From an uncultured Clostridia bacterium (GTDB lineage Bacteria > Bacillota > Clostridia > Oscillospirales > QAKW01): DNA of 64,000 nt. The DNA is taken from NCBI GenBank assembly GCA_944387895.1, contig CALXGQ010000009.1, positions 94,056 through 158,055 of the forward strand, in the 5' to 3' direction. The notes beneath the pieces were generated by a model. It saw only the letters and a program-made list of their open reading frames with translations, searched no databases and was not told where the DNA came from. The first letter of the stretch is position 1; each line of letters begins with the position of its first letter. The translations under genes were made by a program, and so were the position numbers. This document shows positions 1 through 64,000 of this stretch, piece after piece.

Positions 1-282
1 CTTACCGTCGTTGGCCGGCGTGATCCCGATATCCGACGCCAGGATCACCTTTTCGATTTCCTTCAGGAGAGAAGCGTCCCAGGGCTGGATCAGCAGCATC
101 CGCGGCTCCGGTACGCTCACCGCCGCCACTTCATTGATTTTACTGGCAACACCGTAGTAATCCACCCGCAGGCGATCCAAAACAGCTGGATTGGCCCGCC
201 CGGCACGAAGTCCGGCGTAATCGTTGTTCAGCGCCGTCAGGGTCTTTTTCATCTTCTCTTCAAATTCAGCGTAATTTGCCAT
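1..282 (-). CDS. frr: Ribosome recycling factor, N-terminal part (gene runs off the window start)
   Basis: Own minus-strand translation from ATG at 282..280: MANYAEFEEKMKKTLTALNNDYAGLRAGRANPAVLDRLRVDYYGVASKINEVAAVSVPEPRMLLIQPWDASLLKEIEKVILASDIGITPANDGK. Frr-like throughout, in the classic pyrH-frr order. Truncated, so absent from the ORF track. Confidence 0.85.
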   Translation of the reverse strand, partial: MANYAEFEEKMKKTLTALNNDYAGLRAGRANPAVLDRLRVDYYGVASKINEVAAVSVPEPRMLLIQPWDASLLKEIEKVILASDIGITPANDGK

Positions 283-286
283 TTTC

Positions 287-1012
287 TCATTCTCCTTTAT
301 TGTCTATTGTGGTTCCAATATCTTCGCCCAATACAGCCCGAACAATATTTTCAGGGTCGGACATATCAAATACATAGATCGGGATGTTGTTCTCCTTGCA
401 GAGCGCGGCTGCGGCACTATCCATCACGCCCAGCTGGTTGCTGAGAATATCCAGATAGCGGATGTGGTGAAATTTCTTTGCGTTTGGATCTTTTTTCGGA
501 TCCGCCGTATAAACGCCGTCTACATTCGTCGCCTTGAATATGACCTCCGCGTTGATCTCCGCCGCGCGCAGGGCAGCGCAAGTATCGGTGGAGAAATATG
601 GATTTCCTGTTCCGCTGGCAAAAACGACCACCCTTCCCTTTTCCAGGTGGGAAATCGCCCTGTTGCGAATAAAGGGTTCGGCGATCTGGCGCATTTCGAT
701 CGCGCTCATAACCCGGCATTCCACGCCTCTTTGCAGCAGCGCGTCCTGAACGGCGAGGGCGTTCATCGTTGTCGCCAGCATGCCGATATAATCGGCTCGG
801 GTGCGATCCATCTGCTGATTGCTTCTGCCGCGCCAGTAATTACCGCCGCCGACAACGATCGCGATCTGCACGCCCTTCTCAACGCAGGTTTTGATATGGG
901 AGCCTATCTTTAAAACATAATCAAAATCCACGCCTGTTTTTCCGGCTCCTGCAAGAGCTTCGCCGCTCAGTTTCAAAAGGATTCTCCGATATGCAACATC
1001 AGCCATAAACAT
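287..1012 (-). CDS. pyrH: UMP kinase
   Basis: ORF 287..1018 has [24 protein letters not shown] and [19 protein letters not shown], all UMP kinase hallmarks. Start is ambiguous (GTG 1018, ATG 1012, ATG 1006) with GGGAG just upstream. Confidence 0.93.
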
Positions 1013-1035
1013 ACACACTCCCGGAAGTCATATTT

Positions 1036-1923
1036 TTAATAATTATAATATATTATAAACCTGTTTGTAAAGTAAAATATCCCATTTTGAAAAAAAAGAA
1101 GCGCTTCCACAGGAAACGCTTCTATCGTTTTATCGAATTTTTTGCGAATGAGGCTGATCACAGCGATTACCGCAGCGGCGGCCGCAAGAACAGCCAGGGA
1201 AAGCAGAAGATCGTACCGCGTTACCAGCGTGATATCATACCCTTCCTCGTTCATCATATTGGCGAAAAGATAGATGCTGTCGAAAACAACGGCGGCAATA
1301 CCGAGCAGCCAGCAAACAGCGGTCAGAACGCCGCCCTTTTCTCGAACTGGAAGCCCTTTGAGGGTGTTCAGATCGAGCAGCTTGCCCACATAGAAGCAGG
1401 CGCTCAGGCTTAAAATGGTTTCCGGAACCATATAAGCCGCATTATACAGCAGAGAATAGAGAAATCCGTCGGCGGAGGGCACGGAAACGCCCGCCCATAC
1501 GGTGCATCCGGAGATCAGATGGCAAAGATACCGAAGCAGGCAAACCAGACCGGTTCCCGCCAGCAGTCCGCCGATTTGAGTGGGAAAGCATTTTTTGAAG
1601 ACGCCGCTCAGCCCCAACACCGTAAATGCAAGAAAATAATCCAATACAAGAACGGCGATCAGAGATTCCCAGCCCATGCTTCTGCGCAGCCCGCTGAAAT
1701 CCATCAGAAGCTGCAATGCGCTAAACAAAAAGGAGCACATCAGCGCCCAGGGAAGCTTGTTTGCATAACGATACGCGATCAAGATGATCGGCACCATGGA
1801 GCAGGCGGTCACCGAGCCGCCGAAAGGCATATCCAGCACCTTAATAAAGCTCAGAAGAAAGGAAAGCGCAACCATGATTCCGCCTTCACACATCATACGA
1901 ATCTTTTCTTTTTTCATATCCAC
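1036..1923 (-). CDS. ThiT-like ECF transporter S component (putative thiamine-type) with an extra C-terminal extension
   Basis: The first ~190 aa are collinear with ThiT-type S components (FGGSVT..PIILIAYRY, LDYFLAFTVLGLSG, YNAAYMVPETI). About 100 extra aa add two hydrophobic segments. No TPP riboswitch motifs lie upstream. The 3' end reads through a terminator-like hairpin (see findings). Confidence 0.55.
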   Translation of the reverse strand: MDMKKEKIRMMCEGGIMVALSFLLSFIKVLDMPFGGSVTACSMVPIILIAYRYANKLPWALMCSFLFSALQLLMDFSGLRRSMGWESLIAVLVLDYFLAFTVLGLSGVFKKCFPTQIGGLLAGTGLVCLLRYLCHLISGCTVWAGVSVPSADGFLYSLLYNAAYMVPETILSLSACFYVGKLLDLNTLKGLPVREKGGVLTAVCWLLGIAAVVFDSIYLFANMMNEEGYDITLVTRYDLLLSLAVLAAAAAVIAVISLIRKKFDKTIEAFPVEALLFFQNGIFYFTNRFIIYYNY

Positions 1924-1988
1924 AATATAGTGTTTCGCCAGGAAGCCCGGCGGAACAGCAACCCCCTATTTTTAATTTTTACAAAATT

Positions 1989-2912
1989 CTATCCTTCCAT
2001 CCGCTCCAGCTTATCCAGAAGTCGGGAGAAGTAATCGGGAAGAGCGCTTTCAAAATATAGACGTTCGCCGCTCACCGGATGGAGAAAGCCCAGCACTCTG
2101 GCGTGCAGGCATTGCCCTTCAAAATCCAGATGCAGCCCCGGAACCGGCCGACCGTATACCAGATCTCCGACAACAAAATGACCTATGGATGCCAGATGCG
2201 TGCGGATCTGATGCGTCCGCCCAGTTTCCAGACGACAGGCAAGGTGAGAGCAGGAACGATACTCCTGCAGAACCTGATAATGGGTCACGGCATTTTTTCC
2301 GCCCCGGGCCGCTATCGCCATTTTTTTCCGGTCCCTGGGACTCCGGGCGATCGGCGCGTCGATCCTGCCGGAAGGCTCAGGCATTTTCCCAAAAACGATC
2401 GTTTCATATACCCGTTCAATGGTATGTTTTTCAAATTGCACGGAAAGCCCCTGATGAGCACGGTCGCTTTTCGCAACGACCAGAAGACCGCTGGTATCCT
2501 TGTCGATCCGGTGCACAATCCCCGGCCGAAGCTCCCCGTTGATCCCCGATAAGCTGCCGCGGCAATGGTATAAAAGCCCGTTGACCAGCGTATCGCCGCT
2601 ATGCCCCGGCGCAGGATGGACCACCATCCCCTTCGGTTTATTCACCACCAGAAGATCTGCGTCCTCATAAACGATATCCAGCGCCATCTCGCAGGGCTGG
2701 GGCGCAGCCTCCTCCGGCGGAGGAAGCTCCAATACGATCCGATCGCCCGCTTTGACCCGGTAGCTTTTCGACGCAGGCCTGCCGTTGACGGTGGCCGCCC
2801 CATCCCGGATCAGCGCTTCGATCCTGGAGCGGGAAAGCCCCTCCGCACATTCAGACAAAAACTGATCCAATCGACTCCCGTCCGATGGAGAAACAAATTC
2901 AAGCCGCTCCAT
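1989..2912 (-). CDS. rluD: RluA-family 23S rRNA pseudouridine synthase (RluD-like)
   Basis: An S4-like N-terminus (LDQFLSE..SRSRIEALIRDG) is followed by an RluA core (HRIDKDTSGLLVVAK, GRTHQIRTHL). Start placed at MERLEF; the ORF is open to 2951. Confidence 0.88.
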   Translation of the reverse strand: MERLEFVSPSDGSRLDQFLSECAEGLSRSRIEALIRDGAATVNGRPASKSYRVKAGDRIVLELPPPEEAAPQPCEMALDIVYEDADLLVVNKPKGMVVHPAPGHSGDTLVNGLLYHCRGSLSGINGELRPGIVHRIDKDTSGLLVVAKSDRAHQGLSVQFEKHTIERVYETIVFGKMPEPSGRIDAPIARSPRDRKKMAIAARGGKNAVTHYQVLQEYRSCSHLACRLETGRTHQIRTHLASIGHFVVGDLVYGRPVPGLHLDFEGQCLHARVLGFLHPVSGERLYFESALPDYFSRLLDKLERMEG

Positions 2913-3408
2913 CGCCCGACTTCCTTTTCTCTTTTTTACCATCAAAATCATGAGAGAAAAAGATATAAAATGCCAAAATCACCGTTCCGCAGCAGACAAA
3001 GATATCCGCTACATTAAAAACGGCAAACTGATAGCCCCAGAAGTTGAAGGCAAAAAAGTCGATCACCTCGCCAAGAAAAATGCGGTCGATCATATTTCCG
3101 GCACCGCCTCCAATAATCAGGGAAAGCGCAACGATGCCCCAATGGTTTTTTATTTTTCCCATGCACAGCACCAGAACGGCTGCGATCAGGATTATGGTAG
3201 TGAACAGCATAAACACCCAGGGATGATCCTCTAAAATGCCGAACGCTGCGCCGGGGTTACGCACATGAGTAAGGGAAAAAAATCCCGGGATCAAAACAAC
3301 GGAATCATTCTCCGTCATGGTCTTGTCGATGATCAGCTTGACGACCTGATCCAGAATAATTAGTGAAATCGATAAAAATATCCAATAATAGCGTTTCAAA
3401 AAATTCAA
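2899..3408 (-). CDS. lspA: Lipoprotein signal peptidase (signal peptidase II)
   Basis: A 169-aa polytopic protein with NPGAAFG and FNVADIF motifs, in lspA-rluD synteny. Confidence 0.9.
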   Translation of the reverse strand: MNFLKRYYWIFLSISLIILDQVVKLIIDKTMTENDSVVLIPGFFSLTHVRNPGAAFGILEDHPWVFMLFTTIILIAAVLVLCMGKIKNHWGIVALSLIIGGGAGNMIDRIFLGEVIDFFAFNFWGYQFAVFNVADIFVCCGTVILAFYIFFSHDFDGKKEKRKSGDGAA

Positions 3409-3420
3409 TCGTGGGGCTCC

Positions 3421-4353
3421 TTATTCGTCTTTATTGATATCATAATCCACGCCGAACTTCAGATTTTCAAATTTTATCGGCTTTACAACAGGCTTCGGAT
3501 CGGATTTCTTCTCTTCTTTTTCCTTCAGCTTAAATTCCATGGTAATGCCGTCCGGCTTATCCGGAGCAGGTTCTTCCTGCTTTGCCGGCTCGGCAGCCTT
3601 TTCCGGTTCCTTCTGAAGGGGTGCGGCGGGCGCTTCCGGCCGCTCTGCCTTCTGCGCCGGAGGCTCCGCAGGCGCTTCCCGCTGCTCCATCTTCTGCACC
3701 GGGGGCTCCGCAGGCGCTTCCGGCTCTTTTTCTTCCGCACCGGCGGCAGGAGCCGCTTTTTCTTCCGTAGCCTTAAAATCCGGCAGCTTGGAGATGGAGG
3801 TCAGATGCGCCTTATAAAGATCGATGATCGTATTTTTGAATTCAGCGACCTGGGTGCGCAGGTGATCCAGCTTTTTCTGCTCCGCCTCGGTTTCCCGGTG
3901 GATCCGGGCGATCTCCCGGTCGGCTTTATCCTGCTCCGCCTGAATCTCGGCGCGGCATTGCTCCTGCGCCGCCCGAACGGCGTCGGCAGAATCCCGCTCC
4001 GCCTTCATGACGATCGCCTTGGCCTGCTCCTCCGCCGCGGATATGATCTCGGCGGCCTTGGCCTTACTGGTAAGCTCCACTTCCTTCTCCCGCAGCTCGA
4101 TCTCCCGCAGCGTCGTTTCATTCAGCTTCTGCGCGTTGATGATCGCGGTTTTGAGAAATTCTTCGTCCTTTTTATAATCTTCGATCTTTGCAAGGCAAAC
4201 CTTCAGTTTTTCAACCAGCTCGTTGTTTTCCGTATAAAGACTGCGGTAATCGGCCTCTACCTCGTCCAGAAAGGCGTCGACTTCGTCCCGGCGATATCCG
4301 CCCAGCACACTCTGCTCAAATTCCTTTTCCTGAATCACATCAGGTTTCAACAT
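3421..4353 (-). CDS. divIVA: DivIVA-domain cell division protein
   Basis: N-terminus LKPDVIQEKEFEQSVLGGYRRDEVDAFLDEVEADY, a long coiled coil, then a Pro/Ala/Glu repeat linker. Follows ylmH as in Firmicute ylm clusters. Confidence 0.88.
   Translation of the reverse strand: MLKPDVIQEKEFEQSVLGGYRRDEVDAFLDEVEADYRSLYTENNELVEKLKVCLAKIEDYKKDEEFLKTAIINAQKLNETTLREIELREKEVELTSKAKAAEIISAAEEQAKAIVMKAERDSADAVRAAQEQCRAEIQAEQDKADREIARIHRETEAEQKKLDHLRTQVAEFKNTIIDLYKAHLTSISKLPDFKATEEKAAPAAGAEEKEPEAPAEPPVQKMEQREAPAEPPAQKAERPEAPAAPLQKEPEKAAEPAKQEEPAPDKPDGITMEFKLKEKEEKKSDPKPVVKPIKFENLKFGVDYDINKDE
3649..3721 (-). repeat. 42-nt-period in-frame direct repeat inside the DivIVA linker
   Basis: cttctgcgccggaggctccgcaggcgcttcc (3649-3679) recurs as cttctgcaccgggggctccgcaggcgcttcc (3691-3721). 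It encodes EAPAEPP(V/A)QK-type 14-aa units. Confidence 0.7.
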
Positions 4354-4365
4354 CGCTATATCCTC

Positions 4366-5109
4366 CTAAACATATTTTTTACAAATCAAAACAGTACGGC
4401 CCTTTTTGGTTGTCCCGACGCACTCCTCCACGATCCATTTCCCACAACCGCGGATCACCAGACCATCGCCTTCCTGAATATCTTTTGTCTTCTTTTCCAG
4501 CAAAATGTGGTTCAGATAGACCTGCCCGGCCTCGATCAGCTGGGCGGCCTGCTCCCGGGAAAAGCGCCCCAGAGCGCCGACCACCGCGTCGGCACGCGGA
4601 GAGGCCACGGTGATCCGCAGGCTTTCAAATTGCGGCTCCGGGATCTTCAGATCCTCCGCAGCTTCCAGCAGCCGGACATTTTGCCTCCCGATGGAAGAGA
4701 GGTTCTGAATCAGAAAATCCCGGATATGCTCCGCGGCAAAAAACAGCGCGCAGCCGTCCCGGACAATGATATCGCCCAAAACATCGCGGCGAATCCCCAG
4801 CGCCATCAATGCGCCCAGAACATCGCGATGGGTCAAAGAGTCGGCGTCGCCGCACACGATCTGCAAAAGCACGATCGGAAAATACTGCACCAGCGTTTCT
4901 TCATCCAGAGAAGAAATCGCCAGCATCTTCCGCTCGCTGGCAGGATATCCACCGTAGAGAAGATACGGCGCCCCTGCCCGCCGGCAGATCGCCTCTGCCT
5001 CCGCCGCCTCTTCAGCAGTAAGAAACCCGGAAAAAACAAAGGGTTCGCCCCTTTGTTCCCTGCTGATCAAATCTTCGATTCTACCGCTGAAATATGCCCG
5101 CTCGTTCAT
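4366..5109 (-). CDS. ylmH: YlmH-like RNA-binding S4-domain protein
   Basis: 247 aa with a C-terminal S4-like segment (RADAVVGALGRFSREQAAQLIEAGQVYLNH). Sits between ylmG and divIVA. Confidence 0.75.
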   Translation of the reverse strand: MNERAYFSGRIEDLISREQRGEPFVFSGFLTAEEAAEAEAICRRAGAPYLLYGGYPASERKMLAISSLDEETLVQYFPIVLLQIVCGDADSLTHRDVLGALMALGIRRDVLGDIIVRDGCALFFAAEHIRDFLIQNLSSIGRQNVRLLEAAEDLKIPEPQFESLRITVASPRADAVVGALGRFSREQAAQLIEAGQVYLNHILLEKKTKDIQEGDGLVIRGCGKWIVEECVGTTKKGRTVLICKKYV

Positions 5110-5387
5110 CAGAAATAAACGGAGATCTGGCCGATAGCCGATACAACCAGCCGCAAAAGAAGAAAGAGGATCAGGGGCGAAAAATCCACGGGAGAATTTC
5201 TGAAAAATTCAAATCGGTACAGCAACCGGCGGATCGGCCGCAGCAGCGGATCCGCAATGGCACCGAGAGCGCGGAGCACCGGGCTGGCCGGATCGCGGAT
5301 GAACCAGGTGCAAAGACAATAGATCAGCATGATCAGCGCATAAAGACTGATCAGAAGATTGATGATATACAACGCGAGATGAATCAA
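5109..5387 (-). CDS. YggT/YlmG family membrane protein
   Basis: A 92-aa small hydrophobic protein in the conserved slot after sepF. Confidence 0.75.
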   Translation of the reverse strand: MIHLALYIINLLISLYALIMLIYCLCTWFIRDPASPVLRALGAIADPLLRPIRRLLYRFEFFRNSPVDFSPLILFLLLRLVVSAIGQISVYF

Positions 5388-5388
5388 C

Positions 5389-5838
5389 TTAAAATTCCTC
5401 TTCTCTCAAATCGCCGGTCAGCTCGCCCTGCAGACCCACGTTCCGGGGGGTCACGGCGTAGGTGCTGTGCGCAACGCGCTGCAGATCACCGCCCTGGGCA
5501 TAGACAACACCGCTCAGAAAATCCAGAATCCGCTGCGCCATTTCCTTATTGCAGTTTTCAAGATTCAGCAGAACCGCCCGGTTCGCCAGAATATGGTCGG
5601 CTACCGTTCGGGCGTCACTGTAGTCGGCGGACTTTACGATCACCATATTGACCTGTCCCTTGACAGAAGAGGGCGCGGCCGGCTTGGCCGCAGCAGAACG
5701 GTGCGGCTCCTTTTTGACGGCGGCCGGCTCCGCAGGCGCATCAACAGGATCCGCCCGATCCTCGGATTCATCGCCGCCGACAACGTCGTTGACCGTTGGA
5801 ATGCCGATCAGTTCCTTCATTTTATCCCATTTGCTCAT
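5389..5838 (-). CDS. sepF: Cell division protein SepF
   Basis: C-terminal domain VIVKSADYSDARTVADHILANRAVLLNLENCNKEMAQRILDFLSGVVYAQGGDLQRV is typical of SepF. Confidence 0.85.
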   Translation of the reverse strand: MSKWDKMKELIGIPTVNDVVGGDESEDRADPVDAPAEPAAVKKEPHRSAAAKPAAPSSVKGQVNMVIVKSADYSDARTVADHILANRAVLLNLENCNKEMAQRILDFLSGVVYAQGGDLQRVAHSTYAVTPRNVGLQGELTGDLREEEF

Positions 5839-5853
5839 ATCAAAATACCTCCG

Positions 5854-6525
5854 TTAATTTCTCGGGCCGAAAATACCGCTCCCGACGCGGATAAAAGTAC
5901 TGCCGGCTTCGATTGCATCCTCATAATCGCCGGACATACCCATCGATAAAATATCCATGCTAACATTATCTATCTTTTTCGCCTTTATGTCAACCGACAA
6001 TTGCTTCATTTTCAAAAAATATTTAAGGTTTTGATGCTTTTCCACCGCTATCGGCGGGATACACATCAGCCCCCGCACCCGGATTCCGGAAAAACCGGAA
6101 ATGCTTTCCAGAAAAGGCGTCAGTTCTTCTTCCGCCACGCCGCCCTTGGATTCCTCTTTGCCGACATTGACCTCCACCAGAATATCCTGCACCTTCCCAG
6201 CAGCAAGAGCGCGCCTGGAAATTTCCTCCGCAAGGCGCAGGGTATCGACCGAATGGATCAGATCCACTTTATCGATAATATATTTTACCTTATTGGTCTG
6301 CAGCCGGCCGATCAGGTGAAAGGAAACGCCATCCTTGCAGATCGCGTCGTATTTTTCCAGAAATTCCTGAACCCGGTTTTCCCCGATATGCCGCACCCCG
6401 CAGCGGATCGCGGCGTTGATCTCCTCCGGCGGACGGGTCTTGGTGACCGCCAGAAGCTGCGTATCGTGACCCTCCAGCTGACGGAAGATCTTTTCGATGT
6501 TTTTTCTGATTGTTTCCGCGTCCAT
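5854..6525 (-). CDS. YggS/YlmE family pyridoxal-phosphate homeostasis protein
   Basis: LLAVTKTRPPEEI, HIGENRVQE, HLIGRLQTNKVKY and SMGMSGDYEDAIEAGST match the family. Confidence 0.9.
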   Translation of the reverse strand: MDAETIRKNIEKIFRQLEGHDTQLLAVTKTRPPEEINAAIRCGVRHIGENRVQEFLEKYDAICKDGVSFHLIGRLQTNKVKYIIDKVDLIHSVDTLRLAEEISRRALAAGKVQDILVEVNVGKEESKGGVAEEELTPFLESISGFSGIRVRGLMCIPPIAVEKHQNLKYFLKMKQLSVDIKAKKIDNVSMDILSMGMSGDYEDAIEAGSTFIRVGSGIFGPRN

Positions 6526-7751
6526 CAGGTCACCGCCTTTCCATCGTATAGATCCGAGCCTTTATAAACCACCTGATCGTAGATCCGCAGCCCGCTTTCA
6601 TCCGTTGCGACATATTCGATGATCGCGTTTGTCCCGTCGTTATACAGCACGTTTACCTCCTTATAGCGAAGCAGAAGCCCCACCTTGACAAAGACGCCTT
6701 CCTTCCCTTCGACCTTGCGCAGGGCGCTCTGGCGCACGAGGATGCCGCTGTAGGTTTCAATGATCAGGCTGATGTTTTCCTGCCGCAGCGTGAGGATATT
6801 GCTGCTGATGATCGAAGAATTCAGAACCATCACGCTTTCCTCTCCGTCCTTGCGGATATCTGCTATAACGCATTTGATCCGGTCGGTCCCAAAGGAGGGG
6901 ATTTTAATATATACCACATCGTTGACGCTCAGAGAAGACACCGCTTTGTTCTGCACCTTGATCGCGACCGACCAGGTGCTTTGATAGACCATTTTCCCCA
7001 GCTCGCTCCCGGCTGCGGCTGCGGTATTGCACAGTTCCAGAGCGTCGTCAAAAGTATCGACCGAAAGCGTTTCCAGATATTCGGTCGTCAGCTGATCTTC
7101 CAGCCCATCGGTGCTATAGGAAAAATAACCGGCCTGGTCGGTGGTCACCGATGTCACGCTGCTGCTCCCGGAGGCCTTCAGCTCCGAAAGCTGCTGCCGC
7201 AGGTTTTCCAGCGTTTTATCGTAGCTCACCAGATCGCCGGAAGCGATTTTCTTTTTCATGATATCTAAAACAACATTTTCCGCGCCTTCAAAAGCCTCCC
7301 CCGCACTCCCCTGGCGGGAAAGCTCTGAAATCTGCGTCAGATCTTCATATATATCCTGCTCAATGCTGTCCGTCGCGCTGGAATAGGAGCTGCTGTTGGC
7401 AAGAACCTCCTCATAGGTGGCGATTTTTTCCTCCACCTCACGGATCTCCTTGCGCACCTTGGCCGACGTTTCATCCGGATAGACCCGGGCAACAACGCCG
7501 CCGGAAGCAACGCGCTCTCCCTCGCTGCGGATCACGTCCAGATATTCATAGGCGGAGCCGTCGATCACCTTCTCATCGCGAAAAAAGATCCCGGCCGCGT
7601 CGACGGTTTCTTCCATTTCTCCCATGACGGCGCTTTCGGTTTTGATGGAATCGAAATTATATTTATAAAGCTGATAAACCACCACCACGACGGCAAAAAC
7701 GGTCAGTACACCGATGATCAGTTTTATAAATGTCAGTCCGCTGCTTTTCAT
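6525..7751 (-). CDS. Membrane-anchored HlyD-like (membrane-fusion-type) protein, function unknown
   Basis: An N-terminal TM (LIIGVLTVFAVVVVVY), a biotinyl/lipoyl-like hairpin (GERVASGGVVARV), a coiled-coil stretch and a beta-rich C-terminus. Family assignment is from memory only. Confidence 0.4.
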   Translation of the reverse strand: MKSSGLTFIKLIIGVLTVFAVVVVVYQLYKYNFDSIKTESAVMGEMEETVDAAGIFFRDEKVIDGSAYEYLDVIRSEGERVASGGVVARVYPDETSAKVRKEIREVEEKIATYEEVLANSSSYSSATDSIEQDIYEDLTQISELSRQGSAGEAFEGAENVVLDIMKKKIASGDLVSYDKTLENLRQQLSELKASGSSSVTSVTTDQAGYFSYSTDGLEDQLTTEYLETLSVDTFDDALELCNTAAAAGSELGKMVYQSTWSVAIKVQNKAVSSLSVNDVVYIKIPSFGTDRIKCVIADIRKDGEESVMVLNSSIISSNILTLRQENISLIIETYSGILVRQSALRKVEGKEGVFVKVGLLLRYKEVNVLYNDGTNAIIEYVATDESGLRIYDQVVYKGSDLYDGKAVT

Positions 7752-8699
7752 TTACCCGTTTCCACCTTTCAAAAACTCCCCGGCCATAGAAACAGCCCGT
7801 TCCGTTATTTCTTCCGCGCTCAGCTCGTCCCGATACAGCCAGTTCACGGCGGGATTCTTCCCGAACCAGGTCAGCTGCCGCTTGGCGTAATTCCGGCTTT
7901 TTTGCTTGATCAGCTCCAGCGCCTCTCCGATCTCTCCGCCCGTTTCCAAAGCGTCAATCAGTTCTTTATAGCCGATGGCCGCCCGCGCCGTTGCAGAAAG
8001 CTTATAGTTTTCCATCAGAAACCGCACTTCTTCCAAAAGTCCCTGCTCCACCATCCGGTCGACCCTTGCGTCGATCCGCTGGTAGAGCAGCTGGCGATCC
8101 CGATAATTCAGCCCGATCCAAAGCACGTCGTATGGACTGCTGCGGCGGCTTTCCTGCTGAAGATCCGAAAGCCTGCGTCCGGTGATTTCAAGCACCTCCA
8201 GCCCGCGGACAACCCGCTTGAGATCATGGGGATGAAGGCGCCGGGCCAGTTCGGGATCCCGTTCTAAAAGGAGGGCATACACCGCTTCCTTCCCTTCCCG
8301 CCCGGCCATCAGCATATATTTTTCCCGGACAGCGCCATCGGGCGCGATATCAAAAAAATTCGTATTGCCCAGAAGATGGTCGATATAAAGACCCGTTCCA
8401 CCGCAAACCACCGGCAACCGTCCCCGCCGCGCCAGATCGGCAAGAACTCTTCCGGCGTCGGCGGTATAGGAGGCGACATTATAGCATTCCTCCACGCCGA
8501 CGTGCCCCACCAGATGGTGGGCAACGCCCTGCCGTTCCTCTGCTCCGGGCTTGGCGGTGCCGATATTCATCTCCCGGTAAATCTGCATGGAATCCGCTGA
8601 AACCACCTCGCCGCCGCAATGCTTACCCAGCTCCGCCGCCAGCGCGGTCTTACCGGAGGCGGTCGGCCCCACAACGGCGATGATTTTCTGATCCGCCAT
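7752..8699 (-). CDS. miaA: tRNA dimethylallyltransferase
   Basis: MADQKIIAVVGPTASGKTALA P-loop, SADSMQIYREMNIGTAKP. Start at ATG 8699, 4 nt after the mutL stop; the ORF is open to 8744. Confidence 0.95.
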   Translation of the reverse strand: MADQKIIAVVGPTASGKTALAAELGKHCGGEVVSADSMQIYREMNIGTAKPGAEERQGVAHHLVGHVGVEECYNVASYTADAGRVLADLARRGRLPVVCGGTGLYIDHLLGNTNFFDIAPDGAVREKYMLMAGREGKEAVYALLLERDPELARRLHPHDLKRVVRGLEVLEITGRRLSDLQQESRRSSPYDVLWIGLNYRDRQLLYQRIDARVDRMVEQGLLEEVRFLMENYKLSATARAAIGYKELIDALETGGEIGEALELIKQKSRNYAKRQLTWFGKNPAVNWLYRDELSAEEITERAVSMAGEFLKGGNG

Positions 8700-8703
8700 T
8701 TCC

Positions 8704-10662
8704 TTACAACCTCTTAAACGCCTTTTCAATGTTTTTCTTATCATAGGCGATCATAACCGGCCGGCCGTGAGGGCACTGATGGATCTCGTCTTCCTCGATC
8801 AATTGGGTCACCAGCGCTTTCAGCTCCACCGTATCGTTGATATTTCCGGCCTTGATCGCCGCCTTGCAGGCAACGGTCTTCAGCGCCGTATTCTCCCGCT
8901 CTGTTTCCGCTTCATGCCCGCCCTGCATCCAGCCGGAAAGGATCTCGCAAAAAGCGTCGGCGGCAGATTCACCGGTCAGGCAGACCGGGCGGCTGCGCAA
9001 TGCGATCTGACGATCGCCGAAGGCGTCGATTTCAAATCCGATTTTTGCAAATTCATCCTGATTTTCCAGAGCAAACGCCATCTCCTCCTGAGAAAGACGA
9101 ATGCGTTCCGGCATCAGCAGGCGCTGCTGCGCCCTCTGGCCGGAGGCGTTTTCCTTCCGCAGCTTTTCAAAGATCATCCGTTCGTGAACCGCGTGCTTAT
9201 CGATCAGATAAAGTCGCTCGCCGCTCTCGACCAGAAGATAAGAGGCAAAGACCTCGCCGATATAGCGATAAGGCGGCGCCTCCTTTTCCCGGGAAAAGGA
9301 CTGCTGCTCCGGCGGATCGGCGGCCGGTTCCGGCTCTTTCAAATCCGCGGCGCGCAGGCGCTCTTCCAGCGGCGTTTCCCGCAGAAGCGTCGGTCGTTGC
9401 GGGGGGAAAACGGTTCTTGCAGGAAGCCCGACAATATATTCGTTTTCCGATTTCGGCAAAGAAGCCTTCTGCGCCGCCCGGCGCTCCGGCTCCGCCTCCC
9501 GGCCGCCAACAGCGGCGAAAAGAGGTTCTCGTTTTTCCAGCTCCGTCACCATACCGGACGGCGGGATTTCCCGTTTGTTTTGAACCGGCGCAGGAATGGG
9601 AGCGGAAGCCGCCGGCTTCCCGGAGGTCGGGACTGCCGGTTCCGGTTCCCGCGGCTCCTGGCCGCCCGCGCTCTTCAGCGTCTGTTTGTTAAGCGCGTTT
9701 TTGATTGCATAATATACTGCCTCAAAAATCAGTTTCTCGTTTGAAAATTTCACTTCCATTTTGCTCGGATGAACATTTACGTCCACCAGACCATAGGGGA
9801 GGGTGATTTTCAGGATACAGACGGCGTGCCGCCCGCGAAAAAGATCATTGCGGTAAGCCTGATCAATCGCGGCCAGAACCGTCTGGCTGCGGACAAGGCG
9901 GCCGTTGATATAGCAGAGCTGATAGTTACGGTTGGACTTGGTGACCGTCGGTTCGGCGACATACCCGTATACCCGCACCTGCTGAAGGGTAGCGTCTGCC
10001 TGCAGCAGGCTCTTGGTCACCTCACGCCCCAACACCGCATAGATCACGTCCAGAAGCTTTCCGCTGCCATTGGTGCTCAGAACGGTTTTTCCGTCCTGAA
10101 TCAGCTTGAAGGCGATCTGGGGATTGGAAATGGCCAGCCGGTCCATCAAAGCGGCGATATAGCTGCCCTCGGCCCGGTCGGTTTTCAAAAATTTCATTCT
10201 GGCCGGCGTGTTGTAGAAAAGATCGCGCACGATGATGGTCGTCCCCCGCGGCGCTCCCGTTTCCCGTATGGAAACTTCGCTTCCGCCCTCCAGCTCCAGA
10301 AAGGTGCCGTTTTCATCCGCAGCAGTAGTCAGTTCGATCCTTGAGACCGCCGAGATGGCCGCCAGCGCTTCCCCGCGAAAACCATAGGTTTCCACCGCGT
10401 AAAGATCGGAAATATCCCGGATCTTGCTGGTGGCATGGCGGAGGAAACAGCTGCGCGCGTCCTCCCGGCTCATGCCGCAGCCGTCGTCGGTGACGCGCAT
10501 ATAAGTGATCCCACCGTTCTGGATCTCCACCGTGATATGCTCCGCTCCGGCGTCCATCGCGTTTTCAACCAGTTCCTTGATCACGCTGCCCGGGCGTTCC
10601 ACTACCTCCCCGGCCGCTATTTTATTGGCAATCTCCTCTTCCAGAACATGAATTTTGGGCAT
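8704..10662 (-). CDS. mutL: DNA mismatch repair protein MutL
   Basis: GHKL N-terminus IAAGEVVERPGSVIKELVENAMDAG, DDGCGM and GFRGEALAAIS, plus a C-terminal dimerisation region. Start MPKIHVL at 10662 is preceded by AAGGAG. Confidence 0.95.
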   Translation of the reverse strand: MPKIHVLEEEIANKIAAGEVVERPGSVIKELVENAMDAGAEHITVEIQNGGITYMRVTDDGCGMSREDARSCFLRHATSKIRDISDLYAVETYGFRGEALAAISAVSRIELTTAADENGTFLELEGGSEVSIRETGAPRGTTIIVRDLFYNTPARMKFLKTDRAEGSYIAALMDRLAISNPQIAFKLIQDGKTVLSTNGSGKLLDVIYAVLGREVTKSLLQADATLQQVRVYGYVAEPTVTKSNRNYQLCYINGRLVRSQTVLAAIDQAYRNDLFRGRHAVCILKITLPYGLVDVNVHPSKMEVKFSNEKLIFEAVYYAIKNALNKQTLKSAGGQEPREPEPAVPTSGKPAASAPIPAPVQNKREIPPSGMVTELEKREPLFAAVGGREAEPERRAAQKASLPKSENEYIVGLPARTVFPPQRPTLLRETPLEERLRAADLKEPEPAADPPEQQSFSREKEAPPYRYIGEVFASYLLVESGERLYLIDKHAVHERMIFEKLRKENASGQRAQQRLLMPERIRLSQEEMAFALENQDEFAKIGFEIDAFGDRQIALRSRPVCLTGESAADAFCEILSGWMQGGHEAETERENTALKTVACKAAIKAGNINDTVELKALVTQLIEEDEIHQCPHGRPVMIAYDKKNIEKAFKRL

Positions 10663-10663
10663 T

Positions 10664-13264
10664 TTAAAGCTCCTTTGCACTTTGCGTCAAATCATAAAGA
10701 ATCTTCATGGTTTCAAGGGGCGTTAGAGTCTGAACATCCAGTTTTTTCAGCCGGTCGATCAGATCGCTCCGCCGCAGTTCCGCCATGCTGAGCTGATCCT
10801 GCTCCTCCGGCGCCTTCTGCCGCGGCGGTGCCGGCCGGGCTTCCCGTTTGTTGATCTCCCGAAGGATTTCCTTAGCGCGGCGAACCACCTCCGGGCGGAC
10901 GCCCGCCAGCGCCGCAACTTCGATCCCATAACTCTCATCGGCGCCGCCCGGCACGATCTTGCGGAGGAAAACGACTTCGTCTCCACGCTTTTTAACAGCT
11001 ATGTTATAATTGACGATCCCCGTTCCGCAATCGCCCAGCTCGCAAAGTTCATGGTAATGCGTGGCAAAAAGGGTTTTGGCGCCCAGCTTGCCGGCAACAT
11101 ATTCCATCACCGCTCTGGCGATGCTCATGCCGTCGTAGGTCGAGGTGCCGCGGCCGATCTCGTCGAAGATCAGAAGCGAGGACGGCGTTGCGTGATCCAG
11201 AATATGGGCGACCTCCGTCATTTCGACCATAAAGGTGGACTGCCCGGAAGAAAGATCGTCCGACGCACCGACCCGGGTAAATATTTTATCCACAACGCCG
11301 ATATGGGCGCTTTTTGCAGGAACAAAGCTGCCGATCTGCGCCATCAGCGTGATGATGGCCACCTGACGCATATAGGTAGACTTTCCGGCCATATTGGGGC
11401 CGGTAATCAGGGCAAGGCGGTGATCCGCCTGATTCAGAAGGGTATCGTTCGGCACGAACAGCGTCTGTTTCGCCACGCTTTCCACCACCGGATGACGGCC
11501 CTCGTCGATTCTGATTTCATCGCTTTCGTCCACAATGGGGCGGATGTATTGATTGTCCTGGGCGACCTGCGCAAAGGAGCAGAGAACGTCCAGCAGAGCA
11601 AGCGCGGAAGCGGCGCGTTGAATTTCCTCCAGGCGGGCGCCGATTTTGGCGCGCACCATGCAGAACAGCTCATATTCCCGGCTCTGGCACCGCTGGTTGG
11701 CATACAGGATCTTGGTTTCCAGATCCTTTAATTCCTCGGTGATAAACCGTTCGCAGTTCACCAGCGTCTGCTTGCGGACATAATGATCGGGCACCAGATC
11801 ATAATACATCTTGGTGACCTCGATATAATAACCAAACACCTTATTATAGCTGATCTTGAGGGATTTGATCCCGGTTTTTTCCCGTTCCTCCGCCTCCCAT
11901 TCGCACATGATCTGCTCGGAATCCCGGGTCATCGCGCGGCATTCGTCTACCATGGCGTCGTAGCCGTCCCGGATAATATCCCCCTCCCGAATGGTCAGCG
12001 GAGGATCCTCGGCGATGGCGCTCTCGATCAGGCAGCGCAGCTCCTCCATATCTGAAAGATCACGGTTCACCTCGCGCAAAAGCCCGGTTTTCAGGCCGGA
12101 AAGTATTTTTTTCAGCGCGGGGAAAAGGGCAAAGGTCTGCCCCAGGGCGTTGAGGTCGCGTGCATTGCAGGTTCCCAGCATCACCCGGGTCATCAGCCGT
12201 TCCAGATCATAGACGCCGCTCAGAATCTCCCGCAGCTCGTCCTTTTGCATCCCGTTGTTGTTCAGTTCTTCCACCGCGGCCAGGCGGCGATGAATCTCCC
12301 CGACCTCGACCAGCGGACGTTCAAGAAAGGCGCGGAGCAGCCGGGTTCCGGCGGAGGTTTTAGTCCGGTTGAGAACATGGAGCAGCGTTCCTTTTTTGTC
12401 CCTTCGGCGAATACTCTCCGTCAGCTCGAGATTCCGCCGGGTATCCGCATCGATTTCCATATACTGCTCCGGCCGGAAAACCCGAAGCTTGTCCAGATAT
12501 CCGATATCGCATTTCTGCGTTTCGGCAATATAGGCCAGAAGATAGTACAGGCAGGCGATGCTCTCGTCGTTATCCGGGATCCCCAGTTCCTTCGGGTCCT
12601 CCACGTGAAAATGGTCGGCAAGAGCCCGCTCCTGATCCGGGCGGCCGCTTTGCTCCGGTTCCAGACGGGTCACAAGAGCCCCCAGCCGCTCCCGTGCATA
12701 GTCCAGGATCTCCTGAAAGGCGTAGATCCCCTCCCCGGCCAGAATCTCGCTGGGAGAAAAACGGCTGAGCTCATTGATAACCGCCTTATCATCGGTATGC
12801 TCAAGTGCCGTCATCTCGATATCGCCGGTGGATATATCCGCAAAAGCCAGCGCGATCCGGTTCATATCGCCATAGATGCAGGCAAGATAATTATTCCTGC
12901 TTTCGTCCAGCATACTCGACTGGGTGACGGTGCCCGGCGTGATGACCTTGATCACATCCCGGCGCACCAGTCCCTTGGCGTTCTTCGGATCTTCGACCTG
13001 CTCGCAGATCGCAACCTTATACCCGGCCGCCACCAGCTTGGCCGCATAGTTTTCATAGCTGTGAAAAGGAACGCCGCACATCGGTGCCCGTTCCTCCAGC
13101 CCGCAGTCCTTTCCGGTGAGAGTGAGCTGGAGCTCCCGGGAGGCAACTACCGCATCATCGAAAAACATTTCATAGAAATCGCCCACCCGGTAAAAGAGGA
13201 TATAATCTTTATAGCGGTTTTTTATCTCATAAAACTGCTCCATCATCGGAGAAAGCTTTCCCAT
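10664..13264 (-). CDS. mutS: DNA mismatch repair protein MutS
   Basis: 866 aa with TPMMEQ-type start (SPMMEQFYEIK), Walker A GPNMAGKSTYMRQ, and STFMVEM..DEIGRGTSTYDG. Confidence 0.97.
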   Translation of the reverse strand: MGKLSPMMEQFYEIKNRYKDYILFYRVGDFYEMFFDDAVVASRELQLTLTGKDCGLEERAPMCGVPFHSYENYAAKLVAAGYKVAICEQVEDPKNAKGLVRRDVIKVITPGTVTQSSMLDESRNNYLACIYGDMNRIALAFADISTGDIEMTALEHTDDKAVINELSRFSPSEILAGEGIYAFQEILDYARERLGALVTRLEPEQSGRPDQERALADHFHVEDPKELGIPDNDESIACLYYLLAYIAETQKCDIGYLDKLRVFRPEQYMEIDADTRRNLELTESIRRRDKKGTLLHVLNRTKTSAGTRLLRAFLERPLVEVGEIHRRLAAVEELNNNGMQKDELREILSGVYDLERLMTRVMLGTCNARDLNALGQTFALFPALKKILSGLKTGLLREVNRDLSDMEELRCLIESAIAEDPPLTIREGDIIRDGYDAMVDECRAMTRDSEQIMCEWEAEEREKTGIKSLKISYNKVFGYYIEVTKMYYDLVPDHYVRKQTLVNCERFITEELKDLETKILYANQRCQSREYELFCMVRAKIGARLEEIQRAASALALLDVLCSFAQVAQDNQYIRPIVDESDEIRIDEGRHPVVESVAKQTLFVPNDTLLNQADHRLALITGPNMAGKSTYMRQVAIITLMAQIGSFVPAKSAHIGVVDKIFTRVGASDDLSSGQSTFMVEMTEVAHILDHATPSSLLIFDEIGRGTSTYDGMSIARAVMEYVAGKLGAKTLFATHYHELCELGDCGTGIVNYNIAVKKRGDEVVFLRKIVPGGADESYGIEVAALAGVRPEVVRRAKEILREINKREARPAPPRQKAPEEQDQLSMAELRRSDLIDRLKKLDVQTLTPLETMKILYDLTQSAKEL

Positions 13265-13288
13265 CGCAAAACCTCCAAAAACCGGCGC

Positions 13289-13678
13289 TCAATGACAGCC
13301 GCCGCAGGTAGAACAATCGTGCGTACAGCCGGAAGGCGCTTCGCCGGTGATATAATAGGAAATCACGCCGTTGATCTGATTCATCAGCTCCTCAACCGCC
13401 TTTTCCCGCTCCTGCATGACCTGCATTTTCTCATTTTTCATGATCTCGGCATAAAGGGCGCCTACCCGCTCCTCCGCTTCCCTGATCCGTTCCGGATCCT
13501 GGGTTTCGGCCTGGGTCAGGCTCATCATGGTCATGCGGTGCAGATTATATTCACGCACCAGCTTCTGGATCTTTTCATCGCTATCGAAATCCGCCTTGGC
13601 GGCGGTATACTTCCGAACCTGCTCGCTTTGCTGGAGCAGGGCGCCCAGTTCCTTGGTTTTTTCAATAATTTCAGTCAT
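13289..13678 (-). CDS. YlbF/YmcA-family protein (RicA-like by synteny) with a 4-Cys C-terminal tail
   Basis: 129 aa, helical (ELGALLQQSEQVRKY..KIQKLVREYN). Lies between miaB and mutS, as ymcA does in Bacillus. Ends in CTHDCSTCGGCH. Confidence 0.6.
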   Translation of the reverse strand: MTEIIEKTKELGALLQQSEQVRKYTAAKADFDSDEKIQKLVREYNLHRMTMMSLTQAETQDPERIREAEERVGALYAEIMKNEKMQVMQEREKAVEELMNQINGVISYYITGEAPSGCTHDCSTCGGCH

Positions 13679-15092
13679 GTTGACACTCCTTTAACCTTCC
13701 GTCCAGCGACCAGGATTTGGCTCTGGTTACCGTCACTTTACAAAATTGCCCGATCAGGGCGGCATCTCCGGGAAAATCGATGGTTTTTCCTCCGGACGTC
13801 TTTCCCGAAAGGCATTCCGGATTGTTTTTGCTGACCGATTCAACGTAGACCGTATAATCCCGGCCTTCCATTTCCTTATTTTTGGCCAGGCAGATCGGAT
13901 GCTGCGCCGCCAGAAGCCGGTTGAACCGCTCCTTCTTCACCTCTTCGTCGATCTGGTTTTCCGCCGCGGCCGCCCGGGTTCCGGTTCTTTTGGAATAAAG
14001 AAACGTATAAAGGTTATCGAACCGCACCTTTTCGATCAGATCCAGCGTGCGCTGAAAATCCTTTTCCGTTTCTCCCGGAAACCCGACGATAACGTCGCTG
14101 GTCACAACAACATCCGGCATGACCCTGCGCGCATATTCGATCAACCCATAATAATCCTCCGCCGTATAGTGCCGGTTCATGGCCTTGAGAATTACATCAC
14201 TGCCAGATTGAAAGGGAAGCTGAAGCTGATGACAGATTTTCCGGGACGCCGCCATCGTATCCAGCAGCTTTCTGCTGCAATCCTTCGGATGGCTGGTCGT
14301 AAACCGGATCCAGAAGTCCCCATCCATCCGGTCGATCGCCGCCAGTAGGTCGGAAAAATCCATCTCCCCCTCCAGATCTTTTCCGTAGGAGTTTACGTTC
14401 TGCCCCAGCAGCGTGATATCGCGATAGCCGGATCGCACCAGCTCCTGCACCTCTTTCAGGATCTCGGCGCTGGCACGGCTCCGCTCGCGCCCCCGCACAT
14501 AGGGAACGATGCAGTATGTGCAGAAGTTATTGCACCCGTACATCACCGTTACCCACGCCTTATGGGCGCTCTCCCGAACGATCGGCAGATCTTCCGCGAT
14601 CTCCGGCCGCTCTCTGCGCGTAAACACCCGGTTCCGTGTTATCAAAGCCTCTTCCATCATCGACGGCAGCTCCGGGATCATGGACGGGCCGAAAACAATA
14701 TCGACATGGGTGTATTTGGAGCGAATCTGCTGCTGCACCGTTTCCTGCTGCATCATGCAGCCGCAGAGGATGATCAGCATATCCGGCCGCGCAGCCTTCA
14801 GCCCCTTGAGGGCGCCCACGTTGCCAAACACCTTCAACTCTGCGTGCTCCCGCACGGCGCAGGTGTTAAACAGTACCAGATCCGCCTCCTCGGTTCGATC
14901 CGTAAAATCGTATCCCATGCAGGAGAGCATTCCGCTGATCCGTTCGCTGTCCGCCACGTTTTGCTGGCAGCCATAAGTGCGCACGCAGGCAAGCGGACGG
15001 TGCCCCATTGCCCGGGTCAAAAGCCGCACCCGCTCCATAACCGCCGGCCGGCTGTTTTTATCCTGATTGTCCATCAATACCAAATTCTCCAT
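13671..15092 (-). CDS. miaB: tRNA-i6A37 methylthiotransferase
   Basis: YGCQQNVADSE N-domain, radical-SAM motif CNNFCTYCIVPYVRG, and a TRAM C-terminus. Start set at MENLVLM (15092). The upstream 131 codons of the ORF overlap the ispH-S1 3' end and look non-coding. Confidence 0.92.
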   Translation of the reverse strand: MENLVLMDNQDKNSRPAVMERVRLLTRAMGHRPLACVRTYGCQQNVADSERISGMLSCMGYDFTDRTEEADLVLFNTCAVREHAELKVFGNVGALKGLKAARPDMLIILCGCMMQQETVQQQIRSKYTHVDIVFGPSMIPELPSMMEEALITRNRVFTRRERPEIAEDLPIVRESAHKAWVTVMYGCNNFCTYCIVPYVRGRERSRASAEILKEVQELVRSGYRDITLLGQNVNSYGKDLEGEMDFSDLLAAIDRMDGDFWIRFTTSHPKDCSRKLLDTMAASRKICHQLQLPFQSGSDVILKAMNRHYTAEDYYGLIEYARRVMPDVVVTSDVIVGFPGETEKDFQRTLDLIEKVRFDNLYTFLYSKRTGTRAAAAENQIDEEVKKERFNRLLAAQHPICLAKNKEMEGRDYTVYVESVSKNNPECLSGKTSGGKTIDFPGDAALIGQFCKVTVTRAKSWSLDGRLKECQHD

Positions 15093-15195
15093 TATAAATA
15101 CATGATATTTAAGTATATCATATTTTAATAGAGATGTCCATAACAGAAATGAAAAAACGGCATGAAAAGAATTTCCATGCCGTTTGATTTCATTT

Positions 15196-17331
15196 TTATT
15201 CAGCGTCCGCCGTTTCTTCGGCAGGAGCAGCCGTTTCAGCAGTCTCTTCCGCAGCCGGGGCTTCAGCGGCAGCTTCCGCAACCGGGGCTTCAGCAGCTTC
15301 ATCAGCAACCGGGGCTTCAGCGGCAGCTTCCGCCGCAGCAGGCTCCTCTTCCACAGCCGGAGCGGAAACTTCCTCATCGGGAGCAGCCTCCTGCTTTGCC
15401 GCTTCCTCCTCCAGCAGAGCGCGGATCGAAAGTCCAACTTTCTGGGTCTCCTCATTGATATCCACGATCTTGGCCTGGACCTCATCGCCGACCTTCAGAA
15501 CATCCGCAGGCTTGGCGATATGCTTGGTGCTGATCTGAGAAATATGGATCAGGCCGTCGACGCCGTCAATGATCCGGGCAAAGGCGCCGAAGGGCATCAG
15601 GTTCATAATCGTGACCGTTGCAACATCGCCGACATGATACTGATTTGTGAAGAGAACGAAAGGATTGTCCTCCGCCTTCTTATACCCCAGGGAAATTTTC
15701 TTCTTTTCCTCGTCGATGCCCTTGATATATACGTCGATCTCGTCGCCGACGTTCATGATATCGCTGGGATGCTTGATCTTCTTCCAAGACATTTCCGTAA
15801 TATGGAGAAGGCCGTCCACGCCGCCCAGATCAACAAAAGCGCCGAAAGTAGTCAGGGACTTGACAACGCCTTTATAACGATTGCCCACCGCAGCGTTATC
15901 CCAGAATTCCTTGCGGGCCGCCTTGCGCTTCTCCGCTTCCAGAGCGCGCATGGAGCCGATCACCTTCTTGCGGCCGCGAACGGTGGAGATCTCCGCGATC
16001 TGCAACTCCACATTCTCGTCCATCATGGTATCAAAATCAAAGCTGCGCGGCTTGCCGGACAAGGACTTCGGCACAAACACCCGGGAGCCTTCAACCATAA
16101 CGGTCAGGCCGCCGGTGGTTACCTCGACCACCTTGCCTTCCAGCGTTTCCTTTTCTTCGCAGGCCTTTTCCAGCCGCTCAAGACCGGCCAGCGCGTCCAC
16201 CTTTTTCTTGGAAAGAGCAACAGTACCCTCGATATCGTTGACCCGCAAAGCGATGCACTCGATCTCATCGCCCACCGAAACGGCGGTCATCAGATCCAAA
16301 GAAGGATCAGAAGAATAATTGTCCTTGGTAATAAAGCCGGAATATTTCGCGCCAAGATCAACCTTGACTTCAGAAGGATTGATTCCGACAACAATGCCCT
16401 TCACCCTATCTCCGTTATTGATTACTTTTAAGGAATTTTCAAGCATTTGCTCAAAGGTCAATTCTTCCCCAACCAAGTTGACATTTTGTTCCGACATAAT
16501 TCGTTTTACCTCCTCGATGGTACAGTCGGGGGTGGAAGCCCCGGCTGCAATACCAATCTTCCCTTTGTTATATAATAAATTTATTGGTATCTCGTTTGCC
16601 TGCTCGACCAAAAGAGAGCAGGGGCAGAGCTTTTCCGCTATGGAATAAAGCTTCGCCGTATTGGAACTCTGACGGCCTCCGATGATGATCATCAGATCGC
16701 ATTTTGCCGCCAGCTCGGCGGTTTCCCGCTGCCTGATCTGAGTCGCTTTACATATTGTATCATAAACTTTTAAATTTTCAAAGTTTTTTTTAAGAAAACT
16801 ACAACATTTTTCAAATTCGGTTAAATTAAAGGTCGTTTGCCAAACAACTACTATGTATTTTGACGAAAAAGACCGGATCGTTCCACTCATTTTTTCCAAT
16901 TCTTCCGCATTGCGAAACACCAGCGTTTTATCGCCACCGCAGCTTCGGATCCCGATCACCTCGGGATGATCGGGATTCCCCCCGATCAAAACCGGATGCT
17001 CCGCTTCTTCTGCGACAATACGGTGGATCTTTTCAACAAAGGGGCAGGTGGCGTCCACGCAGCGAACGCCCCTCCCCATCAGATACTCCATATCCTGCCG
17101 CGGGATGCCGTGGGCCCGGATAACGGCGGTCGCTCCGGCGGGAATATCCCGGATATCTTCTGCGATGCACACGCCTTTTTTCTGCATTTCCGCGATGATC
17201 TGAGGATTGTGGATAATGGGCCCTACGGTATAGATCGGAGCGGAACCTTTTTCGATCTCGCGGTTCAGAAGATCAACCGCACGGGACACCCCGAAGCAAA
17301 AACCAGCGTGTTTGATTACCTCTACGCTCAT
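15196..17331 (-). CDS. ispH: Bifunctional 4-hydroxy-3-methylbut-2-enyl diphosphate reductase (IspH/LytB) fused to ribosomal protein S1-type domains
   Basis: The N-terminal ~280 aa are IspH (HAGFCFGVSRAV, GPIIHNPQ, CPFVEK). Four S1 repeats follow (GDRVKGIVVG.., GKVVEV.., RYKGVVKSLTTFGAFVDL.., GDVATVTIMNLMPFGAFARI..), then an Ala/Glu/Pro tail. Confidence 0.92.
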   Translation of the reverse strand: MSVEVIKHAGFCFGVSRAVDLLNREIEKGSAPIYTVGPIIHNPQIIAEMQKKGVCIAEDIRDIPAGATAVIRAHGIPRQDMEYLMGRGVRCVDATCPFVEKIHRIVAEEAEHPVLIGGNPDHPEVIGIRSCGGDKTLVFRNAEELEKMSGTIRSFSSKYIVVVWQTTFNLTEFEKCCSFLKKNFENLKVYDTICKATQIRQRETAELAAKCDLMIIIGGRQSSNTAKLYSIAEKLCPCSLLVEQANEIPINLLYNKGKIGIAAGASTPDCTIEEVKRIMSEQNVNLVGEELTFEQMLENSLKVINNGDRVKGIVVGINPSEVKVDLGAKYSGFITKDNYSSDPSLDLMTAVSVGDEIECIALRVNDIEGTVALSKKKVDALAGLERLEKACEEKETLEGKVVEVTTGGLTVMVEGSRVFVPKSLSGKPRSFDFDTMMDENVELQIAEISTVRGRKKVIGSMRALEAEKRKAARKEFWDNAAVGNRYKGVVKSLTTFGAFVDLGGVDGLLHITEMSWKKIKHPSDIMNVGDEIDVYIKGIDEEKKKISLGYKKAEDNPFVLFTNQYHVGDVATVTIMNLMPFGAFARIIDGVDGLIHISQISTKHIAKPADVLKVGDEVQAKIVDINEETQKVGLSIRALLEEEAAKQEAAPDEEVSAPAVEEEPAAAEAAAEAPVADEAAEAPVAEAAAEAPAAEETAETAAPAEETADAE
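15254..15334 (-). repeat. 3 x 27-nt in-frame tandem repeat encoding the acidic Ala/Glu/Pro tail of IspH-S1
   Basis: Read directly: ccggggcttcagcggcagcttccgcaa / ccggggcttcagcagcttcatcagcaa / ccggggcttcagcggcagcttccgccg. Confidence 0.8.
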
Positions 17332-18002
17332 GGCCTGCGCAGCCTTTCCTGCACCGTCTGATAAAGCAGCGCAAGAGATTCATCAAAAGAGCAATCGGAG
17401 GTATCCACGATCACGCTGTCCTCAGCCGGCTTCAACGGTGCAACGGAACGGTTCATATCCTGCTCGTCCCGGCGGCAGACGTCCGCCAGAACCTGTTTGT
17501 AAGACACCTGCTGTCCCCGTTCCAGCAGCTCATTGTAGCGCCGCTGCGCCCGTACCTCCGCGCTGGCGGTAAGAAAAATTTTCACCTCGGCGTCCGGTAA
17601 AACCACCGTTCCGATATCCCGCCCGTCCATAATGACGTCGTGCTCCTCCGCCAGCCTGCGCTGGGTTTCAAATAAAAAGCGCCGCACCGCGGGAACCGCG
17701 CTCACCAGAGATGCGTACTGGCTCACTTCGTGGATCCGGATATCGGACGATACGTCCTCGCCGTTGAGATAAACATACTGCTCGCCGTTGATATACCGCA
17801 GCGAAACCTCGATTTCCGGCAGCGCAGCCTCTACCTTTTCCACGTCGGAGGGATCGATCTTCTTCCGCAGAATATAAAGCCCCACCGTCCGGTAAAGGGC
17901 GCCCGTATCCACATAAATATAGTTCAGCCGTTCTGCAAGCTTGCGGGAAAGCGTGCTCTTTCCCGCACCGCTGGGGCCGTCGATCGCAATATTGATTCCC
18001 AT
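17328..18002 (-). CDS. cmk: Cytidylate kinase
   Basis: IAIDGPSGAGKSTLSRKLA, DTGALYR, DGRDIGTVVLPDA. ATGA overlap with ispH-S1. Confidence 0.95.
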   Translation of the reverse strand: MGINIAIDGPSGAGKSTLSRKLAERLNYIYVDTGALYRTVGLYILRKKIDPSDVEKVEAALPEIEVSLRYINGEQYVYLNGEDVSSDIRIHEVSQYASLVSAVPAVRRFLFETQRRLAEEHDVIMDGRDIGTVVLPDAEVKIFLTASAEVRAQRRYNELLERGQQVSYKQVLADVCRRDEQDMNRSVAPLKPAEDSVIVDTSDCSFDESLALLYQTVQERLRRP

Positions 18003-18007
18003 TTTTT

Positions 18008-19225
18008 CTACTCCTTTGCCGCCGATAGACCGGCAAGATATCCGGTCGAATAGGCGATTTGTAAATTATAACCGCCGGTCAGCGCGTCCACATCCAGCAC
18101 CTCACCGGCAAAAAACAGACCCGGAACCCGCCTGGACTCCATGGTGCGCGGATCGACCTCCTGAACGTCGACGCCGCCCGCCGTGACCACCGCTTCCGAA
18201 AATCCGCTCTTTTTTAAAAGTTTTACCTGAAAATGCTTGATTATGTAAACCAATCCCCGCCGCTGTTCCCGGGTGATCTGATGAACCTTGATCTCCGGCC
18301 GGATCCCGCTTGCCGCAATCACAGCCGGGATCAGCTTTTGGGGCAGAAGCTGATCCAGCGCATTTCTGAAATCCTTATTGACATAGCCTTCAAAATCCCG
18401 CAGGATCCGCCGATCCAGCGTTTCCTCATCCAAAGCCGGCTTCAGATCGATTTCTGCAACGCAGGGAAAATCTTCTTCCCTGAGATAGGAGGAAGCCGAA
18501 AGCACGATCGGTCCGGAAATCCCCGTATGAGTAAAGAGCATCTCTCCAAACGAGCTGTAAAGTTTTTTTCCTTTGCAGTCCAATACCGTTAAAGTCACAT
18601 TTTTCAACGAAAGTCCCGCCAGAGAAGCGCAGAGCTCACCTGCGGCGATCAACGGAACCAGGGCGGCAGACGGCCGGATCACCCGGTGTCCCAAAGCGGA
18701 GGCAAAGCGGTAGCCGTCCCCCGTTGAGCCGGTCGCCGGATAGGAGCGCCCGCCGGTTGCCAGGATCAGCGCATCGCAGGTATGGCAGCCTCTGCTGCCG
18801 CGGATTTTAAACGGATCGGCCTGCACTTCGGCAACCCGATCCCGGAGGATCGCAACGCCCGCGTTCTCCACCGCGCGCCGCAGTGCATTCCGAACATCCA
18901 CAGCCCGATCCGAAACCGGAAAAACCCGGTTTCCGCGCTCGATTTTCAACGGAACGCCCTGTTCTTCAAAAAAAGCATATGCATCGTAGGCGTCGAAGCA
19001 GGAAAACGCCGCATACAGAAATTTCGGATTGCGGACGACCTGCCCGATCAAATCTTCCTTCCCGGAAAAATTGGTGACATTGCAGCGCCCCTTTCCGGTG
19101 ATCAGAAGCTTTTTTCCCAACATTTCATTTTGTTCGATCAGAGTAACCTCCGCACCCGCCTTAGCCGCGGCATACGCGGCCATCATGCCGGCCGGCCCTC
19201 CTCCGATAACAACGATCTTTTTCAA
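18008..19225 (-). CDS. HI0933/BaiN-family NAD(P)/FAD-dependent oxidoreductase
   Basis: MKKIVVIGGGPAGMMAA dinucleotide fold, ITGKGRCNVTN, and C-terminal FFAGEVLDVDALTGGYNLQIAYSTG. Confidence 0.8.
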   Translation of the reverse strand: MKKIVVIGGGPAGMMAAYAAAKAGAEVTLIEQNEMLGKKLLITGKGRCNVTNFSGKEDLIGQVVRNPKFLYAAFSCFDAYDAYAFFEEQGVPLKIERGNRVFPVSDRAVDVRNALRRAVENAGVAILRDRVAEVQADPFKIRGSRGCHTCDALILATGGRSYPATGSTGDGYRFASALGHRVIRPSAALVPLIAAGELCASLAGLSLKNVTLTVLDCKGKKLYSSFGEMLFTHTGISGPIVLSASSYLREEDFPCVAEIDLKPALDEETLDRRILRDFEGYVNKDFRNALDQLLPQKLIPAVIAASGIRPEIKVHQITREQRRGLVYIIKHFQVKLLKKSGFSEAVVTAGGVDVQEVDPRTMESRRVPGLFFAGEVLDVDALTGGYNLQIAYSTGYLAGLSAAKE

Positions 19226-19415
19226 CTGTTCCCTACCTTACCTCATGAATAGTTTCATTTTAATCTTTTTGGCTGAAAAATGCAAGTAAAATTTACGCCA
19301 TACTGTCAGTTTATATAATTCGTTCAAATTTTAATATTTCCTGTTCCATGCTTGAAAAACAACGTTCCTCATGCTATAATGCGCTTGAAAAGCTTATATT
19401 AAAGGAGGAAGCATC

Positions 19416-21239
19416 ATGGAGATTCAATTTTTAAACCTTCCGGAGCATCTGAAAAAGCCCCTTACCGAAGCGGCGCCTCTTCTTTCCTTTTCCATCAGCG
19501 AGAAAGGCGTGCCCGTTACGGTGCGGCAAAATGAAACCGGCCCCAAAATCATGGCGGACGGCCGCTCCGTTACCCTGGAGTACCATAAAATTCCTGAATT
19601 TTTCCGGATGCTGACCATGCTGCCGGAAAGGATGCAATCCGGCGGCTGCTATGAGGAATTTCCGGCGCAGGAGGATCTTTGCCTGATGTCGGATAATTCC
19701 AGAAACGCCGTTTACAATCTGGAGGGCGCCAAGCGCATGATCCGTTATCTGGCGCTGATGGGGTTCAATTCCTTCATGCTCTACACCGAGGATACCTATG
19801 AAGTGCCCGAATATCCCTTTATCGGCTATATGCGCGGCCGTTTTTCGCAGGAGGAGCTGAAGGAGATCGATGATTACGCCCAAATTTTCGGCATCGAGAT
19901 GATCCCCTGCATCCAGACCCTTGCGCATATGAACGCCTCCATCCGCTGGCCGGCCTTCAACGAAGTGACGGACGTTTCCGATATCCTTCTGGTCGGCGAA
20001 GAAAAGACCTACGCCATGATCGATGCCATGATCAAAGCCTGCCGCTCCTGCTACCGCAGCCGCCGGATCCACATCGGTATGGACGAAGCCCATCTGCTTG
20101 GCTCCGGAAAATATCTCGACCGCAACGGCTACCGCACACGCTCCGCAATCATTCTGGAGCATCTGGATCGGGTGGTGAAGATCTGTGAAAAATATGATTT
20201 CAAGCCCATGATCTGGAGCGATATGTTCTTCCGCATCGCCTTTCATACCTACTATGTCGATGAAGGGGAGATCTCGCCCGAAATCATTGATATGGTGCCA
20301 GAAAATCTTTCTCTGGTCTACTGGGATTACTATACCACCGATGAAAAGCGCTTCCGCCATATGGTGTACTGCCATCAGCAGTTCCATAACCCCATGATCT
20401 TTGCAGGTGGGGCGTGGAAATGGTCCGGCATGGCGCCCCTGAATCATTTTTCACTCTATGCCAACGACCTTCATCTGAAGGTCTGCCGCGAAGAAAAGGT
20501 GCCGATGGTCATCGCCACCGCCTGGGGCGACGACGGCGCCGAATCCTCCCATTTTTCCGTCCTGCCGACCCTTCAGCAATACGCGGAATACTGCTATGCC
20601 CGCGGCGAGGATCGGGATTGGGTCAAAAAACGCTTTGCCCAGACTTTCGGCGTTTCTTTTGACGATTTCATGCTTCTGGATACCCCCACCCTTTTATCCG
20701 ACATCGATCCCCACACAAGACGCTGCACCACAAAAGCGCTCTTCTACAACGACCCCCTCGGCGGCTGGATCGATTGCGCGGTCAAGCCGGAATACGGCGC
20801 GGAATACGCTGAAAAAACAGCCCTGTTCACATCGGTTCCGGAAAACAACTTCAGCTATCTTTTCCAAACCTCCGAAGCCCTTTGCAGATTTCTCTCCTTA
20901 AAAACCACCCTTTCCCTTGATATCAGAACCGCTTACGCTGCCGGCGATAAAGCCGGGCTGCAAAAAATTGCCGAGGAGCGCATCCCCGCCGCGCTCGGCG
21001 CGCTGGAGGAATATCTGACTGCCGCCCGGGCGGAATGGTACCACGATAATAAAACCTTCGGGTTCGACGTGGTGGAGATCCGGATCGGCGGCCTGAAAGA
21101 GCGGCTCCGTACAACGGAACGGACACTAAAGCAATATCTGGAAGGAAAAATCGACCGGATTGAACAACTGGAAGAAAAACTTCTGGAGGTTCAAACCGCC
21201 CCCCACTGGAAGCTGATCGCATCCGGAAACATCATATAA
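19416..21239 (+). CDS. GH20-family beta-N-acetylhexosaminidase-like glycoside hydrolase
   Basis: RBS AAGGAGG lies upstream. TIM-barrel signature MLYTEDTYE..IEMIPCIQTLAHM and RRIHIGMDEAHLLG (catalytic D-E pair pattern of GH20). Family assigned from memory. Confidence 0.7.
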   Translation: MEIQFLNLPEHLKKPLTEAAPLLSFSISEKGVPVTVRQNETGPKIMADGRSVTLEYHKIPEFFRMLTMLPERMQSGGCYEEFPAQEDLCLMSDNSRNAVYNLEGAKRMIRYLALMGFNSFMLYTEDTYEVPEYPFIGYMRGRFSQEELKEIDDYAQIFGIEMIPCIQTLAHMNASIRWPAFNEVTDVSDILLVGEEKTYAMIDAMIKACRSCYRSRRIHIGMDEAHLLGSGKYLDRNGYRTRSAIILEHLDRVVKICEKYDFKPMIWSDMFFRIAFHTYYVDEGEISPEIIDMVPENLSLVYWDYYTTDEKRFRHMVYCHQQFHNPMIFAGGAWKWSGMAPLNHFSLYANDLHLKVCREEKVPMVIATAWGDDGAESSHFSVLPTLQQYAEYCYARGEDRDWVKKRFAQTFGVSFDDFMLLDTPTLLSDIDPHTRRCTTKALFYNDPLGGWIDCAVKPEYGAEYAEKTALFTSVPENNFSYLFQTSEALCRFLSLKTTLSLDIRTAYAAGDKAGLQKIAEERIPAALGALEEYLTAARAEWYHDNKTFGFDVVEIRIGGLKERLRTTERTLKQYLEGKIDRIEQLEEKLLEVQTAPHWKLIASGNII

Positions 21240-21246
21240 CAAAACA

Positions 21247-21284
21247 AAAAGCCGGCGCTTCAAGCGCCGGCTTTGCTTTTTTTA
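21247..21284. terminator. Hairpin plus T-run terminator shared by convergent GH20 and DUF368 genes
   Basis: gccggcgc-ttcaa-gcgccggc followed by tttgcttttttt. An A-run on the other side makes it bidirectional. Confidence 0.6.
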
Positions 21285-22081
21285 AACATAAGATAGATGC
21301 AGAAGAACCCTGCGGCAAAGAGCGGCAGGCAACCCCAGGAGAGATCTGAAAGCTGAACCCCGGCCAGCAGCTCCCCGACAGAGCCCAGAACAAATCCCAA
21401 AATAATCAGGTAAGCCGGTGTTTTATGACGTGAAAAAAGATAATCGACCGCTCTGGCAGTCAGCAGAACGCCGATGATCACGCCGATGGCAAAGGGAATC
21501 AGCGCCAGAAAATCAAAGGTGGAAAGGGAGATCATCAAGCCCTTATAAATCCCCAGGACATACAGCATATGCGATACGCTAATCCCGGGCAGAACCAGCG
21601 CAGCAGCGGCAATGATCCCGCCGATCATCTGTAAAAAAATGCCGCTAAGATCCCGAGTTTGAGAAATTTCAAACAATCCGGGCGGTATCATCTGAAGCAG
21701 AAGCACCAATATAATCCCACCCAGCAGAAAGGGGACATAATACCATTTGAACGCCGTATCCTTCACCTCATGGAATATGACCGGGATCCCCCCTGCCACC
21801 GCGCCGGCAAAGAAAAAGACCACCAGCACCGGATACATCTTCATCAGCCAGACGACGACCCAGGATAGCGCAAGAACTCCGGTCAGGCCCCCGGCGCAGA
21901 AGAACAGAAGAAATCGAAAGCTTTCCCACTTTTCCCTGCCGCGCCCGATCAGATTGTTGACAGACCGAACCAGCTGCTCATAAATGCCTAAAATCATAGC
22001 CATTGAGCCGCCGCTGACGCCGGGAACCGTCAGAGTTCCACCGATCCATAATCCCTTTAAAAATACGCTTAAGTACCGCTT
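21260..22081 (-). CDS. DUF368-family polytopic membrane protein (family implicated in undecaprenyl-phosphate recycling)
   Basis: GTLTVPGVSGGSMAMILGIYEQL and a second PGISVSHMLYVLGIY half-repeat. Start placed at ATG 22081 with GAAAGGGA upstream. Confidence 0.72.
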   Translation of the reverse strand, partial: KRYLSVFLKGLWIGGTLTVPGVSGGSMAMILGIYEQLVRSVNNLIGRGREKWESFRFLLFFCAGGLTGVLALSWVVVWLMKMYPVLVVFFFAGAVAGGIPVIFHEVKDTAFKWYYVPFLLGGIILVLLLQMIPPGLFEISQTRDLSGIFLQMIGGIIAAAALVLPGISVSHMLYVLGIYKGLMISLSTFDFLALIPFAIGVIIGVLLTARAVDYLFSRHKTPAYLIILGFVLGSVGELLAGVQLSDLSWGCLPLFAAGFFCIYLMFKKSKAGA

Positions 22082-22290
22082 CATACCGATCCCTTTCACC
22101 GGATAATTCTCTATTATAAGTATAGAGCAATTTAGGGAAATTTAGACTTTTCCTTTCTCTTCCCTGCGAATTTTTGCCGTATCATCTCCAGACGCGGCAA
22201 AAATCCGGGGCTGCGCCGCCGGAAATCAAAATGCCGTACACGCAGGCAGTTAAAAACTGCAAATTAACAAAATCCGGCAAGACGTATTCA

Positions 22291-22324
22291 TGAAACAAAA
22301 GCTCCAAGCCTTTCGGCCTGGAGC
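22291..22324 (-). terminator. Intrinsic terminator downstream of tRNA-Thr
   Basis: On the minus strand gctccaggcc-gaaa-ggcttggagc (9/10 bp) is followed by ttttgttt. Confidence 0.55.
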
Positions 22325-22328
22325 TTAT

Positions 22329-22404
<76 letters not shown>

Positions 22405-22524
22405 ATATTTATTTTGTTTATGATCCATAACGGCTTGATTTTCAGAGAAGAAAGACGCTTGTATCCGCGTATTTCTCCTCTGTAAAGGGCACCGCACCAT
22501 CTGCAAAAGCTATCGCAGAAGCCC

Positions 22525-23061
22525 TTATTTCACAAGAAATGCGATCAAATCAGCCGAATAGCCCTCTTTTGTTTCGATCAGGCTGGCAGATTCACGGCTC
22601 AGATTGAAAGAAAAATTCATATTCAGATGGATCCGCTCGTCCGGCGGAAGATCTTCATCCTGCTCTTCGTCGTAGTAGATATTCAGATAGATTTTGTCCT
22701 GATTCAGATCATAGGATCCGGTATTGCGCAGGATATAATCGATTATCACCGTTTCATCGGTAAAACGATCGCCGATCTGATAATCCGGATGATAATACCG
22801 CACCAGCGTTTGGATCAGCTGATCGCTCTTTTCGCCAATCGAGGAGATTTTAAGCGCGGCGGAGGGATAGATCATCTGGAAGGTTTTGAATCCCAGGCGG
22901 CGTGAAACCAGAGGGATTTCCACCTTGAAGCCGATATAGCGATCCTCATCCTGAGCGCCGAGGGTCAAAATACAGGCGACCGGCGTGCGCTCGCAATCGG
23001 TGATCGAAAACCGAAGCTCGCCATCATATTCCTCTTCGACTACGCGCACACACTGCTTCAT
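22525..23061 (-). CDS. Hypothetical protein, co-transcribed with nrdR
   Basis: 178-aa ORF starting 5 nt after the nrdR stop. No family recognised. Acidic DEEQDEDLPPDE insert. Confidence 0.5.
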   Translation of the reverse strand: MKQCVRVVEEEYDGELRFSITDCERTPVACILTLGAQDEDRYIGFKVEIPLVSRRLGFKTFQMIYPSAALKISSIGEKSDQLIQTLVRYYHPDYQIGDRFTDETVIIDYILRNTGSYDLNQDKIYLNIYYDEEQDEDLPPDERIHLNMNFSFNLSRESASLIETKEGYSADLIAFLVK

Positions 23062-23066
23062 AGGGC

Positions 23067-23522
23067 TTAACCTTTCTTCAATAACTTTAGTACTTCCTCA
23101 TAGAAGGAATTGATATCCTTAAACTGGCGGTGAACCGACGCATAGCGGACATAGGAAACCTCGTCCAGATTCTTCAGAGCCTCCATAACCAGCTCGCCGA
23201 TATACTCGGTCGTTATTTCCTTCTCCATGGAATTATACAGAACCGATTCGACGTCGGCCACGATCTTTTCCATATCAGCCACGCTGACCGGACGTTTCTC
23301 GCAGGCGCGCAGCAGACCTTTCATGATCTTGTCCTTTGAAAAAGGCTCCCGCGTCTTATCCTTTTTTACCACTACCAGCGGAATCGTTTCAATCGCCTCA
23401 AAGGTCGTAAAACGCTTCCCACAGCCGGCACATTCGCGGCGGCGGCGAATTTTTTCCTCATCGTCCGCCGGACGTGAATCGATCACCTTACTCTCCGGAC
23501 AACCGCAAAAAGGACATTTCAT
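23067..23522 (-). CDS. nrdR: Transcriptional repressor NrdR
   Basis: [32 protein letters not shown] zinc ribbon plus an ATP-cone. Start at MKCPFCG with AAAGGTGG upstream. Confidence 0.95.
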
Positions 23523-23589
23523 GGAGGCGCCACCACCTTTCATTTTTCCTGCAAGAAGACTTACGCTACCTATTATAACACCCGTTTAT

Positions 23590-24384
23590 TCATTTTGCAA
23601 GCACAAATTTATTTTCAAGGAATTTTTTTGATTCCCCGATTTCCTCCCGCACGCCAAAATTTTTGCGGTAAACCTCGATCAGCCCGGGGCCGTTGTAGCC
23701 GGCCTGATCCATAATCCCGGCGATCCGGTCATAATCCACCGTCCCCTTGCCCGGAAGAAGGCATAAATGCGTATCGTCCCGGTCGTTCACGTGGAAATTC
23801 ACGATAGATCCGCCCATCGCTTCCGCAAGATCATAGGCGTCCTGCCCGCCTTTAAAAGCCTGCTTGATATCAAAGGTGAACCGCACTTCCGGCAGGCGCT
23901 GGCGCAGCCGAGCCGTAAAGGCGGGGTGGTTGACGCTGTTGTAGAAAACATTTTCCAGCGCAAATATAACGCCGGTTTCCTCCTGAAGCTTCATCAGCGG
24001 AGCGACACATTTTACATATTCATCCAGATCCTCCAGCCCTACGCCCCGGTCGCCATGGATATTAACGACTTTAGCGCCAAGGATTTTGGCAGCCGCCGCA
24101 TAGCGGCGGTAGAATTCCACCGAATCGGCGATGCGGCGCGGATAGGGAGAAAAAAACAGATAGTTTTCCAGAAAACTGGTAAAGGGATGCAGGGAATAGA
24201 CGCGCATATCATACCGGTCGCAAAGCCCGCGCAGCTCATGCAGATAATTCTCCTCCAGCTCGCTGAAGGTATTCAAAAAAATCTCGCAGACCCTGATATT
24301 CAGGGCAGCGGCCTCCACAACGGCTTTTTCCGGCTCCAGCGGATAAAAGCAGGCCAGCGACATTCCAATCTCCATTACACCCAT
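23590..24384 (-). CDS. Sugar phosphate isomerase/epimerase (xylose-isomerase-like TIM barrel)
   Basis: CEIFLNTFSE, VYSLHPF, VVNIHGDRG, ALENV and HVNDRD follow the pattern of the AP-endonuclease-2/TIM-barrel family. Confidence 0.72.
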   Translation of the reverse strand: MGVMEIGMSLACFYPLEPEKAVVEAAALNIRVCEIFLNTFSELEENYLHELRGLCDRYDMRVYSLHPFTSFLENYLFFSPYPRRIADSVEFYRRYAAAAKILGAKVVNIHGDRGVGLEDLDEYVKCVAPLMKLQEETGVIFALENVFYNSVNHPAFTARLRQRLPEVRFTFDIKQAFKGGQDAYDLAEAMGGSIVNFHVNDRDDTHLCLLPGKGTVDYDRIAGIMDQAGYNGPGLIEVYRKNFGVREEIGESKKFLENKFVLAK

Positions 24385-24395
24385 CCCCCGTTTCC

Positions 24396-25694
24396 TCAGG
24401 CGGAAGCTTTCCGCTCTTTCAGCAGCTTTTCAACGGCAGCGATCCGCACGCAGACAGTAAAGCGCTCCATCGCCTCCTCAAGCTCCCCGATGGGCGGATA
24501 GGAGGGCGCCAGCCGAATGTTGGAATCCAGCGGATCTCTGCCGTAGGGGAAGGTTGCGCCGGCCGCCGTCAGGGCAACGCCGGCGTCGCTGCACAGCGCG
24601 CAGATCCGCTTTGCGCACCCGGGCAGAACGTCCACGCTGATGAAATATCCGCCGAGAGGATTGCTCCAGTTTGCGATTCCCCTGCCGCCCAGATCGCGCT
24701 CAAGAATGCGAAGAACGGTCTGGAATTTCGGCCGGAGGATATCGGCGTGTTTTTTCATCTGAAGCATCAGGCTTTCCTTATTCTGAAACATCCGCACATG
24801 CCGGAGCTGATTCAGTTTGTCCGGCCCGATCGTCTGCACAAACATCTTTTCCTTGATATGTGCAATATTATCAACGCTGGAAGCCAGCATCGCCACGCCG
24901 CTTCCCGGATATGTGATCTTGGAGGTGGAGCTGAACATATAGACCATATCGGGCCGGCCGGTCTTTGCACATTCCTCCAGAATATTAAGGATCTGCGGCT
25001 GCTCGTCGTAAAGGTCGTGAACAAGATACGCATTGTCCCAAAAAATCCTGAAATCCTTTGCCTTGGGGTTCAGGGCAGCAAAGCGGCGCACCACTTCGTC
25101 GGAATAGACCGTTCCGGTGGGGTTGGAATATTTGGGAACGCACCAGATCCCCTTTACCGCTTCATCGGTCGAAACAAGGCGTTCCACCACGTCCATATCC
25201 GGGCCGTCCTCCAGCATCGGCACCGTGATCATTTCAATGCCAAACTGCTCGCAGATCGCAAAATGCCGGTCGTAACCGGGCGCCGGACAAAGAAACTTGA
25301 TCCGGGGCTCCTGACCCCAGGGTCTTTCGCTTTGCAGATTGCCAAAGCAGAAGGCCCGCGCCACCGTATCATACATCATATTCAGGCTGGAATTTCCGCC
25401 CAGAATCAACTGCTCCGGTTGCACGCCCAGCACTTCGGCAAAAAGCTTTTTGGCTTCGGGAATCCCGTCCAGAAGGCCGTAATTGCGGCAATCGAAACCG
25501 TTTTCATCAAAGCAATCTTCGTTTTTTTGAATGATGCCCAGCATCTTCTCGCTCAGCTCAAGCTGATCTGCCCCGGGCTTTCCCCGCGTCATATCCAAAC
25601 GAACCGTGCTTGCTTTATAGCTTTCATAGCGGCTGTTCAGCTCGTGCAGCTCCGCAAGCAGCTCCGTTTTTCCGACCTTTGCATAATTTTCCAT
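24396..25694 (-). CDS. Class I/II PLP-dependent aminotransferase
   Basis: MENYAK..LDMTRGKPGADQL, PAPGYDRH, CVPKYSNPTG, FWDNAY and SSTSKITYPGSGV (Lys of SxSK). Start at ATG 25694. Confidence 0.8.
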   Translation of the reverse strand: MENYAKVGKTELLAELHELNSRYESYKASTVRLDMTRGKPGADQLELSEKMLGIIQKNEDCFDENGFDCRNYGLLDGIPEAKKLFAEVLGVQPEQLILGGNSSLNMMYDTVARAFCFGNLQSERPWGQEPRIKFLCPAPGYDRHFAICEQFGIEMITVPMLEDGPDMDVVERLVSTDEAVKGIWCVPKYSNPTGTVYSDEVVRRFAALNPKAKDFRIFWDNAYLVHDLYDEQPQILNILEECAKTGRPDMVYMFSSTSKITYPGSGVAMLASSVDNIAHIKEKMFVQTIGPDKLNQLRHVRMFQNKESLMLQMKKHADILRPKFQTVLRILERDLGGRGIANWSNPLGGYFISVDVLPGCAKRICALCSDAGVALTAAGATFPYGRDPLDSNIRLAPSYPPIGELEEAMERFTVCVRIAAVEKLLKERKASA

Positions 25695-25790
25695 GTCTAC
25701 CTCTTTTCTGCCTTTCAAGCTTCGTTGCATTTATTTCGCGTAGTGATACACGCAAAGGGATCCGGCCTTTCTGAGAAGGCCGGATCACAT

Positions 25791-27035
25791 CTATGAAACC
25801 ACAACCGTCAACTGATATTTTCCGACTGCGCCCACCTTTGAACCGTCCGGGAAGGTCAAAACCACCGTCAACCGGTTGGTTCCGCTGGGCAGCGCCTGGT
25901 TGCGCACATCGACAACGGCGGAGATATCCTCCGCGGTCAGCGCCTTAAGATCCTCCGCGATTCCGCGGACGCGGACGGTGAGGCTCCCCTCGGAGATCTG
26001 GGCGTTCGTTCCGTCCGGAACATTCTGGAGCACCAGATTGGTCACCTCAAAGGTGCGCGTTTGGACGTCGTTAAACGCGACGGAAACCTTGGCCGTTTCA
26101 ACATTATTGACATTTTTGATCCCATTCGGCAGCACGACCGTGACGCTTGATTCAAAGTTCTCGGTCTGCTCCGCCACATCGATGACGCCTAAGTCGATCG
26201 CATTGATCGTATCCAGCGTTTCAGCGCTGCCGGTGATGGTGATGTTTTCAGGCTCTACCGTCGCTGTGCAGAAGGCGCTGTCCATTCCGCCGCTGCTGTT
26301 GACGATGCTGACGGTCAACGGAACCGTCTTTTGCTTAACGACCGTTACCGTCACCTCTATCGTTTCGGTATCGGTCTGCAAAAATGTTTTTTCAACGACG
26401 TTTCCGTCGGCATCTTTAAACTCATAAGAGCAGCTGAAGGTGCTGGTTTCCGGGAAGGATTCCTGCACGATCTCGATCTCGGCGGAAGCGATGGTATCGA
26501 CGATTGCTTTCGGCCCCGACACGGTAACAAAGTTATTCAGCATGGTCGGTTCTTCCAGGATATATCCCTCCGGCACGGCGCCGGTAACGGTTACGTTGAC
26601 CTTGACGCTGGAAACAATATTTGTATCGAAACGAACGCGAACCGTTTCCACAGACTGATCAACCAGCTCCAGATTCTGACCGCCCAAATCGATGCGCACC
26701 GGCAGATCATACTCGCCGCTGCGGGTGACGTTGCTCAGATCCAGGTATGCGGTGATCTTGTTATGGTTCATCAGCGCGATCGTATCCCGGGAGCCGCTGA
26801 CCCGAACCGAAACCGCTTCATCAACGGTCGTCATAATGTCGAGCCCTTCATTTTGCGGAACAGACCCTTCATAGTTCACCGCGATTTTAATATTGGAAAC
26901 CGTTGTGTCCGTTTCCGGATCCACATACTCACAGATCACAAACCAGATCACAAAGGCAAGCAGCAGAGAAAGCAGCTTCCACTGCCAGTTCCGCACAAAG
27001 AAGGCGACAAGCTTTTCCTTGATTTGTTCCTTCAC
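25791..27035 (-). CDS. cdaR: YbbR-domain protein (CdaR-type regulator of diadenylate cyclase)
   Basis: An N-terminal TM followed by repeated YbbR-like beta modules (VxVxVxG..P.GY). Overlaps the cdaA stop by 4 nt. Confidence 0.8.
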   Translation of the reverse strand: MKEQIKEKLVAFFVRNWQWKLLSLLLAFVIWFVICEYVDPETDTTVSNIKIAVNYEGSVPQNEGLDIMTTVDEAVSVRVSGSRDTIALMNHNKITAYLDLSNVTRSGEYDLPVRIDLGGQNLELVDQSVETVRVRFDTNIVSSVKVNVTVTGAVPEGYILEEPTMLNNFVTVSGPKAIVDTIASAEIEIVQESFPETSTFSCSYEFKDADGNVVEKTFLQTDTETIEVTVTVVKQKTVPLTVSIVNSSGGMDSAFCTATVEPENITITGSAETLDTINAIDLGVIDVAEQTENFESSVTVVLPNGIKNVNNVETAKVSVAFNDVQTRTFEVTNLVLQNVPDGTNAQISEGSLTVRVRGIAEDLKALTAEDISAVVDVRNQALPSGTNRLTVVLTFPDGSKVGAVGKYQLTVVVS

Positions 27036-27889
27036 GCTTCCACCTCCGCCTTTTTCCTGCGCTTATCAACGATAAAGTTTTCTTCCAGAACCGCGCGCAG
27101 CTCATCGACGGTGATCCCGATATGAATCTCCCCGTTCTCCGCGTAGGAGATCTTTCCCGTTTCCTCGGAAACCACAACCGTCAGCGCGTCGGATATTTCG
27201 CTCAGCCCTACCGCCGCCCGGTGACGTGTTCCCAGCGCCTTGCTGATCTCCAGCCTCTGGCTCAGAGGAAGAAGGCAGCCGGCGGATATGATCTTAAAAT
27301 CCCGGATAAACACGGCGCCGTCGTGCAGCGGAGTCTTGGGGAAAAAGATCGTTACCAGCACCTGAGCGGTCAAATCACAGTTCAGATAGGTTCCGGTCGC
27401 TTCCACATCTCCCAGCTTGGTCGTCTTTTCAAAAACCATCAGCCCGCCGATTCTGCGGTTTGAAAGATCGGCGCAGCAATCGCAGACATTGCTGATCTTT
27501 TCCGAGATCCACTCCCGCTCGCTGTTGGCCGTCTTTGAAAAGGAAAACGCCCGCGTCAGATTGACGCGCCCCAGCTTTTCCAGAATGGAGCGCAGCTCCG
27601 GCTGAAAAACAATGATGATGGTAATAAAGCTCAATTGCAGCACGTTGGTCATCAGATAGCCCACGGCGCTCAGATTCAGCCACTGCGCCATGATGATCAG
27701 CACAAACAGGATGACCAAACCGCGCATCAGGTGGCCGGCCCTCGTTTGCTTGATAAAATTCAATACGCTGTATATCAAGTAAGCGACAACCGCAATATCA
27801 ATTAAGTCTTTCCACTGAATCGTGCGAATCACGTTCATAAAGTGATCAAAAAAATCGGCTATCATTGATATTCTCCACACTTTCCACAT
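27032..27889 (-). CDS. cdaA: Diadenylate cyclase CdaA
   Basis: Three N-terminal TMs plus a DAC domain (GGLMVFE, PLHDGAVFI, LGTRHRAAVGLSEISDALTVVVSEETG). Confidence 0.92.
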   Translation of the reverse strand: MWKVWRISMIADFFDHFMNVIRTIQWKDLIDIAVVAYLIYSVLNFIKQTRAGHLMRGLVILFVLIIMAQWLNLSAVGYLMTNVLQLSFITIIIVFQPELRSILEKLGRVNLTRAFSFSKTANSEREWISEKISNVCDCCADLSNRRIGGLMVFEKTTKLGDVEATGTYLNCDLTAQVLVTIFFPKTPLHDGAVFIRDFKIISAGCLLPLSQRLEISKALGTRHRAAVGLSEISDALTVVVSEETGKISYAENGEIHIGITVDELRAVLEENFIVDKRRKKAEVEA

Positions 27890-27991
27890 CTAATTTGCCC
27901 GGCGGAATGGCTCCGCGCGCCGCATCATTTAGAGCATTATTGATTATTATAGCATATATATTTTTTAAAATAAATACCTTTTTAATAAAAA

Positions 27992-29119
27992 TTATGAGAA
28001 ATTTATCAGACATCTCGCCAGTTTATCAATTTCCCGTTCCGTATTATAGCAGCCAAAGCTGATCCGCACCATCCCTCTCTGCTCGGTGCCCATCCGCTTA
28101 TGGAAGAGCGGCGCGCAGTGTACGCCGCCCCGCGCATAGATCCCCTTCTGATCCAGATAGGAAACAACGTCGCCGGAATGGCGGCCGCGCATATTAAAAG
28201 GAATCACCCCAAGGCATTTGGAAGCGTATGGCGCCATATAAAGCTCGATTCCCGGAACGCTCCGCAGCGTGCGGTATGCGTAATCGGTCAGCGCACGTTT
28301 GTGCTGAAAAAGCTTTTCCATGCCGACCGACCGGATATATTCCGCGCCCGCCAGCATGCCGGCGCAGATCGGAGCCGGAAGGGTTCCCGCCTCCAGCCGT
28401 TCCGGAAGGTCTTCCGGCTGCTCCGGATTCAGGCTTTCTGTTCCGGTCCCGCCGAAAACCAGCGGGCGGGGCGGCCGGTTGTTTACCAGGATCACGCCGC
28501 CGCCCTGGGGGCCGAGCAATCCCTTATGGGAGGGCGCGCAGTAATAGTCGATCCCTGCTTTTACCACGTCCACCGGCAGAAAACCGGCTCCCTGGGAACC
28601 ATCCACGATCAACAGAACCGAGGAAGGCTTTTCCCGGGCGATCCGCTCGACCGGCAAAACGCGCCCGCATACGTTGGAGCACTGGGTGCAGACGATCGCT
28701 CTGGTCTTGCTATTTATCGCGCGCATCATATCTTCAACGATCTTATCATCATCGGCAAAATCAACGCGCACAACGCTCACCGCCACGCCCCGCTCCTGCA
28801 AATACCAGAGCGGGCGCAGGACGCTGTTGTGCTCCAGATCCGTTGTGACGACGTGATCCCCTTTTTGAAAAAGTCCAAGCAGCACGGTATTGAGCGCATA
28901 GGTGGCATTGGGAACCAAAACAACATTTTCCGGCTGATCCATGCCAAACAGCGCGCCCAGAGAAACCCGCGCATGATAAACCATTTCCGCCGCGTCAACA
29001 GACATTCGATGTCCGCTGCGGCCTGGATTTGCCCCGTTTTTTTGCAGCCATTCCCCCACCGCCCGCACAACGCATTGCGGCTTCGGATGAGAGGAGGCGC
29101 CGTTATCAAAATAAATCAA
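27992..29119 (-). CDS. Class V aminotransferase / cysteine desulfurase family protein
   Basis: IYFDNGASSHPKP, TDLEHNS, CAPSHKGLLGPQG (PLP-Lys region) and RGGVHCAP (active-site Cys). Confidence 0.85.
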   Translation of the reverse strand: MIYFDNGASSHPKPQCVVRAVGEWLQKNGANPGRSGHRMSVDAAEMVYHARVSLGALFGMDQPENVVLVPNATYALNTVLLGLFQKGDHVVTTDLEHNSVLRPLWYLQERGVAVSVVRVDFADDDKIVEDMMRAINSKTRAIVCTQCSNVCGRVLPVERIAREKPSSVLLIVDGSQGAGFLPVDVVKAGIDYYCAPSHKGLLGPQGGGVILVNNRPPRPLVFGGTGTESLNPEQPEDLPERLEAGTLPAPICAGMLAGAEYIRSVGMEKLFQHKRALTDYAYRTLRSVPGIELYMAPYASKCLGVIPFNMRGRHSGDVVSYLDQKGIYARGGVHCAPLFHKRMGTEQRGMVRISFGCYNTEREIDKLARCLINFS

Positions 29120-29144
29120 GGCCGTCCCTCCGTATACCAGGCGG

Positions 29145-29330
29145 TCATTTCAGGATTCCGCCGCCTCTTAAAATCTGCCGCGCAGCGGCGGCATGCTTTT
29201 CCGTAACATTCAAATAATAATAGCAGCCCGCTTCTCCGCTTCGTTTCCCAACATGGGAGCCGATGCCGTTTTGATGAAGCAGCTGCTTCCCCTTCATTGC
29301 ATAGGTAGCACTTTTTACCGGGATCTCCAT
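29145..29330 (-). CDS. Small DUF3343-like (putative S/Se carrier-like) protein
   Basis: 61 aa, immediately upstream of the desulfurase. Pattern SATYAMKGKQLL..GI...GC..L.V is reminiscent of DUF3343. This is a weak call. Confidence 0.4.
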   Translation of the reverse strand: MEIPVKSATYAMKGKQLLHQNGIGSHVGKRSGEAGCYYYLNVTEKHAAAARQILRGGGILK

Positions 29331-29436
29331 TTGATCATCTCCTTTTTCATGCTTACCCGTTTATCCTATGAACAAACGATTTTAATGTTGATTTTTCCAA
29401 AAAAAAGCCATATAATTAATGAGGAGGTAATGAACC

Positions 29437-29943
29437 ATGAATCAGCACATTCAGCCGTCTGAATTTTCAGAAAAGGTCTTTCCCCTGATCGAACAGGATT
29501 GGATGCTTATCACAGCCGGGTCGGAAAAAGGCGTCAACACCATGACCGCCAGCTACGGTAGCCTGGGGATCCTCTTTGGCAAGCCGGTGGCGCAGATCTA
29601 TGTCCGACCGGAGCGCTTCACCTATGGATTTCTGGAGGAGCAGGAGTATTTTTCCCTTTCCTTTTTTGATGAAAAATACAGAGAAAAGCTTCAATACTGC
29701 GGTCGTACCAGCGGCCGGGACGCAGACAAAATTGCCGTCTGCGGGTTCACGCCTCTCTTTGACGCCCACCAGGCCCCATATTTCAAAGAGGCGCGCCTGA
29801 CGGTTATTTGCAGAAAAATCTACGCCCAGTCCCTGAAGGCGGAGCTTCTTTCCGACGAAAAGATCCGCCGGGCAGTTTACGGTTCCGGCGGCGTTCACCG
29901 GATGTATGTGGGCGAAATCGTCGATATCTTTTATCAGAACTGA
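29437..29943 (+). CDS. Flavin reductase-like FMN-binding protein
   Basis: 168 aa with RBS GAGGAGG. WMLITAGSEKGVNTMTASYGSLG..RPERFTYGF is typical of the flavin reductase-like domain. Confidence 0.68.
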   Translation: MNQHIQPSEFSEKVFPLIEQDWMLITAGSEKGVNTMTASYGSLGILFGKPVAQIYVRPERFTYGFLEEQEYFSLSFFDEKYREKLQYCGRTSGRDADKIAVCGFTPLFDAHQAPYFKEARLTVICRKIYAQSLKAELLSDEKIRRAVYGSGGVHRMYVGEIVDIFYQN

Positions 29944-30018
29944 TCCGCCCGCCGGAGCCGAAGCCGGGCGCGTCCCCGTTTCCGGCGCGGCGGCCAATAT
30001 TTATAAGGAGAAGAAATA

Positions 30019-30042
30019 ATGATCAACAATCCCTGCAACTGA
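30019..30042 (+). promoter_or_regulatory. Candidate 7-codon leader ORF (MINNPCN*) of an ABC-F attenuator
   Basis: AAGGAG (30005-30010), 8 nt, then ATGATCAACAATCCCTGCAACTGA. Followed by alternative pairings (CAAAAGGA at 30051-58 versus TCCTTTTG at 30063-70 and 30076-83). Confidence 0.35.
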
Positions 30043-30141
30043 ACTTTTCGCAAAAGGATCGCTCCTTTTGGGGGTTCCTTTTGCCCTTTGCAAGATTGTT
30101 CCATTCTTTCGCGCTCCCATCCTGTTCCCTCCATGCTTTTT

Positions 30142-30189
30142 GAGCCGCAAGAAGTTCTTTCTTGCAGCTCATTTTTATTTTGTTGTTTT
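30142..30189 (+). terminator. Intrinsic terminator (attenuator) directly upstream of the ABC-F RBS
   Basis: gagccgcaagaa-gttc-ttcttgcagctc (one mismatch) followed by atttttattttgttgtttt. The AGGAGG RBS of the ABC-F gene starts at 30191. Confidence 0.5.
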
Positions 30190-30205
30190 CAGGAGGAACA
30201 AAGCC

Positions 30206-31666
30206 ATGGCCATGATCAGCATTGAAAATCTGACCTTTTCCTATCCCACAAGCGCCGATCCCGTTTTCGACAACGTCAGCTTCCGGATCGACACCAATTG
30301 GAAGCTGGGCTTCATCGGGCGCAACGGCAAGGGGAAAACGACCCTGCTCCGCCTGCTGCTCGGCAGCTATCCCTATCGGGGCAAGATCGAAAGCCCCGTG
30401 GAATTCATCTACTTTCCCCACCCTGTTGAGGACAAAACGAAGAGCACGACGGAGATCCTGCGGGAAATCGCGCCGGAAGCGGAGGAATGGCAGCTCAGGA
30501 GAGAGCTTTCAGCCCTTGGCGTCCGCGAGTCGGCGCTTTTACGCCCCTTTGCGTCCCTCTCCGGCGGAGAGCAGACAAAGGTTTTGCTTGCCGCGCTTTT
30601 TTCAGAGGAGAGCCGGTTCCCGCTCATCGACGAGCCCACCAATCATCTGGACGCCGACGCCCGATCCGATGTGGCCGCCTATCTTGCAAGAAAAAAGGGG
30701 TTCATTCTGGTTTCTCACGACCGGCGGTTTCTGGACGGATGCGTCGATCATATTCTCTCCCTCAATCGCGCCACCCTTGAGGTGCAGAGCGGAAATTATT
30801 CCTCGTGGCAGGAAAACTTTGAGCGGCGCCAGAAATATGAATCCACCCAAAACGAACGGCTGCACAAAGATATTGCCCGCCTGAAAACCGCCGCGCAGCG
30901 CTCCTCCGGCTGGGCCGATCGGGTGGAAGCCTCGAAAATCGGAGCGGCGGACAAGGGGTTTATCGGCCATAAATCCGCCAAAATGATGAAACGGGCGAAA
31001 TCCATTCAGGCGCGTCAGCAGCGTGCCATCAAAGAAAAAACAACGCTGCTCAAAGACGCGGAACGGACCGACGCGCTGAAGCTGCGTCCCCTGACCTACC
31101 GCAGGGATCTGCTTGTATCCTTGAAGGGCGTGGCGCCGGTTTATTCCCGATCCCCCATAACCAGCCCGGTGTCCTTAGAGATTCGCGCCGGAGAGCGCGT
31201 TTTCCTTGATGGAAAAAACGGGAGCGGAAAAAGCAGCATTCTCCGCCTGCTGCTGAACCACCCCATCGACCACACCGGAAGCGTGGAGATCGGCTCCGGC
31301 CTGATCATTTCCTATGTGCCGCAGAGCGCCTCCTCTTTAAACGGAACGCTTTCCGCCTTTGCAAAAGAGAACCGGATCGATGAAAGTCTTTTTAAGACGA
31401 TACTCCGGAAGATGGATTTCAGCCGCCCGCAGCTGGAAAAGGATATGCAGGATTTTTCACAGGGGCAAAAGAAAAAGGTCCTGCTCGCAAAAAGCCTTTG
31501 CGAACAGGCGCACCTCTATATCTGGGATGAACCGCTCAACTACATTGACCTGTATTCCCGCGTCCAGATCGAACGGCTGATCGCAGAATTTTCTCCCACC
31601 ATGCTTTTGGTGGAGCACGACGCCGCCTTCCGGGAAGCAATTGCAACAAAAGTTATCCATCTCTAA
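30206..31666 (+). CDS. Lsa-type ABC-F ATPase (putative ribosomal-protection / antibiotic-resistance ARE family)
   Basis: Two ABC cassettes with no TM. IDTNWKLGFIGRNGKGKTTLLRLL, LSGGEQTKV, and a second GKNGSGKSS..FSQGQKKKV..YIWDEPLNYID. End-to-end collinear with Lsa(A)-like proteins as I remember them. Start at ATG 30206 after AGGAGG. Confidence 0.82.
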   Translation: MAMISIENLTFSYPTSADPVFDNVSFRIDTNWKLGFIGRNGKGKTTLLRLLLGSYPYRGKIESPVEFIYFPHPVEDKTKSTTEILREIAPEAEEWQLRRELSALGVRESALLRPFASLSGGEQTKVLLAALFSEESRFPLIDEPTNHLDADARSDVAAYLARKKGFILVSHDRRFLDGCVDHILSLNRATLEVQSGNYSSWQENFERRQKYESTQNERLHKDIARLKTAAQRSSGWADRVEASKIGAADKGFIGHKSAKMMKRAKSIQARQQRAIKEKTTLLKDAERTDALKLRPLTYRRDLLVSLKGVAPVYSRSPITSPVSLEIRAGERVFLDGKNGSGKSSILRLLLNHPIDHTGSVEIGSGLIISYVPQSASSLNGTLSAFAKENRIDESLFKTILRKMDFSRPQLEKDMQDFSQGQKKKVLLAKSLCEQAHLYIWDEPLNYIDLYSRVQIERLIAEFSPTMLLVEHDAAFREAIATKVIHL

Positions 31667-31705
31667 AAAAGCGGCACGGCCTCTGGCCGTGCCGCTTTAT
31701 TCTAT
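31666..31705. terminator. Bidirectional terminator between ABC-F and the PHP gene
   Basis: aaaaaagcggcacggcc-tct-ggccgtgccgctttatt. Confidence 0.65.
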
Positions 31706-32371
31706 TCAGAGGATCCGGATTTTTTCGGATCGGACTGCGTCGAAGATCTCCCCCAGATCCTCGGCGACCGCAGGCATTGCGATTCCGCCCAGGAGCGGAA
31801 GATGCTCCCTGTTGTGAAAATCGGTTCCGCCGATTTTCATCAGTCCGTAATTTTCGGCGTACTGATCCGCCAGGAAGTTGGCCTTCGGCGTATTACATTT
31901 ATTGACCGTTTCCACTCCGTCGGTCAGCCAGGGGATCAGGCGGATCATTTTAATATAGTGCCGCTCCCGAAAGGGATGGGCGTGGATCAGAATCCCGCCC
32001 TCGGAACGCACCAGCTCGCAGTAACGCACCAAATTGATATCAGCAAGCTCCGGATGCGCCATGAGCCATTCCCGCCCCAGCCCGTAGGTGAGAATTTCCG
32101 TTCCCTCATAATTATACTCCCAGCCGAAAAAGACCTGCAGGCCGCATTTTTCCCCTTCAGCCCGGGCGTTTTCATATCCGGCCATAAAGCCCCCGACCCA
32201 TTCCTCCCAGGGCAGTTGTTTATCCACCGCCGTATTGCCGCCGTAGAAATGATCGGTGATCACCACGCCCTGATATCCCTTTTCTGCGTAAATGCGCGCC
32301 AGCTCCCCTCCGCTCAGGGAAGCGCAACGGCTGCCTTCCGCCGTATGGCAGTGCATTTCATAAATAAACAT
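31706..32371 (-). CDS. PHP-domain metal-dependent phosphoesterase
   Basis: MHCHTAEGSRC, VVITDHF, and ILIHAHPFRE histidine motifs. Confidence 0.72.
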   Translation of the reverse strand: MFIYEMHCHTAEGSRCASLSGGELARIYAEKGYQGVVITDHFYGGNTAVDKQLPWEEWVGGFMAGYENARAEGEKCGLQVFFGWEYNYEGTEILTYGLGREWLMAHPELADINLVRYCELVRSEGGILIHAHPFRERHYIKMIRLIPWLTDGVETVNKCNTPKANFLADQYAENYGLMKIGGTDFHNREHLPLLGGIAMPAVAEDLGEIFDAVRSEKIRIL

Positions 32372-32400
32372 TTTTTATCACCCTTCAGACTTTTTTTCCA

Positions 32401-33003
32401 TTATATCACCCCGCCGCCCGATTCACAAGACAAAACTCTGAAGGCATCGGGCCCGATCAGCAGTTCGCCCCATTCTTTCAGAAGGGATTCGTTCATGTAA
32501 TGATATCTGCAGCGCTGCCCAAATTCTTCCAAACGAAGCAGGAAAAGCGCAAACTCCGGCGTTGCCGTATCCGGCGGCGCAAAAGAAAGAAGCGCATAAA
32601 AATGGCTCTGGTAATAATAAAGCGCGCTGGTTTCCGGGCGGAATGGCTTCATATTTTTAAAAAATTTAAAAACATCCGTACCGTGGTCTATCTGAAAGAT
32701 ATACATCTCTCTGTCGGTGCGGTCGGCCTTATCGAATTCAAATTTTTCCTCCCCTTCCTGTTCGATTTTTGTCAGAAGGATATAATAAGTTCTGGAAACG
32801 CCCGGCACCACCTCGATCATCACCCGGCAATCCTGAAAATCCACGCCGGTCTGATCATAGGTTTTTCGGATCAGCTCATAAATAAAAGCCCGCGAAAAAG
32901 GGTCGTCGTAATTCAGCTTTTCAAAGGGCAGATCATAGAGCTCGATATCCTGATCCTCCATCAAGATTTTTACCCGGTTTTCATCCAACACCTTCACAAG
33001 CAT
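32401..33003 (-). CDS. mecA: MecA-like Clp adaptor protein
   Basis: Collinear with MecA: N-terminus M.V..LDENRVKILMEDQDIE, acidic linker, and C-terminus SALYYYQSHFYALLSF..LLRLEEFG...LLKEWGELLIG. From memory of B. subtilis MecA. Confidence 0.55.
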   Translation of the reverse strand: MLVKVLDENRVKILMEDQDIELYDLPFEKLNYDDPFSRAFIYELIRKTYDQTGVDFQDCRVMIEVVPGVSRTYYILLTKIEQEGEEKFEFDKADRTDREMYIFQIDHGTDVFKFFKNMKPFRPETSALYYYQSHFYALLSFAPPDTATPEFALFLLRLEEFGQRCRYHYMNESLLKEWGELLIGPDAFRVLSCESGGGVI

Positions 33004-33098
33004 CCGCTCTTCCTCCTATCGCCTGATATGGCCGCCCCTTGCGCAAGGGGCGGGAAACTTCCTCCCACTCTATAGGATATGAACAGGGCGGCCGGCCG

Positions 33099-33866
33099 TT
33101 ACAGCTGGCTCTTGATCCTTTTCATCGCGCCTTTTTCCAGCCGGGAGACCTGCGCCTGAGATATTCCCACCTCCTCCGCAACCTCCATCTGGGTTTTTCC
33201 CTCCAGAAACCGCATTTCAATAATGTTCTTTTCCCGCTCCGGCAGTTGATTGATGGCGTCTTTGATCAGAAGCTCGTCCAGCCAATCATCGCCCCCCTGG
33301 CCGGAGCTGACCTGATCCATGACATAGATCGCATCATTGCCGTCGGAATAAACCGGTTCAAAGAGGGAAATGGGATCCACAATAGCGTCCAGCGCCAATA
33401 CCACCTCTTCCTTTTTCACATTCAGCTCCCTTGCGATCTCCGATACCGTCGGTTCCCTGTTTTTTTCGTTGGCCAGCCGCTCCTTGACGGTAAGAGCGCG
33501 GTAGGCAAGATCCCGGGTCGCCCGGGATACCCGAACCATATTATTGTCGCGCAGGTAGCGGCGGATCTCGCCAAGAATCATCGGCACACCGTAGGTACTG
33601 AAGCGCAGCCCCAGGCTGAGATCAAAATTATCGATGCTTTTGATCAGGCCGATGCAGCCGACCTGAAAAAGATCGTCCATGCTCTCGCCGCGGCCGGCAA
33701 ACCGCTGCACCAGCGAAAGAACCAGCCGCAGGTTCCCCTCGATAAACTGATCCTTCGCTTTTTTATCGCCGTCTTTGATGCGGCGAAGAAGCTCGTTTTT
33801 TTCATCATTGGATAAAACAGGAAGCTTCGACGTATCCACCCCGCTGATCACGACCTTATTATACAT
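33099..33866 (-). CDS. sigG: Sporulation sigma factor SigG (forespore late sigma)
   Basis: Near-collinear with B. subtilis SigG: NKVVISGVDTSKLPVL, GNLRLVLSLVQRF, DDLFQVGCIGLIKSIDNFD, STYGVPMILGEIRRYLRDNN, DPISLFEPVY, GKTQMEVAEEVGISQAQVSRLEK. Start MYNKV at 33866 after GGAGG. Confidence 0.9.
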   Translation of the reverse strand: MYNKVVISGVDTSKLPVLSNDEKNELLRRIKDGDKKAKDQFIEGNLRLVLSLVQRFAGRGESMDDLFQVGCIGLIKSIDNFDLSLGLRFSTYGVPMILGEIRRYLRDNNMVRVSRATRDLAYRALTVKERLANEKNREPTVSEIARELNVKKEEVVLALDAIVDPISLFEPVYSDGNDAIYVMDQVSSGQGGDDWLDELLIKDAINQLPEREKNIIEMRFLEGKTQMEVAEEVGISQAQVSRLEKGAMKRIKSQL

Positions 33867-33897
33867 GACCGTCCTCCGTTTCAACTATTCTCAACCT

Positions 33898-33927
33898 CAT
33901 TATTTCCATCTTTCATTTTTCTTATGC
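33898..33927 (-). promoter_or_regulatory. Forespore-type (sigmaF/sigmaG class) promoter candidate for sigG
   Basis: Minus strand reads GCATA (33927-33923), 15 nt, GGAAATAATG (33907-33898). This fits the remembered GCATA-N15-GGnnAnAHTR pattern and ends ~30 nt before the sigG ATG. Confidence 0.42.
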
Positions 33928-33972
33928 GAACGAAAAAACAGGTTCGGCATAAGATGAACGGAGGTGATTGAT

Positions 33973-35037
33973 ATGCAATATGAAACATTTTGCGCCGCCA
34001 ACAGCGGAGAAGGCTTTATTTCATTTTTCGATACGCTGGTGGACGAGAAAAAAATGCATGTTTACTACATAAAGGGCGGCCCGGGCAGCGGAAAAAGCAC
34101 CCTGCTCCGTCAACTGGCGCAAAAAGCAGAGGAAGCGGAGCTGATACGCTGCTCCGGCGATCCCGGAAGTCTGGACGGGATCATCCTGCCGGATCAGAAG
34201 GCCGTTGTTATCGACGCGACTGCGCCGCACAGTCATGAACCGCACTATCCGGGCGTCGGCGGCAATCTGATCGACCTCGGAGAAGGCTGGGATCCCCAAA
34301 AGCTGGACCGGGATAAAATCATGGAGCTGACCGATCGAAAAAAAGAGATCTACCGGTGCTGCTACGCGCTGCTGCGCGGTGCGAAAAATCTGCACGAAGG
34401 CGTCTTTTCGGCGTTATATGCCTACACCTCCCCGGCCAGGATCCAGGCAGCCGCCGAGAAGCTGCTGCGCCACAACGGTCTTTGGGAAAACCGCGGGCGA
34501 AAAGGAACGGTGCAGCGCCGCTTTCTTTCCGGTATCACGCCGGACGGCCGCGTCACCATGAACGAAACCATCGCCGCCCTGAGTGAAAACATCGTTCTTC
34601 TGGAGGATCGCTGGATGATCGGGCAGCGGTTGCTCTCCTATCTCGACAACCGGCTTTCTGAAAACGGGATCGACCACATCAACGGTTACCATCCCCTGCT
34701 GGGAAAAAGCGCGCTCCAGCATATCCTTGTTCCGGAATACGGCATTTCCTTTGTCAGCCGGGATGGCGTATTTCCTCTGGATCTGCCGGAAGAGCGGATC
34801 CAAAAAAAGCTCACCATCCAGGGCATGATCGATCGATCCTACCTCAGCGATCACAAAAACAAGCTGACCTTTTTCAAACGCCTGCAACGGGAAATCCTGG
34901 ATCTGGCCTGCGAAAAGCTGGCCGACGCCCGCACCCTTCACATGGAAATCGAAAGGGAATATGCCAAAGGGACCGATTTTGAAGCCACCCGTTCTCTTAA
35001 AGAAAAATTAAGTAATAATATCTTTACACAGCCTTGA
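33973..35037 (+). CDS. P-loop NTPase of unknown function (PRK06851-like, spore-former associated)
   Basis: Walker A YYIKGGPGSGKSTLL and a Walker-B-like AVVIDATAPH. GGAGG lies 8 nt before ATG 33973. Family name is from memory only. Confidence 0.55.
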   Translation: MQYETFCAANSGEGFISFFDTLVDEKKMHVYYIKGGPGSGKSTLLRQLAQKAEEAELIRCSGDPGSLDGIILPDQKAVVIDATAPHSHEPHYPGVGGNLIDLGEGWDPQKLDRDKIMELTDRKKEIYRCCYALLRGAKNLHEGVFSALYAYTSPARIQAAAEKLLRHNGLWENRGRKGTVQRRFLSGITPDGRVTMNETIAALSENIVLLEDRWMIGQRLLSYLDNRLSENGIDHINGYHPLLGKSALQHILVPEYGISFVSRDGVFPLDLPEERIQKKLTIQGMIDRSYLSDHKNKLTFFKRLQREILDLACEKLADARTLHMEIEREYAKGTDFEATRSLKEKLSNNIFTQP

Positions 35038-35102
35038 TTTTAAGATGGAATTGTGTTAGAATGTTAAAAATGTTTTAGGACGCCCAAACAAGGAGAAACT
35101 AC

Positions 35103-36122
35103 ATGAAATTAATATCATTCGCCGTTCCCTGCTACAATAGTGAAGCTTATATGCACCGCTGCATCGACTCTTTGCTGCCGGGGGGAACCCGCGTGGAAAT
35201 CATCCTGGTCGACGACGGTTCCACAGACCGGACCGGTGAAATTGCCGATTCGTATCAAGAGAAATATCCGGAGATCATCAAGGTCATCCATAAGGAAAAC
35301 GGCGGTCACGGTTCCGGCATTATGGCGGGGCTGGAGGCTGCCGTAGGACTTTATTACAAAGTGATCGATTCCGACGACTGGGCCGATCAGGAATCTCTTA
35401 TGAAGCTCCTGGATCTGATCGAAACCTTTGAACGGGAGCAGAAAACCATCGATCTCTTTATTTGTAATTATGTTTATGAGCACGTCGGGAAAAAGCCCCA
35501 TACCATCCATTACCGCGGGATATTCCCCCGCAACCGGATGTTCGGCTGGTCGGAGTGCGGCGTATTCGACATTACCCGCTATATGACCATGCACTCCGTT
35601 TTCTACCGCACCGCGCTGGTGCGCAAGAGCGATCTGCAGATCCCGCTCCATACCTTCTATGTTGACAACATCTATCTCTATACGCCCCTGCCTCTGGTGA
35701 AGACCCTCTATTACTGCGATACGGATTTTTACCGTTATTTCATCGGCCGCGCCGATCAGTCCGTCAACGAAGCGGTCATCATCAAGCGGGTAGATCAGCA
35801 GATTCTGGTATCCAAGCTCGTTCTGGAAAGGCATGATCTTGAAAAAATCCGCCCGGACAATCCGAAGCTTTACCGCTACATGCTCAACTATTCCAGCGTC
35901 ATGGTTCTGGTGGCCTCGGTTTTCCTCACGCTGGACGGTTCCAAGGAAGCGATGAAGAAGCTCAAAGACTTCTGGATCTATCTCAAAACGACCTTCCCCA
36001 ACCAATACGGTCATTTTCGTTATCGCTCGCTGGCCGGTATTTTTTCTCATACCAACCGGGTTTTCCGCTTCTTTTCCGTGGCAGCTTACCGGCTTGTGCG
36101 CAAGATTTATAAATTTAATTAA
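35103..36122 (+). CDS. Family 2 glycosyltransferase
   Basis: ISFAVPCYNSEAYMHRCIDSLL, EIILVDDGSTD, and VIDSDDW (DxD). RBS AAGGAGA. Confidence 0.85.
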   Translation: MKLISFAVPCYNSEAYMHRCIDSLLPGGTRVEIILVDDGSTDRTGEIADSYQEKYPEIIKVIHKENGGHGSGIMAGLEAAVGLYYKVIDSDDWADQESLMKLLDLIETFEREQKTIDLFICNYVYEHVGKKPHTIHYRGIFPRNRMFGWSECGVFDITRYMTMHSVFYRTALVRKSDLQIPLHTFYVDNIYLYTPLPLVKTLYYCDTDFYRYFIGRADQSVNEAVIIKRVDQQILVSKLVLERHDLEKIRPDNPKLYRYMLNYSSVMVLVASVFLTLDGSKEAMKKLKDFWIYLKTTFPNQYGHFRYRSLAGIFSHTNRVFRFFSVAAYRLVRKIYKFN

Positions 36123-36130
36123 GGTGTATT

Positions 36131-36799
36131 ATGACGAAAATCAAAAAATTCTTTCAATCAAAATACGGCCATGCCCTGATGCTGATCTACTTTCCCTTTT
36201 ATCTGCTCTGGTTCGGCTGGCTCAACGTATTCACTCCCCAGCGTGATTCTCTGATTGAAGTATACTCCCGGCTGGATGATCTGATCCCCTTCTGCGAGCT
36301 GTTTGTGATCCCTTATTTATTATGGTTTGCTTATATCGCCGCCGGATATATTTTTCTGTTTTTCAACAACCGGTCGGATTTTTTAAGAATGTGTTGCTTC
36401 CTTTATACCGGCATGACCATATGCCTGATCATCTACACACTCTTTCCCAATTATCAGGCGCTCCGCGTTGATTACGAAACCCTGGGCAGAAGCAATTTCC
36501 TGATTGAAGCGCTCCGGCTTCTTCAAATGGGCGATACGCCTCATGATGTTTTCCCCAGTATCCACTGCCTCAACTCCATCGGCATGAATATCGCGCTGGT
36601 GCGCAATGAATGGTGCAAAAAGCATCCCGGCCTGATCGCCGGCGTTACCGTGCTGACGACGCTGATCTGTCTTTCCACCGTTTTCGTCAAGCAGCACTCG
36701 ATTCTGGACTTTTTCGGCGCGGCGGCTCTTGCCGTTCCCCTTTACTTCATCAGCTATAAAATCAATTGGAAAAATCTTCTACATAAAAAGGCGCGTTGA
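36131..36799 (+). CDS. PAP2 / sphingomyelin-synthase-like integral membrane protein
   Basis: Six hydrophobic segments. FPSIHCLNS and HSILDFFG resemble the C2/C3 PAP2 motifs (SxH, HxxxD). Starts 8 nt after the GT2 gene. Confidence 0.55.
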   Translation: MTKIKKFFQSKYGHALMLIYFPFYLLWFGWLNVFTPQRDSLIEVYSRLDDLIPFCELFVIPYLLWFAYIAAGYIFLFFNNRSDFLRMCCFLYTGMTICLIIYTLFPNYQALRVDYETLGRSNFLIEALRLLQMGDTPHDVFPSIHCLNSIGMNIALVRNEWCKKHPGLIAGVTVLTTLICLSTVFVKQHSILDFFGAAALAVPLYFISYKINWKNLLHKKAR

Positions 36800-36812
36800 T
36801 CGTCAAACAAAA

Positions 36813-36840
36813 AGCCCGGATCATTCCGGGCTTTTTTATT
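36813..36840 (+). terminator. Intrinsic terminator after the GT2-PAP2 pair
   Basis: agcccgga-tcat-tccgggct followed by tttttatt. Confidence 0.7.
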
Positions 36841-36867
36841 TCAATGGCTCCTGCGGCCGGGCGTTTC

Positions 36868-36921
36868 GATAAAGAAAACCCCCTCCGGGCGGCGGGAAAT
36901 ACCCGCCGCCCGGAGGGGGTT
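36868..36921 (-). terminator. Long GC hairpin terminator for the 512-aa membrane-anchored protein gene
   Basis: Minus strand reads aaccccctccgggcggcggg-tatt-tcccgccgcccggagggggtt followed by ttctttat. Confidence 0.6.
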
Positions 36922-36932
36922 ATTCATGTCGA

Positions 36933-38471
36933 TCATACATTATTGGGGATTTTTTCGTAGCCCTTTTCGTTTTCTGTCAGCGTAATGGTTTCCACCCATT
37001 CAGCATAGGCTTCTTCATAATCAGCCGATTTTTTATCGGCGATACAATCGGATTTCCATGCGGCGATCCCCTCGCCAATGTAGTAACAGATCGCATAGCC
37101 GCCATCGATCGCAATCGCTTCAAAATCGCCGGCCTGGCGAGATGCGTCATAGGCCCATGCGCCCATGTTCCCCTCAAAGGAGCTTTCCTTATAATTCTCG
37201 CAAAGGCCGCCGTTTGCAGAGGTCGTCGTATTTTCGCTGTATTCCGCGGCATACTTTTCAAAGGTTTCCTCTGTCAGACCCTCGCTGACCATCTCGGTCA
37301 TGATTTCCGTTGCCTTCTCCGCAACTTCATCCTCCCCATAGGTGGTTTCCGTCAGAACGATATCGCGGATCGTCCGGGTCGCGCTCTCGTCCCGATACGG
37401 CGTCGCCGTGCAATAGTAAACGGTATAGGTGCCGGATCCATCGTCGGCCGTATAGGTATCCCCTACCGCCGCTTCATTGAACAGCCATTCGGAAACTTCG
37501 TCGTCCTCCGTATAGGTGACCTGGGTGGATTCTGCGCTTTCCAGCTTGGATGCGACATCACTTTCCAGATCCTCTTCCGTATAGTCCTCGGTGATGGAAG
37601 AAGAGGAACGGACATCTTCTTCGATCCATGCCCTGAACGCATCCACGCTGTTAACGGCAGCCAGCTCCTCCGCCTTGCTCTCTGCCGCGGCATAGGTGGT
37701 GGAATCCTCCGTATCCGACGCCGAGATGGCATAGCTGTAATAATCTACATACCGGTAGGTATTGACGTTCTCCTGATAGTATTCCTCCAGCTCTTCGTCG
37801 GTATATTCCAGAGAATCCTGATATTCCTGCAGATATTTTTCCGCCAGAACGGAAAGCTCCAGACATTTGCGCACATCGCTTTCGTTGACGCCGGTGCCAA
37901 ACACCGCGCTGATGAACTCCGCGTCCTCCAACCCGGATTCTTCGGCATAAGCATAATAGTTATCGATCGTTTTCTGGATCTCGCTCTGATCGTCGTCGTC
38001 CAGCTCCATACTGTTCGCCAGCGCGTTTTCGGCAAGATACAGATATTCCTTCACCTGGCTTCCGGCCGAATCTGCAAAATAATCGAACCAGGAGGAACCC
38101 TCCTCGAAGGTGCAGTCCTGACGGCGCAGGGAAATGCTGGTATCCAGACCCAGCGAAGAAAGATAGGAAGAATAGTTGTTGACAAACGTATTATACTGCG
38201 TATAGAAGAAATAGGACATCATCGCCGCATCAACGGTATAATTTTCCGTTTGCAGCACCACCGTATCGCGCTGGATTTCGCCTTTTCTATATGCGCTGGT
38301 GTATATGGCGTTATAAATCAACCCCACCGCCAGGCTGACAACCAGAACCGCCGCGATAACAGAAACCGATATTTTGGCAATCTTATTTCTTTTGGCTTTT
38401 TTCAAAGCCTCAGCCTTCTTTGCTTCTCTTTCCTCTGCGCGCTCGGCGCGCACCCGTTTTCCTTTACCCAT
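36933..38471 (-). CDS. Membrane-anchored, highly acidic extracytoplasmic protein (PrsA/SurA-N-like chaperone features, no parvulin domain seen)
   Basis: Lys-rich cytoplasmic start MGKGKRVRAERAEEREAKKAE, one TM (ISVSVIAAVLVVSLAVGLIY), then a Tyr/Glu/Asp-rich region with recurring ..YTDEELEEYYQEN.. motifs. Start at ATG 38471 after GGAGG. Confidence 0.5.
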   Translation of the reverse strand: MGKGKRVRAERAEEREAKKAEALKKAKRNKIAKISVSVIAAVLVVSLAVGLIYNAIYTSAYRKGEIQRDTVVLQTENYTVDAAMMSYFFYTQYNTFVNNYSSYLSSLGLDTSISLRRQDCTFEEGSSWFDYFADSAGSQVKEYLYLAENALANSMELDDDDQSEIQKTIDNYYAYAEESGLEDAEFISAVFGTGVNESDVRKCLELSVLAEKYLQEYQDSLEYTDEELEEYYQENVNTYRYVDYYSYAISASDTEDSTTYAAAESKAEELAAVNSVDAFRAWIEEDVRSSSSITEDYTEEDLESDVASKLESAESTQVTYTEDDEVSEWLFNEAAVGDTYTADDGSGTYTVYYCTATPYRDESATRTIRDIVLTETTYGEDEVAEKATEIMTEMVSEGLTEETFEKYAAEYSENTTTSANGGLCENYKESSFEGNMGAWAYDASRQAGDFEAIAIDGGYAICYYIGEGIAAWKSDCIADKKSADYEEAYAEWVETITLTENEKGYEKIPNNV

Positions 38472-38544
38472 GGTAAAACCTCCGTGCAAATATTAACAAT
38501 AGATTCATTATACATCAGATTTTAAAATTTGTGAACAATATTTT

Positions 38545-38588
38545 AGTAAATAAAATGTAAATAAAGTCCCTCCCGCGGGAGGGACTTT
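38545..38588 (-). terminator. Intrinsic terminator ending the hydrogenase operon
   Basis: Minus strand reads aaagtccctcccgcgggagggacttt followed by atttacattttattt. Confidence 0.65.
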
Positions 38589-38601
38589 ATGCGTTTCTTC
38601 C

Positions 38602-40359
38602 TTACTGATCGCCGAACCGGTTTCTGGCAACATAGCTTGTATGCAGCAGCTCATGAGCCTTATGGCTGCCGGGATGCTCAAGATATGTCTTATAAAGTTC
38701 CTGAATCATCGGATTATCATGGGACTTTCTGAGCGCCATGGAAGCATCGGTATCGTAGAGCGCTTGCGCACGCATTGCCCGCAGATCTTCAAAGTTGCGG
38801 ATGGAAGCAGGCTGGAAGGGCTGCCCGCCGCCGTTGACGCACCCGCCGGGGCAAGCCATGATCTCGATGAAGGTATAATCCGCTTCCCCGGACTGCACCT
38901 TTTTCAGCAGCTCCTTGGCATTGGCCAGGCCGGAGCAGACCGCCACCTTTACGTCAAGGCCGCCCACCTGATAGGACGCTTCCTTGATTCCGGCGGTACC
39001 GCGCACATCGGTAAACTCCAGTTTCCCCAGCTCCTCGCCGGTCAGCGTTTCCACCGCCGTGCGGAGAGCGGCCTCCATCACGCCACCGGTAGCGCCGAAA
39101 ATCAGGCCGGCGCCGGAACCGATCCCCAGCGGATGGTCAAATGCGCTGTCCTCCAACTTGGAGAACACAATGCCGGCGCGCTTGATCATCCGGGCCAGTT
39201 CACGGGTGGTGATGGAAATATCAACGTCCGGAAGGCCGGCAGCGTTCTGGTCTTCGCGCCCTACCTCGAATTTCTTGGCGGTGCAGGGCATCACCGAAAC
39301 GCTGACGATATCCTTGGGATCGATATTGTTCTTTTCGGCGTAATAGGTCTTTACCATCGCGCCGAACATCTGCTGGGGAGATTTACAGGTAGAGAGATGG
39401 GGGATCATATCCGGGAAATTATATTCGCAGAATTTGATCCAGCCGGGCGAACAGGAGGTGATCATCGGCAGCGCGCCGCCGTTCTGAACACGCTCAATCA
39501 GTTCGTGCGCCTCTTCCATGATGGTCAGATCGGCTGAGAAATCGGTGTCGAACACCTTATCAAAGCCCAGCCGCTTCAGCGCCGTCACCATTTTCCCTTC
39601 GACGTTGGTGCCGATTTCCATATCGAACGCCTCGCCCAGCGTCACCCGGATCGAAGGAGCGACCTGAACCACCACATGCTTGGTGGGATCGGCAAGAGCC
39701 GCCCATACCTTATCGGTATCATCCCGCTCCGCAAGGGCGCCGGTGGGACAGGCGACGATGCACTGCCCGCAGGATACGCAGGACGTAAGGCCGAGACCAT
39801 CGTCAAAAGCGGAGCCGATATGCGTGGCAAAGCCGCGCTCGTTTGCGCCGATGACGGATACCGCCTGGGTCTTTTCACATACGGCGACGCACCGGCGGCA
39901 AAGGATACATTTATTATTATCCCGCACCATATGAGCAGCCGTATCGTCGATGGGATAGACGTTCATCTCGCCCTCGTAGGCGTCCTCTTTTTCCACCTTA
40001 TATTCATTGCAGAGCCGCTGCAGCTCGCAGGTCCCGGACCGCACGCAGGACAGACATTTTTTATCATGGTTGGAAAGGATCAGCTCCAGCGTCTGCCGGC
40101 GCGCCTTCAGCACCATCGGGCTATGGGTATGGATCTCCATTCCCTCCGCAACGGGGAATACGCAGGCCGCAACCAGCCGGCCGTTGCCGTTGACCCTATT
40201 CTCCACCACGCAGATCCGGCAGGCGCCGATTGCATTGATCTCTTTCAGGAAGCACAGCGTAGGGATATCGATATTCAATGTTCTGGCAGCTTCCAGCACG
40301 GTGGTGCCGGCAGGCACGCTGACCGGAGTGCCGTCGATCGTCAAATTTACCATTTGCAT
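38602..40359 (-). CDS. hydA: [FeFe]-hydrogenase catalytic subunit of a multimeric NAD(P)H/ferredoxin-linked (HydABC-type) enzyme
   Basis: N-terminal 2Fe-2S plus His-ligated and two 4Fe-4S ferredoxin motifs. H-cluster motifs are ITSCSPGW, MPCTAKKFE and EIMACPGGCVNGGGQP. 585 aa. Confidence 0.92.
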   Translation of the reverse strand: MQMVNLTIDGTPVSVPAGTTVLEAARTLNIDIPTLCFLKEINAIGACRICVVENRVNGNGRLVAACVFPVAEGMEIHTHSPMVLKARRQTLELILSNHDKKCLSCVRSGTCELQRLCNEYKVEKEDAYEGEMNVYPIDDTAAHMVRDNNKCILCRRCVAVCEKTQAVSVIGANERGFATHIGSAFDDGLGLTSCVSCGQCIVACPTGALAERDDTDKVWAALADPTKHVVVQVAPSIRVTLGEAFDMEIGTNVEGKMVTALKRLGFDKVFDTDFSADLTIMEEAHELIERVQNGGALPMITSCSPGWIKFCEYNFPDMIPHLSTCKSPQQMFGAMVKTYYAEKNNIDPKDIVSVSVMPCTAKKFEVGREDQNAAGLPDVDISITTRELARMIKRAGIVFSKLEDSAFDHPLGIGSGAGLIFGATGGVMEAALRTAVETLTGEELGKLEFTDVRGTAGIKEASYQVGGLDVKVAVCSGLANAKELLKKVQSGEADYTFIEIMACPGGCVNGGGQPFQPASIRNFEDLRAMRAQALYDTDASMALRKSHDNPMIQELYKTYLEHPGSHKAHELLHTSYVARNRFGDQ

Positions 40360-40375
40360 TCTTTTTTACTCTCCT

Positions 40376-42169
40376 TTACTTCCTGATGATCGCCTTAAAC
40401 TTACACTTGCTCATGCAGACGCCGCACTTGATACATTTATCCTGATCAATCTCGTGCTTATTCTTGACCGTTCCGGTAATGGCGTTGACAGGGCAGTTCC
40501 GGGCGCAGAGGGTGCAGCCTTTGCAATCGTCGGTGATTTCATAGTGCATCAGATCCTTGCACACGCCGGCGGGGCAGCGTTTTTCCACCACATGCGCTTC
40601 ATATTCGTCCCTGAAATAGCGCAGCGTGGAGAGAACGGGGTTCGGAGCGGTTTGCCCCAGACCGCAAAGGGAGTTATTTTTTATGTAATAGCAAAGATCT
40701 TCCAGATCGTTCAGATCCTTGAGCGTCGCCTTGCCGGAGGTGATTTTATTCAGATACTCCAGCATCCGCTTGGTGCCGATCCGGCAGGGGGTACATTTGC
40801 CGCAGGACTCATCAACAGTAAACTCCAGGAAAAACTTTGCAATGTCGACCATGCAATTGTCTTCATCCATCACGATCAGGCCGCCGGAGCCCATCATGGA
40901 GCCGATGGCGATCAGATTGTCGTAGTCGATGGGGGTATCGATCAGAGAAGCGGGGATACATCCGCCGGAAGGACCGCCGGTCTGAGCCGCCTTGAATTTC
41001 TTGCCGTTGGGGATGCCGCCGCCGATATCCTCGATCACCTCCCGCAGAGGCGTGCCCATCGGGATCTCGACCAGGCCGGTATTGGTGATTTTACCGCCCA
41101 GCGCAAAAACCTTGGTGCCCTTGGATTTTTCCGTACCCATGGATGCGAACCAGTCCGCACCCTTCAGAATGATCTGGGGAATATTGGCGTAGGTTTCCAC
41201 GTTGCAGTTCATGGTCGGAATCCCGAAAATTCCCTTTTCGGAGGGGAAGGGCGGGCGGGGACGCGGTTCGCCGCGGTTTCCTTCAATAGAGGTCATCAGC
41301 GCGGTTTCCTCGCCGCAGACAAAGGCGCCGGCGCCCAGGCGGATCTCCATATCAAAATCAAAGCCGGCGCCGAAAATATCCTTGCCCAGAAGCCCATATT
41401 CCCGCGCCTGGCTGATCGCCACCTGCAGGCGGTGAACGGCGATCGGATATTCGGCGCGGACATAGACAAAGCCCTTGCAGGCGCCCACGGCATAGGCGGC
41501 AATCGCCATCGCCTCGATAACGGCATGGGGATCGCCCTCCAGAATGGAACGATCCATAAACGCGCCCGGGTCGCCTTCGTCGGCGTTGCAGCATACATAT
41601 TTCACCTCGGCCTTGGTGCGGGAAGCAAGATCCCATTTCAGGCCGGTGGGGAATCCGCCGCCGCCCCGGCCGCGCAGGCCGGAATCCTTGATGCACTGCA
41701 CCACTTCCGCCGGGGTCATCTCGGTGAGAACCTTGCCGAGCGCCTGATAGCCGTCGTAGGCGATATACTCATCGATCACCTCGGGATTGATGACGCCGCA
41801 GTTCCGCAGCGCCACCCGCTTCTGTTTCTTATAGAAATTCGTATCGTTCAGGGAGGCGTGAACGCCCTGCTCTTCCAGCACGGCGGTTTCGTTATAAAGA
41901 TATTTCTTGACGATACGCCCTTTGATGATATGCTCCGAAACGATTTCCGGGATCATCTCCGCCGTGACGCGGCTATAGAAGGATCCTTCGGGATACACGA
42001 TCATAATGGGGCCGAGGGCGCAAAGACCGAAGCATCCGGTCATAACAACCTTCACTTCGTCCTGAAGGCCGTTTTTCTCCAACTCGGCATTCAGCGTTTC
42101 CATGATGCCGGCAGAGCCGGAGGACGTGCAGCCGGTACCGCCGCAGATCAAAATGTGGTTTCTTATCAT
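40376..42169 (-). CDS. hydB: NuoF-like flavoprotein subunit (HydB/HndC) of the bifurcating hydrogenase
   Basis: Thioredoxin-like 2Fe-2S N-terminus (CGGTGC..CFGLC), FMN/NADH site (GRGGGGFPTGLKW, EGDPGAF), ESCGKCTPCR, and two C-terminal CxxCxxCxxxCP motifs. Confidence 0.93.
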   Translation of the reverse strand: MIRNHILICGGTGCTSSGSAGIMETLNAELEKNGLQDEVKVVMTGCFGLCALGPIMIVYPEGSFYSRVTAEMIPEIVSEHIIKGRIVKKYLYNETAVLEEQGVHASLNDTNFYKKQKRVALRNCGVINPEVIDEYIAYDGYQALGKVLTEMTPAEVVQCIKDSGLRGRGGGGFPTGLKWDLASRTKAEVKYVCCNADEGDPGAFMDRSILEGDPHAVIEAMAIAAYAVGACKGFVYVRAEYPIAVHRLQVAISQAREYGLLGKDIFGAGFDFDMEIRLGAGAFVCGEETALMTSIEGNRGEPRPRPPFPSEKGIFGIPTMNCNVETYANIPQIILKGADWFASMGTEKSKGTKVFALGGKITNTGLVEIPMGTPLREVIEDIGGGIPNGKKFKAAQTGGPSGGCIPASLIDTPIDYDNLIAIGSMMGSGGLIVMDEDNCMVDIAKFFLEFTVDESCGKCTPCRIGTKRMLEYLNKITSGKATLKDLNDLEDLCYYIKNNSLCGLGQTAPNPVLSTLRYFRDEYEAHVVEKRCPAGVCKDLMHYEITDDCKGCTLCARNCPVNAITGTVKNKHEIDQDKCIKCGVCMSKCKFKAIIRK

Positions 42170-42184
42170 TGTTTTATATCCCCC

Positions 42185-42559
42185 TTATTTTTCGTAGGCA
42201 CCGATGGTGTATTCCTGAACGACCTTATTATTTACAAGATGCTCTGTTACCACTCTGGCAACTTTATCTTCCGTCATTTTAACATAGGTGGTTTTGCTTC
42301 CGTCCGGCATGATGACCTCGACCACCGGCTCATACCGGCAGATGCCGATACATCCGGTCTGGGTGCAGATGATATTGTTGAGATGCCGGTCCTCGATCTC
42401 TTTCAGGAATGCGTTCAGAACCGGGCGCGCGCCGGCGGCGATCCCGCAGGTAGCCATCCCCACCACAACACGGATGGTCTCTTCCCCTTCCGTTGCACGC
42501 AGACTGACCTTATTCTGCATTTTTTCCTTGATCGCCTGCAATTCTGCTAAAGATTTCAT
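42185..42559 (-). CDS. Thioredoxin-like [2Fe-2S] ferredoxin subunit (HydD/HndB-like)
   Basis: 124 aa with VVVGMATCGIAAGA..CTQTGCIGICRYEPVV. Confidence 0.8.
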   Translation of the reverse strand: MKSLAELQAIKEKMQNKVSLRATEGEETIRVVVGMATCGIAAGARPVLNAFLKEIEDRHLNNIICTQTGCIGICRYEPVVEVIMPDGSKTTYVKMTEDKVARVVTEHLVNNKVVQEYTIGAYEK

Positions 42560-42561
42560 TT

Positions 42562-43113
42562 CTATATTTTTCCTCCTTGAATATTTTCGAGATTCTCATT
42601 GATATACGCATGGAGCCAGCTCAGCACCGCGGGTTCCGATAAAGGAACGTCGCCCAGCTGCGCGTGCAGCTCGTCCGTATCCAGAACAAACGTGCCCTGA
42701 TCCGTTTTATGGCGGTAAATAAACCGGATCTGATCGTTTGCCTGGATCAGGCTGACCAGCGTGCTCCCCATATCCCCGATGGGGGCCCGGTCCAGATGAT
42801 CAAGCTGAAAGGACGCATATACCGCCGTCCCCTCGCCCACTTTGGACGTGATGGTAAAGGTTCCGCCCGCGTCCTCCGCGCTCTGCTTGAAAAGCGGGAT
42901 CCCCAGCCCGACTTTTCTGGTGGTGCGCGTCGTCACAAAGGGATCGGTGACGCGGCGGAGAAATTCATCGTCCATTCCGCAGCCGTTGTCGCGGATCTCG
43001 ATCTCAATCAGATTTCCGGTCGTGCTTTCGGATATCCCGATCTCAATCCTGTCCGCCCCGGCCTTGATGGAATTATAAGTAATATCCAGTATATTGAGCG
43101 ATAGTTCCTTCAT
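42562..43113 (-). CDS. Stand-alone GHKL (HATPase_c) ATP-binding protein embedded in the hydrogenase operon
   Basis: N-box LNILDITYNSIKAG, G1 DNGCGM, G2 GLGIPL. No DHp/His-phosphotransfer or sensor domain; 183 aa. Confidence 0.75.
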   Translation of the reverse strand: MKELSLNILDITYNSIKAGADRIEIGISESTTGNLIEIEIRDNGCGMDDEFLRRVTDPFVTTRTTRKVGLGIPLFKQSAEDAGGTFTITSKVGEGTAVYASFQLDHLDRAPIGDMGSTLVSLIQANDQIRFIYRHKTDQGTFVLDTDELHAQLGDVPLSEPAVLSWLHAYINENLENIQGGKI

Positions 43114-43118
43114 GGAGC

Positions 43119-43613
43119 TCAGCCCATATATTTTTTCAGGATGTCCGCCACGTCGCCAACGACCAGCCGGCCGTAGACTTCGTCGTTCACCGTCATGACC
43201 GGAGCCAGTCCGCAGGCGCCGATGCAGCGCGTTGCTTCAAGAGAAAATCTTCCGTCCGGCGTACATTCGCCTACGTCGATCCCGATGATCTCCTTGATCT
43301 TATTCAAAATATCGCCGGAGCCTTTCACATAGCAGGCGGTTCCCAGGCACACCGCAATCTTATACTGGCCTTTCGGCGCCAGAGAAAACTGGGCATAAAA
43401 AGTGACTACACCGTAGATATGTTCCAGAGGAATATCCAGCTCTTCGGATATGATCTTCTGAACCTCGATCGGCAGATAGCCATAAATGGCCTGGGCTTCC
43501 TGCAAAACAGGCATCAGGGGGCCGTCCTGATCTTTATGCTGCGCGATGACCTCCCGCAGCTTCTGCTCTTGCTCTTTTGTTCCCCTGAACGGAACGGGAC
43601 TCTTGTTGCTCAT
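43119..43613 (-). CDS. hydC: NuoE-like [2Fe-2S] subunit (HydC/HndA)
   Basis: LPVLQEAQAIYGYLP, CLGTACYVKG and CIGACGLAPVMTVN. Confidence 0.9.
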   Translation of the reverse strand: MSNKSPVPFRGTKEQEQKLREVIAQHKDQDGPLMPVLQEAQAIYGYLPIEVQKIISEELDIPLEHIYGVVTFYAQFSLAPKGQYKIAVCLGTACYVKGSGDILNKIKEIIGIDVGECTPDGRFSLEATRCIGACGLAPVMTVNDEVYGRLVVGDVADILKKYMG

Positions 43614-43688
43614 TTTTTATCCTCCTTAGTATTGAGACTGCTTAGCAGGGATCTCCAACTAAAACAAACATATCAATTTTAACATAGA

Positions 43689-43716
43689 ACTATACCAATT
43701 TCCACATTTTTTTCAA
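43689..43716 (-). promoter_or_regulatory. SigmaA-type promoter candidate for hydC-GHKL-hydD-hydB-hydA
   Basis: Minus strand reads TTGAAA (43716-43711), 16 nt, TATAGT (43694-43689), in a 127-nt AT-rich gap. Confidence 0.35.
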
Positions 43717-43740
43717 TTTTTTTAAAAAATAATACAAATT

Positions 43741-44466
43741 TTATTGGTGGCGCAGGTAATCGATCAGCGCAGCGACGCTTTTTTCCGGCAAATCCAGAAG
43801 ATTATCGCCGGAATGTTCGCCGATATCCTGCAAATAATGGGCGTCGGAATCATGGATATAGCGGTAAGGCCGCCCGCCCAGCCCCGGCGTGGCCGCCAGA
43901 AAGCCCTCCGGCAGATTCCGGGACAGCTCAAAGCTCCGAAACCCCATATATTCCCCCACCATGCCGAAATTTCCCACCAGGCTTTTCGTCGGCTTATCGA
44001 TATGGGCGGGAACCGCCACGCCGCCGTAACGCTCCGCCAGCCCGGCCAGCCCCTCCAGCGAGATCCCGGTGGCGTTGATCAGAAAACGGGAATCCTCCCC
44101 GATGATCCGGTCCTGCTCGTCCATCAGATGCTGAACGCCGAAAATCTCCGGACGGTTCAAAACCGGCGGGAGCGCCGGCCGCACCTGCTCCTCGTCGAAA
44201 GCGCAGGCGGCGTCGACCGCCGGAAAAAGACACAGCACATGGATCTCTTCCGCGGTTTCCAGCTCCAGCGCAGGCACAACCGTAATGCCGGCCGCCGCCC
44301 CGACTTTGACCACAGCCGCCACGTTGCCGGTGGTATTGTGGTCGGATACGGCAATGAGATCCAGCCCGCATACCAGCGCCATATTTACGATGTTGTTCGG
44401 CGTCATATCCTCGTCTGCACAGGGAGAAAGCGCCGAATGAATATGCAGGTCGTACCGCAGCTCCAT
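43741..44466 (-). CDS. PHP-domain phosphoesterase (hydrogenase-linked cassette)
   Basis: YDLHIHSALSPCAD, IAVSDHNT, VPAHIDKP and IHDSDAH metal-ligand pattern. Confidence 0.78.
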   Translation of the reverse strand: MELRYDLHIHSALSPCADEDMTPNNIVNMALVCGLDLIAVSDHNTTGNVAAVVKVGAAAGITVVPALELETAEEIHVLCLFPAVDAACAFDEEQVRPALPPVLNRPEIFGVQHLMDEQDRIIGEDSRFLINATGISLEGLAGLAERYGGVAVPAHIDKPTKSLVGNFGMVGEYMGFRSFELSRNLPEGFLAATPGLGGRPYRYIHDSDAHYLQDIGEHSGDNLLDLPEKSVAALIDYLRHQ

Positions 44467-44479
44467 TTCGACGCGCCTC

Positions 44480-44818
44480 CTATCCAGCCAGAACCTTTCC
44501 GATCTTCAGCGCCGTCGCATAGGTGGGCTCTGATGAAGATAAAACGATCACGTCGTTTTCCCTGGCCTTTTCTAGTGCTTTTTCATCCGGCCGGACCCCT
44601 TCGGTCAAAATCACGCAGGGCAGATCCGCCATCACCGCTACGGCGATGACATTGGGATTGGACATCACCGTGACCAGAGCGTCCTGATCTCCCGCGCGGC
44701 CGATGACCCAGGAAAGCAGATCGCAACAATAGGCGCCCTCCACCGGGCGCGCTTCCAGCTCCTTGCCGTTGAAATAGGTAAAACCGCAGGCTGCGGCAAG
44801 CTCATGCACATTCATCAT
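44480..44818 (-). CDS. DRTGG-domain protein (second copy)
   Basis: 112 aa with the remembered DRTGG-type fold pattern (ALVTVMSNPNVIAVAVMADLPCVILTEG..VIVLSS). ATGA overlap with the upstream gene. Confidence 0.6.
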   Translation of the reverse strand: MMNVHELAAACGFTYFNGKELEARPVEGAYCCDLLSWVIGRAGDQDALVTVMSNPNVIAVAVMADLPCVILTEGVRPDEKALEKARENDVIVLSSSEPTYATALKIGKVLAG

Positions 44819-46071
44819 TCCATAATATCCTTCAATCTGTTTTTTAATACCAGCAGGCAGTCCGACATTTTGGCAGTTTCCTCCACCACGTCGACAGCAA
44901 AAGCGTGGCAGGAGGGCGAACCGCAGGCCGAGCAGTCGATCCCCGGCAGTTCCTTTTCGATCCGCTGGATTTCCTGCATTTTCCGCATGGCCGCCTGCAG
45001 ATCCTGATCCAGCTGCATCACCGGATCGTATTCAACGGGGGCGTTCCAGAGATAGGCCTCCGGCACCAGATCGAAATCCTTCATATGGCTTCCGGCGACC
45101 GGCATATATTTTCTCAGCTGCCGTACCCGCGTTCGGGCGATATAGGGATTCTCGATATTCAGGCACCCGCCGACGCAGCCGGAAACACAGGCGCCCAGCT
45201 CGACAAAATCAAGATCCCGCAGCTTTTCATCTTCAATTTCCTCCAGAATATTGATCACATTTTCCATTCCGTCCGCAGCGAGATATTTATTGCGGAGCAG
45301 GGCGGTGGCTTCGCCGCCGGTATAGCCCCAGGAAATACCCGTCAGCCCGCATCCGGAAAGGGGCTTCGGCTGCTCGATCTTATTCATGGCCGCCAGGAGC
45401 GGTTTATAAATATCGGATATGGCAAGAACGCCGCTCAGCTCCGATTTTTCCATTCCGATGGGCTGGTGCATCGCCGTCACCTTAGCCGGGCAGGGCGCGA
45501 TGAAAAAAACGCCGATCCGACCGGGCGGAAGCCCGGTCTTTTGCGCCGCCTCTTTCCGCGCGATCTCGGCGGCCACGTCCACCGGCGCCTTCACCTTCAG
45601 CAGATGGGGGATCAGCTTCGGAAAGCGGACCCGTATCAGGCGAACAATGGCGGGGCAGGCGGTCGATATGACCGGGCGCACCTGCCCGGGATCCGAAAGG
45701 ATCTGCCGGGTCAGCTCCGATACCAGCTCGGCCGCCCGCGCCACCTCAAAAACATCGTCAAAGCCCAGGCTGAGAAGTCCGGTCAGAACGTAATCGATGT
45801 TGCTCAGATTGTTGAACTGCCCGTATAGCGCCGGAGCGGGCAACGCGACGTTGTAGTCATACTCTTTGAGCAGCTCCAGCTTATCAAAAACCGCTTTCTT
45901 TGCATGATGCGGGCAGACGCGGATGCATTCGCCGCAATCGATGCAGCGCTCCCGGATGATGGTGGCTTTCCCGTTTTTGACCCGGATCGCCTCTGTGGGA
46001 CAGCGCTTGACACATGTAATACATCCATGGCAGCGGTCTGTATCCAATGTCACAGAATGGAAATATTCCAT
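44815..46071 (-). CDS. HydA-like Fe-S protein ([FeFe]-hydrogenase large-subunit-like core with degenerate H-cluster motifs; putative sensor)
   Basis: CHGCITCVKRCP and CIDCGECIRVCP, then STACPAI / APCPAKVTA / ELGACVSGCVGGC in place of L1/L2/L3, and a C-terminal CSACGSPSCHAF..C motif. 418 aa. Confidence 0.8.
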   Translation of the reverse strand: MEYFHSVTLDTDRCHGCITCVKRCPTEAIRVKNGKATIIRERCIDCGECIRVCPHHAKKAVFDKLELLKEYDYNVALPAPALYGQFNNLSNIDYVLTGLLSLGFDDVFEVARAAELVSELTRQILSDPGQVRPVISTACPAIVRLIRVRFPKLIPHLLKVKAPVDVAAEIARKEAAQKTGLPPGRIGVFFIAPCPAKVTAMHQPIGMEKSELSGVLAISDIYKPLLAAMNKIEQPKPLSGCGLTGISWGYTGGEATALLRNKYLAADGMENVINILEEIEDEKLRDLDFVELGACVSGCVGGCLNIENPYIARTRVRQLRKYMPVAGSHMKDFDLVPEAYLWNAPVEYDPVMQLDQDLQAAMRKMQEIQRIEKELPGIDCSACGSPSCHAFAVDVVEETAKMSDCLLVLKNRLKDIME

Positions 46072-46083
46072 TTTTGCTCACCT

Positions 46084-46503
46084 CTATGTATTGATCTGTA
46101 TGGTCAGCGTCGTGCCGACGCCCAGCTCGGTTTCCACCTTTAAATCGTCGGAATATTTTTTGATATTCGGCAGCCCCATTCCGGCGCCGAATCCAAGATT
46201 CCGCACCTCGTCCGGCGCGGTGGAATAGCCCTCCTGCATCGCCAGCGCCACGTCCTTGATCCCCGGCCCATGATCGGCCAGGATGATTCGAACTCCGCTC
46301 TGGGAGATCTCCACGGTGGCTTCTCCGCCGTCGGCATGGATCACCATATTGATCTCCCCTTCATACATCGCGATCGCGACCCTGCGGATCAAGTCCGGCG
46401 AAAAACCAAGCTGCTTCAACGTCTTCTTGACCGACGACGACGCTTCCCCGGCCATGCTGAAGTCGCTGCCGTCCACCTGATATTTTAAAATGATCGGTTC
46501 CAT
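46084..46503 (-). CDS. RsbW/SpoIIAB-like GHKL serine-kinase / anti-sigma-type protein
   Basis: 139 aa with AMYEGEINMVIHA, ADHGPGI and GFGAGMGLPNI. Confidence 0.7.
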   Translation of the reverse strand: MEPIILKYQVDGSDFSMAGEASSSVKKTLKQLGFSPDLIRRVAIAMYEGEINMVIHADGGEATVEISQSGVRIILADHGPGIKDVALAMQEGYSTAPDEVRNLGFGAGMGLPNIKKYSDDLKVETELGVGTTLTIQINT

Positions 46504-46859
46504 TATACCTTGTCAATCCCTTCGCTGTATAGTCCGTTTGCATAAAGGATCCCGCAGGCGGTATACATCCGGTAAGCGCTCGCCATCACCATGATGCCGT
46601 TTTCCTCCGCAAGAGAAACCACCGCTTCATCCGGGCGCTTGCCGCGCACAAATACGATACATTTCATATCCATCATCTGCGCTGTCCGCACCGTCTGCGG
46701 GTTCACCAGCCCGGTGAGAAGAATGCTCTGATCCTTCACAAACGCCAGCACGTCGCTCATCATATCTGAGCCGCAGGCGCTTTTTACCTCGGTATCCAGC
46801 CCCTCTTCACAGCAAAGAATCTCGGCGTCCAGCAATTCGCAAACCTTTGAAAGTTTCAT
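46503..46859 (-). CDS. DRTGG-domain protein (first copy)
   Basis: 118 aa with DVLAFVKDQSILLTGLVNPQTVRTAQMMDMKCIVFVRGK..IMVMAS. 1-nt overlap with the next gene. Confidence 0.58.
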   Translation of the reverse strand: MKLSKVCELLDAEILCCEEGLDTEVKSACGSDMMSDVLAFVKDQSILLTGLVNPQTVRTAQMMDMKCIVFVRGKRPDEAVVSLAEENGIMVMASAYRMYTACGILYANGLYSEGIDKV

Positions 46860-46921
46860 CTTTCCGTTCTCCTTCTATGATTTTGCATAATAACAGCGAA
46901 AAATACCGTCTTTATTTATTT

Positions 46922-46950
46922 ATTATATCATAATACCAATGAATAATCAA
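46922..46950 (-). promoter_or_regulatory. SigmaA-type promoter candidate for the DRTGG-kinase-HydA-like cassette
   Basis: Minus strand reads TTGATT (46950-46945), 17 nt, TATAAT (46927-46922). Confidence 0.4.
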
Positions 46951-46972
46951 GCAGAAACCGCTGAAAAATGAG

Positions 46973-47001
46973 TTGACTTTTTGCGTATGAACACCTATAA
47001 T
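46973..47001 (+). promoter_or_regulatory. SigmaA-type promoter for serC-serA
   Basis: TTGACT (46973-46978), 17 nt, TATAAT (46996-47001). RBS GAAGG lies before ATG 47043. Confidence 0.5.
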
Positions 47002-47042
47002 ATAAATTAGTATTTTATTTTTGAAAGAAGGTTGTATTTTAC

Positions 47043-48122
47043 ATGAGAGTTTACAATTTTTCCGCAGGTCCCTCCATGCTTCCTCTGGAAGTTCTGGAAA
47101 AAGCCGCCGCCGAGATGACGTCGTACGGCAATTCCGGCCAGTCCGTCATGGAGATGAGCCATCGTTCCAAAGAATACGGCGCCATTATCGAATCCGCGGA
47201 AAGTCTCCTGCGTAAAGTACTTTCCATTCCCGATCAGTATAAAGTTCTGTTTTTGCAGGGCGGCGCCTCCAGCCAGTTCGCCATGGTGCCGCTGAATCTG
47301 ATGAACAAGAGCGGTAAAGCCGATTACGTCATCACCGGGCAATGGGCCAAGAAGGCTTTCAAGGAAGCCTCGCGCTACGGCGCCTGCCGGGCTGTTGCCT
47401 CCAGCGAAGACAAAACCTTTTCCTACATCCCGGAGCTGAACAGCGCAGATTTTGATCCGGAAGCCGATTACTTCCATATCTGCTACAACAACACCATCTA
47501 CGGCACCAAATTCTATCAGCTGCCCGAAACCGGATCTGTGCCTCTGGTCGCCGATATGTCCTCCTCCATTCTCAGCGAGGAAATCGACGTTTCCAAATTC
47601 GGCCTCATCTATGCAGGCGCGCAGAAAAACATGGGCCCCGCCGGTCTTACCGTCGTTATCATCCGCGAAGATCTGATCGGAAACGCCCGCGATATCACGC
47701 CTACGATGTTCAACTATCAGATCCACGCCGATAACGGCTCCATGTTCAACACCCCGCCCACCTACTCCATCTACATCATGAAACTGGTTCTTGACTGGAT
47801 CGAAAGCATGGGCGGAATCAAGGTTCTGGAGGAGAAGAACAAAAAGAAGGCTGCGCTGCTCTATGATTATCTGGATCAGTCCTCCCTCTTCAAGCCCACC
47901 GTAACCGGCCCCTCCCGCTCCCTGATGAACGTTCCCTTCGTCACCGGAAACGACGAGCTGGACAAAAAGTTTATCGCCGGGTGCACCGAGAACGGATTCG
48001 TCAACATCAAAGGGCATCGTTCCGTGGGCGGGATGCGCGCCAGCATCTATAACGCCATGCCTTATGAAGGGGTAGAAGCCCTGGTTGCCTTCATGAAAAA
48101 ATTTGAAAAGGAAAATATGTAA
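47043..48122 (+). CDS. serC: Phosphoserine aminotransferase
   Basis: YNFSAGPSMLPLEVLEKAA, MEMSHRSKEY, GAQKNMGPAGLTVVIIR and GHRSVGGMRASIYNAMP. Confidence 0.95.
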   Translation: MRVYNFSAGPSMLPLEVLEKAAAEMTSYGNSGQSVMEMSHRSKEYGAIIESAESLLRKVLSIPDQYKVLFLQGGASSQFAMVPLNLMNKSGKADYVITGQWAKKAFKEASRYGACRAVASSEDKTFSYIPELNSADFDPEADYFHICYNNTIYGTKFYQLPETGSVPLVADMSSSILSEEIDVSKFGLIYAGAQKNMGPAGLTVVIIREDLIGNARDITPTMFNYQIHADNGSMFNTPPTYSIYIMKLVLDWIESMGGIKVLEEKNKKKAALLYDYLDQSSLFKPTVTGPSRSLMNVPFVTGNDELDKKFIAGCTENGFVNIKGHRSVGGMRASIYNAMPYEGVEALVAFMKKFEKENM

Positions 48123-48124
48123 CC

Positions 48125-49279
48125 ATGAAAATTCTGACCATGAACAAAATCGCCAAAGTCGGACTGGACGGCTTTGACCAAAACTATGAAATCTGCGATA
48201 GCTGCCCCGATCCGGACGGCATCGTTGTGCGCAGCGCTTCGCTGCACGATATGGAGCTTCCCGATACCCTGCTGGCCGTCGCCCGCGCCGGAGCCGGCGT
48301 CAACAATATTCCGCTGGACACCTGCGCGGAAAAAGGCGTCGTTGTATTCAACACGCCGGGCGCGAACGCCAACGCCGTTAAGGAGTTGACCCTCACCGCC
48401 ATGCTGATCGCCTCCAGAGATGTGGTCGGCGGCATCGAGTGGGCCAGAAGCCTTACCGGTGACGACATCGCCAAGCAGGTAGAAAAAGGAAAGGCGCAGT
48501 TTGTCGGCCCGGAAATCATGGGCAAGAAGCTGGGCGTCATCGGACTGGGCGCCGTCGGCGTTCTGGTCGCCAATGCCGCGCAGCATATGGGGATGGAGGT
48601 TCTGGGCTATGATCCCTATATCTCTCTTCAGTCTGCATGGAACCTGAATCACCACGTCCGCAAGGCGGCAAACATCAACGACGTCTTTACCGCCTGCGAC
48701 TATATCTGCCTCCACGCTCCCCTTACGGAGGAAACCAAATACTGCATCAACAAAGACTCCCTTGCCATGATGAAGGACGGCGTTCATATTTTGAACCTTT
48801 CCCGCGCCGATCTGGTCAACGACGATGATATCGCCGAAGCGCTGGAAAGCGGCAAGGTCGCAAAATATGTTACAGACTTCCCCAACGCCAAAACGATCAA
48901 GATGAAAAACGTGATCCCCATCCCCCATCTGGGCGCTTCCACCCCGGAAAGCGAAGAAAACTGCGCGGTCATGGCGGTAAAGGAGCTGCGGGAATATCTG
49001 GAATACGGGAATATTACCAATTCCGTCAACTATCCCAGCGTTTCCACCCCCTTTAATGCCGGGCTCAGGATCTGCATCTGCCACCGCAATGTGCCGAATA
49101 TGCTTTCGGCCTTTTCCACCATCATTTCCGCAGCCGGCGTCAACATCGAAAACCTGCTGAACAAATCGAAAGGCGATTACGCCTATACCATCATCGACTG
49201 CAACAAGGACATCGGCGACCGCGTTGTGGACGCCCTGAAAGCGCTGGACGGCGTACTGCGCGTGCGCTGCATCCGGTAA
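48125..49279 (+). CDS. serA: D-3-phosphoglycerate dehydrogenase (short form with ACT-like C-terminus)
   Basis: ARAGAGVNNIP, GVIGLGAVG NAD fold, HLGASTPESEEN, and a C-terminal ACT-like segment. Starts 2 nt after serC. Confidence 0.87.
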   Translation: MKILTMNKIAKVGLDGFDQNYEICDSCPDPDGIVVRSASLHDMELPDTLLAVARAGAGVNNIPLDTCAEKGVVVFNTPGANANAVKELTLTAMLIASRDVVGGIEWARSLTGDDIAKQVEKGKAQFVGPEIMGKKLGVIGLGAVGVLVANAAQHMGMEVLGYDPYISLQSAWNLNHHVRKAANINDVFTACDYICLHAPLTEETKYCINKDSLAMMKDGVHILNLSRADLVNDDDIAEALESGKVAKYVTDFPNAKTIKMKNVIPIPHLGASTPESEENCAVMAVKELREYLEYGNITNSVNYPSVSTPFNAGLRICICHRNVPNMLSAFSTIISAAGVNIENLLNKSKGDYAYTIIDCNKDIGDRVVDALKALDGVLRVRCIR

Positions 49280-49296
49280 AAAATACAGCATTATAA

Positions 49297-49340
49297 ACAC
49301 CGCGCGCCTGCATTTTGCAGGCGCGCGGTGTTTTATTGTG
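49297..49340. terminator. Strong GC hairpin terminator after serA (bidirectional geometry)
   Basis: acaccgcgcgcctgc-atttt-gcaggcgcgcggtgt followed by tttattgtg. Confidence 0.7.
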
Positions 49341-49384
49341 TTGTCCGCTCTTCGGGCCAAAAGCGCTCCGGCACACGATCCATG

Positions 49385-49912
49385 TCAATCCTGCGGGCGG
49401 TCAGCCGCCGGTTTCTCCGCCGAACGCACCCGGATCCTGCTCCAGGCTTCGGCAAGCCGGGCGGCGCTCCAGGCCGCATTGGCCGGAGAGGTCGAGGGCA
49501 GCGCGGCCGCCTCCAGCCCAACGGAGGGAAGGAGATACCGATCGTAGTATTTTTTTGCGGTCCCGCCGTTTACAAAAATACGGTCGATCCTGCTTGCCGC
49601 CAGCAACGGCTGGATATCATTGGGGATCACGTTGCCAATAGAACTATCAGCGCTGCCGGAAATCGTGCAGGATGCAACAACATCCCACAACGCCACTTTA
49701 TTGCGTTCCAGAAAGGCTTTTTTCTCTTCGATCGCAGCAGGAACCGGCTGATCAAATACCTCCGCCAGAACAAGCCAGAAGCGATTACGCGGATGCCCGT
49801 AGAAAAAACCCTGCTCCCGGGACTTGACGGAAGGAAAGCTGCCCAGAATCAGAATTTCGGAATCGGGGCGCCAAAACGGAGGAATCGGATGAAGAATGGG
49901 TCGGGCTGTCAT
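49385..49912 (-). CDS. DNA-deoxyinosine (hypoxanthine) glycosylase, UDG family 6-like
   Basis: ILILGSFPSVKSREQGFFYGHPRNRFW, ALWDVV and PSTSPANA pattern. Confidence 0.68.
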   Translation of the reverse strand: MTARPILHPIPPFWRPDSEILILGSFPSVKSREQGFFYGHPRNRFWLVLAEVFDQPVPAAIEEKKAFLERNKVALWDVVASCTISGSADSSIGNVIPNDIQPLLAASRIDRIFVNGGTAKKYYDRYLLPSVGLEAAALPSTSPANAAWSAARLAEAWSRIRVRSAEKPAADRPQD

Positions 49913-51039
49913 TCCGCAACCGTATCGCTCATCAGCGCGCCCCGGTAGCCGTGCTCATAGCACCAGCGGCAGGAATCCAGAATCAGCTCCTCAAAGCGCG
50001 CCCGATGGTTTACATAATCTGGATAAAAATATTCCTCATGCATCAGCAAAGAGAGAAAGCCCGCCCGGTGGGGATCCATCGCCACCTTCTCCAGAGCGGC
50101 TACGGCTTCCTGGGGATCGTCATAGTAATTGAGCACCACATCGATTCTGCCGAACATGATGTCCTCCCGGTTATCCTTCCAGAAATCCCGGCCGCCCACA
50201 TGACGCACCAGATCCGGCGGATAATGATAAGCCACCAGCGGCGCACCGTGCCGATCGATCTCGAAATAACCGGCCAGCCCGCGATAGCCGTATTCCCGCA
50301 GCGCCCGCGTCACCTGGAGATTGGAGGCGCCGAAATGAAGGGTGGTAAAGGGAGAGAGAACCTCCTCGCCGGCAAACCGGACGATCTCGCGGTGAACCTT
50401 TTCCATATCCGCCGCCACCTCGGCGGCCGTTGCATGTTGATAGGGCGCATTGGGATAATTCTTGCGGGCATGGAAGGTCAGCTTGAGCCAATCGGCGTTC
50501 GCCTGCCATTCCGGCTTGAACCGATCGGTCATCATGGAAAGATCAAAGGGCTCTTTATGGGCGGAAAAATCCGCCATCTCCTCTTCCCCGTATTCATAAT
50601 AGATATTGATATGAACACAGGCGCCGTAGAGGTCGTGGGCTTTTTTATAAACAGCCAAATAGGGATTTTCAAAAATGGAGCGGTATTTGTCCTGATTGTC
50701 ATTGATATCCTTCAGGAAAAGGATATTATCATCGCTGGAAAGGCGGTATTTTCCCACCGGGTCATGAAGCTTATAAACCGCAATCGCCGCGGTGGTTCCG
50801 GCAGCGGTCGCTTCCAGAACGGTACGGTAATGCCGGATCACCACCGGACACCGGTAGCACGCTCCGTCCCAGCGGGCGGCAATCCCGTTGACGGCAAGCT
50901 CCAGCCCCGGCGCAGCCGCAACCTGCACCTCAATGTGAAGACCGTCCTCCCGCTCTTCGCCGTCGTAACGATTCAGGCAATCCCCGTCCAGAGGAAACAA
51001 AAAAGCGACGCCCTGTTTTTCATCATAAATGTCTGCCAT
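49909..51039 (-). CDS. Hypothetical protein (possible glycoside-hydrolase/deacetylase-like barrel)
   Basis: 376 aa from MADIYDEK (ATG 51039). The ORF's 17 extra N-terminal codons cross the rpsU terminator. ATGA overlap with the glycosylase gene. No family recognised with confidence. Confidence 0.5.
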   Translation of the reverse strand: MADIYDEKQGVAFLFPLDGDCLNRYDGEEREDGLHIEVQVAAAPGLELAVNGIAARWDGACYRCPVVIRHYRTVLEATAAGTTAAIAVYKLHDPVGKYRLSSDDNILFLKDINDNQDKYRSIFENPYLAVYKKAHDLYGACVHINIYYEYGEEEMADFSAHKEPFDLSMMTDRFKPEWQANADWLKLTFHARKNYPNAPYQHATAAEVAADMEKVHREIVRFAGEEVLSPFTTLHFGASNLQVTRALREYGYRGLAGYFEIDRHGAPLVAYHYPPDLVRHVGGRDFWKDNREDIMFGRIDVVLNYYDDPQEAVAALEKVAMDPHRAGFLSLLMHEEYFYPDYVNHRARFEELILDSCRWCYEHGYRGALMSDTVAE

Positions 51040-51061
51040 TTTTTTCGCCCCTTTCAGAATC

Positions 51062-51098
51062 TTTTTTAAAAAAAAGAGCCCGCATATCATGCGGGCTC
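51062..51098 (-). terminator. Intrinsic terminator after rpsU
   Basis: Minus strand reads gagcccgcatgatatgcgggctc followed by ttttttttt. Confidence 0.65.
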
Positions 51099-51138
51099 GA
51101 TTTTGAGAGTATCAAACAACCGAACAACCGCTCAGAAA

Positions 51139-51312
51139 TCAATACTTTCTCTTTCTGGCAGCTTCGGATTTCTTCTTTCGCTTTACGCTGGGCTTCTCAT
51201 AGTGCTCTCTCTTCCTGATCTCGGAGAGAACGCCGGATTTCGCGCATTGTCTTTTGAATCTTCTCAAAGCACTATCCAAGGACTCATTTTCCTTGATGCG
51301 GATTTCTGCCAT
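51139..51312 (-). CDS. rpsU: 30S ribosomal protein S21
   Basis: Own translation: [73 protein letters not shown]. At 57 aa it falls below the ORF-track cutoff. Confidence 0.92.
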
Positions 51313-51404
51313 TTGGTCTTCCCTCCCTCCGCTTTAACGACAGTCCTGTATAACACAGGTACAACGTGTATTATACATAACTCCTGAAAAAATGTCAAGC
51401 TTTT

Positions 51405-53666
51405 TTAATGCAAATTCACACAAATTTTTTCGCCCGACACGCTGCAATGGATCACGGAGGTTTCCTCTGCGAAACGATCGATCAGTTGCTGGGCGATCTG
51501 ATCCTCCAGCTCTCTCTGGATGGTGCGTTTGAGGGATCTTGCCCCGAATTTACGGTCATATCCATGCTCCGCAAGATAGTCCAGAACCGCAGGCTCCACC
51601 TCCAGAGATATGGCGCGCATCTCCAGACTCTTGCGAAGATCATCCAGCATGATTCCGGCGATTGCGCGGATGGTTTCCCGCTCCAGCGGATGAAAGGTGA
51701 CGATTTCATCCACCCGGTTGATGAACTCCGGCCGCAAAAACTTCAGCAGCGCCCGAGTGGCCCGATCCTTTTCCAGCTCTGATTCCGAGCGGTTGAATCC
51801 GGTGGCGTTGGCCGTATCGGCGGTTGCATTGGTCGTCATCACGATAATGGTGTTTTCAAAATTGACCGAACGACCCTGGGCGTCGGTCAGTTTGCCGTCG
51901 TCCAGCATCTGAAGCATGATGTTCAAAACGTCGGGATGCGCCTTTTCGATCTCATCGAACAGAATGACGCTATACGGCTTTCTGCGCACCTTCTCGGTGA
52001 GCTGGCCGGCGTCGTCGTAGCCAACGTAACCCGGAGGCGCGCCGATCAGCTTGGAAACGGAATGCTTTTCCATATATTCGCTCATATCCACCCGGATCAG
52101 CGCTTCCACGCTATCGAAAAGCGCGATGGAAAGCTGGCGGACCAACTCCGTTTTTCCAACGCCGGTCGGCCCGGTGAAGATGAAAGAAGAAGGGCTGCGG
52201 GAAAGGGATACGCCCACCCGGCGCCGTTTGATCGCGCGAACGACGCAATCGATCGCTTCATCCTGCCCCACGATCCTGTTCTTCAAAACGCTCTCCAGTT
52301 GATTGAGCTTTTCAAATTCCTGCTGCTTGATCTTGGCTGCGGGAATCCCCGTCCAAAGCTCCAGCACATATGCAAGGTGGTCAAAGGTCAAAACGGCGTT
52401 TCCGGCCTCGCCCAGCTCCGAAAGGGCGGCGTCCAGCCGGCATTTTTCACTATTCAGCTCCGCCAGCTCCTTATAGGTTTCCTCCTTCTGCTCCCCTTCT
52501 GAAAGGACGTTCATCCGCGCTTCGATTTCCGTCAGTCGGCGCTGGGTGCGGATCCGCTCGTCCAGCGATTTGTTTTCCAGCGATGCGCCGCTGCACGCTT
52601 CGTCCAGCAGGTCGATCGCCTTATCCGGCAGAAACCGATCGGTAATATACCGCTCCGACATCTGCGCCGCCTGAACCAGCATGGCGTCCGGGATTTCGAC
52701 ATGATGGTATTCGCTGTAGCGGGGACGAAGCCCCTTCAGGATCTCAACCGTGTCCGCAAGAGAAGGCTCGTCCACCATCACCGGCTGAAACCGGCGCTCC
52801 AGCGCGGCATCCTTTTCAATATATTTCCGGTATTCCGCCAGCGTCGTTGCGCCGATCACCTGGATCTCGCCCCGGGAAAGGGCGGGCTTCAGAATATTTG
52901 CGGCATTCATCGTCCCTTCCGCGTCGCCGGTACCCACCAGGTTATGGATCTCATCGATCACCAATATGATGTTGCCCAGCGCCATGACCTCGCTGATCAG
53001 GCTTTTGATCCGGCTTTCAAACTGGCCGCGGAACTGGGTTCCGGCCACCAGAGCGGTCAAATCCAGCAGGTAGATCTCCTTCTCCATCAATTTCGCCGGA
53101 ACGTCGCCCCGGGCGATTTTAGAGGCAAGCTCTTCTGCGATGGCCGTTTTTCCAACGCCCGGCTCCCCGATCAGGCAGGGATTATTTTTAGTTCTGCGGT
53201 TGAGGATCCGGATCAGGCGATTCAGCTCCACCTGACGCCCTACTACCGGGTCCAGCTCGCCTGCCCGGGCCTTGGCGGTGAGGTTCACGCCGTACTGATC
53301 CAGCATTTTACGCTTTTTATCCTTCTTTTTTTCGCCGCTTTCCTTTTTCTTTTCCGCCGTTTCGCCTCCGGTCTGCTCCGCGCTCTGGCCGAAGATTTTG
53401 CTGAACAGCGGAGGCAGCGAAGGAGCGGTCTGGGAATCCAGCTCGCTGCTGTTTAATCCCAGCTGCTCGCTCATCTGATCAAACTCATCGGCAAATTGTT
53501 CCAGATCTTCATCGGTCATGCCCATTCCCTTGATCATTTCGTTCACCTGCGGAATCCCCATCTCTTTCGCGCATTTCAGGCAGAAGCCTTCGTTGACCGG
53601 TTTATTGCCGTCCATTCTGGAAACGAATACCACCGCCGTTCTTTTTTTACATTTTACACAAAGCAT
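51405..53666 (-). CDS. clpE: ClpE-type AAA+ Clp ATPase (N-terminal C4 zinc ribbon, two AAA modules)
   Basis: C3-x2-C6-x22-C29-x2-C32 (MLCVKCKK..FCLKCAKE). Walker A motifs GEPGVGKT and GPTGVGKT, a short coiled-coil middle region, and no Clp_N repeats. Confidence 0.8.
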   Translation of the reverse strand: MLCVKCKKRTAVVFVSRMDGNKPVNEGFCLKCAKEMGIPQVNEMIKGMGMTDEDLEQFADEFDQMSEQLGLNSSELDSQTAPSLPPLFSKIFGQSAEQTGGETAEKKKESGEKKKDKKRKMLDQYGVNLTAKARAGELDPVVGRQVELNRLIRILNRRTKNNPCLIGEPGVGKTAIAEELASKIARGDVPAKLMEKEIYLLDLTALVAGTQFRGQFESRIKSLISEVMALGNIILVIDEIHNLVGTGDAEGTMNAANILKPALSRGEIQVIGATTLAEYRKYIEKDAALERRFQPVMVDEPSLADTVEILKGLRPRYSEYHHVEIPDAMLVQAAQMSERYITDRFLPDKAIDLLDEACSGASLENKSLDERIRTQRRLTEIEARMNVLSEGEQKEETYKELAELNSEKCRLDAALSELGEAGNAVLTFDHLAYVLELWTGIPAAKIKQQEFEKLNQLESVLKNRIVGQDEAIDCVVRAIKRRRVGVSLSRSPSSFIFTGPTGVGKTELVRQLSIALFDSVEALIRVDMSEYMEKHSVSKLIGAPPGYVGYDDAGQLTEKVRRKPYSVILFDEIEKAHPDVLNIMLQMLDDGKLTDAQGRSVNFENTIIVMTTNATADTANATGFNRSESELEKDRATRALLKFLRPEFINRVDEIVTFHPLERETIRAIAGIMLDDLRKSLEMRAISLEVEPAVLDYLAEHGYDRKFGARSLKRTIQRELEDQIAQQLIDRFAEETSVIHCSVSGEKICVNLH

Positions 53667-53707
53667 ATTGCTCTCCTTTGAGTTTTAGACCGCCGCGCGG
53701 TCCGGAA

Positions 53708-54427
53708 TTATTGAAAGGCCAGTAAAATCGGATTGATTTTATTGATGTTTTTCAGCAGAATCGTCTGATCCAGTTCCTCTACGGAAAGGAGGATATTTCC
53801 GCACGCCAGACCGTATATGACCGCGCCCAGCACCATCACAATCAAGATGGCGCGGATCACGCCGAAAATGATACCGCCGACGCGGTTGAAGCTTTTCCCG
53901 AAGGGCAGCATCTGAAACACCGCGTTCAGCAAATGCATCACGACAAACAAAAGAATGAAGAAAATCAGCGCCAGCCCAATCAGCGCCGCCGCCTTGCTGA
54001 CGGTGCTGCTGATCGGCTCTGCAATGGAAGCAATCAACTGATCCTTGGCCGCCGCCGAATCGCTTACCGCATTCTCCGCCTCGGCGATAATGGCGTCCAC
54101 GTCGACGTTGATGCTTTCCAGAAAGCTGCGAAGGCTATCCGGCATTTCCTTCAGCGTTTCCACTACGTCTACCGTTTCCAGCGCCTCGTCGTAGCTTTCG
54201 GATATGGAAGAGCCGTTGACGGCGGAAAGAACCGCGCTGTGAACCGCGGGGCCAATATATTCCCTGTCAAGCCAGTTGGCCACAGGAGTGCTGAACCAGA
54301 CCGCCAGTACCACGGCAAGAATCCCGCCGACCAGGGAAAACAACGTCTTGATCATCCCTTTTTTGTATGCCAGAAAAACCGAAAGCGCAACGATCGCTAT
54401 TATTAAAATATCCAAAACGATTGCCAT
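53708..54427 (-). CDS. CvpA-family membrane protein
   Basis: MAIVLDILIIAIVALSVFLAYKKGMIKTLFSLVGGILAVVLAVW is a typical CvpA N-terminus; four TMs. Confidence 0.72.
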   Translation of the reverse strand: MAIVLDILIIAIVALSVFLAYKKGMIKTLFSLVGGILAVVLAVWFSTPVANWLDREYIGPAVHSAVLSAVNGSSISESYDEALETVDVVETLKEMPDSLRSFLESINVDVDAIIAEAENAVSDSAAAKDQLIASIAEPISSTVSKAAALIGLALIFFILLFVVMHLLNAVFQMLPFGKSFNRVGGIIFGVIRAILIVMVLGAVIYGLACGNILLSVEELDQTILLKNINKINPILLAFQ

Positions 54428-54440
54428 AAGTATAGCCTCC

Positions 54441-55670
54441 TTAATTTACTACATTATATACACAGCCTGTTTCGCTTATAATCACCACCGCATTTTTCCC
54501 CATAAACGCAATGTTGATCGCGCGTTCGGGCTGGGATTCCCAAAGCTGGCTCCCGGACTGCTTATAAACGCCGCACTGCTGATTGCCGAGAACGGCAATG
54601 TTCATATCGCAATAATCGACCCGCACCGCATAGTAATCCAGCGTTACCGTATCCTGCACCTCGCCTTTTTCGTTGCAGACCACGATGGTGCCGTCGCCGT
54701 TTTCCGCCGCTGCGGTCACAAAAATATTTTTGGACGAATCATCCAGCGAATAGCATTGCAGCACCTGATTATCCAGAAGATACCGGCCGATTTCCTCCCC
54801 GCCGGTATTCAGCGCGGCCATCCCCCAGCTGAACAATCCGCAGATCGTGCCGTTTTTCTTGGCGGAAAGCTGAATACACGGCTCTTCGCCGAAAGAAACC
54901 GTCCACTGCATCTCTTCCCTGCTGAGCTTAAAATAAAGGATTTCCGAAAGGATCTCCGAGCCGTCTATATTCAGCGCGGAAACAGCCAGCCCCTTCTGAT
55001 CGGCCGTAACTACCGCATCCAGAATGTATCGGCTGAGGCTTTGATAACGATAGATTTCCCGATAGGAGGAGTCAAATACATAAACCTTCGCCAGATAGCC
55101 GTCGCCTTCGGTCACAACTGCGATATATCCGCTGTCATTCATCCTGGCGGTAATGATCGGATCATCCATCTGCGTTTCAAAAAGCACCGAAAAGGAATCT
55201 GTGACCATCAAACCGGTTCCGCCGCTGTCGTATACCATCACGTTGCTGGCATTGGCCGTAATCACCGGCTCCCGATAGCCCAGCGCGGTGTTCTGAAACT
55301 CTGTTCCATTCTTATCGGTAATGATCAGCTTCTCTACCGTCGCGTGCGCAAAACCGTCTTTATAGACCACCGTTTCGCCGGAGCTGCCGGTATCAAAATA
55401 GACCTCGCCGTCTACTGCGGTGGAAGTTGAAAAACCAATATTGATTTTGGCAAGCAGACGCCGGAGATTATCACCGCTGATCTGCTCCCGGTTCGAAAAC
55501 AGGAAGATCAGCGCCACCAGTACCATAATCAGAAGCAGCAGATATCGAACATATTTTATCGTCGTACGCGCTCTGGGCGCAGGCTGGGCGGCATCCAACC
55601 CGGCATGCAGTTCTTCGCCCAGCTGCTCTTCACCGCTCAGATTTTCTTCGTCATTGGGATTCCGATTCAT
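54441..55670 (-). CDS. Membrane-anchored hypothetical protein with beta-propeller-like repeats (possibly DUF5711-type)
   Basis: Start MNRNPND (ATG 55670) overlaps the truA stop by 20 nt. One TM (YLLLLIMVLVALIFLF), then repeated beta-strand-rich units. The ORF's longer N-terminus lies inside truA. Confidence 0.5.
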   Translation of the reverse strand: MNRNPNDEENLSGEEQLGEELHAGLDAAQPAPRARTTIKYVRYLLLLIMVLVALIFLFSNREQISGDNLRRLLAKINIGFSTSTAVDGEVYFDTGSSGETVVYKDGFAHATVEKLIITDKNGTEFQNTALGYREPVITANASNVMVYDSGGTGLMVTDSFSVLFETQMDDPIITARMNDSGYIAVVTEGDGYLAKVYVFDSSYREIYRYQSLSRYILDAVVTADQKGLAVSALNIDGSEILSEILYFKLSREEMQWTVSFGEEPCIQLSAKKNGTICGLFSWGMAALNTGGEEIGRYLLDNQVLQCYSLDDSSKNIFVTAAAENGDGTIVVCNEKGEVQDTVTLDYYAVRVDYCDMNIAVLGNQQCGVYKQSGSQLWESQPERAINIAFMGKNAVVIISETGCVYNVVN

Positions 55671-56424
55671 GGGGCACCTCCTCCCTTTTGTAGTACACTT
55701 TTTTAAGATACAGCCCGTAAGCAGGCATTGTTTTGCCGCAGGCGGAACGATCCCCCGCTTCGATGATGGACGACAGCGCCGCCGCATCGATTCTTCCGGC
55801 TGATACAAACAGGAGCGTGCCCGCCATGATCCGCACCATGTTATAAAGAAATCCGTCGCCCACCACCCGAAAAGTCACGTCGGCGCCCTGGCGCTCTACG
55901 CTGCTGAAAAAAATGGTGCGCACCGTATCCTCAATTTTGGAGCCGGCGGACATGAAGGCTCTGAAATCATGCCTGCCCATAAAATGCCCGGCGGCACGGT
56001 TCATGGCCGCGGCATCAAGACCATGAGGCTCATAAAAGGCCAGCCCCTGTTTGAAGGGATCCGGCGCGGATCCATCGTAGAACCGATAGAGGTACTCCTT
56101 GGCGACCGCATGGTAACGGGGATGAAAATCCTCCGGCACCTCCTCGCAGGAAAGGACGCTGATGCTGCGCGGTAAAACCGCGTTGAGGGCAAAGGGGATC
56201 CGTTTGAGCTCCATGGAACGGGGCGGATCAAAGCACAGGCAGTATTCCAGCGCGTGAACGCCGCTGTCCGTCCGGCTGCATCCGGTGATCCCCACGCGGG
56301 CGCCGAATATTTCTTCAACGGCGTCCTGCATCTGTTCCTGAACCGATTTGCCATTTTTCTGTACCTGCCAGCCAACATAACCGGCGCCGTTGTATCGAAT
56401 TTTCAAAAGTAGTTTCTGCGGCAT
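55651..56424 (-). CDS. truA: tRNA pseudouridine(38-40) synthase
   Basis: YNGAGYVGWQVQ, GCSRTDSGVHA and GDGFLYNMVRIMAGTL. Confidence 0.93.
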   Translation of the reverse strand: MPQKLLLKIRYNGAGYVGWQVQKNGKSVQEQMQDAVEEIFGARVGITGCSRTDSGVHALEYCLCFDPPRSMELKRIPFALNAVLPRSISVLSCEEVPEDFHPRYHAVAKEYLYRFYDGSAPDPFKQGLAFYEPHGLDAAAMNRAAGHFMGRHDFRAFMSAGSKIEDTVRTIFFSSVERQGADVTFRVVGDGFLYNMVRIMAGTLLFVSAGRIDAAALSSIIEAGDRSACGKTMPAYGLYLKKVYYKREEVPHESESQ

Positions 56425-56428
56425 TGTT

Positions 56429-57241
56429 TTAAAATATCACCATCAATATAATCAGGCTCAGCGCTGCCAGCATCAGGGCAAGCGCCACCCAGTCGCGCCA
56501 GCTGAAAGAATAGACCTTATACCGCGTGCGTCCCTCGCCGCCGTGATAGCAGCGGCATTCCATGGCGTCTGCCAGCTCTTCCGCCCTGCGGAACGCAGAA
56601 ATCAGAAGAGGGATCAGGATCGGCACCAGCGCCCGGGCCCGGCGGACGATGTTGCCTGTTTCAAAATCTGCGCCCCGCGCCTTCTGGGCGTTGATGATCT
56701 TATCGGTTTCGTCGATCAGCGTTGGAATAAACCGCAGCGCAATGGTCATCATCATGGCAAGCTCGTGCACCGGGATGCGCAGCACCTTTAAGGGACGGAA
56801 CAGCCGCTCCATGGCGTCGGTCAGCATGACCGGGCTGGTGGTATAGGTCAGATAAGAGGTTCCCAAAATCAGCAGGATGATCCGGATGATCATGAAAAGC
56901 GCGTTGCGCACGCCCTCGGCCTTGAGCCACCCCAGCCAGGATATGCCGGGAAAGAGCGGCTCGCCCCCGCCATACAGAATATTGAAAAAAGCAGTAAAAA
57001 CAATGATGAATATCAGCGATTTCAGGCCGCGGAACACCACCCGCAGAGAGATCCCGGAAAAGGCAACCACCAGCCCCATCAGCGCACCAATCACCAGAAA
57101 GCCCCAAAAGTCGGGAACCAGAAAAAGCGCCACAACATAGAGAAGCGTCAGCAGCAGCTTCATTCGCGGATCCAGGCGGTGAACAAAGGAATTTCCCGGA
57201 AAAAACTGACCGATGGTCACATCCTTAAGCATGCTGATCAC
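56429..57241 (-). CDS. ecfT: ECF transporter transmembrane (T) component
   Basis: SFVHRLDPRMKLL, ALRFIPTL..ETDKIINAQKARGADF (the two Ala-Arg-Gly coupling helices). Confidence 0.9.
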   Translation of the reverse strand: MISMLKDVTIGQFFPGNSFVHRLDPRMKLLLTLLYVVALFLVPDFWGFLVIGALMGLVVAFSGISLRVVFRGLKSLIFIIVFTAFFNILYGGGEPLFPGISWLGWLKAEGVRNALFMIIRIILLILGTSYLTYTTSPVMLTDAMERLFRPLKVLRIPVHELAMMMTIALRFIPTLIDETDKIINAQKARGADFETGNIVRRARALVPILIPLLISAFRRAEELADAMECRCYHGGEGRTRYKVYSFSWRDWVALALMLAALSLIILMVIF

Positions 57242-58091
57242 CGTCCTTCCCCAGCAGCCGCATCAGCTCGGCCTTGCCCTGCTCGATTGTATAAACATTG
57301 CGGGAAACCGGATATCCCTTTTCCTGAAGCGCAATGAAAACCTTGGTGATATGGGGGACGTCCAGACCCATCTGAATCAATTCCTCCGTCCGATCAAAAA
57401 CCTCCGAAACCGATGCGTGCATGGCGCACCGGCCGTGGTTCATCACGAGAATGGAATTGGTATTGCGGCTGATATCCTCCATGGAATGAGAGACCAGCAG
57501 AACCGTGCTCCGGGTTTCCCTGTGATAGTCCCGGATCCGGCTGAGAATCTCATCTCTGCCGCGGGGGTCCAATCCGGCGGCAGGCTCATCTAAAATCAGC
57601 ACCTTTGGCTCCAGCGCCATCACGCCGGCAATGGCCACCCGCCTTTTCTGCCCGCCGGAAAGATCAAAGGGAGATTTTTCCAGAATCGAGCGACTCAGCC
57701 CCACAAAATCCAACGCTTTCTTTACTCTTTTATCAATTTCTTCGCCGGAAAGACCCATGTTTTTGGGGCCGAAGGCGATATCCTTATAAACCGTTTCTTC
57801 AAAAAGCTGATGCTCCGGATATTGAAAGACCAGGCCGACGTCGAACCGGGTTTGAATACGGGTTTTCTTTTCCTCGCTCCAAAGATCATGCCCATCGATC
57901 AGGATCCGCCCGGAAGTGGGCTTCAGAATCGCGTTGAAATGGGAGATCAGCGTGCTTTTCCCGGACCCGGTATGCCCGATCACGCCAACATAGTCGCCCT
58001 TCTCGATATGGATATTGATATCCTCGATCGCCGTGATTTCAAAGGGCGTACCGATGCCGTAGGTATAGGTGAGATGCTCTGTTTTGATCAT
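57225..58091 (-). CDS. ecfA2: ECF transporter ATPase EcfA2
   Basis: GHTGSGKSTL, LSGGQKRRVAIAGV, ILDEPAAGLDP. Operon order is ecfA1-ecfA2-ecfT-truA. Confidence 0.9.
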   Translation of the reverse strand: MIKTEHLTYTYGIGTPFEITAIEDINIHIEKGDYVGVIGHTGSGKSTLISHFNAILKPTSGRILIDGHDLWSEEKKTRIQTRFDVGLVFQYPEHQLFEETVYKDIAFGPKNMGLSGEEIDKRVKKALDFVGLSRSILEKSPFDLSGGQKRRVAIAGVMALEPKVLILDEPAAGLDPRGRDEILSRIRDYHRETRSTVLLVSHSMEDISRNTNSILVMNHGRCAMHASVSEVFDRTEELIQMGLDVPHITKVFIALQEKGYPVSRNVYTIEQGKAELMRLLGKDGDQHA

Positions 58092-58945
58092 TTTTTGGCA
58101 CCTCCCAGCATTTTTTCAAGAACCTCCAGGCATTCCTCCACGCTCAAAACAGCGATGGGAACCTTGATATCCTCCTGCCTGAGAGCAAACATCAGCTCCG
58201 CGGTCTGAGGAACATCCAGCGAAAGGCTGTGCAGCAGGCCGACATTCTGAAAAACCTCCCGGGGCGTGCCGTCCAGAATGATTTCTCCCTCCCCCATTAC
58301 AACGACGCGATCCGCCTGAACGGCCTCGTCCATATAATGGGTGATCAGCACCACCGTGATTCCCTGCTCCCGGTTAAGGCGCCGAATGGTTTTCATCACT
58401 TCCCTGCGTCCCTGGGGATCCAGCATGGCGGTCGGCTCATCCAAAACAATGCACCGGGGACGCATCGCCAGAACGCCTGCGATCGCCACCCGCTGTTTTT
58501 GCCCGCCGGAAAGGCGGTGCGGCGCATGATGGCGGTATTTTGTCATCCCAACCAGTTCCAGCGCTTCATCCACGCGCTGCACCATCTCCGGATAGGGTAC
58601 GCCCAGATTCTCCAGCGCAAAGGCCACATCCTCGTCCACAACCGTTGCGATCAGCTGATTATCCGGATTCTGAAACACCATCCCCACATTCCGGCGGATC
58701 TCCAGCAGATTCTGCTCCTCCGACGCGTCCATATTCATCACTTTCACACTTCCGCTTTCCGCTTTCAGCAGTCCGTTGAAATGCTTGGCAAGGGTGCTCT
58801 TCCCGCAGCCGTTATGGCCGAGTATCGCCAAAAATTCCCCTTCCTCGATGTCCAGAGAAACGTCGTGAAGCGCCGGACTTGATGGATTTCCATCTTCCTC
58901 AGGATAGGAAAAACTCAATTGTGAAACTTCAATGATTTTTGCCAT
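58088..58945 (-). CDS. ecfA1: ECF transporter ATPase EcfA1
   Basis: GHNGCGKSTL, LSGGQKQRVAIAGV, VLDEPTAMLDP. Confidence 0.9.
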   Translation of the reverse strand: MAKIIEVSQLSFSYPEEDGNPSSPALHDVSLDIEEGEFLAILGHNGCGKSTLAKHFNGLLKAESGSVKVMNMDASEEQNLLEIRRNVGMVFQNPDNQLIATVVDEDVAFALENLGVPYPEMVQRVDEALELVGMTKYRHHAPHRLSGGQKQRVAIAGVLAMRPRCIVLDEPTAMLDPQGRREVMKTIRRLNREQGITVVLITHYMDEAVQADRVVVMGEGEIILDGTPREVFQNVGLLHSLSLDVPQTAELMFALRQEDIKVPIAVLSVEECLEVLEKMLGGAKK

Positions 58946-59809
58946 TTAATCCTCCGAGAGCCATCGTGCTGCCGATCCGGACGGAAAATCCATTCCATCG
59001 GCTGTGCGCAGCCCGATCTCTCCGCTTTCAAAGCGGCCGCCGAGCCCTTTCGGGAGCGTCAGCCGCAGAAGATACTCCATTACCGCCGCAGAAAGGCCGG
59101 TGGAATAGGAGTTCAGAACAAAAAACAAAGGCCGCGGCGATAGCAGCCGCATAACCCGCGTCATAAGCGGATAAAGGGTTTCCTCCAGCTGCCAGACCTC
59201 ACCGCCCGGTCCGCGCCCGTAGGAAGGGGGATCCATGACAATGCCGTCGTAGCGATTCCCGCGGCGGTTTTCCCGCTCCACAAATTTCATGCAGTCGTCC
59301 ACCAGATAGCGGATCGGGCGGTCGGCCACGCCGCAGAGAACGGCGTTTTCCTTTGCCCACTGCACCATACCCTTGGACGCGTCCACATGAACCACCGAAG
59401 CGCCTTCCCTGGCGCAGGCCATCGTGGCGCCGCCGGTATAGGCAAAAAGATTCAAAACCTTCACAGGTCGGCCGGCTTTGCGGATCTGCTCCCGCATAAA
59501 ATCCCAATTGACCGCCTGCTCCGGAAAAATGCCCGTATGCTTGAAATTCATGGGTTTGACCTGAAAGGTCAGATCCCGGTAGCTGATTTTCCAGCTTTCA
59601 GGGAGCGACCGGATCTCCCAATGCCCGCCACCGCTGCCGGAGCGATGATAAACGGCGTTGGGCGCTTTCCAGCCCTCATGCCTTTTTGCGCTCTGCCAAA
59701 TCGCCTGCGGATCGGGCCGCACCAGAATATAATTTCCCCAGCGCTCCAGCCGCGCGCCGCCGGAGGTATCCAGAAGCGCGTAATCTTTCCATTGGTCTGC
59801 AATCCACAT
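58946..59809 (-). CDS. Class I SAM-dependent (rRNA-type, PF10672-like) methyltransferase
   Basis: LNLFAYTGGATMACA, HVDASKG, and DGIVMDPPSYGRG. Confidence 0.72.
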   Translation of the reverse strand: MWIADQWKDYALLDTSGGARLERWGNYILVRPDPQAIWQSAKRHEGWKAPNAVYHRSGSGGGHWEIRSLPESWKISYRDLTFQVKPMNFKHTGIFPEQAVNWDFMREQIRKAGRPVKVLNLFAYTGGATMACAREGASVVHVDASKGMVQWAKENAVLCGVADRPIRYLVDDCMKFVERENRRGNRYDGIVMDPPSYGRGPGGEVWQLEETLYPLMTRVMRLLSPRPLFFVLNSYSTGLSAAVMEYLLRLTLPKGLGGRFESGEIGLRTADGMDFPSGSAARWLSED

Positions 59810-59814
59810 AACAT

Positions 59815-60858
59815 TTACTCCTCAAAGCGCATCTGCGCCGGCTGCTCCGGATCCGGATTCAGGCCGAGATGCCGGTATGCGTTCGGCGTAACCATCCGCC
59901 CCCGCGGAGTACGCGATAAAAAACCGATTTGCAGCAGATACGGCTCGTAGACATCCTCCAGCGTTATCGCCTCTTCGCCGATGGTAGCCGCCAGCGTTTC
60001 CAGCCCGACCGGGCCGCCGCCGAAATTGCCGATGATGCTTTCCAGCATCCGACGGTCGATGGCGTCCAGCCCGAGATAGTCAATTTCCTGCGCCTGCAGC
60101 GCAAGATCTGCGATCTCCCGGGTGATCATCCCGTCGCCCTTTACCTCGGCAAAGTCCCGGACGCGCTTTAAAAGGCGGTTGACAATCCGCGGCGTTCCGC
60201 GGGACCGCTTTGCAATTTCCATGGCGCCTTCCGGCTCGATCGGGATCCCCAGGATCCCGGCCGAACGCAGAACGATATCCCGGAGCTCTTCCGGCTGATA
60301 TAGTTCCAGCCGGGCAAGAACGCCGAACCGGTCGCGCAGCGGCGCGGAGATCTGGCCCGCGCGGGTCGTTGCCCCGATCAGGGTAAAGCGCGGCAGGTCC
60401 AGACGGATGCTCCGCGCCGAAGGCCCCTTCCCGATGATGATATCAACGGCATAATCCTCCATCGCCGGATAAAGAACCTCTTCTACCGCCCGGGACAAAC
60501 GGTGGATCTCATCGATAAACAGGACGTCGCCGGGCTGAAGATTGGTGATCAGGGACGCCAGATCCCCCGGTTTTTCGATGGCAGGCCCGGAGGTGATCCG
60601 CAGATTGACGCCCATCTCATTGGCAATGATCCCCGCCAGCGTTGTTTTGCCCAGTCCGGGCGGCCCGTAAAGGAGGCAGTGATCCAGGCTTTCGCCCCGT
60701 TTTTTTGCCGCTTCGATATAAATTTTCAGATTTTCCTTCGCTTTGTTCTGGCCGATGTAATCCTCCATCCGATGGGGGCGCAGCGACGATTCGATTTCGC
60801 TATCCTCCCCGGTGAAGGTGGTAGAAACAATGCGATTCTCAAAATCACTTTCAATCAT
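59815..60858 (-). CDS. ruvB: Holliday junction branch-migration helicase RuvB
   Basis: [33 protein letters not shown] and GATTRAG. Confidence 0.97.
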
Positions 60859-61454
60859 TGATTAAATCCTTTCAGAGCCTGCGTGATTGCCTGCTCAACC
60901 GTCATGGCATCGAGATCCAGGCCGTTCAGCGCGTGCCTGGCTTCCGGCTGGGTAAACCCGAGCGCCATCAAAGCCTCCATCGCCTCCAGACTCTTGGAGG
61001 CGGTTCCCTGCCGGGGCATGGAAGCGCTTTGATTGACCTGCAGAGCCGACATTCCCTTGAATTTGTCCTTCAGCTCCAAAACAAGCCGTTCCGCCGCCTT
61101 GGGCCCAACGCCCCGGGCGCGGGTGATATTCGCCTTATCTCCCATCATCACGCTGGCGGCAAGCTCATCCGGCGTCAGCTCCGAGAGGATCGCCAGCGCG
61201 CCCTTCGGCCCGATGCCGGAAACATTGATGATCATCCGAAAGCAATCCCTTTCATCGGGATCCGGAAAGCCGTAAAGCTCTATGGCGTCCTCCCGGATTA
61301 CCATGTGGATGTATAAAAATGCGTCGGCGCCCTCTGCGCTCAGCTGATCCAGACCATGGCGCGAAAGAAATACAAGAAAGCCGACCCCTCCGCTCTCCAG
61401 GATCACCGATTCGCCGCTTTTTTCCAAAATTTTTCCTCTCAAAGACGCGATCAT
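60855..61454 (-). CDS. ruvA: Holliday junction DNA-binding protein RuvA
   Basis: [14 protein letters not shown], two HhH motifs ([29 protein letters not shown]). Confidence 0.93.
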
Positions 61455-61945
61455 AGATTCACCTTCAGCAAATTAGATTTGGAGCTGTGCGCATGGCAGA
61501 TCGCCAACGCCAGAGCGTCGGCGGCGTCGTCGGGCTTCGGGATCCGCTCCAGACCCAGAAGCTGGCGGGTCATATCCATCACCTGATGCTTTTCCGCCCG
61601 GCCGTAGCCCACCACGCTCTGCTTGACCTGCAGCGGCGTATATTCATATATTTCCACGCCCTTTTGACATCCGGCCAGCAGAATCACTCCCCGGGCGTGC
61701 CCTACCTGGATCCCGGTGGTGATATTGGTATTGAAAAAAAGCTCCTCCACCGCCATGCAGTCCGGCCGGTAACGGTCGCAGAGCTCGGTGATGCCTTCGT
61801 GGATGATTTGCAGGCGGCGCGGGAAATCCAGCCCGGCCTGCGTTGTTACCGCGCCATAGTCCATAACGCGGAACCTGCCGCGCAGATATTCCAAAACGCC
61901 GTATCCGATTGTGGCATAACCGGGATCAATGCCCAAAATGATCAT
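61451..61945 (-). CDS. ruvC: Crossover junction endodeoxyribonuclease RuvC
   Basis: MIILGIDPGYATIGYG, AVEELFF, and DAADALALAICH. Start at ATG 61945 rather than 61963, given the promoter position. Confidence 0.92.
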   Translation of the reverse strand: MIILGIDPGYATIGYGVLEYLRGRFRVMDYGAVTTQAGLDFPRRLQIIHEGITELCDRYRPDCMAVEELFFNTNITTGIQVGHARGVILLAGCQKGVEIYEYTPLQVKQSVVGYGRAEKHQVMDMTRQLLGLERIPKPDDAADALALAICHAHSSKSNLLKVNL

Positions 61946-61977
61946 AGTAATAAGAATCTCCATGCATATTTCAGTTT

Positions 61978-61986
61978 ATTATATCA
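61978..61986 (-). promoter_or_regulatory. Extended -10 promoter element (TGaTATAAT) for ruvCAB
   Basis: Minus strand reads ttgTGATATAATaaac with a weak TTTATT -35 element 17 nt upstream. Confidence 0.4.
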
Positions 61987-62073
61987 CAACCGCAAAATAA
62001 AATAAAGAGTTATCTTGATAAAATTCAAAAAATGTCCAAATTCCGCGCCGCCCGCAAAGCAGGCTCCCGGGCA

Positions 62074-62114
62074 GCAAAAAAGCGCCGGAGCTAAGAAAAT
62101 CTTTGCTCCGGCGC
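62074..62114 (-). terminator. Intrinsic terminator closing the kinase-PqqD-peptidase operon
   Basis: Minus strand reads gcgccggagc-aaagattttcttag-ctccggcgc followed by ttttttgctg. It lies 6 nt after the peptidase stop. Confidence 0.62.
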
Positions 62115-62119
62115 CGGCC

Positions 62120-62584
62120 TTAAAGCACCATGCTTCTTTTGATTTTACCGATGCATCGGCGAAGCAGAGCCTTGCTCCGCAAGATCGCCGCCCGCACCCA
62201 GAAAAAATCGCACCACAAGTGAACGTAAAACCGGTACCGGCGGTCTGAAACCTCTATGGTTTTCCCGTCCCGAACCACCGCCGAGAGAACGCCGAGGATC
62301 TGCTCGTCTGTGATTCCGTATTCCCGCTGCCAGCAATGATCGCCGCAGAGGACATAGTCGTTTTCCCGCACCTTCAGGATCCGGTGAAGGACATAGGAGC
62401 CGTCCTTCCGTTTATACAGCGCGACGTCATATTTCCCGCACCGCCCGGCCTGCTTTTTCTCCAGAACGATCAGATCACGTTTCTGGCGCAGAAGGGGGAG
62501 CATACTGGTGCCGACCTGGGTGAAAACCAGCTTCCCCCGGGCGTTCAGCTCCTCTTCATAGCTGATCAGATTACGCTCATTCAT
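62120..62584 (-). CDS. S24/S26-family serine peptidase (signal-peptidase/LexA-like fold)
   Basis: GTSMLPLL nucleophile motif, DLIVLEK..YDVALYKR, and HRILKV (candidate general-base Lys). Start MNERN at 62584 overlaps the PqqD stop (ATGAATGA). The ORF is open to 62629. Confidence 0.68.
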   Translation of the reverse strand: MNERNLISYEEELNARGKLVFTQVGTSMLPLLRQKRDLIVLEKKQAGRCGKYDVALYKRKDGSYVLHRILKVRENDYVLCGDHCWQREYGITDEQILGVLSAVVRDGKTIEVSDRRYRFYVHLWCDFFWVRAAILRSKALLRRCIGKIKRSMVL

Positions 62585-62843
62585 CCAACGCCTCAATTTC
62601 ACGCAGCTGATCCAGAACCCGGGCAACATCGCGATCCGCCGTTTGGCGATCTACTGCAAAGCGGTCGGTCACCGCTTCGGCGATTGCCTCCGGGGTCGTT
62701 TCCTTTTTCAGGCAATCGATCATAAAGGCCGCCGTGCGGTTGCTGCGCACCAGTCCGTGGAACCGCTCCGCCATCTCCCCCACGGCGATCATCAGCGATT
62801 CGCCGTCTGACTCGTGAATAACAAACCCTTCCTTGAGCTTCAT
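62577..62843 (-). CDS. PqqD-family (RiPP recognition element-like) small protein
   Basis: 88 aa. Pattern GESLMIAVGE...GLVRSNRTAAFMIDCLKKETTPEAIAEAVTDRFAVDRQTADRDVARVLDQLRE matches the PqqD winged-helix layout as I remember it. Confidence 0.68.
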   Translation of the reverse strand: MKLKEGFVIHESDGESLMIAVGEMAERFHGLVRSNRTAAFMIDCLKKETTPEAIAEAVTDRFAVDRQTADRDVARVLDQLREIEALDE

Positions 62844-63580
62844 TTTGCTTCATCCTCCCGGCGCTCCCGCGCCATTCCCGCATATGCCACTCTGGCCGCT
62901 TCCGGCTCCATATTGCATCCCAGCCGATAAAACCGCGTCCCCTTGGAAAAACGATCCAGCAGCTTCAAATAGCACGCCATCTTCTCCGCCCCGGCCGGGC
63001 GCTGGCTTTGCTCCAGCAGAACCGGCAGAGCCTCCCGCCCGGAAACCGGCTCGATATGATTGACCGTATCCCGGGTCAACAGACAAACGCCCCGCAGAGG
63101 AACGCTGATATTGCTGCTCAGCCGGTGCTTTCCATCCCAGGGCGTTCCGCAGACCCAAATGCCGTCCTCCGTTATTTTCAAAAGCGGCTTATCATCGTTG
63201 ACCATCTGAACGCGATCCCCAAAGACCGCGCGCCAGAGGGCGACGTGGGTTGATTTCCCGGTTCCGCTGGGGGCGGTGAACAGGTAGCCCGCGCCGTCCA
63301 GAGCGAGGGCGGAGCCGTGAAACAGCATGATATCCTCGCTCAGCAGACATTCCGCGATCTTTCGATACAGCGCCAGCTTTTCCAGATACGGCGCCAAAAA
63401 CGGGCGTGGCGGCGAGCCGCCGCGAAAAAAGGAGCGCTCCTTTTCAATCTCTTCCGGTGAAAGGGCGATCTGAAATGCAGCCGGTTCCTCGGTGATATAA
63501 TCCCGGCAAAAGTCCCGGGTTGATGGATAAACCGACGAAACCCCGAGAACCTTCCCGGCCAGTTTGATTCTAAATTCCAT
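62840..63580 (-). CDS. HPr-kinase-like P-loop protein (ScmC / lasso-precursor-kinase-like)
   Basis: 246 aa with LFHGSALALDGAGYLFTAPSGTGKSTH (Walker A) and VNDDKP..GTPWDGK. ATGA overlap with the PqqD gene; GGGGAG RBS. Confidence 0.6.
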   Translation of the reverse strand: MEFRIKLAGKVLGVSSVYPSTRDFCRDYITEEPAAFQIALSPEEIEKERSFFRGGSPPRPFLAPYLEKLALYRKIAECLLSEDIMLFHGSALALDGAGYLFTAPSGTGKSTHVALWRAVFGDRVQMVNDDKPLLKITEDGIWVCGTPWDGKHRLSSNISVPLRGVCLLTRDTVNHIEPVSGREALPVLLEQSQRPAGAEKMACYLKLLDRFSKGTRFYRLGCNMEPEAARVAYAGMARERREDEAK

Positions 63581-63594
63581 GCCGCTCCCCCAGC

Positions 63595-64000
63595 TTAATC
63601 AAAAGGGACAAAAGGCAGCTCGACATCGCTTGATCCGGAATCCCCGGTATCATCAGCATTGCCGGCGTCGCCAGAATTGCCGGTATCTCCGGCGTCCCCG
63701 GCGTCGCCGTTATCATCGGAATTGCCGGAATCCGGCACGTCCTCCTGACCGTTTTCCCCATCCGAAGTAGAATCTTCCGGATCATCCGGCTGATTCGTCT
63801 GGGAAGAATCAGAGGAAGTGGCATCATCCAGATCGGTTTCAGAGGAAGGAGCGCCGGAATCCTCGCCGCTCTGCCCCGCCCCGGAATCGCCCGAAGCTTC
63901 AGAACCGCCGCCGGAGCTGCCGGAAGCCGATCCGCTGCCGGAGCCGCCGGAGCTGCCGCCGGCATCGGCGCCCTGCTCCTCCGACGAAGAATCCTCGCCG
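63595..64000 (-). CDS. C-terminal 134 codons of a Ser/Gly/Asp-rich, strongly acidic low-complexity protein (gene continues beyond the window)
   Basis: Own codon-by-codon translation of a frame not in the ORF track: GEDSSSEEQGADAGGSSGGSGSGS...GDAGDAGDTGNSGDAGNADDTGDSGSSDVELPFVPFD*. Open from the window edge to TAA at 63597..63595. Normal third-position codon pattern. Confidence 0.6.
   Translation of the reverse strand, partial: GEDSSSEEQGADAGGSSGGSGSGSASGSSGGGSEASGDSGAGQSGEDSGAPSSETDLDDATSSDSSQTNQPDDPEDSTSDGENGQEDVPDSGNSDDNGDAGDAGDTGNSGDAGNADDTGDSGSSDVELPFVPFD

Follow-up and report, generated by a model that had tools for sequence, protein, structure and literature searches.

A probable reduced LPP-type RiPP maturation module and an adjoining lipoprotein gene in an uncultured Clostridia bacterium

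Three adjacent genes in the 64,000-nt stretch of DNA analysed here (the window), encoding a P-loop kinase, a discrete RRE (PqqD domain) and a serine peptidase, most probably (we put this at about 0.8) represent a reduced copy of the maturation module of linear polyphosphorylated peptides (LPP), i.e. a member of a large Clostridial branch of this RiPP family that is transcribed together with a lipoprotein gene. The LPP were described by Popov et al. (Nat Commun 2026;17:6633, May 2026; PMC13381572) from the lppA-K-B-S-D-N cluster of Paenibacillus alginolyticus DSM5050 and other Bacilli, in which LppK polyphosphorylates serines and LppS, a protease resembling signal peptidase I (SpI), cleaves off the leader in an RRE-dependent manner. 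The original prediction had regarded a recognise-phosphorylate-cleave trio of this composition as not belonging to a described RiPP class, which has to be given up, since the same set in the same gene order has been published as LPP (PMC13381572). By homology with the Paenibacillus system, the RRE would bind a YxxPx(hydrophobic) leader, the kinase would put at least one phosphate on a conserved Ser just past the leader, and the peptidase, given its substrate by the RRE, would cleave after an FET motif.

Organisation of the operon

The features of the locus, from the lipoprotein gene to the terminator-like hairpin, are as follows.

63595..64000, minus strand: 3' part of the lipoprotein gene (last 134 codons and stop; 5' end outside the window)
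63581..63594, minus strand: spacer of 14 nt between the lipoprotein stop and the kinase ATG, with a GGGGGAG ribosome-binding site, as read from the sequence
62840..63580, minus strand: lppK-like P-loop kinase, 246 aa, Walker A APSGTGKST
62577..62843, minus strand: lppB-like discrete RRE, i.e. a PqqD domain, 88 aa, PF05402
62120..62584, minus strand: lppS-like archaeal-type signal peptidase I, S26B, 154 aa, BLASTP to LppS
62075..62115, minus strand: intrinsic-terminator-like hairpin (62081-62115) and U-run (62075-62080) between the peptidase gene and ruvC, from RNA folding

The architecture originally predicted for these minus-strand genes was reproduced throughout, i.e. their translational coupling, the operon start 14 nt after an upstream stop, and the hairpin and T-run before ruvCAB. 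The TGA of the kinase gene overlaps the ATG of the PqqD gene (62843) as ATGA, the stop of the PqqD gene overlaps the ATG of the peptidase gene (62584) as ATGAATGA, and the stop of the lipoprotein gene is found at 63595-63597. With the start at 62584 the peptidase has 154 aa, the longest ORF (169 aa) over-calling the start. Because the 14-nt spacer contains no terminator, the lipoprotein and kinase genes are probably co-transcribed, and we infer a single transcript for the kinase, RRE and peptidase genes together with the upstream lipoprotein gene. The hairpin 3' of the peptidase stop folds at -28.1 kcal/mol (z = -3.0; 1 of 200 shuffles was equally stable); it was not called by a consensus terminator scan because its loop is above the limit of the scan. 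Beyond the terminator the locus adjoins ruvCAB, and the surroundings of the operon show no composition anomaly.

A 2.9-kb contig from an independent sample (L005), 99 % identical, carries the same intact four-gene unit, with a terminator-like hairpin followed by the lipoprotein gene directly upstream of the trio. An exact 46-nt pattern search of metagenome contigs gave no match, a protein-guided metagenome scan gave no relative above 59 % identity, and no exact-product record was found for the window kinase.

The three proteins of the module

The kinase has the Walker A motif TAPSGTGKSTH and keeps 49/49 invariant columns of its family. Its earlier assignment as an HPr kinase holds for the fold but not for the sequence family: the Pfam search gave no PF07475 match at E<=0.1 and the kinase-family profile found no HprK among PDB sequences, so that HprK/P (PF07475) membership is not supported at the sequence level. 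With an AF2 model of high confidence (pLDDT 91), Foldseek retrieved PEP carboxykinase (E=5e-7) and HprK/P (around E=1e-4); as modelled, the protein has a PEPCK/HprK fold, and its resemblance to HprK is at the fold level only. The ScmC model TIGR04249 scored 16.8 bits (E=0.0033) against a cutoff of 125, and a second NCBIfam model of the HprK/ScmC type 12.5 against a cutoff of 200; with these scores, and with no radical-SAM gene in the window that corresponds to those of related loci, the kinase does not classify as a SynChlorMet ScmC equivalog. At least 6859 homologues carry the precomputed Pfam annotation PF27840 ‘ScmC’, and there are at least 595 kinase-homologue matches in species-representative genomes. 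The Walker A motif, the modelled fold and the PF27840 homologues point to the HprK-like LppK component of LPP clusters, the LppK sequence itself being outside this comparison.

For the 88-aa protein the predicted PqqD assignment was borne out by PF05402 (E=7e-13, 49 bits, cutoff 23.4). It also matched the lasso_PqqD_Strm model (E=5.5e-11), and its best relatives of solved structure are the lasso B1 proteins TfuB1 and TbiB1. While pairwise BLASTP detected no similarity to LppB, the RRE family profile aligned with the published LppB over 73 columns (hhalign probability 86 %, E=5e-6). The gene thereby appears to provide the discrete PqqD-type RRE beside the peptidase that LPP clusters require.

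The peptidase shows 31 % identity over 108 aa (BLASTP, E=4e-14) to LppS of P. alginolyticus (WP_029196374.1), with the GTSM and HR boxes of both proteins aligned. Its predicted catalytic residues are Ser27 (GTSM) and His67 (HR), with the acidic Asp82 and Glu88, and its C-terminus forms a hydrophobic/basic helix. Among 67 homologues, S27, H67 and R68 are conserved in 100 %, D82 in 98 % and E88 in 97 %. Local HMMs are weak on this protein, signal peptidase I models performing best (sigpep_I_arch TIGR02228, E=1.5e-4). From the S24/S26 alternative left by the original prediction, the S26 half can be kept and specified as S26B, i.e. an archaeal/ER-type signal peptidase I with Ser/His catalysis; a LexA-like S24 peptidase with a Ser/Lys dyad is ruled out, since the Lys of HRILKV is conserved in 47 % of the homologues while the His is invariant, and since the best HMMs are those of signal peptidase I. 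The protein would thus be an LppS-type peptidase with the Ser/His/acid set required in LPP clusters.

Related Clostridial loci and the missing partners

In a survey of 80+80 kinase-homologue loci, 81 independent related loci from gut and rumen Clostridia were compared, and in 63 of these the kinase (K), RRE (B) and peptidase (S) genes share a strand, far above chance, and the co-conservation that had been proposed as a check is therefore present. The full Clostridial set comprises the trio plus one to five short precursors, an ABC exporter and NTP_transf_5. Full flanks were available for 36 trio loci: the exporter is encoded in 21 and NTP_transf_5 in 22 of them, and nine, like the window copy, have neither. 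Cultured carriers of such loci include Ruminococcus flavefaciens Y1, Kandleria vitulina DSM 20405 and Porcipelethomonas ammoniilytica.

Of 85 related loci, 43 encode leader peptides (60 in total), with the consensus M.K..YExPEMEVxEFExEDVITTS followed by a short acidic core; MTMKEVYETPEMEVVEFETEDIITASGELPFVPAE is the leader peptide of the L006 type. Their YxxPE and xFET motifs recur in the published LppA, the leader of which reads YxxPx(hydrophobic)...FETxxS (PMC13381572). The conserved Ser lies seven residues after FET in the Clostridial leaders versus three in LppA, and because of this different spacing the cleavage and phosphorylation sites in the former are extrapolated. The precursor peptides matched no family in Pfam or NCBIfam, and searches with the leader sequence strings gave no match in the literature.

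Within the 64-kb window, an LppA-type leader ORF was found neither by regular expression nor with the leader HMM; NTP_transf_5, an MsbA-like exporter and the type of radical-SAM gene that occurs in related loci were absent as well. An ABC match flagged near the trio was an artefact caused by EcfA-like ATPases of 285-288 aa (57225-58945); these and one distant gene account for the ABC matches of the window. The originally noted lack of an exporter and a short precursor is thus correct for the window but not for the family, which normally has both, plus the NTP transferase. With precursor, exporter and transferase missing, the pathway as published is not completable from the visible DNA, and the window copy would act either on a leader peptide from another part of the genome or, as a less orthodox possibility, on the lipoprotein of its own operon.

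The lipoprotein and its C-terminal tail

The upstream gene, originally described as Ser/Gly/Asp-rich, does encode an S/G/D/E-rich, low-complexity linker but is more exactly a lipoprotein gene. Its product, complete in L005, has 188 aa, begins with MKKITAALLLAAFLMLAASGC... and carries a lipobox Cys; it matched no Pfam family. The C-terminal tail, ...DSGSSDVELPFVPFD, ends in ...DVELPFVPFD, and the core peptides encoded in related loci are similar to this end of the protein (...SS-DVELPFVPFD).

The notion of a significant role for the tail ...SGSSDVELPFVPFD gained comparative support. A search with the tail motif found membrane-anchored low-complexity proteins ending in ELPF[VI]P in around 19 related loci, most of them encoded 1-25 nt upstream of the kinase gene on the same strand; most of them escaped a stricter filter on lipobox and composition. 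The tails match the C-termini of leader-bearing precursors in the same loci, i.e. DSFHIIEEGPIKLPFIPAD in the tail and DDFHIVTEAPIELPFIPAG in the precursor core of L030, DELPWVPA and DELPW[IL]PA, respectively, in L037, and PEG..DPF in tail and core alike in L069. The mean tail/core score was 26.5 within the same locus versus 19.1 across loci (permutation p~2e-4). Since none of 22 K clusters of the metagenome set had an ELPF[VI]P-type protein, the tail-bearing lipoprotein is an accessory component.

These observations bear on the possibility that the system matures a protein tail, i.e. that the lipoprotein itself is the substrate and its last ~12-20 residues form a leaderless module resembling an LPP core, the kinase phosphorylating the tail and the peptidase possibly clipping it (e.g. 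between ...DSGSS and DVELPFVPFD) before or during Sec/Lsp export. Besides the position of the anchored proteins before the kinase and the co-variation of tails and cores, it is favoured by two loci (L009 and L035) that retain only lipoprotein and kinase, and by the window offering no other candidate substrate. However, the lipoprotein lacks a YxxP leader to which the RRE could bind, the Ser beside the tail is variable among the ELPF[VI]P-tailed lipoproteins, the published LppS requires an RRE-leader complex (PMC13381572), and cytoplasmic enzymes acting on a Sec/Lsp-exported protein would be unusual. Moreover, the accessory occurrence of the lipoprotein speaks against it, and a shared receptor or gene conversion could explain the co-variation equally well. 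Taken together, we consider maturation of the lipoprotein tail possible, albeit on the unlikely side.

The tail furthermore resembles PapR-type C-terminal pheromones (ADLPFEF); no RRNPP receptor was found in the locus. We also considered whether the tail V/I-E-L-P-F-V may represent a degenerate [Y/W]xxPx(hydrophobic) motif for RRE binding: Pro and the hydrophobic residue would fit, but the aromatic residue, which is decisive for RRE binding (PMC13381572), is missing.

It is tempting to speculate, though the odds are rather against it, that the same functional peptide is also produced without a leader, by way of the lipoprotein, whose ELPF[VI]P C-terminus would be the membrane-tethered equivalent of an exported LPP core and would either be matured by kinase and peptidase or act as a surface ligand or decoy for the partner of the free peptides. 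If so, the minimal lipoprotein-K-B-S operon would be a system for the maturation or display of a protein tail and would give a first functional handle on the purpose of LPP-type peptides.

A remnant or a lasso cluster fragment

The trio could also be left over from a full LPP cluster and now be functionless, considering that only three of the six canonical genes are present, that the exporter and transferase are likewise absent from the nine well-flanked loci mentioned above, and that LPP clusters are gained and lost frequently (PMC13381572). This is improbable, as all three reading frames are undamaged and coupled in translation, no invariant or catalytic residue has been lost (Walker A, S27, H67, D82 and E88 included), a clean ribosome-binding site and terminator are still present, and the intact four-gene unit recurs at 99 % identity in an independent sample.

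That the window holds the edge of a paeninodin-type lasso cluster, with cyclase, B2 protease and precursor just outside its end, is very improbable despite the highest RRE scores being those against lasso B1 models and structures and despite about one-third of the SpI-containing clusters of Bacilli lying next to lasso genes (PMC13381572), since the conserved gene neighbourhood of over 80 Clostridial loci contains neither an Asn-synthetase-like cyclase nor B2, the role of leader peptidase is filled by the SpI-like protease, and L005 shows the lipoprotein gene and a hairpin upstream, with no lasso-like genes in the 0.7 kb past the window end. The earlier statement that lasso cyclase, B2 protease, YcaO and lanthionine enzymes are absent from the visible region was confirmed and extends to the conserved neighbourhood of these loci.

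Significance

The reduced LPP-type module of the window belongs to a branch in gut and rumen Clostridia that is much larger than the Bacilli-based LPP set. The family was defined from around 126 clusters, mostly of Bacilli, and the few gut/rumen Clostridia members in the 2019 dataset formed minor clusters with precursors given as ‘ND’, the branch being left uncharacterised (PMC13381572). New here are, first, that reduced K-B-S operons lacking exporter and transferase are common (9/36 well-flanked loci) and, second, the lipoprotein, as judged from the sequence co-transcribed, whose ELPF[VI]P tail varies in step with the precursor cores encoded alongside it. The conserved C-terminal motif, and not the phosphate alone, may therefore be the business end of these peptides, shown either free or tethered to the membrane. 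Should this idea fail, the locus would simply be another member of a known RiPP family.

Comparison with known systems

The LPP cluster of P. alginolyticus is the closest relative. It shares with the window an HprK-like kinase, a discrete RRE and an archaeal-type SpI-like peptidase in the same order, the peptidases being homologous (E=4e-14) with catalytic Ser and His kept, and with the related Clostridial loci an MsbA-like exporter, NTP_transf_5 and precursors with YxxP and FET motifs; a macrolactam cyclase is absent from both LPP and the Clostridial branch including the window. In contrast to LPP, the window copy lacks lppA, lppD and lppN and adjoins ruvCAB instead of a capsule region, and it has the ELPFVP-tailed lipoprotein attached, which is not mentioned for LPP (PMC13381572). 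The Clostridial leaders differ by a shorter spacing from YxxP to FET and a conserved EDVITTS block, and the Clostridial cores are short (8-25 aa) and acidic, whereas LPP cores are rich in Gly, Asn and Lys.

The phosphorylated lasso clusters of the paeninodin/pseudomycoidin type in Bacillota (A, C, B1, B2, D, K, N) have in common with the window a discrete PqqD-type B1 ([Y/W]xxP leader) and an HprK-like Ser kinase, and with the family at large an NTP transferase and an ABC exporter. Unlike these, the window and the Clostridial system have neither a lasso cyclase nor a transglutaminase-like B2 protease; the leader would be removed by the serine S26B peptidase and the product is expected to be linear.

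SynChlorMet ScmC and Haft's PqqD-linked HprK-related kinases A/B (TIGR04249, TIGR04352, TIGR04355) are, like the window kinase, P-loop proteins of the HprK/PEPCK superfamily encoded beside PqqD-family proteins. The window differs in lacking the SCM radical-SAM/SPASM partners, and its NCBIfam scores are far below the cutoffs.

Finally, the window peptidase shares the GxSMxP nucleophile box, the HR box, the acidic residue after GD(N/H) and a predicted cleavage after small or hydroxyl residues with SipW, Sec11 and archaeal signal peptidase I (MEROPS S26B). It has only 154 aa and no N-terminal membrane anchor or signal-anchor topology, carrying instead a C-terminal hydrophobic helix. While SipW-type peptidases are coupled genetically to secreted matrix proteins, the window peptidase is coupled to an RRE and a kinase.

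Operon structure and encoded enzymes

The operon is a reduced, lipoprotein-linked, Clostridial variant of the kind known as ‘linear polyphosphorylated peptides’ (LPP; Popov et al., Nat Commun 2026;17:6633, PMC13381572). The original prediction of an undescribed RiPP class therefore no longer holds since this publication in 2026; its domain reading of the three proteins was essentially correct, and its three packed, overlapping minus-strand genes (K, B and S, i.e. lppK-, lppB- and lppS-like) and terminal hairpin before ruvCAB were reproduced:

63580 to 62840, minus strand: P-loop kinase gene (K), 246 aa, Walker A TAPSGTGKSTH
62843 to 62577, minus strand: PqqD-like gene (B), 88 aa, ATGA overlap with the kinase gene
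from ATG 62584, minus strand: peptidase-like gene (S), 154 aa, overlapping the preceding stop as ATGAATGA
62081 to 62115, minus strand: closing hairpin, then a U-run, RNA fold −28.1 kcal/mol, z=−3.0

The ATG at 62584 is the most plausible peptidase start, and 154 aa is also the annotated length on the near-identical contig L005; the mechanically longest ORF has 169 aa. The 14 nt distance from the upstream stop, a TAA, to the kinase start was likewise reproduced; this spacer contains GGGGGAG. The closing hairpin, which a simple terminator scan missed because of its long loop, is followed by ruvC, ruvA and ruvB. The whole upstream gene was seen on L005, a 2.9 kb Logan contig of 99 % identity that carries these four genes ahead of ruvC, and its complete product is a 188 aa lipoprotein. 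As read from sequence, lipoprotein gene, K, B and S form a predicted four-gene transcription unit with the catalytic motifs of all three enzymes intact. The GC content is flat across the operon region (0.55–0.60), and there is therefore no sign of a recent island. About 0.6 kb past the window end, a GC-rich hairpin with a T-run (TTGGGCGCCGCCGCAAGGCGGCACCCAATTTTT; L005:25-60) immediately precedes the lipoprotein gene, and an unknown gene ends there.

The kinase had no significant match to Pfam HprK and only sub-threshold matches to the ScmC and HprK-related NCBIfam models, its family profile found nothing among PDB sequences, and its homologues carry a pre-assigned label of PF27840 ‘ScmC’, a recent Pfam family. 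A confident AlphaFold2 model (25 homologues as input, pLDDT 91.2, pTM 0.87) retrieved ATP-dependent PEP carboxykinases (E=5e-7) and HprK/P (E about 1e-4) in Foldseek, which places the kinase in the P-loop superfamily that includes HPr kinase; the HPr-kinase-like call thus stands at the level of the fold, not at that of the Pfam and NCBIfam models. The middle protein is a PqqD-family RRE, as proposed (PF05402, E=7e-13; lasso PqqD chaperone model, 5.5e-11), with the lasso B1 proteins TfuB1 and TbiB1 as nearest solved relatives. The peptidase weakly matches the archaeal signal peptidase I, Ni-SOD maturation protease and SipW models. Among 67 aligned homologues, G25, S27, M28, P30, D53, H67 and R68 are invariant and D82 (98 %) and E88 (97 %) conserved, but the HRILK Lys is kept in only 47 %, which makes it an S26B (Ser/His) enzyme and rules out the S24 (Ser/Lys) half of the former S24/S26 assignment.

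No leader-type ORF, NTP_transf_5 gene, radical-SAM gene or exporter was found in the 64 kb window, the ABC matches being EcfA-like ATPases (57225-58945) and a distant gene (30068-31666). Positions 57225-58945 and 58946-59809 (minus strand) are listed for two adjacent 285–288 aa ABC ATPases, of EcfA-type energy-coupling-factor look by motif, and a 287 aa ORF lies between them and ruvB. The ATPase region consists of ordinary core genes unrelated to the operon.

Related loci and their precursors

Kinase homologues number at least 6859 in a large protein collection, with at least 595 confirmed matches in species-representative genomes. Nearly all loci among the matches listed belong to Clostridia of the rumen and gut (Ruminococcus, Lachnospiraceae, Oscillospiraceae), cultured carriers including R. 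flavefaciens Y1, Kandleria vitulina DSM 20405 and Porcipelethomonas ammoniilytica. The trio is co-conserved: in 63 of 81 independent loci all three genes share a strand, predominantly in the order K-B-S. Neighbour clustering revealed two more conserved downstream genes, i.e. an ABC_membrane+ABC_tran exporter (~560 aa) and a PF14907 NTP_transf_5 transferase (~385 aa); with full flanks (n=36), 21 trio loci harbour the exporter, 22 the transferase and nine neither. The asparagine-synthetase-like lasso cyclase and B2 protease, already reported missing, are absent among these conserved neighbours as well.

A family of short ORFs, covered by no Pfam or NCBIfam model, shares the N-terminus M.K..YExPEMEVxEFExEDVITTS, followed by a short, variable, acidic C-terminus (60 copies spread over 43 of 85 loci, with tandem arrays of up to six). 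Large secreted proteins often lie just upstream of these leader peptides (L004:7897-9669, L007:2356-4119, also L013, L022, L026, L030, L031 and L070) and could be their extracellular partners or processors; two that were scanned carry Transglut_core (PF01841, 32.5 bits vs cutoff 23) and a shared C-terminal domain, and a further one DUF6273. Radical-SAM genes (Radical_SAM + Fer4_12) occur downstream of S in L044, L056 (L056:7862-9253), L058 and L066, and upstream in the K-B-S loci L049, L054 and L055; the leader peptides there have Cys-containing cores (e.g. ...DIIFASAGSCECVAETA), suggesting hybrid LPP-like/radical-SAM pathways with the same leader. A variant order (L001:9264-13312) comprises PqqD, a 112 aa leader peptide (TPTPEVTQEVTT repeats), K, S, a 316 aa protein and NTP_transf_5; its surrounding serine recombinases and transposases suggest carriage on a mobile element. 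Six metagenome loci (L120, L139, L147, L155, L158, L159) encode, downstream of the kinase, YxKAQMEV leaders, with Ala for the Pro of YxxP and longer, Cys- and Gly-rich cores.

The lipoprotein and the substrate

In place of a leader-type ORF, exporter and transferase, the window operon has the lipoprotein gene, with which it opens. The lipoprotein starts MKKITAALLLAAFLMLAASGC, continues with ~150 low-complexity residues rich in S/G/D/E and ends ...DSGSSDVELPFVPFD, without a YxxP leader. Membrane-anchored low-complexity proteins with [IV]ELPF[VI]Pxx ends occur in about 19 genome loci (IELPFVPAF, VELPFVPIN, IKLPFVPAV, IELPFIPAG, NELPFIPIS, DELPW[IL]PA), most of them encoded on the kinase strand, 1–25 nt ahead of that gene; ELPFVP/ELPFIP has no occurrence in the searchable literature. 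None was present among 22 kinase clusters of an independent metagenome set, which makes the tail-bearing lipoprotein an accessory that only some members of the family have. Two loci retain, of the set, only the lipoprotein gene and, directly downstream of it, the kinase homologue, with no RRE or peptidase nearby:

L009:9424-10726: ELPF[VI]P tail; LytTR-like gene next
L035:9537-10717: ELPF[VI]P tail; opposite-strand genes next

In loci that encode a leader peptide as well, the peptide ends in a C-terminus similar to the lipoprotein tail found there.

Leader-peptide C-termini and lipoprotein tails of the same locus
L006: ...SGELPFVPAE; ...IELPFVPAF
L030: DSFHIIEEGPIKLPFIPAD; DDFHIVTEAPIELPFIPAG
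L037: DELPWVPANE; DELPWIPA and DELPWLPA
L069: PPEGKQVDPFAG; SPEGELLDPFE
L023: ...ITMPEI; ...IELPEI

The mean ungapped BLOSUM score was 26.5 within vs 19.1 across loci (permutation p about 2e-4; 12 loci, two of them close relatives).

By homology to the characterised LPP system, the RRE would bind the YxxPx(hydrophobic) leader, the kinase would (poly)phosphorylate a conserved Ser near the leader–core junction, in the Clostridial peptides most likely that of DVITTS, and the S26B peptidase would cleave after FET. In this genome, a distal lppA may supply the substrate, or, about as probably, the lipoprotein tail may itself be the substrate. Synteny, the kinase–lipoprotein loci and the core/tail co-variation speak for the tail, but the lipoprotein lacks the leader motif, the lipoproteins do not conserve a Ser beside the tail, and LppS depends on the RRE. 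That the operon is a non-functional remnant is less likely than either. It is the link to the lipoprotein tail that merits further work.

Comparison with the LPP system

LPP clusters were discovered via their archaeal-type SpI peptidase and comprise LppA (leader YxxPxVLxHQxIxFETxxS), the HprK-like kinase LppK, the discrete RRE LppB, the SpI-like peptidase LppS, the MsbA-like exporter LppD and the NTP transferase LppN (PMC13381572). In B. subtilis, LppK adds up to four phosphates to core Ser3 and LppN is inactive; cleavage after T-1 by LppS (S29, H68, D93) requires that LppB present the precursor, and the study leaves the final product and its function undefined (PMC13381572). The dataset (NCBI, February 2019) holds only a handful of Clostridia, placed in the minor clusters #4 and #9 of the network, where precursors are marked ‘ND’, and the text mentions neither lipoproteins nor Clostridia (PMC13381572); the Clostridial branch is therefore uncharacterised in the literature.

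The window peptidase is 31 % identical to LppS (108 residues, E=4e-14); the alignment keeps the GTSM and HR boxes in register and, in our reading, sets E88 opposite D93 of LppS. Pairwise BLAST of the window RRE against LppB found nothing; the RRE family profile aligned with LppB end to end (hhalign 86 %, E=5e-6). A Clostridial leader HMM detects the YxxPE and xFET blocks in two published LppA sequences, although their spacing is about three residues shorter in the Clostridial leaders. The Clostridial branch clearly represents a system of the LPP kind, and the sequence evidence assigns the window operon to this gene set.
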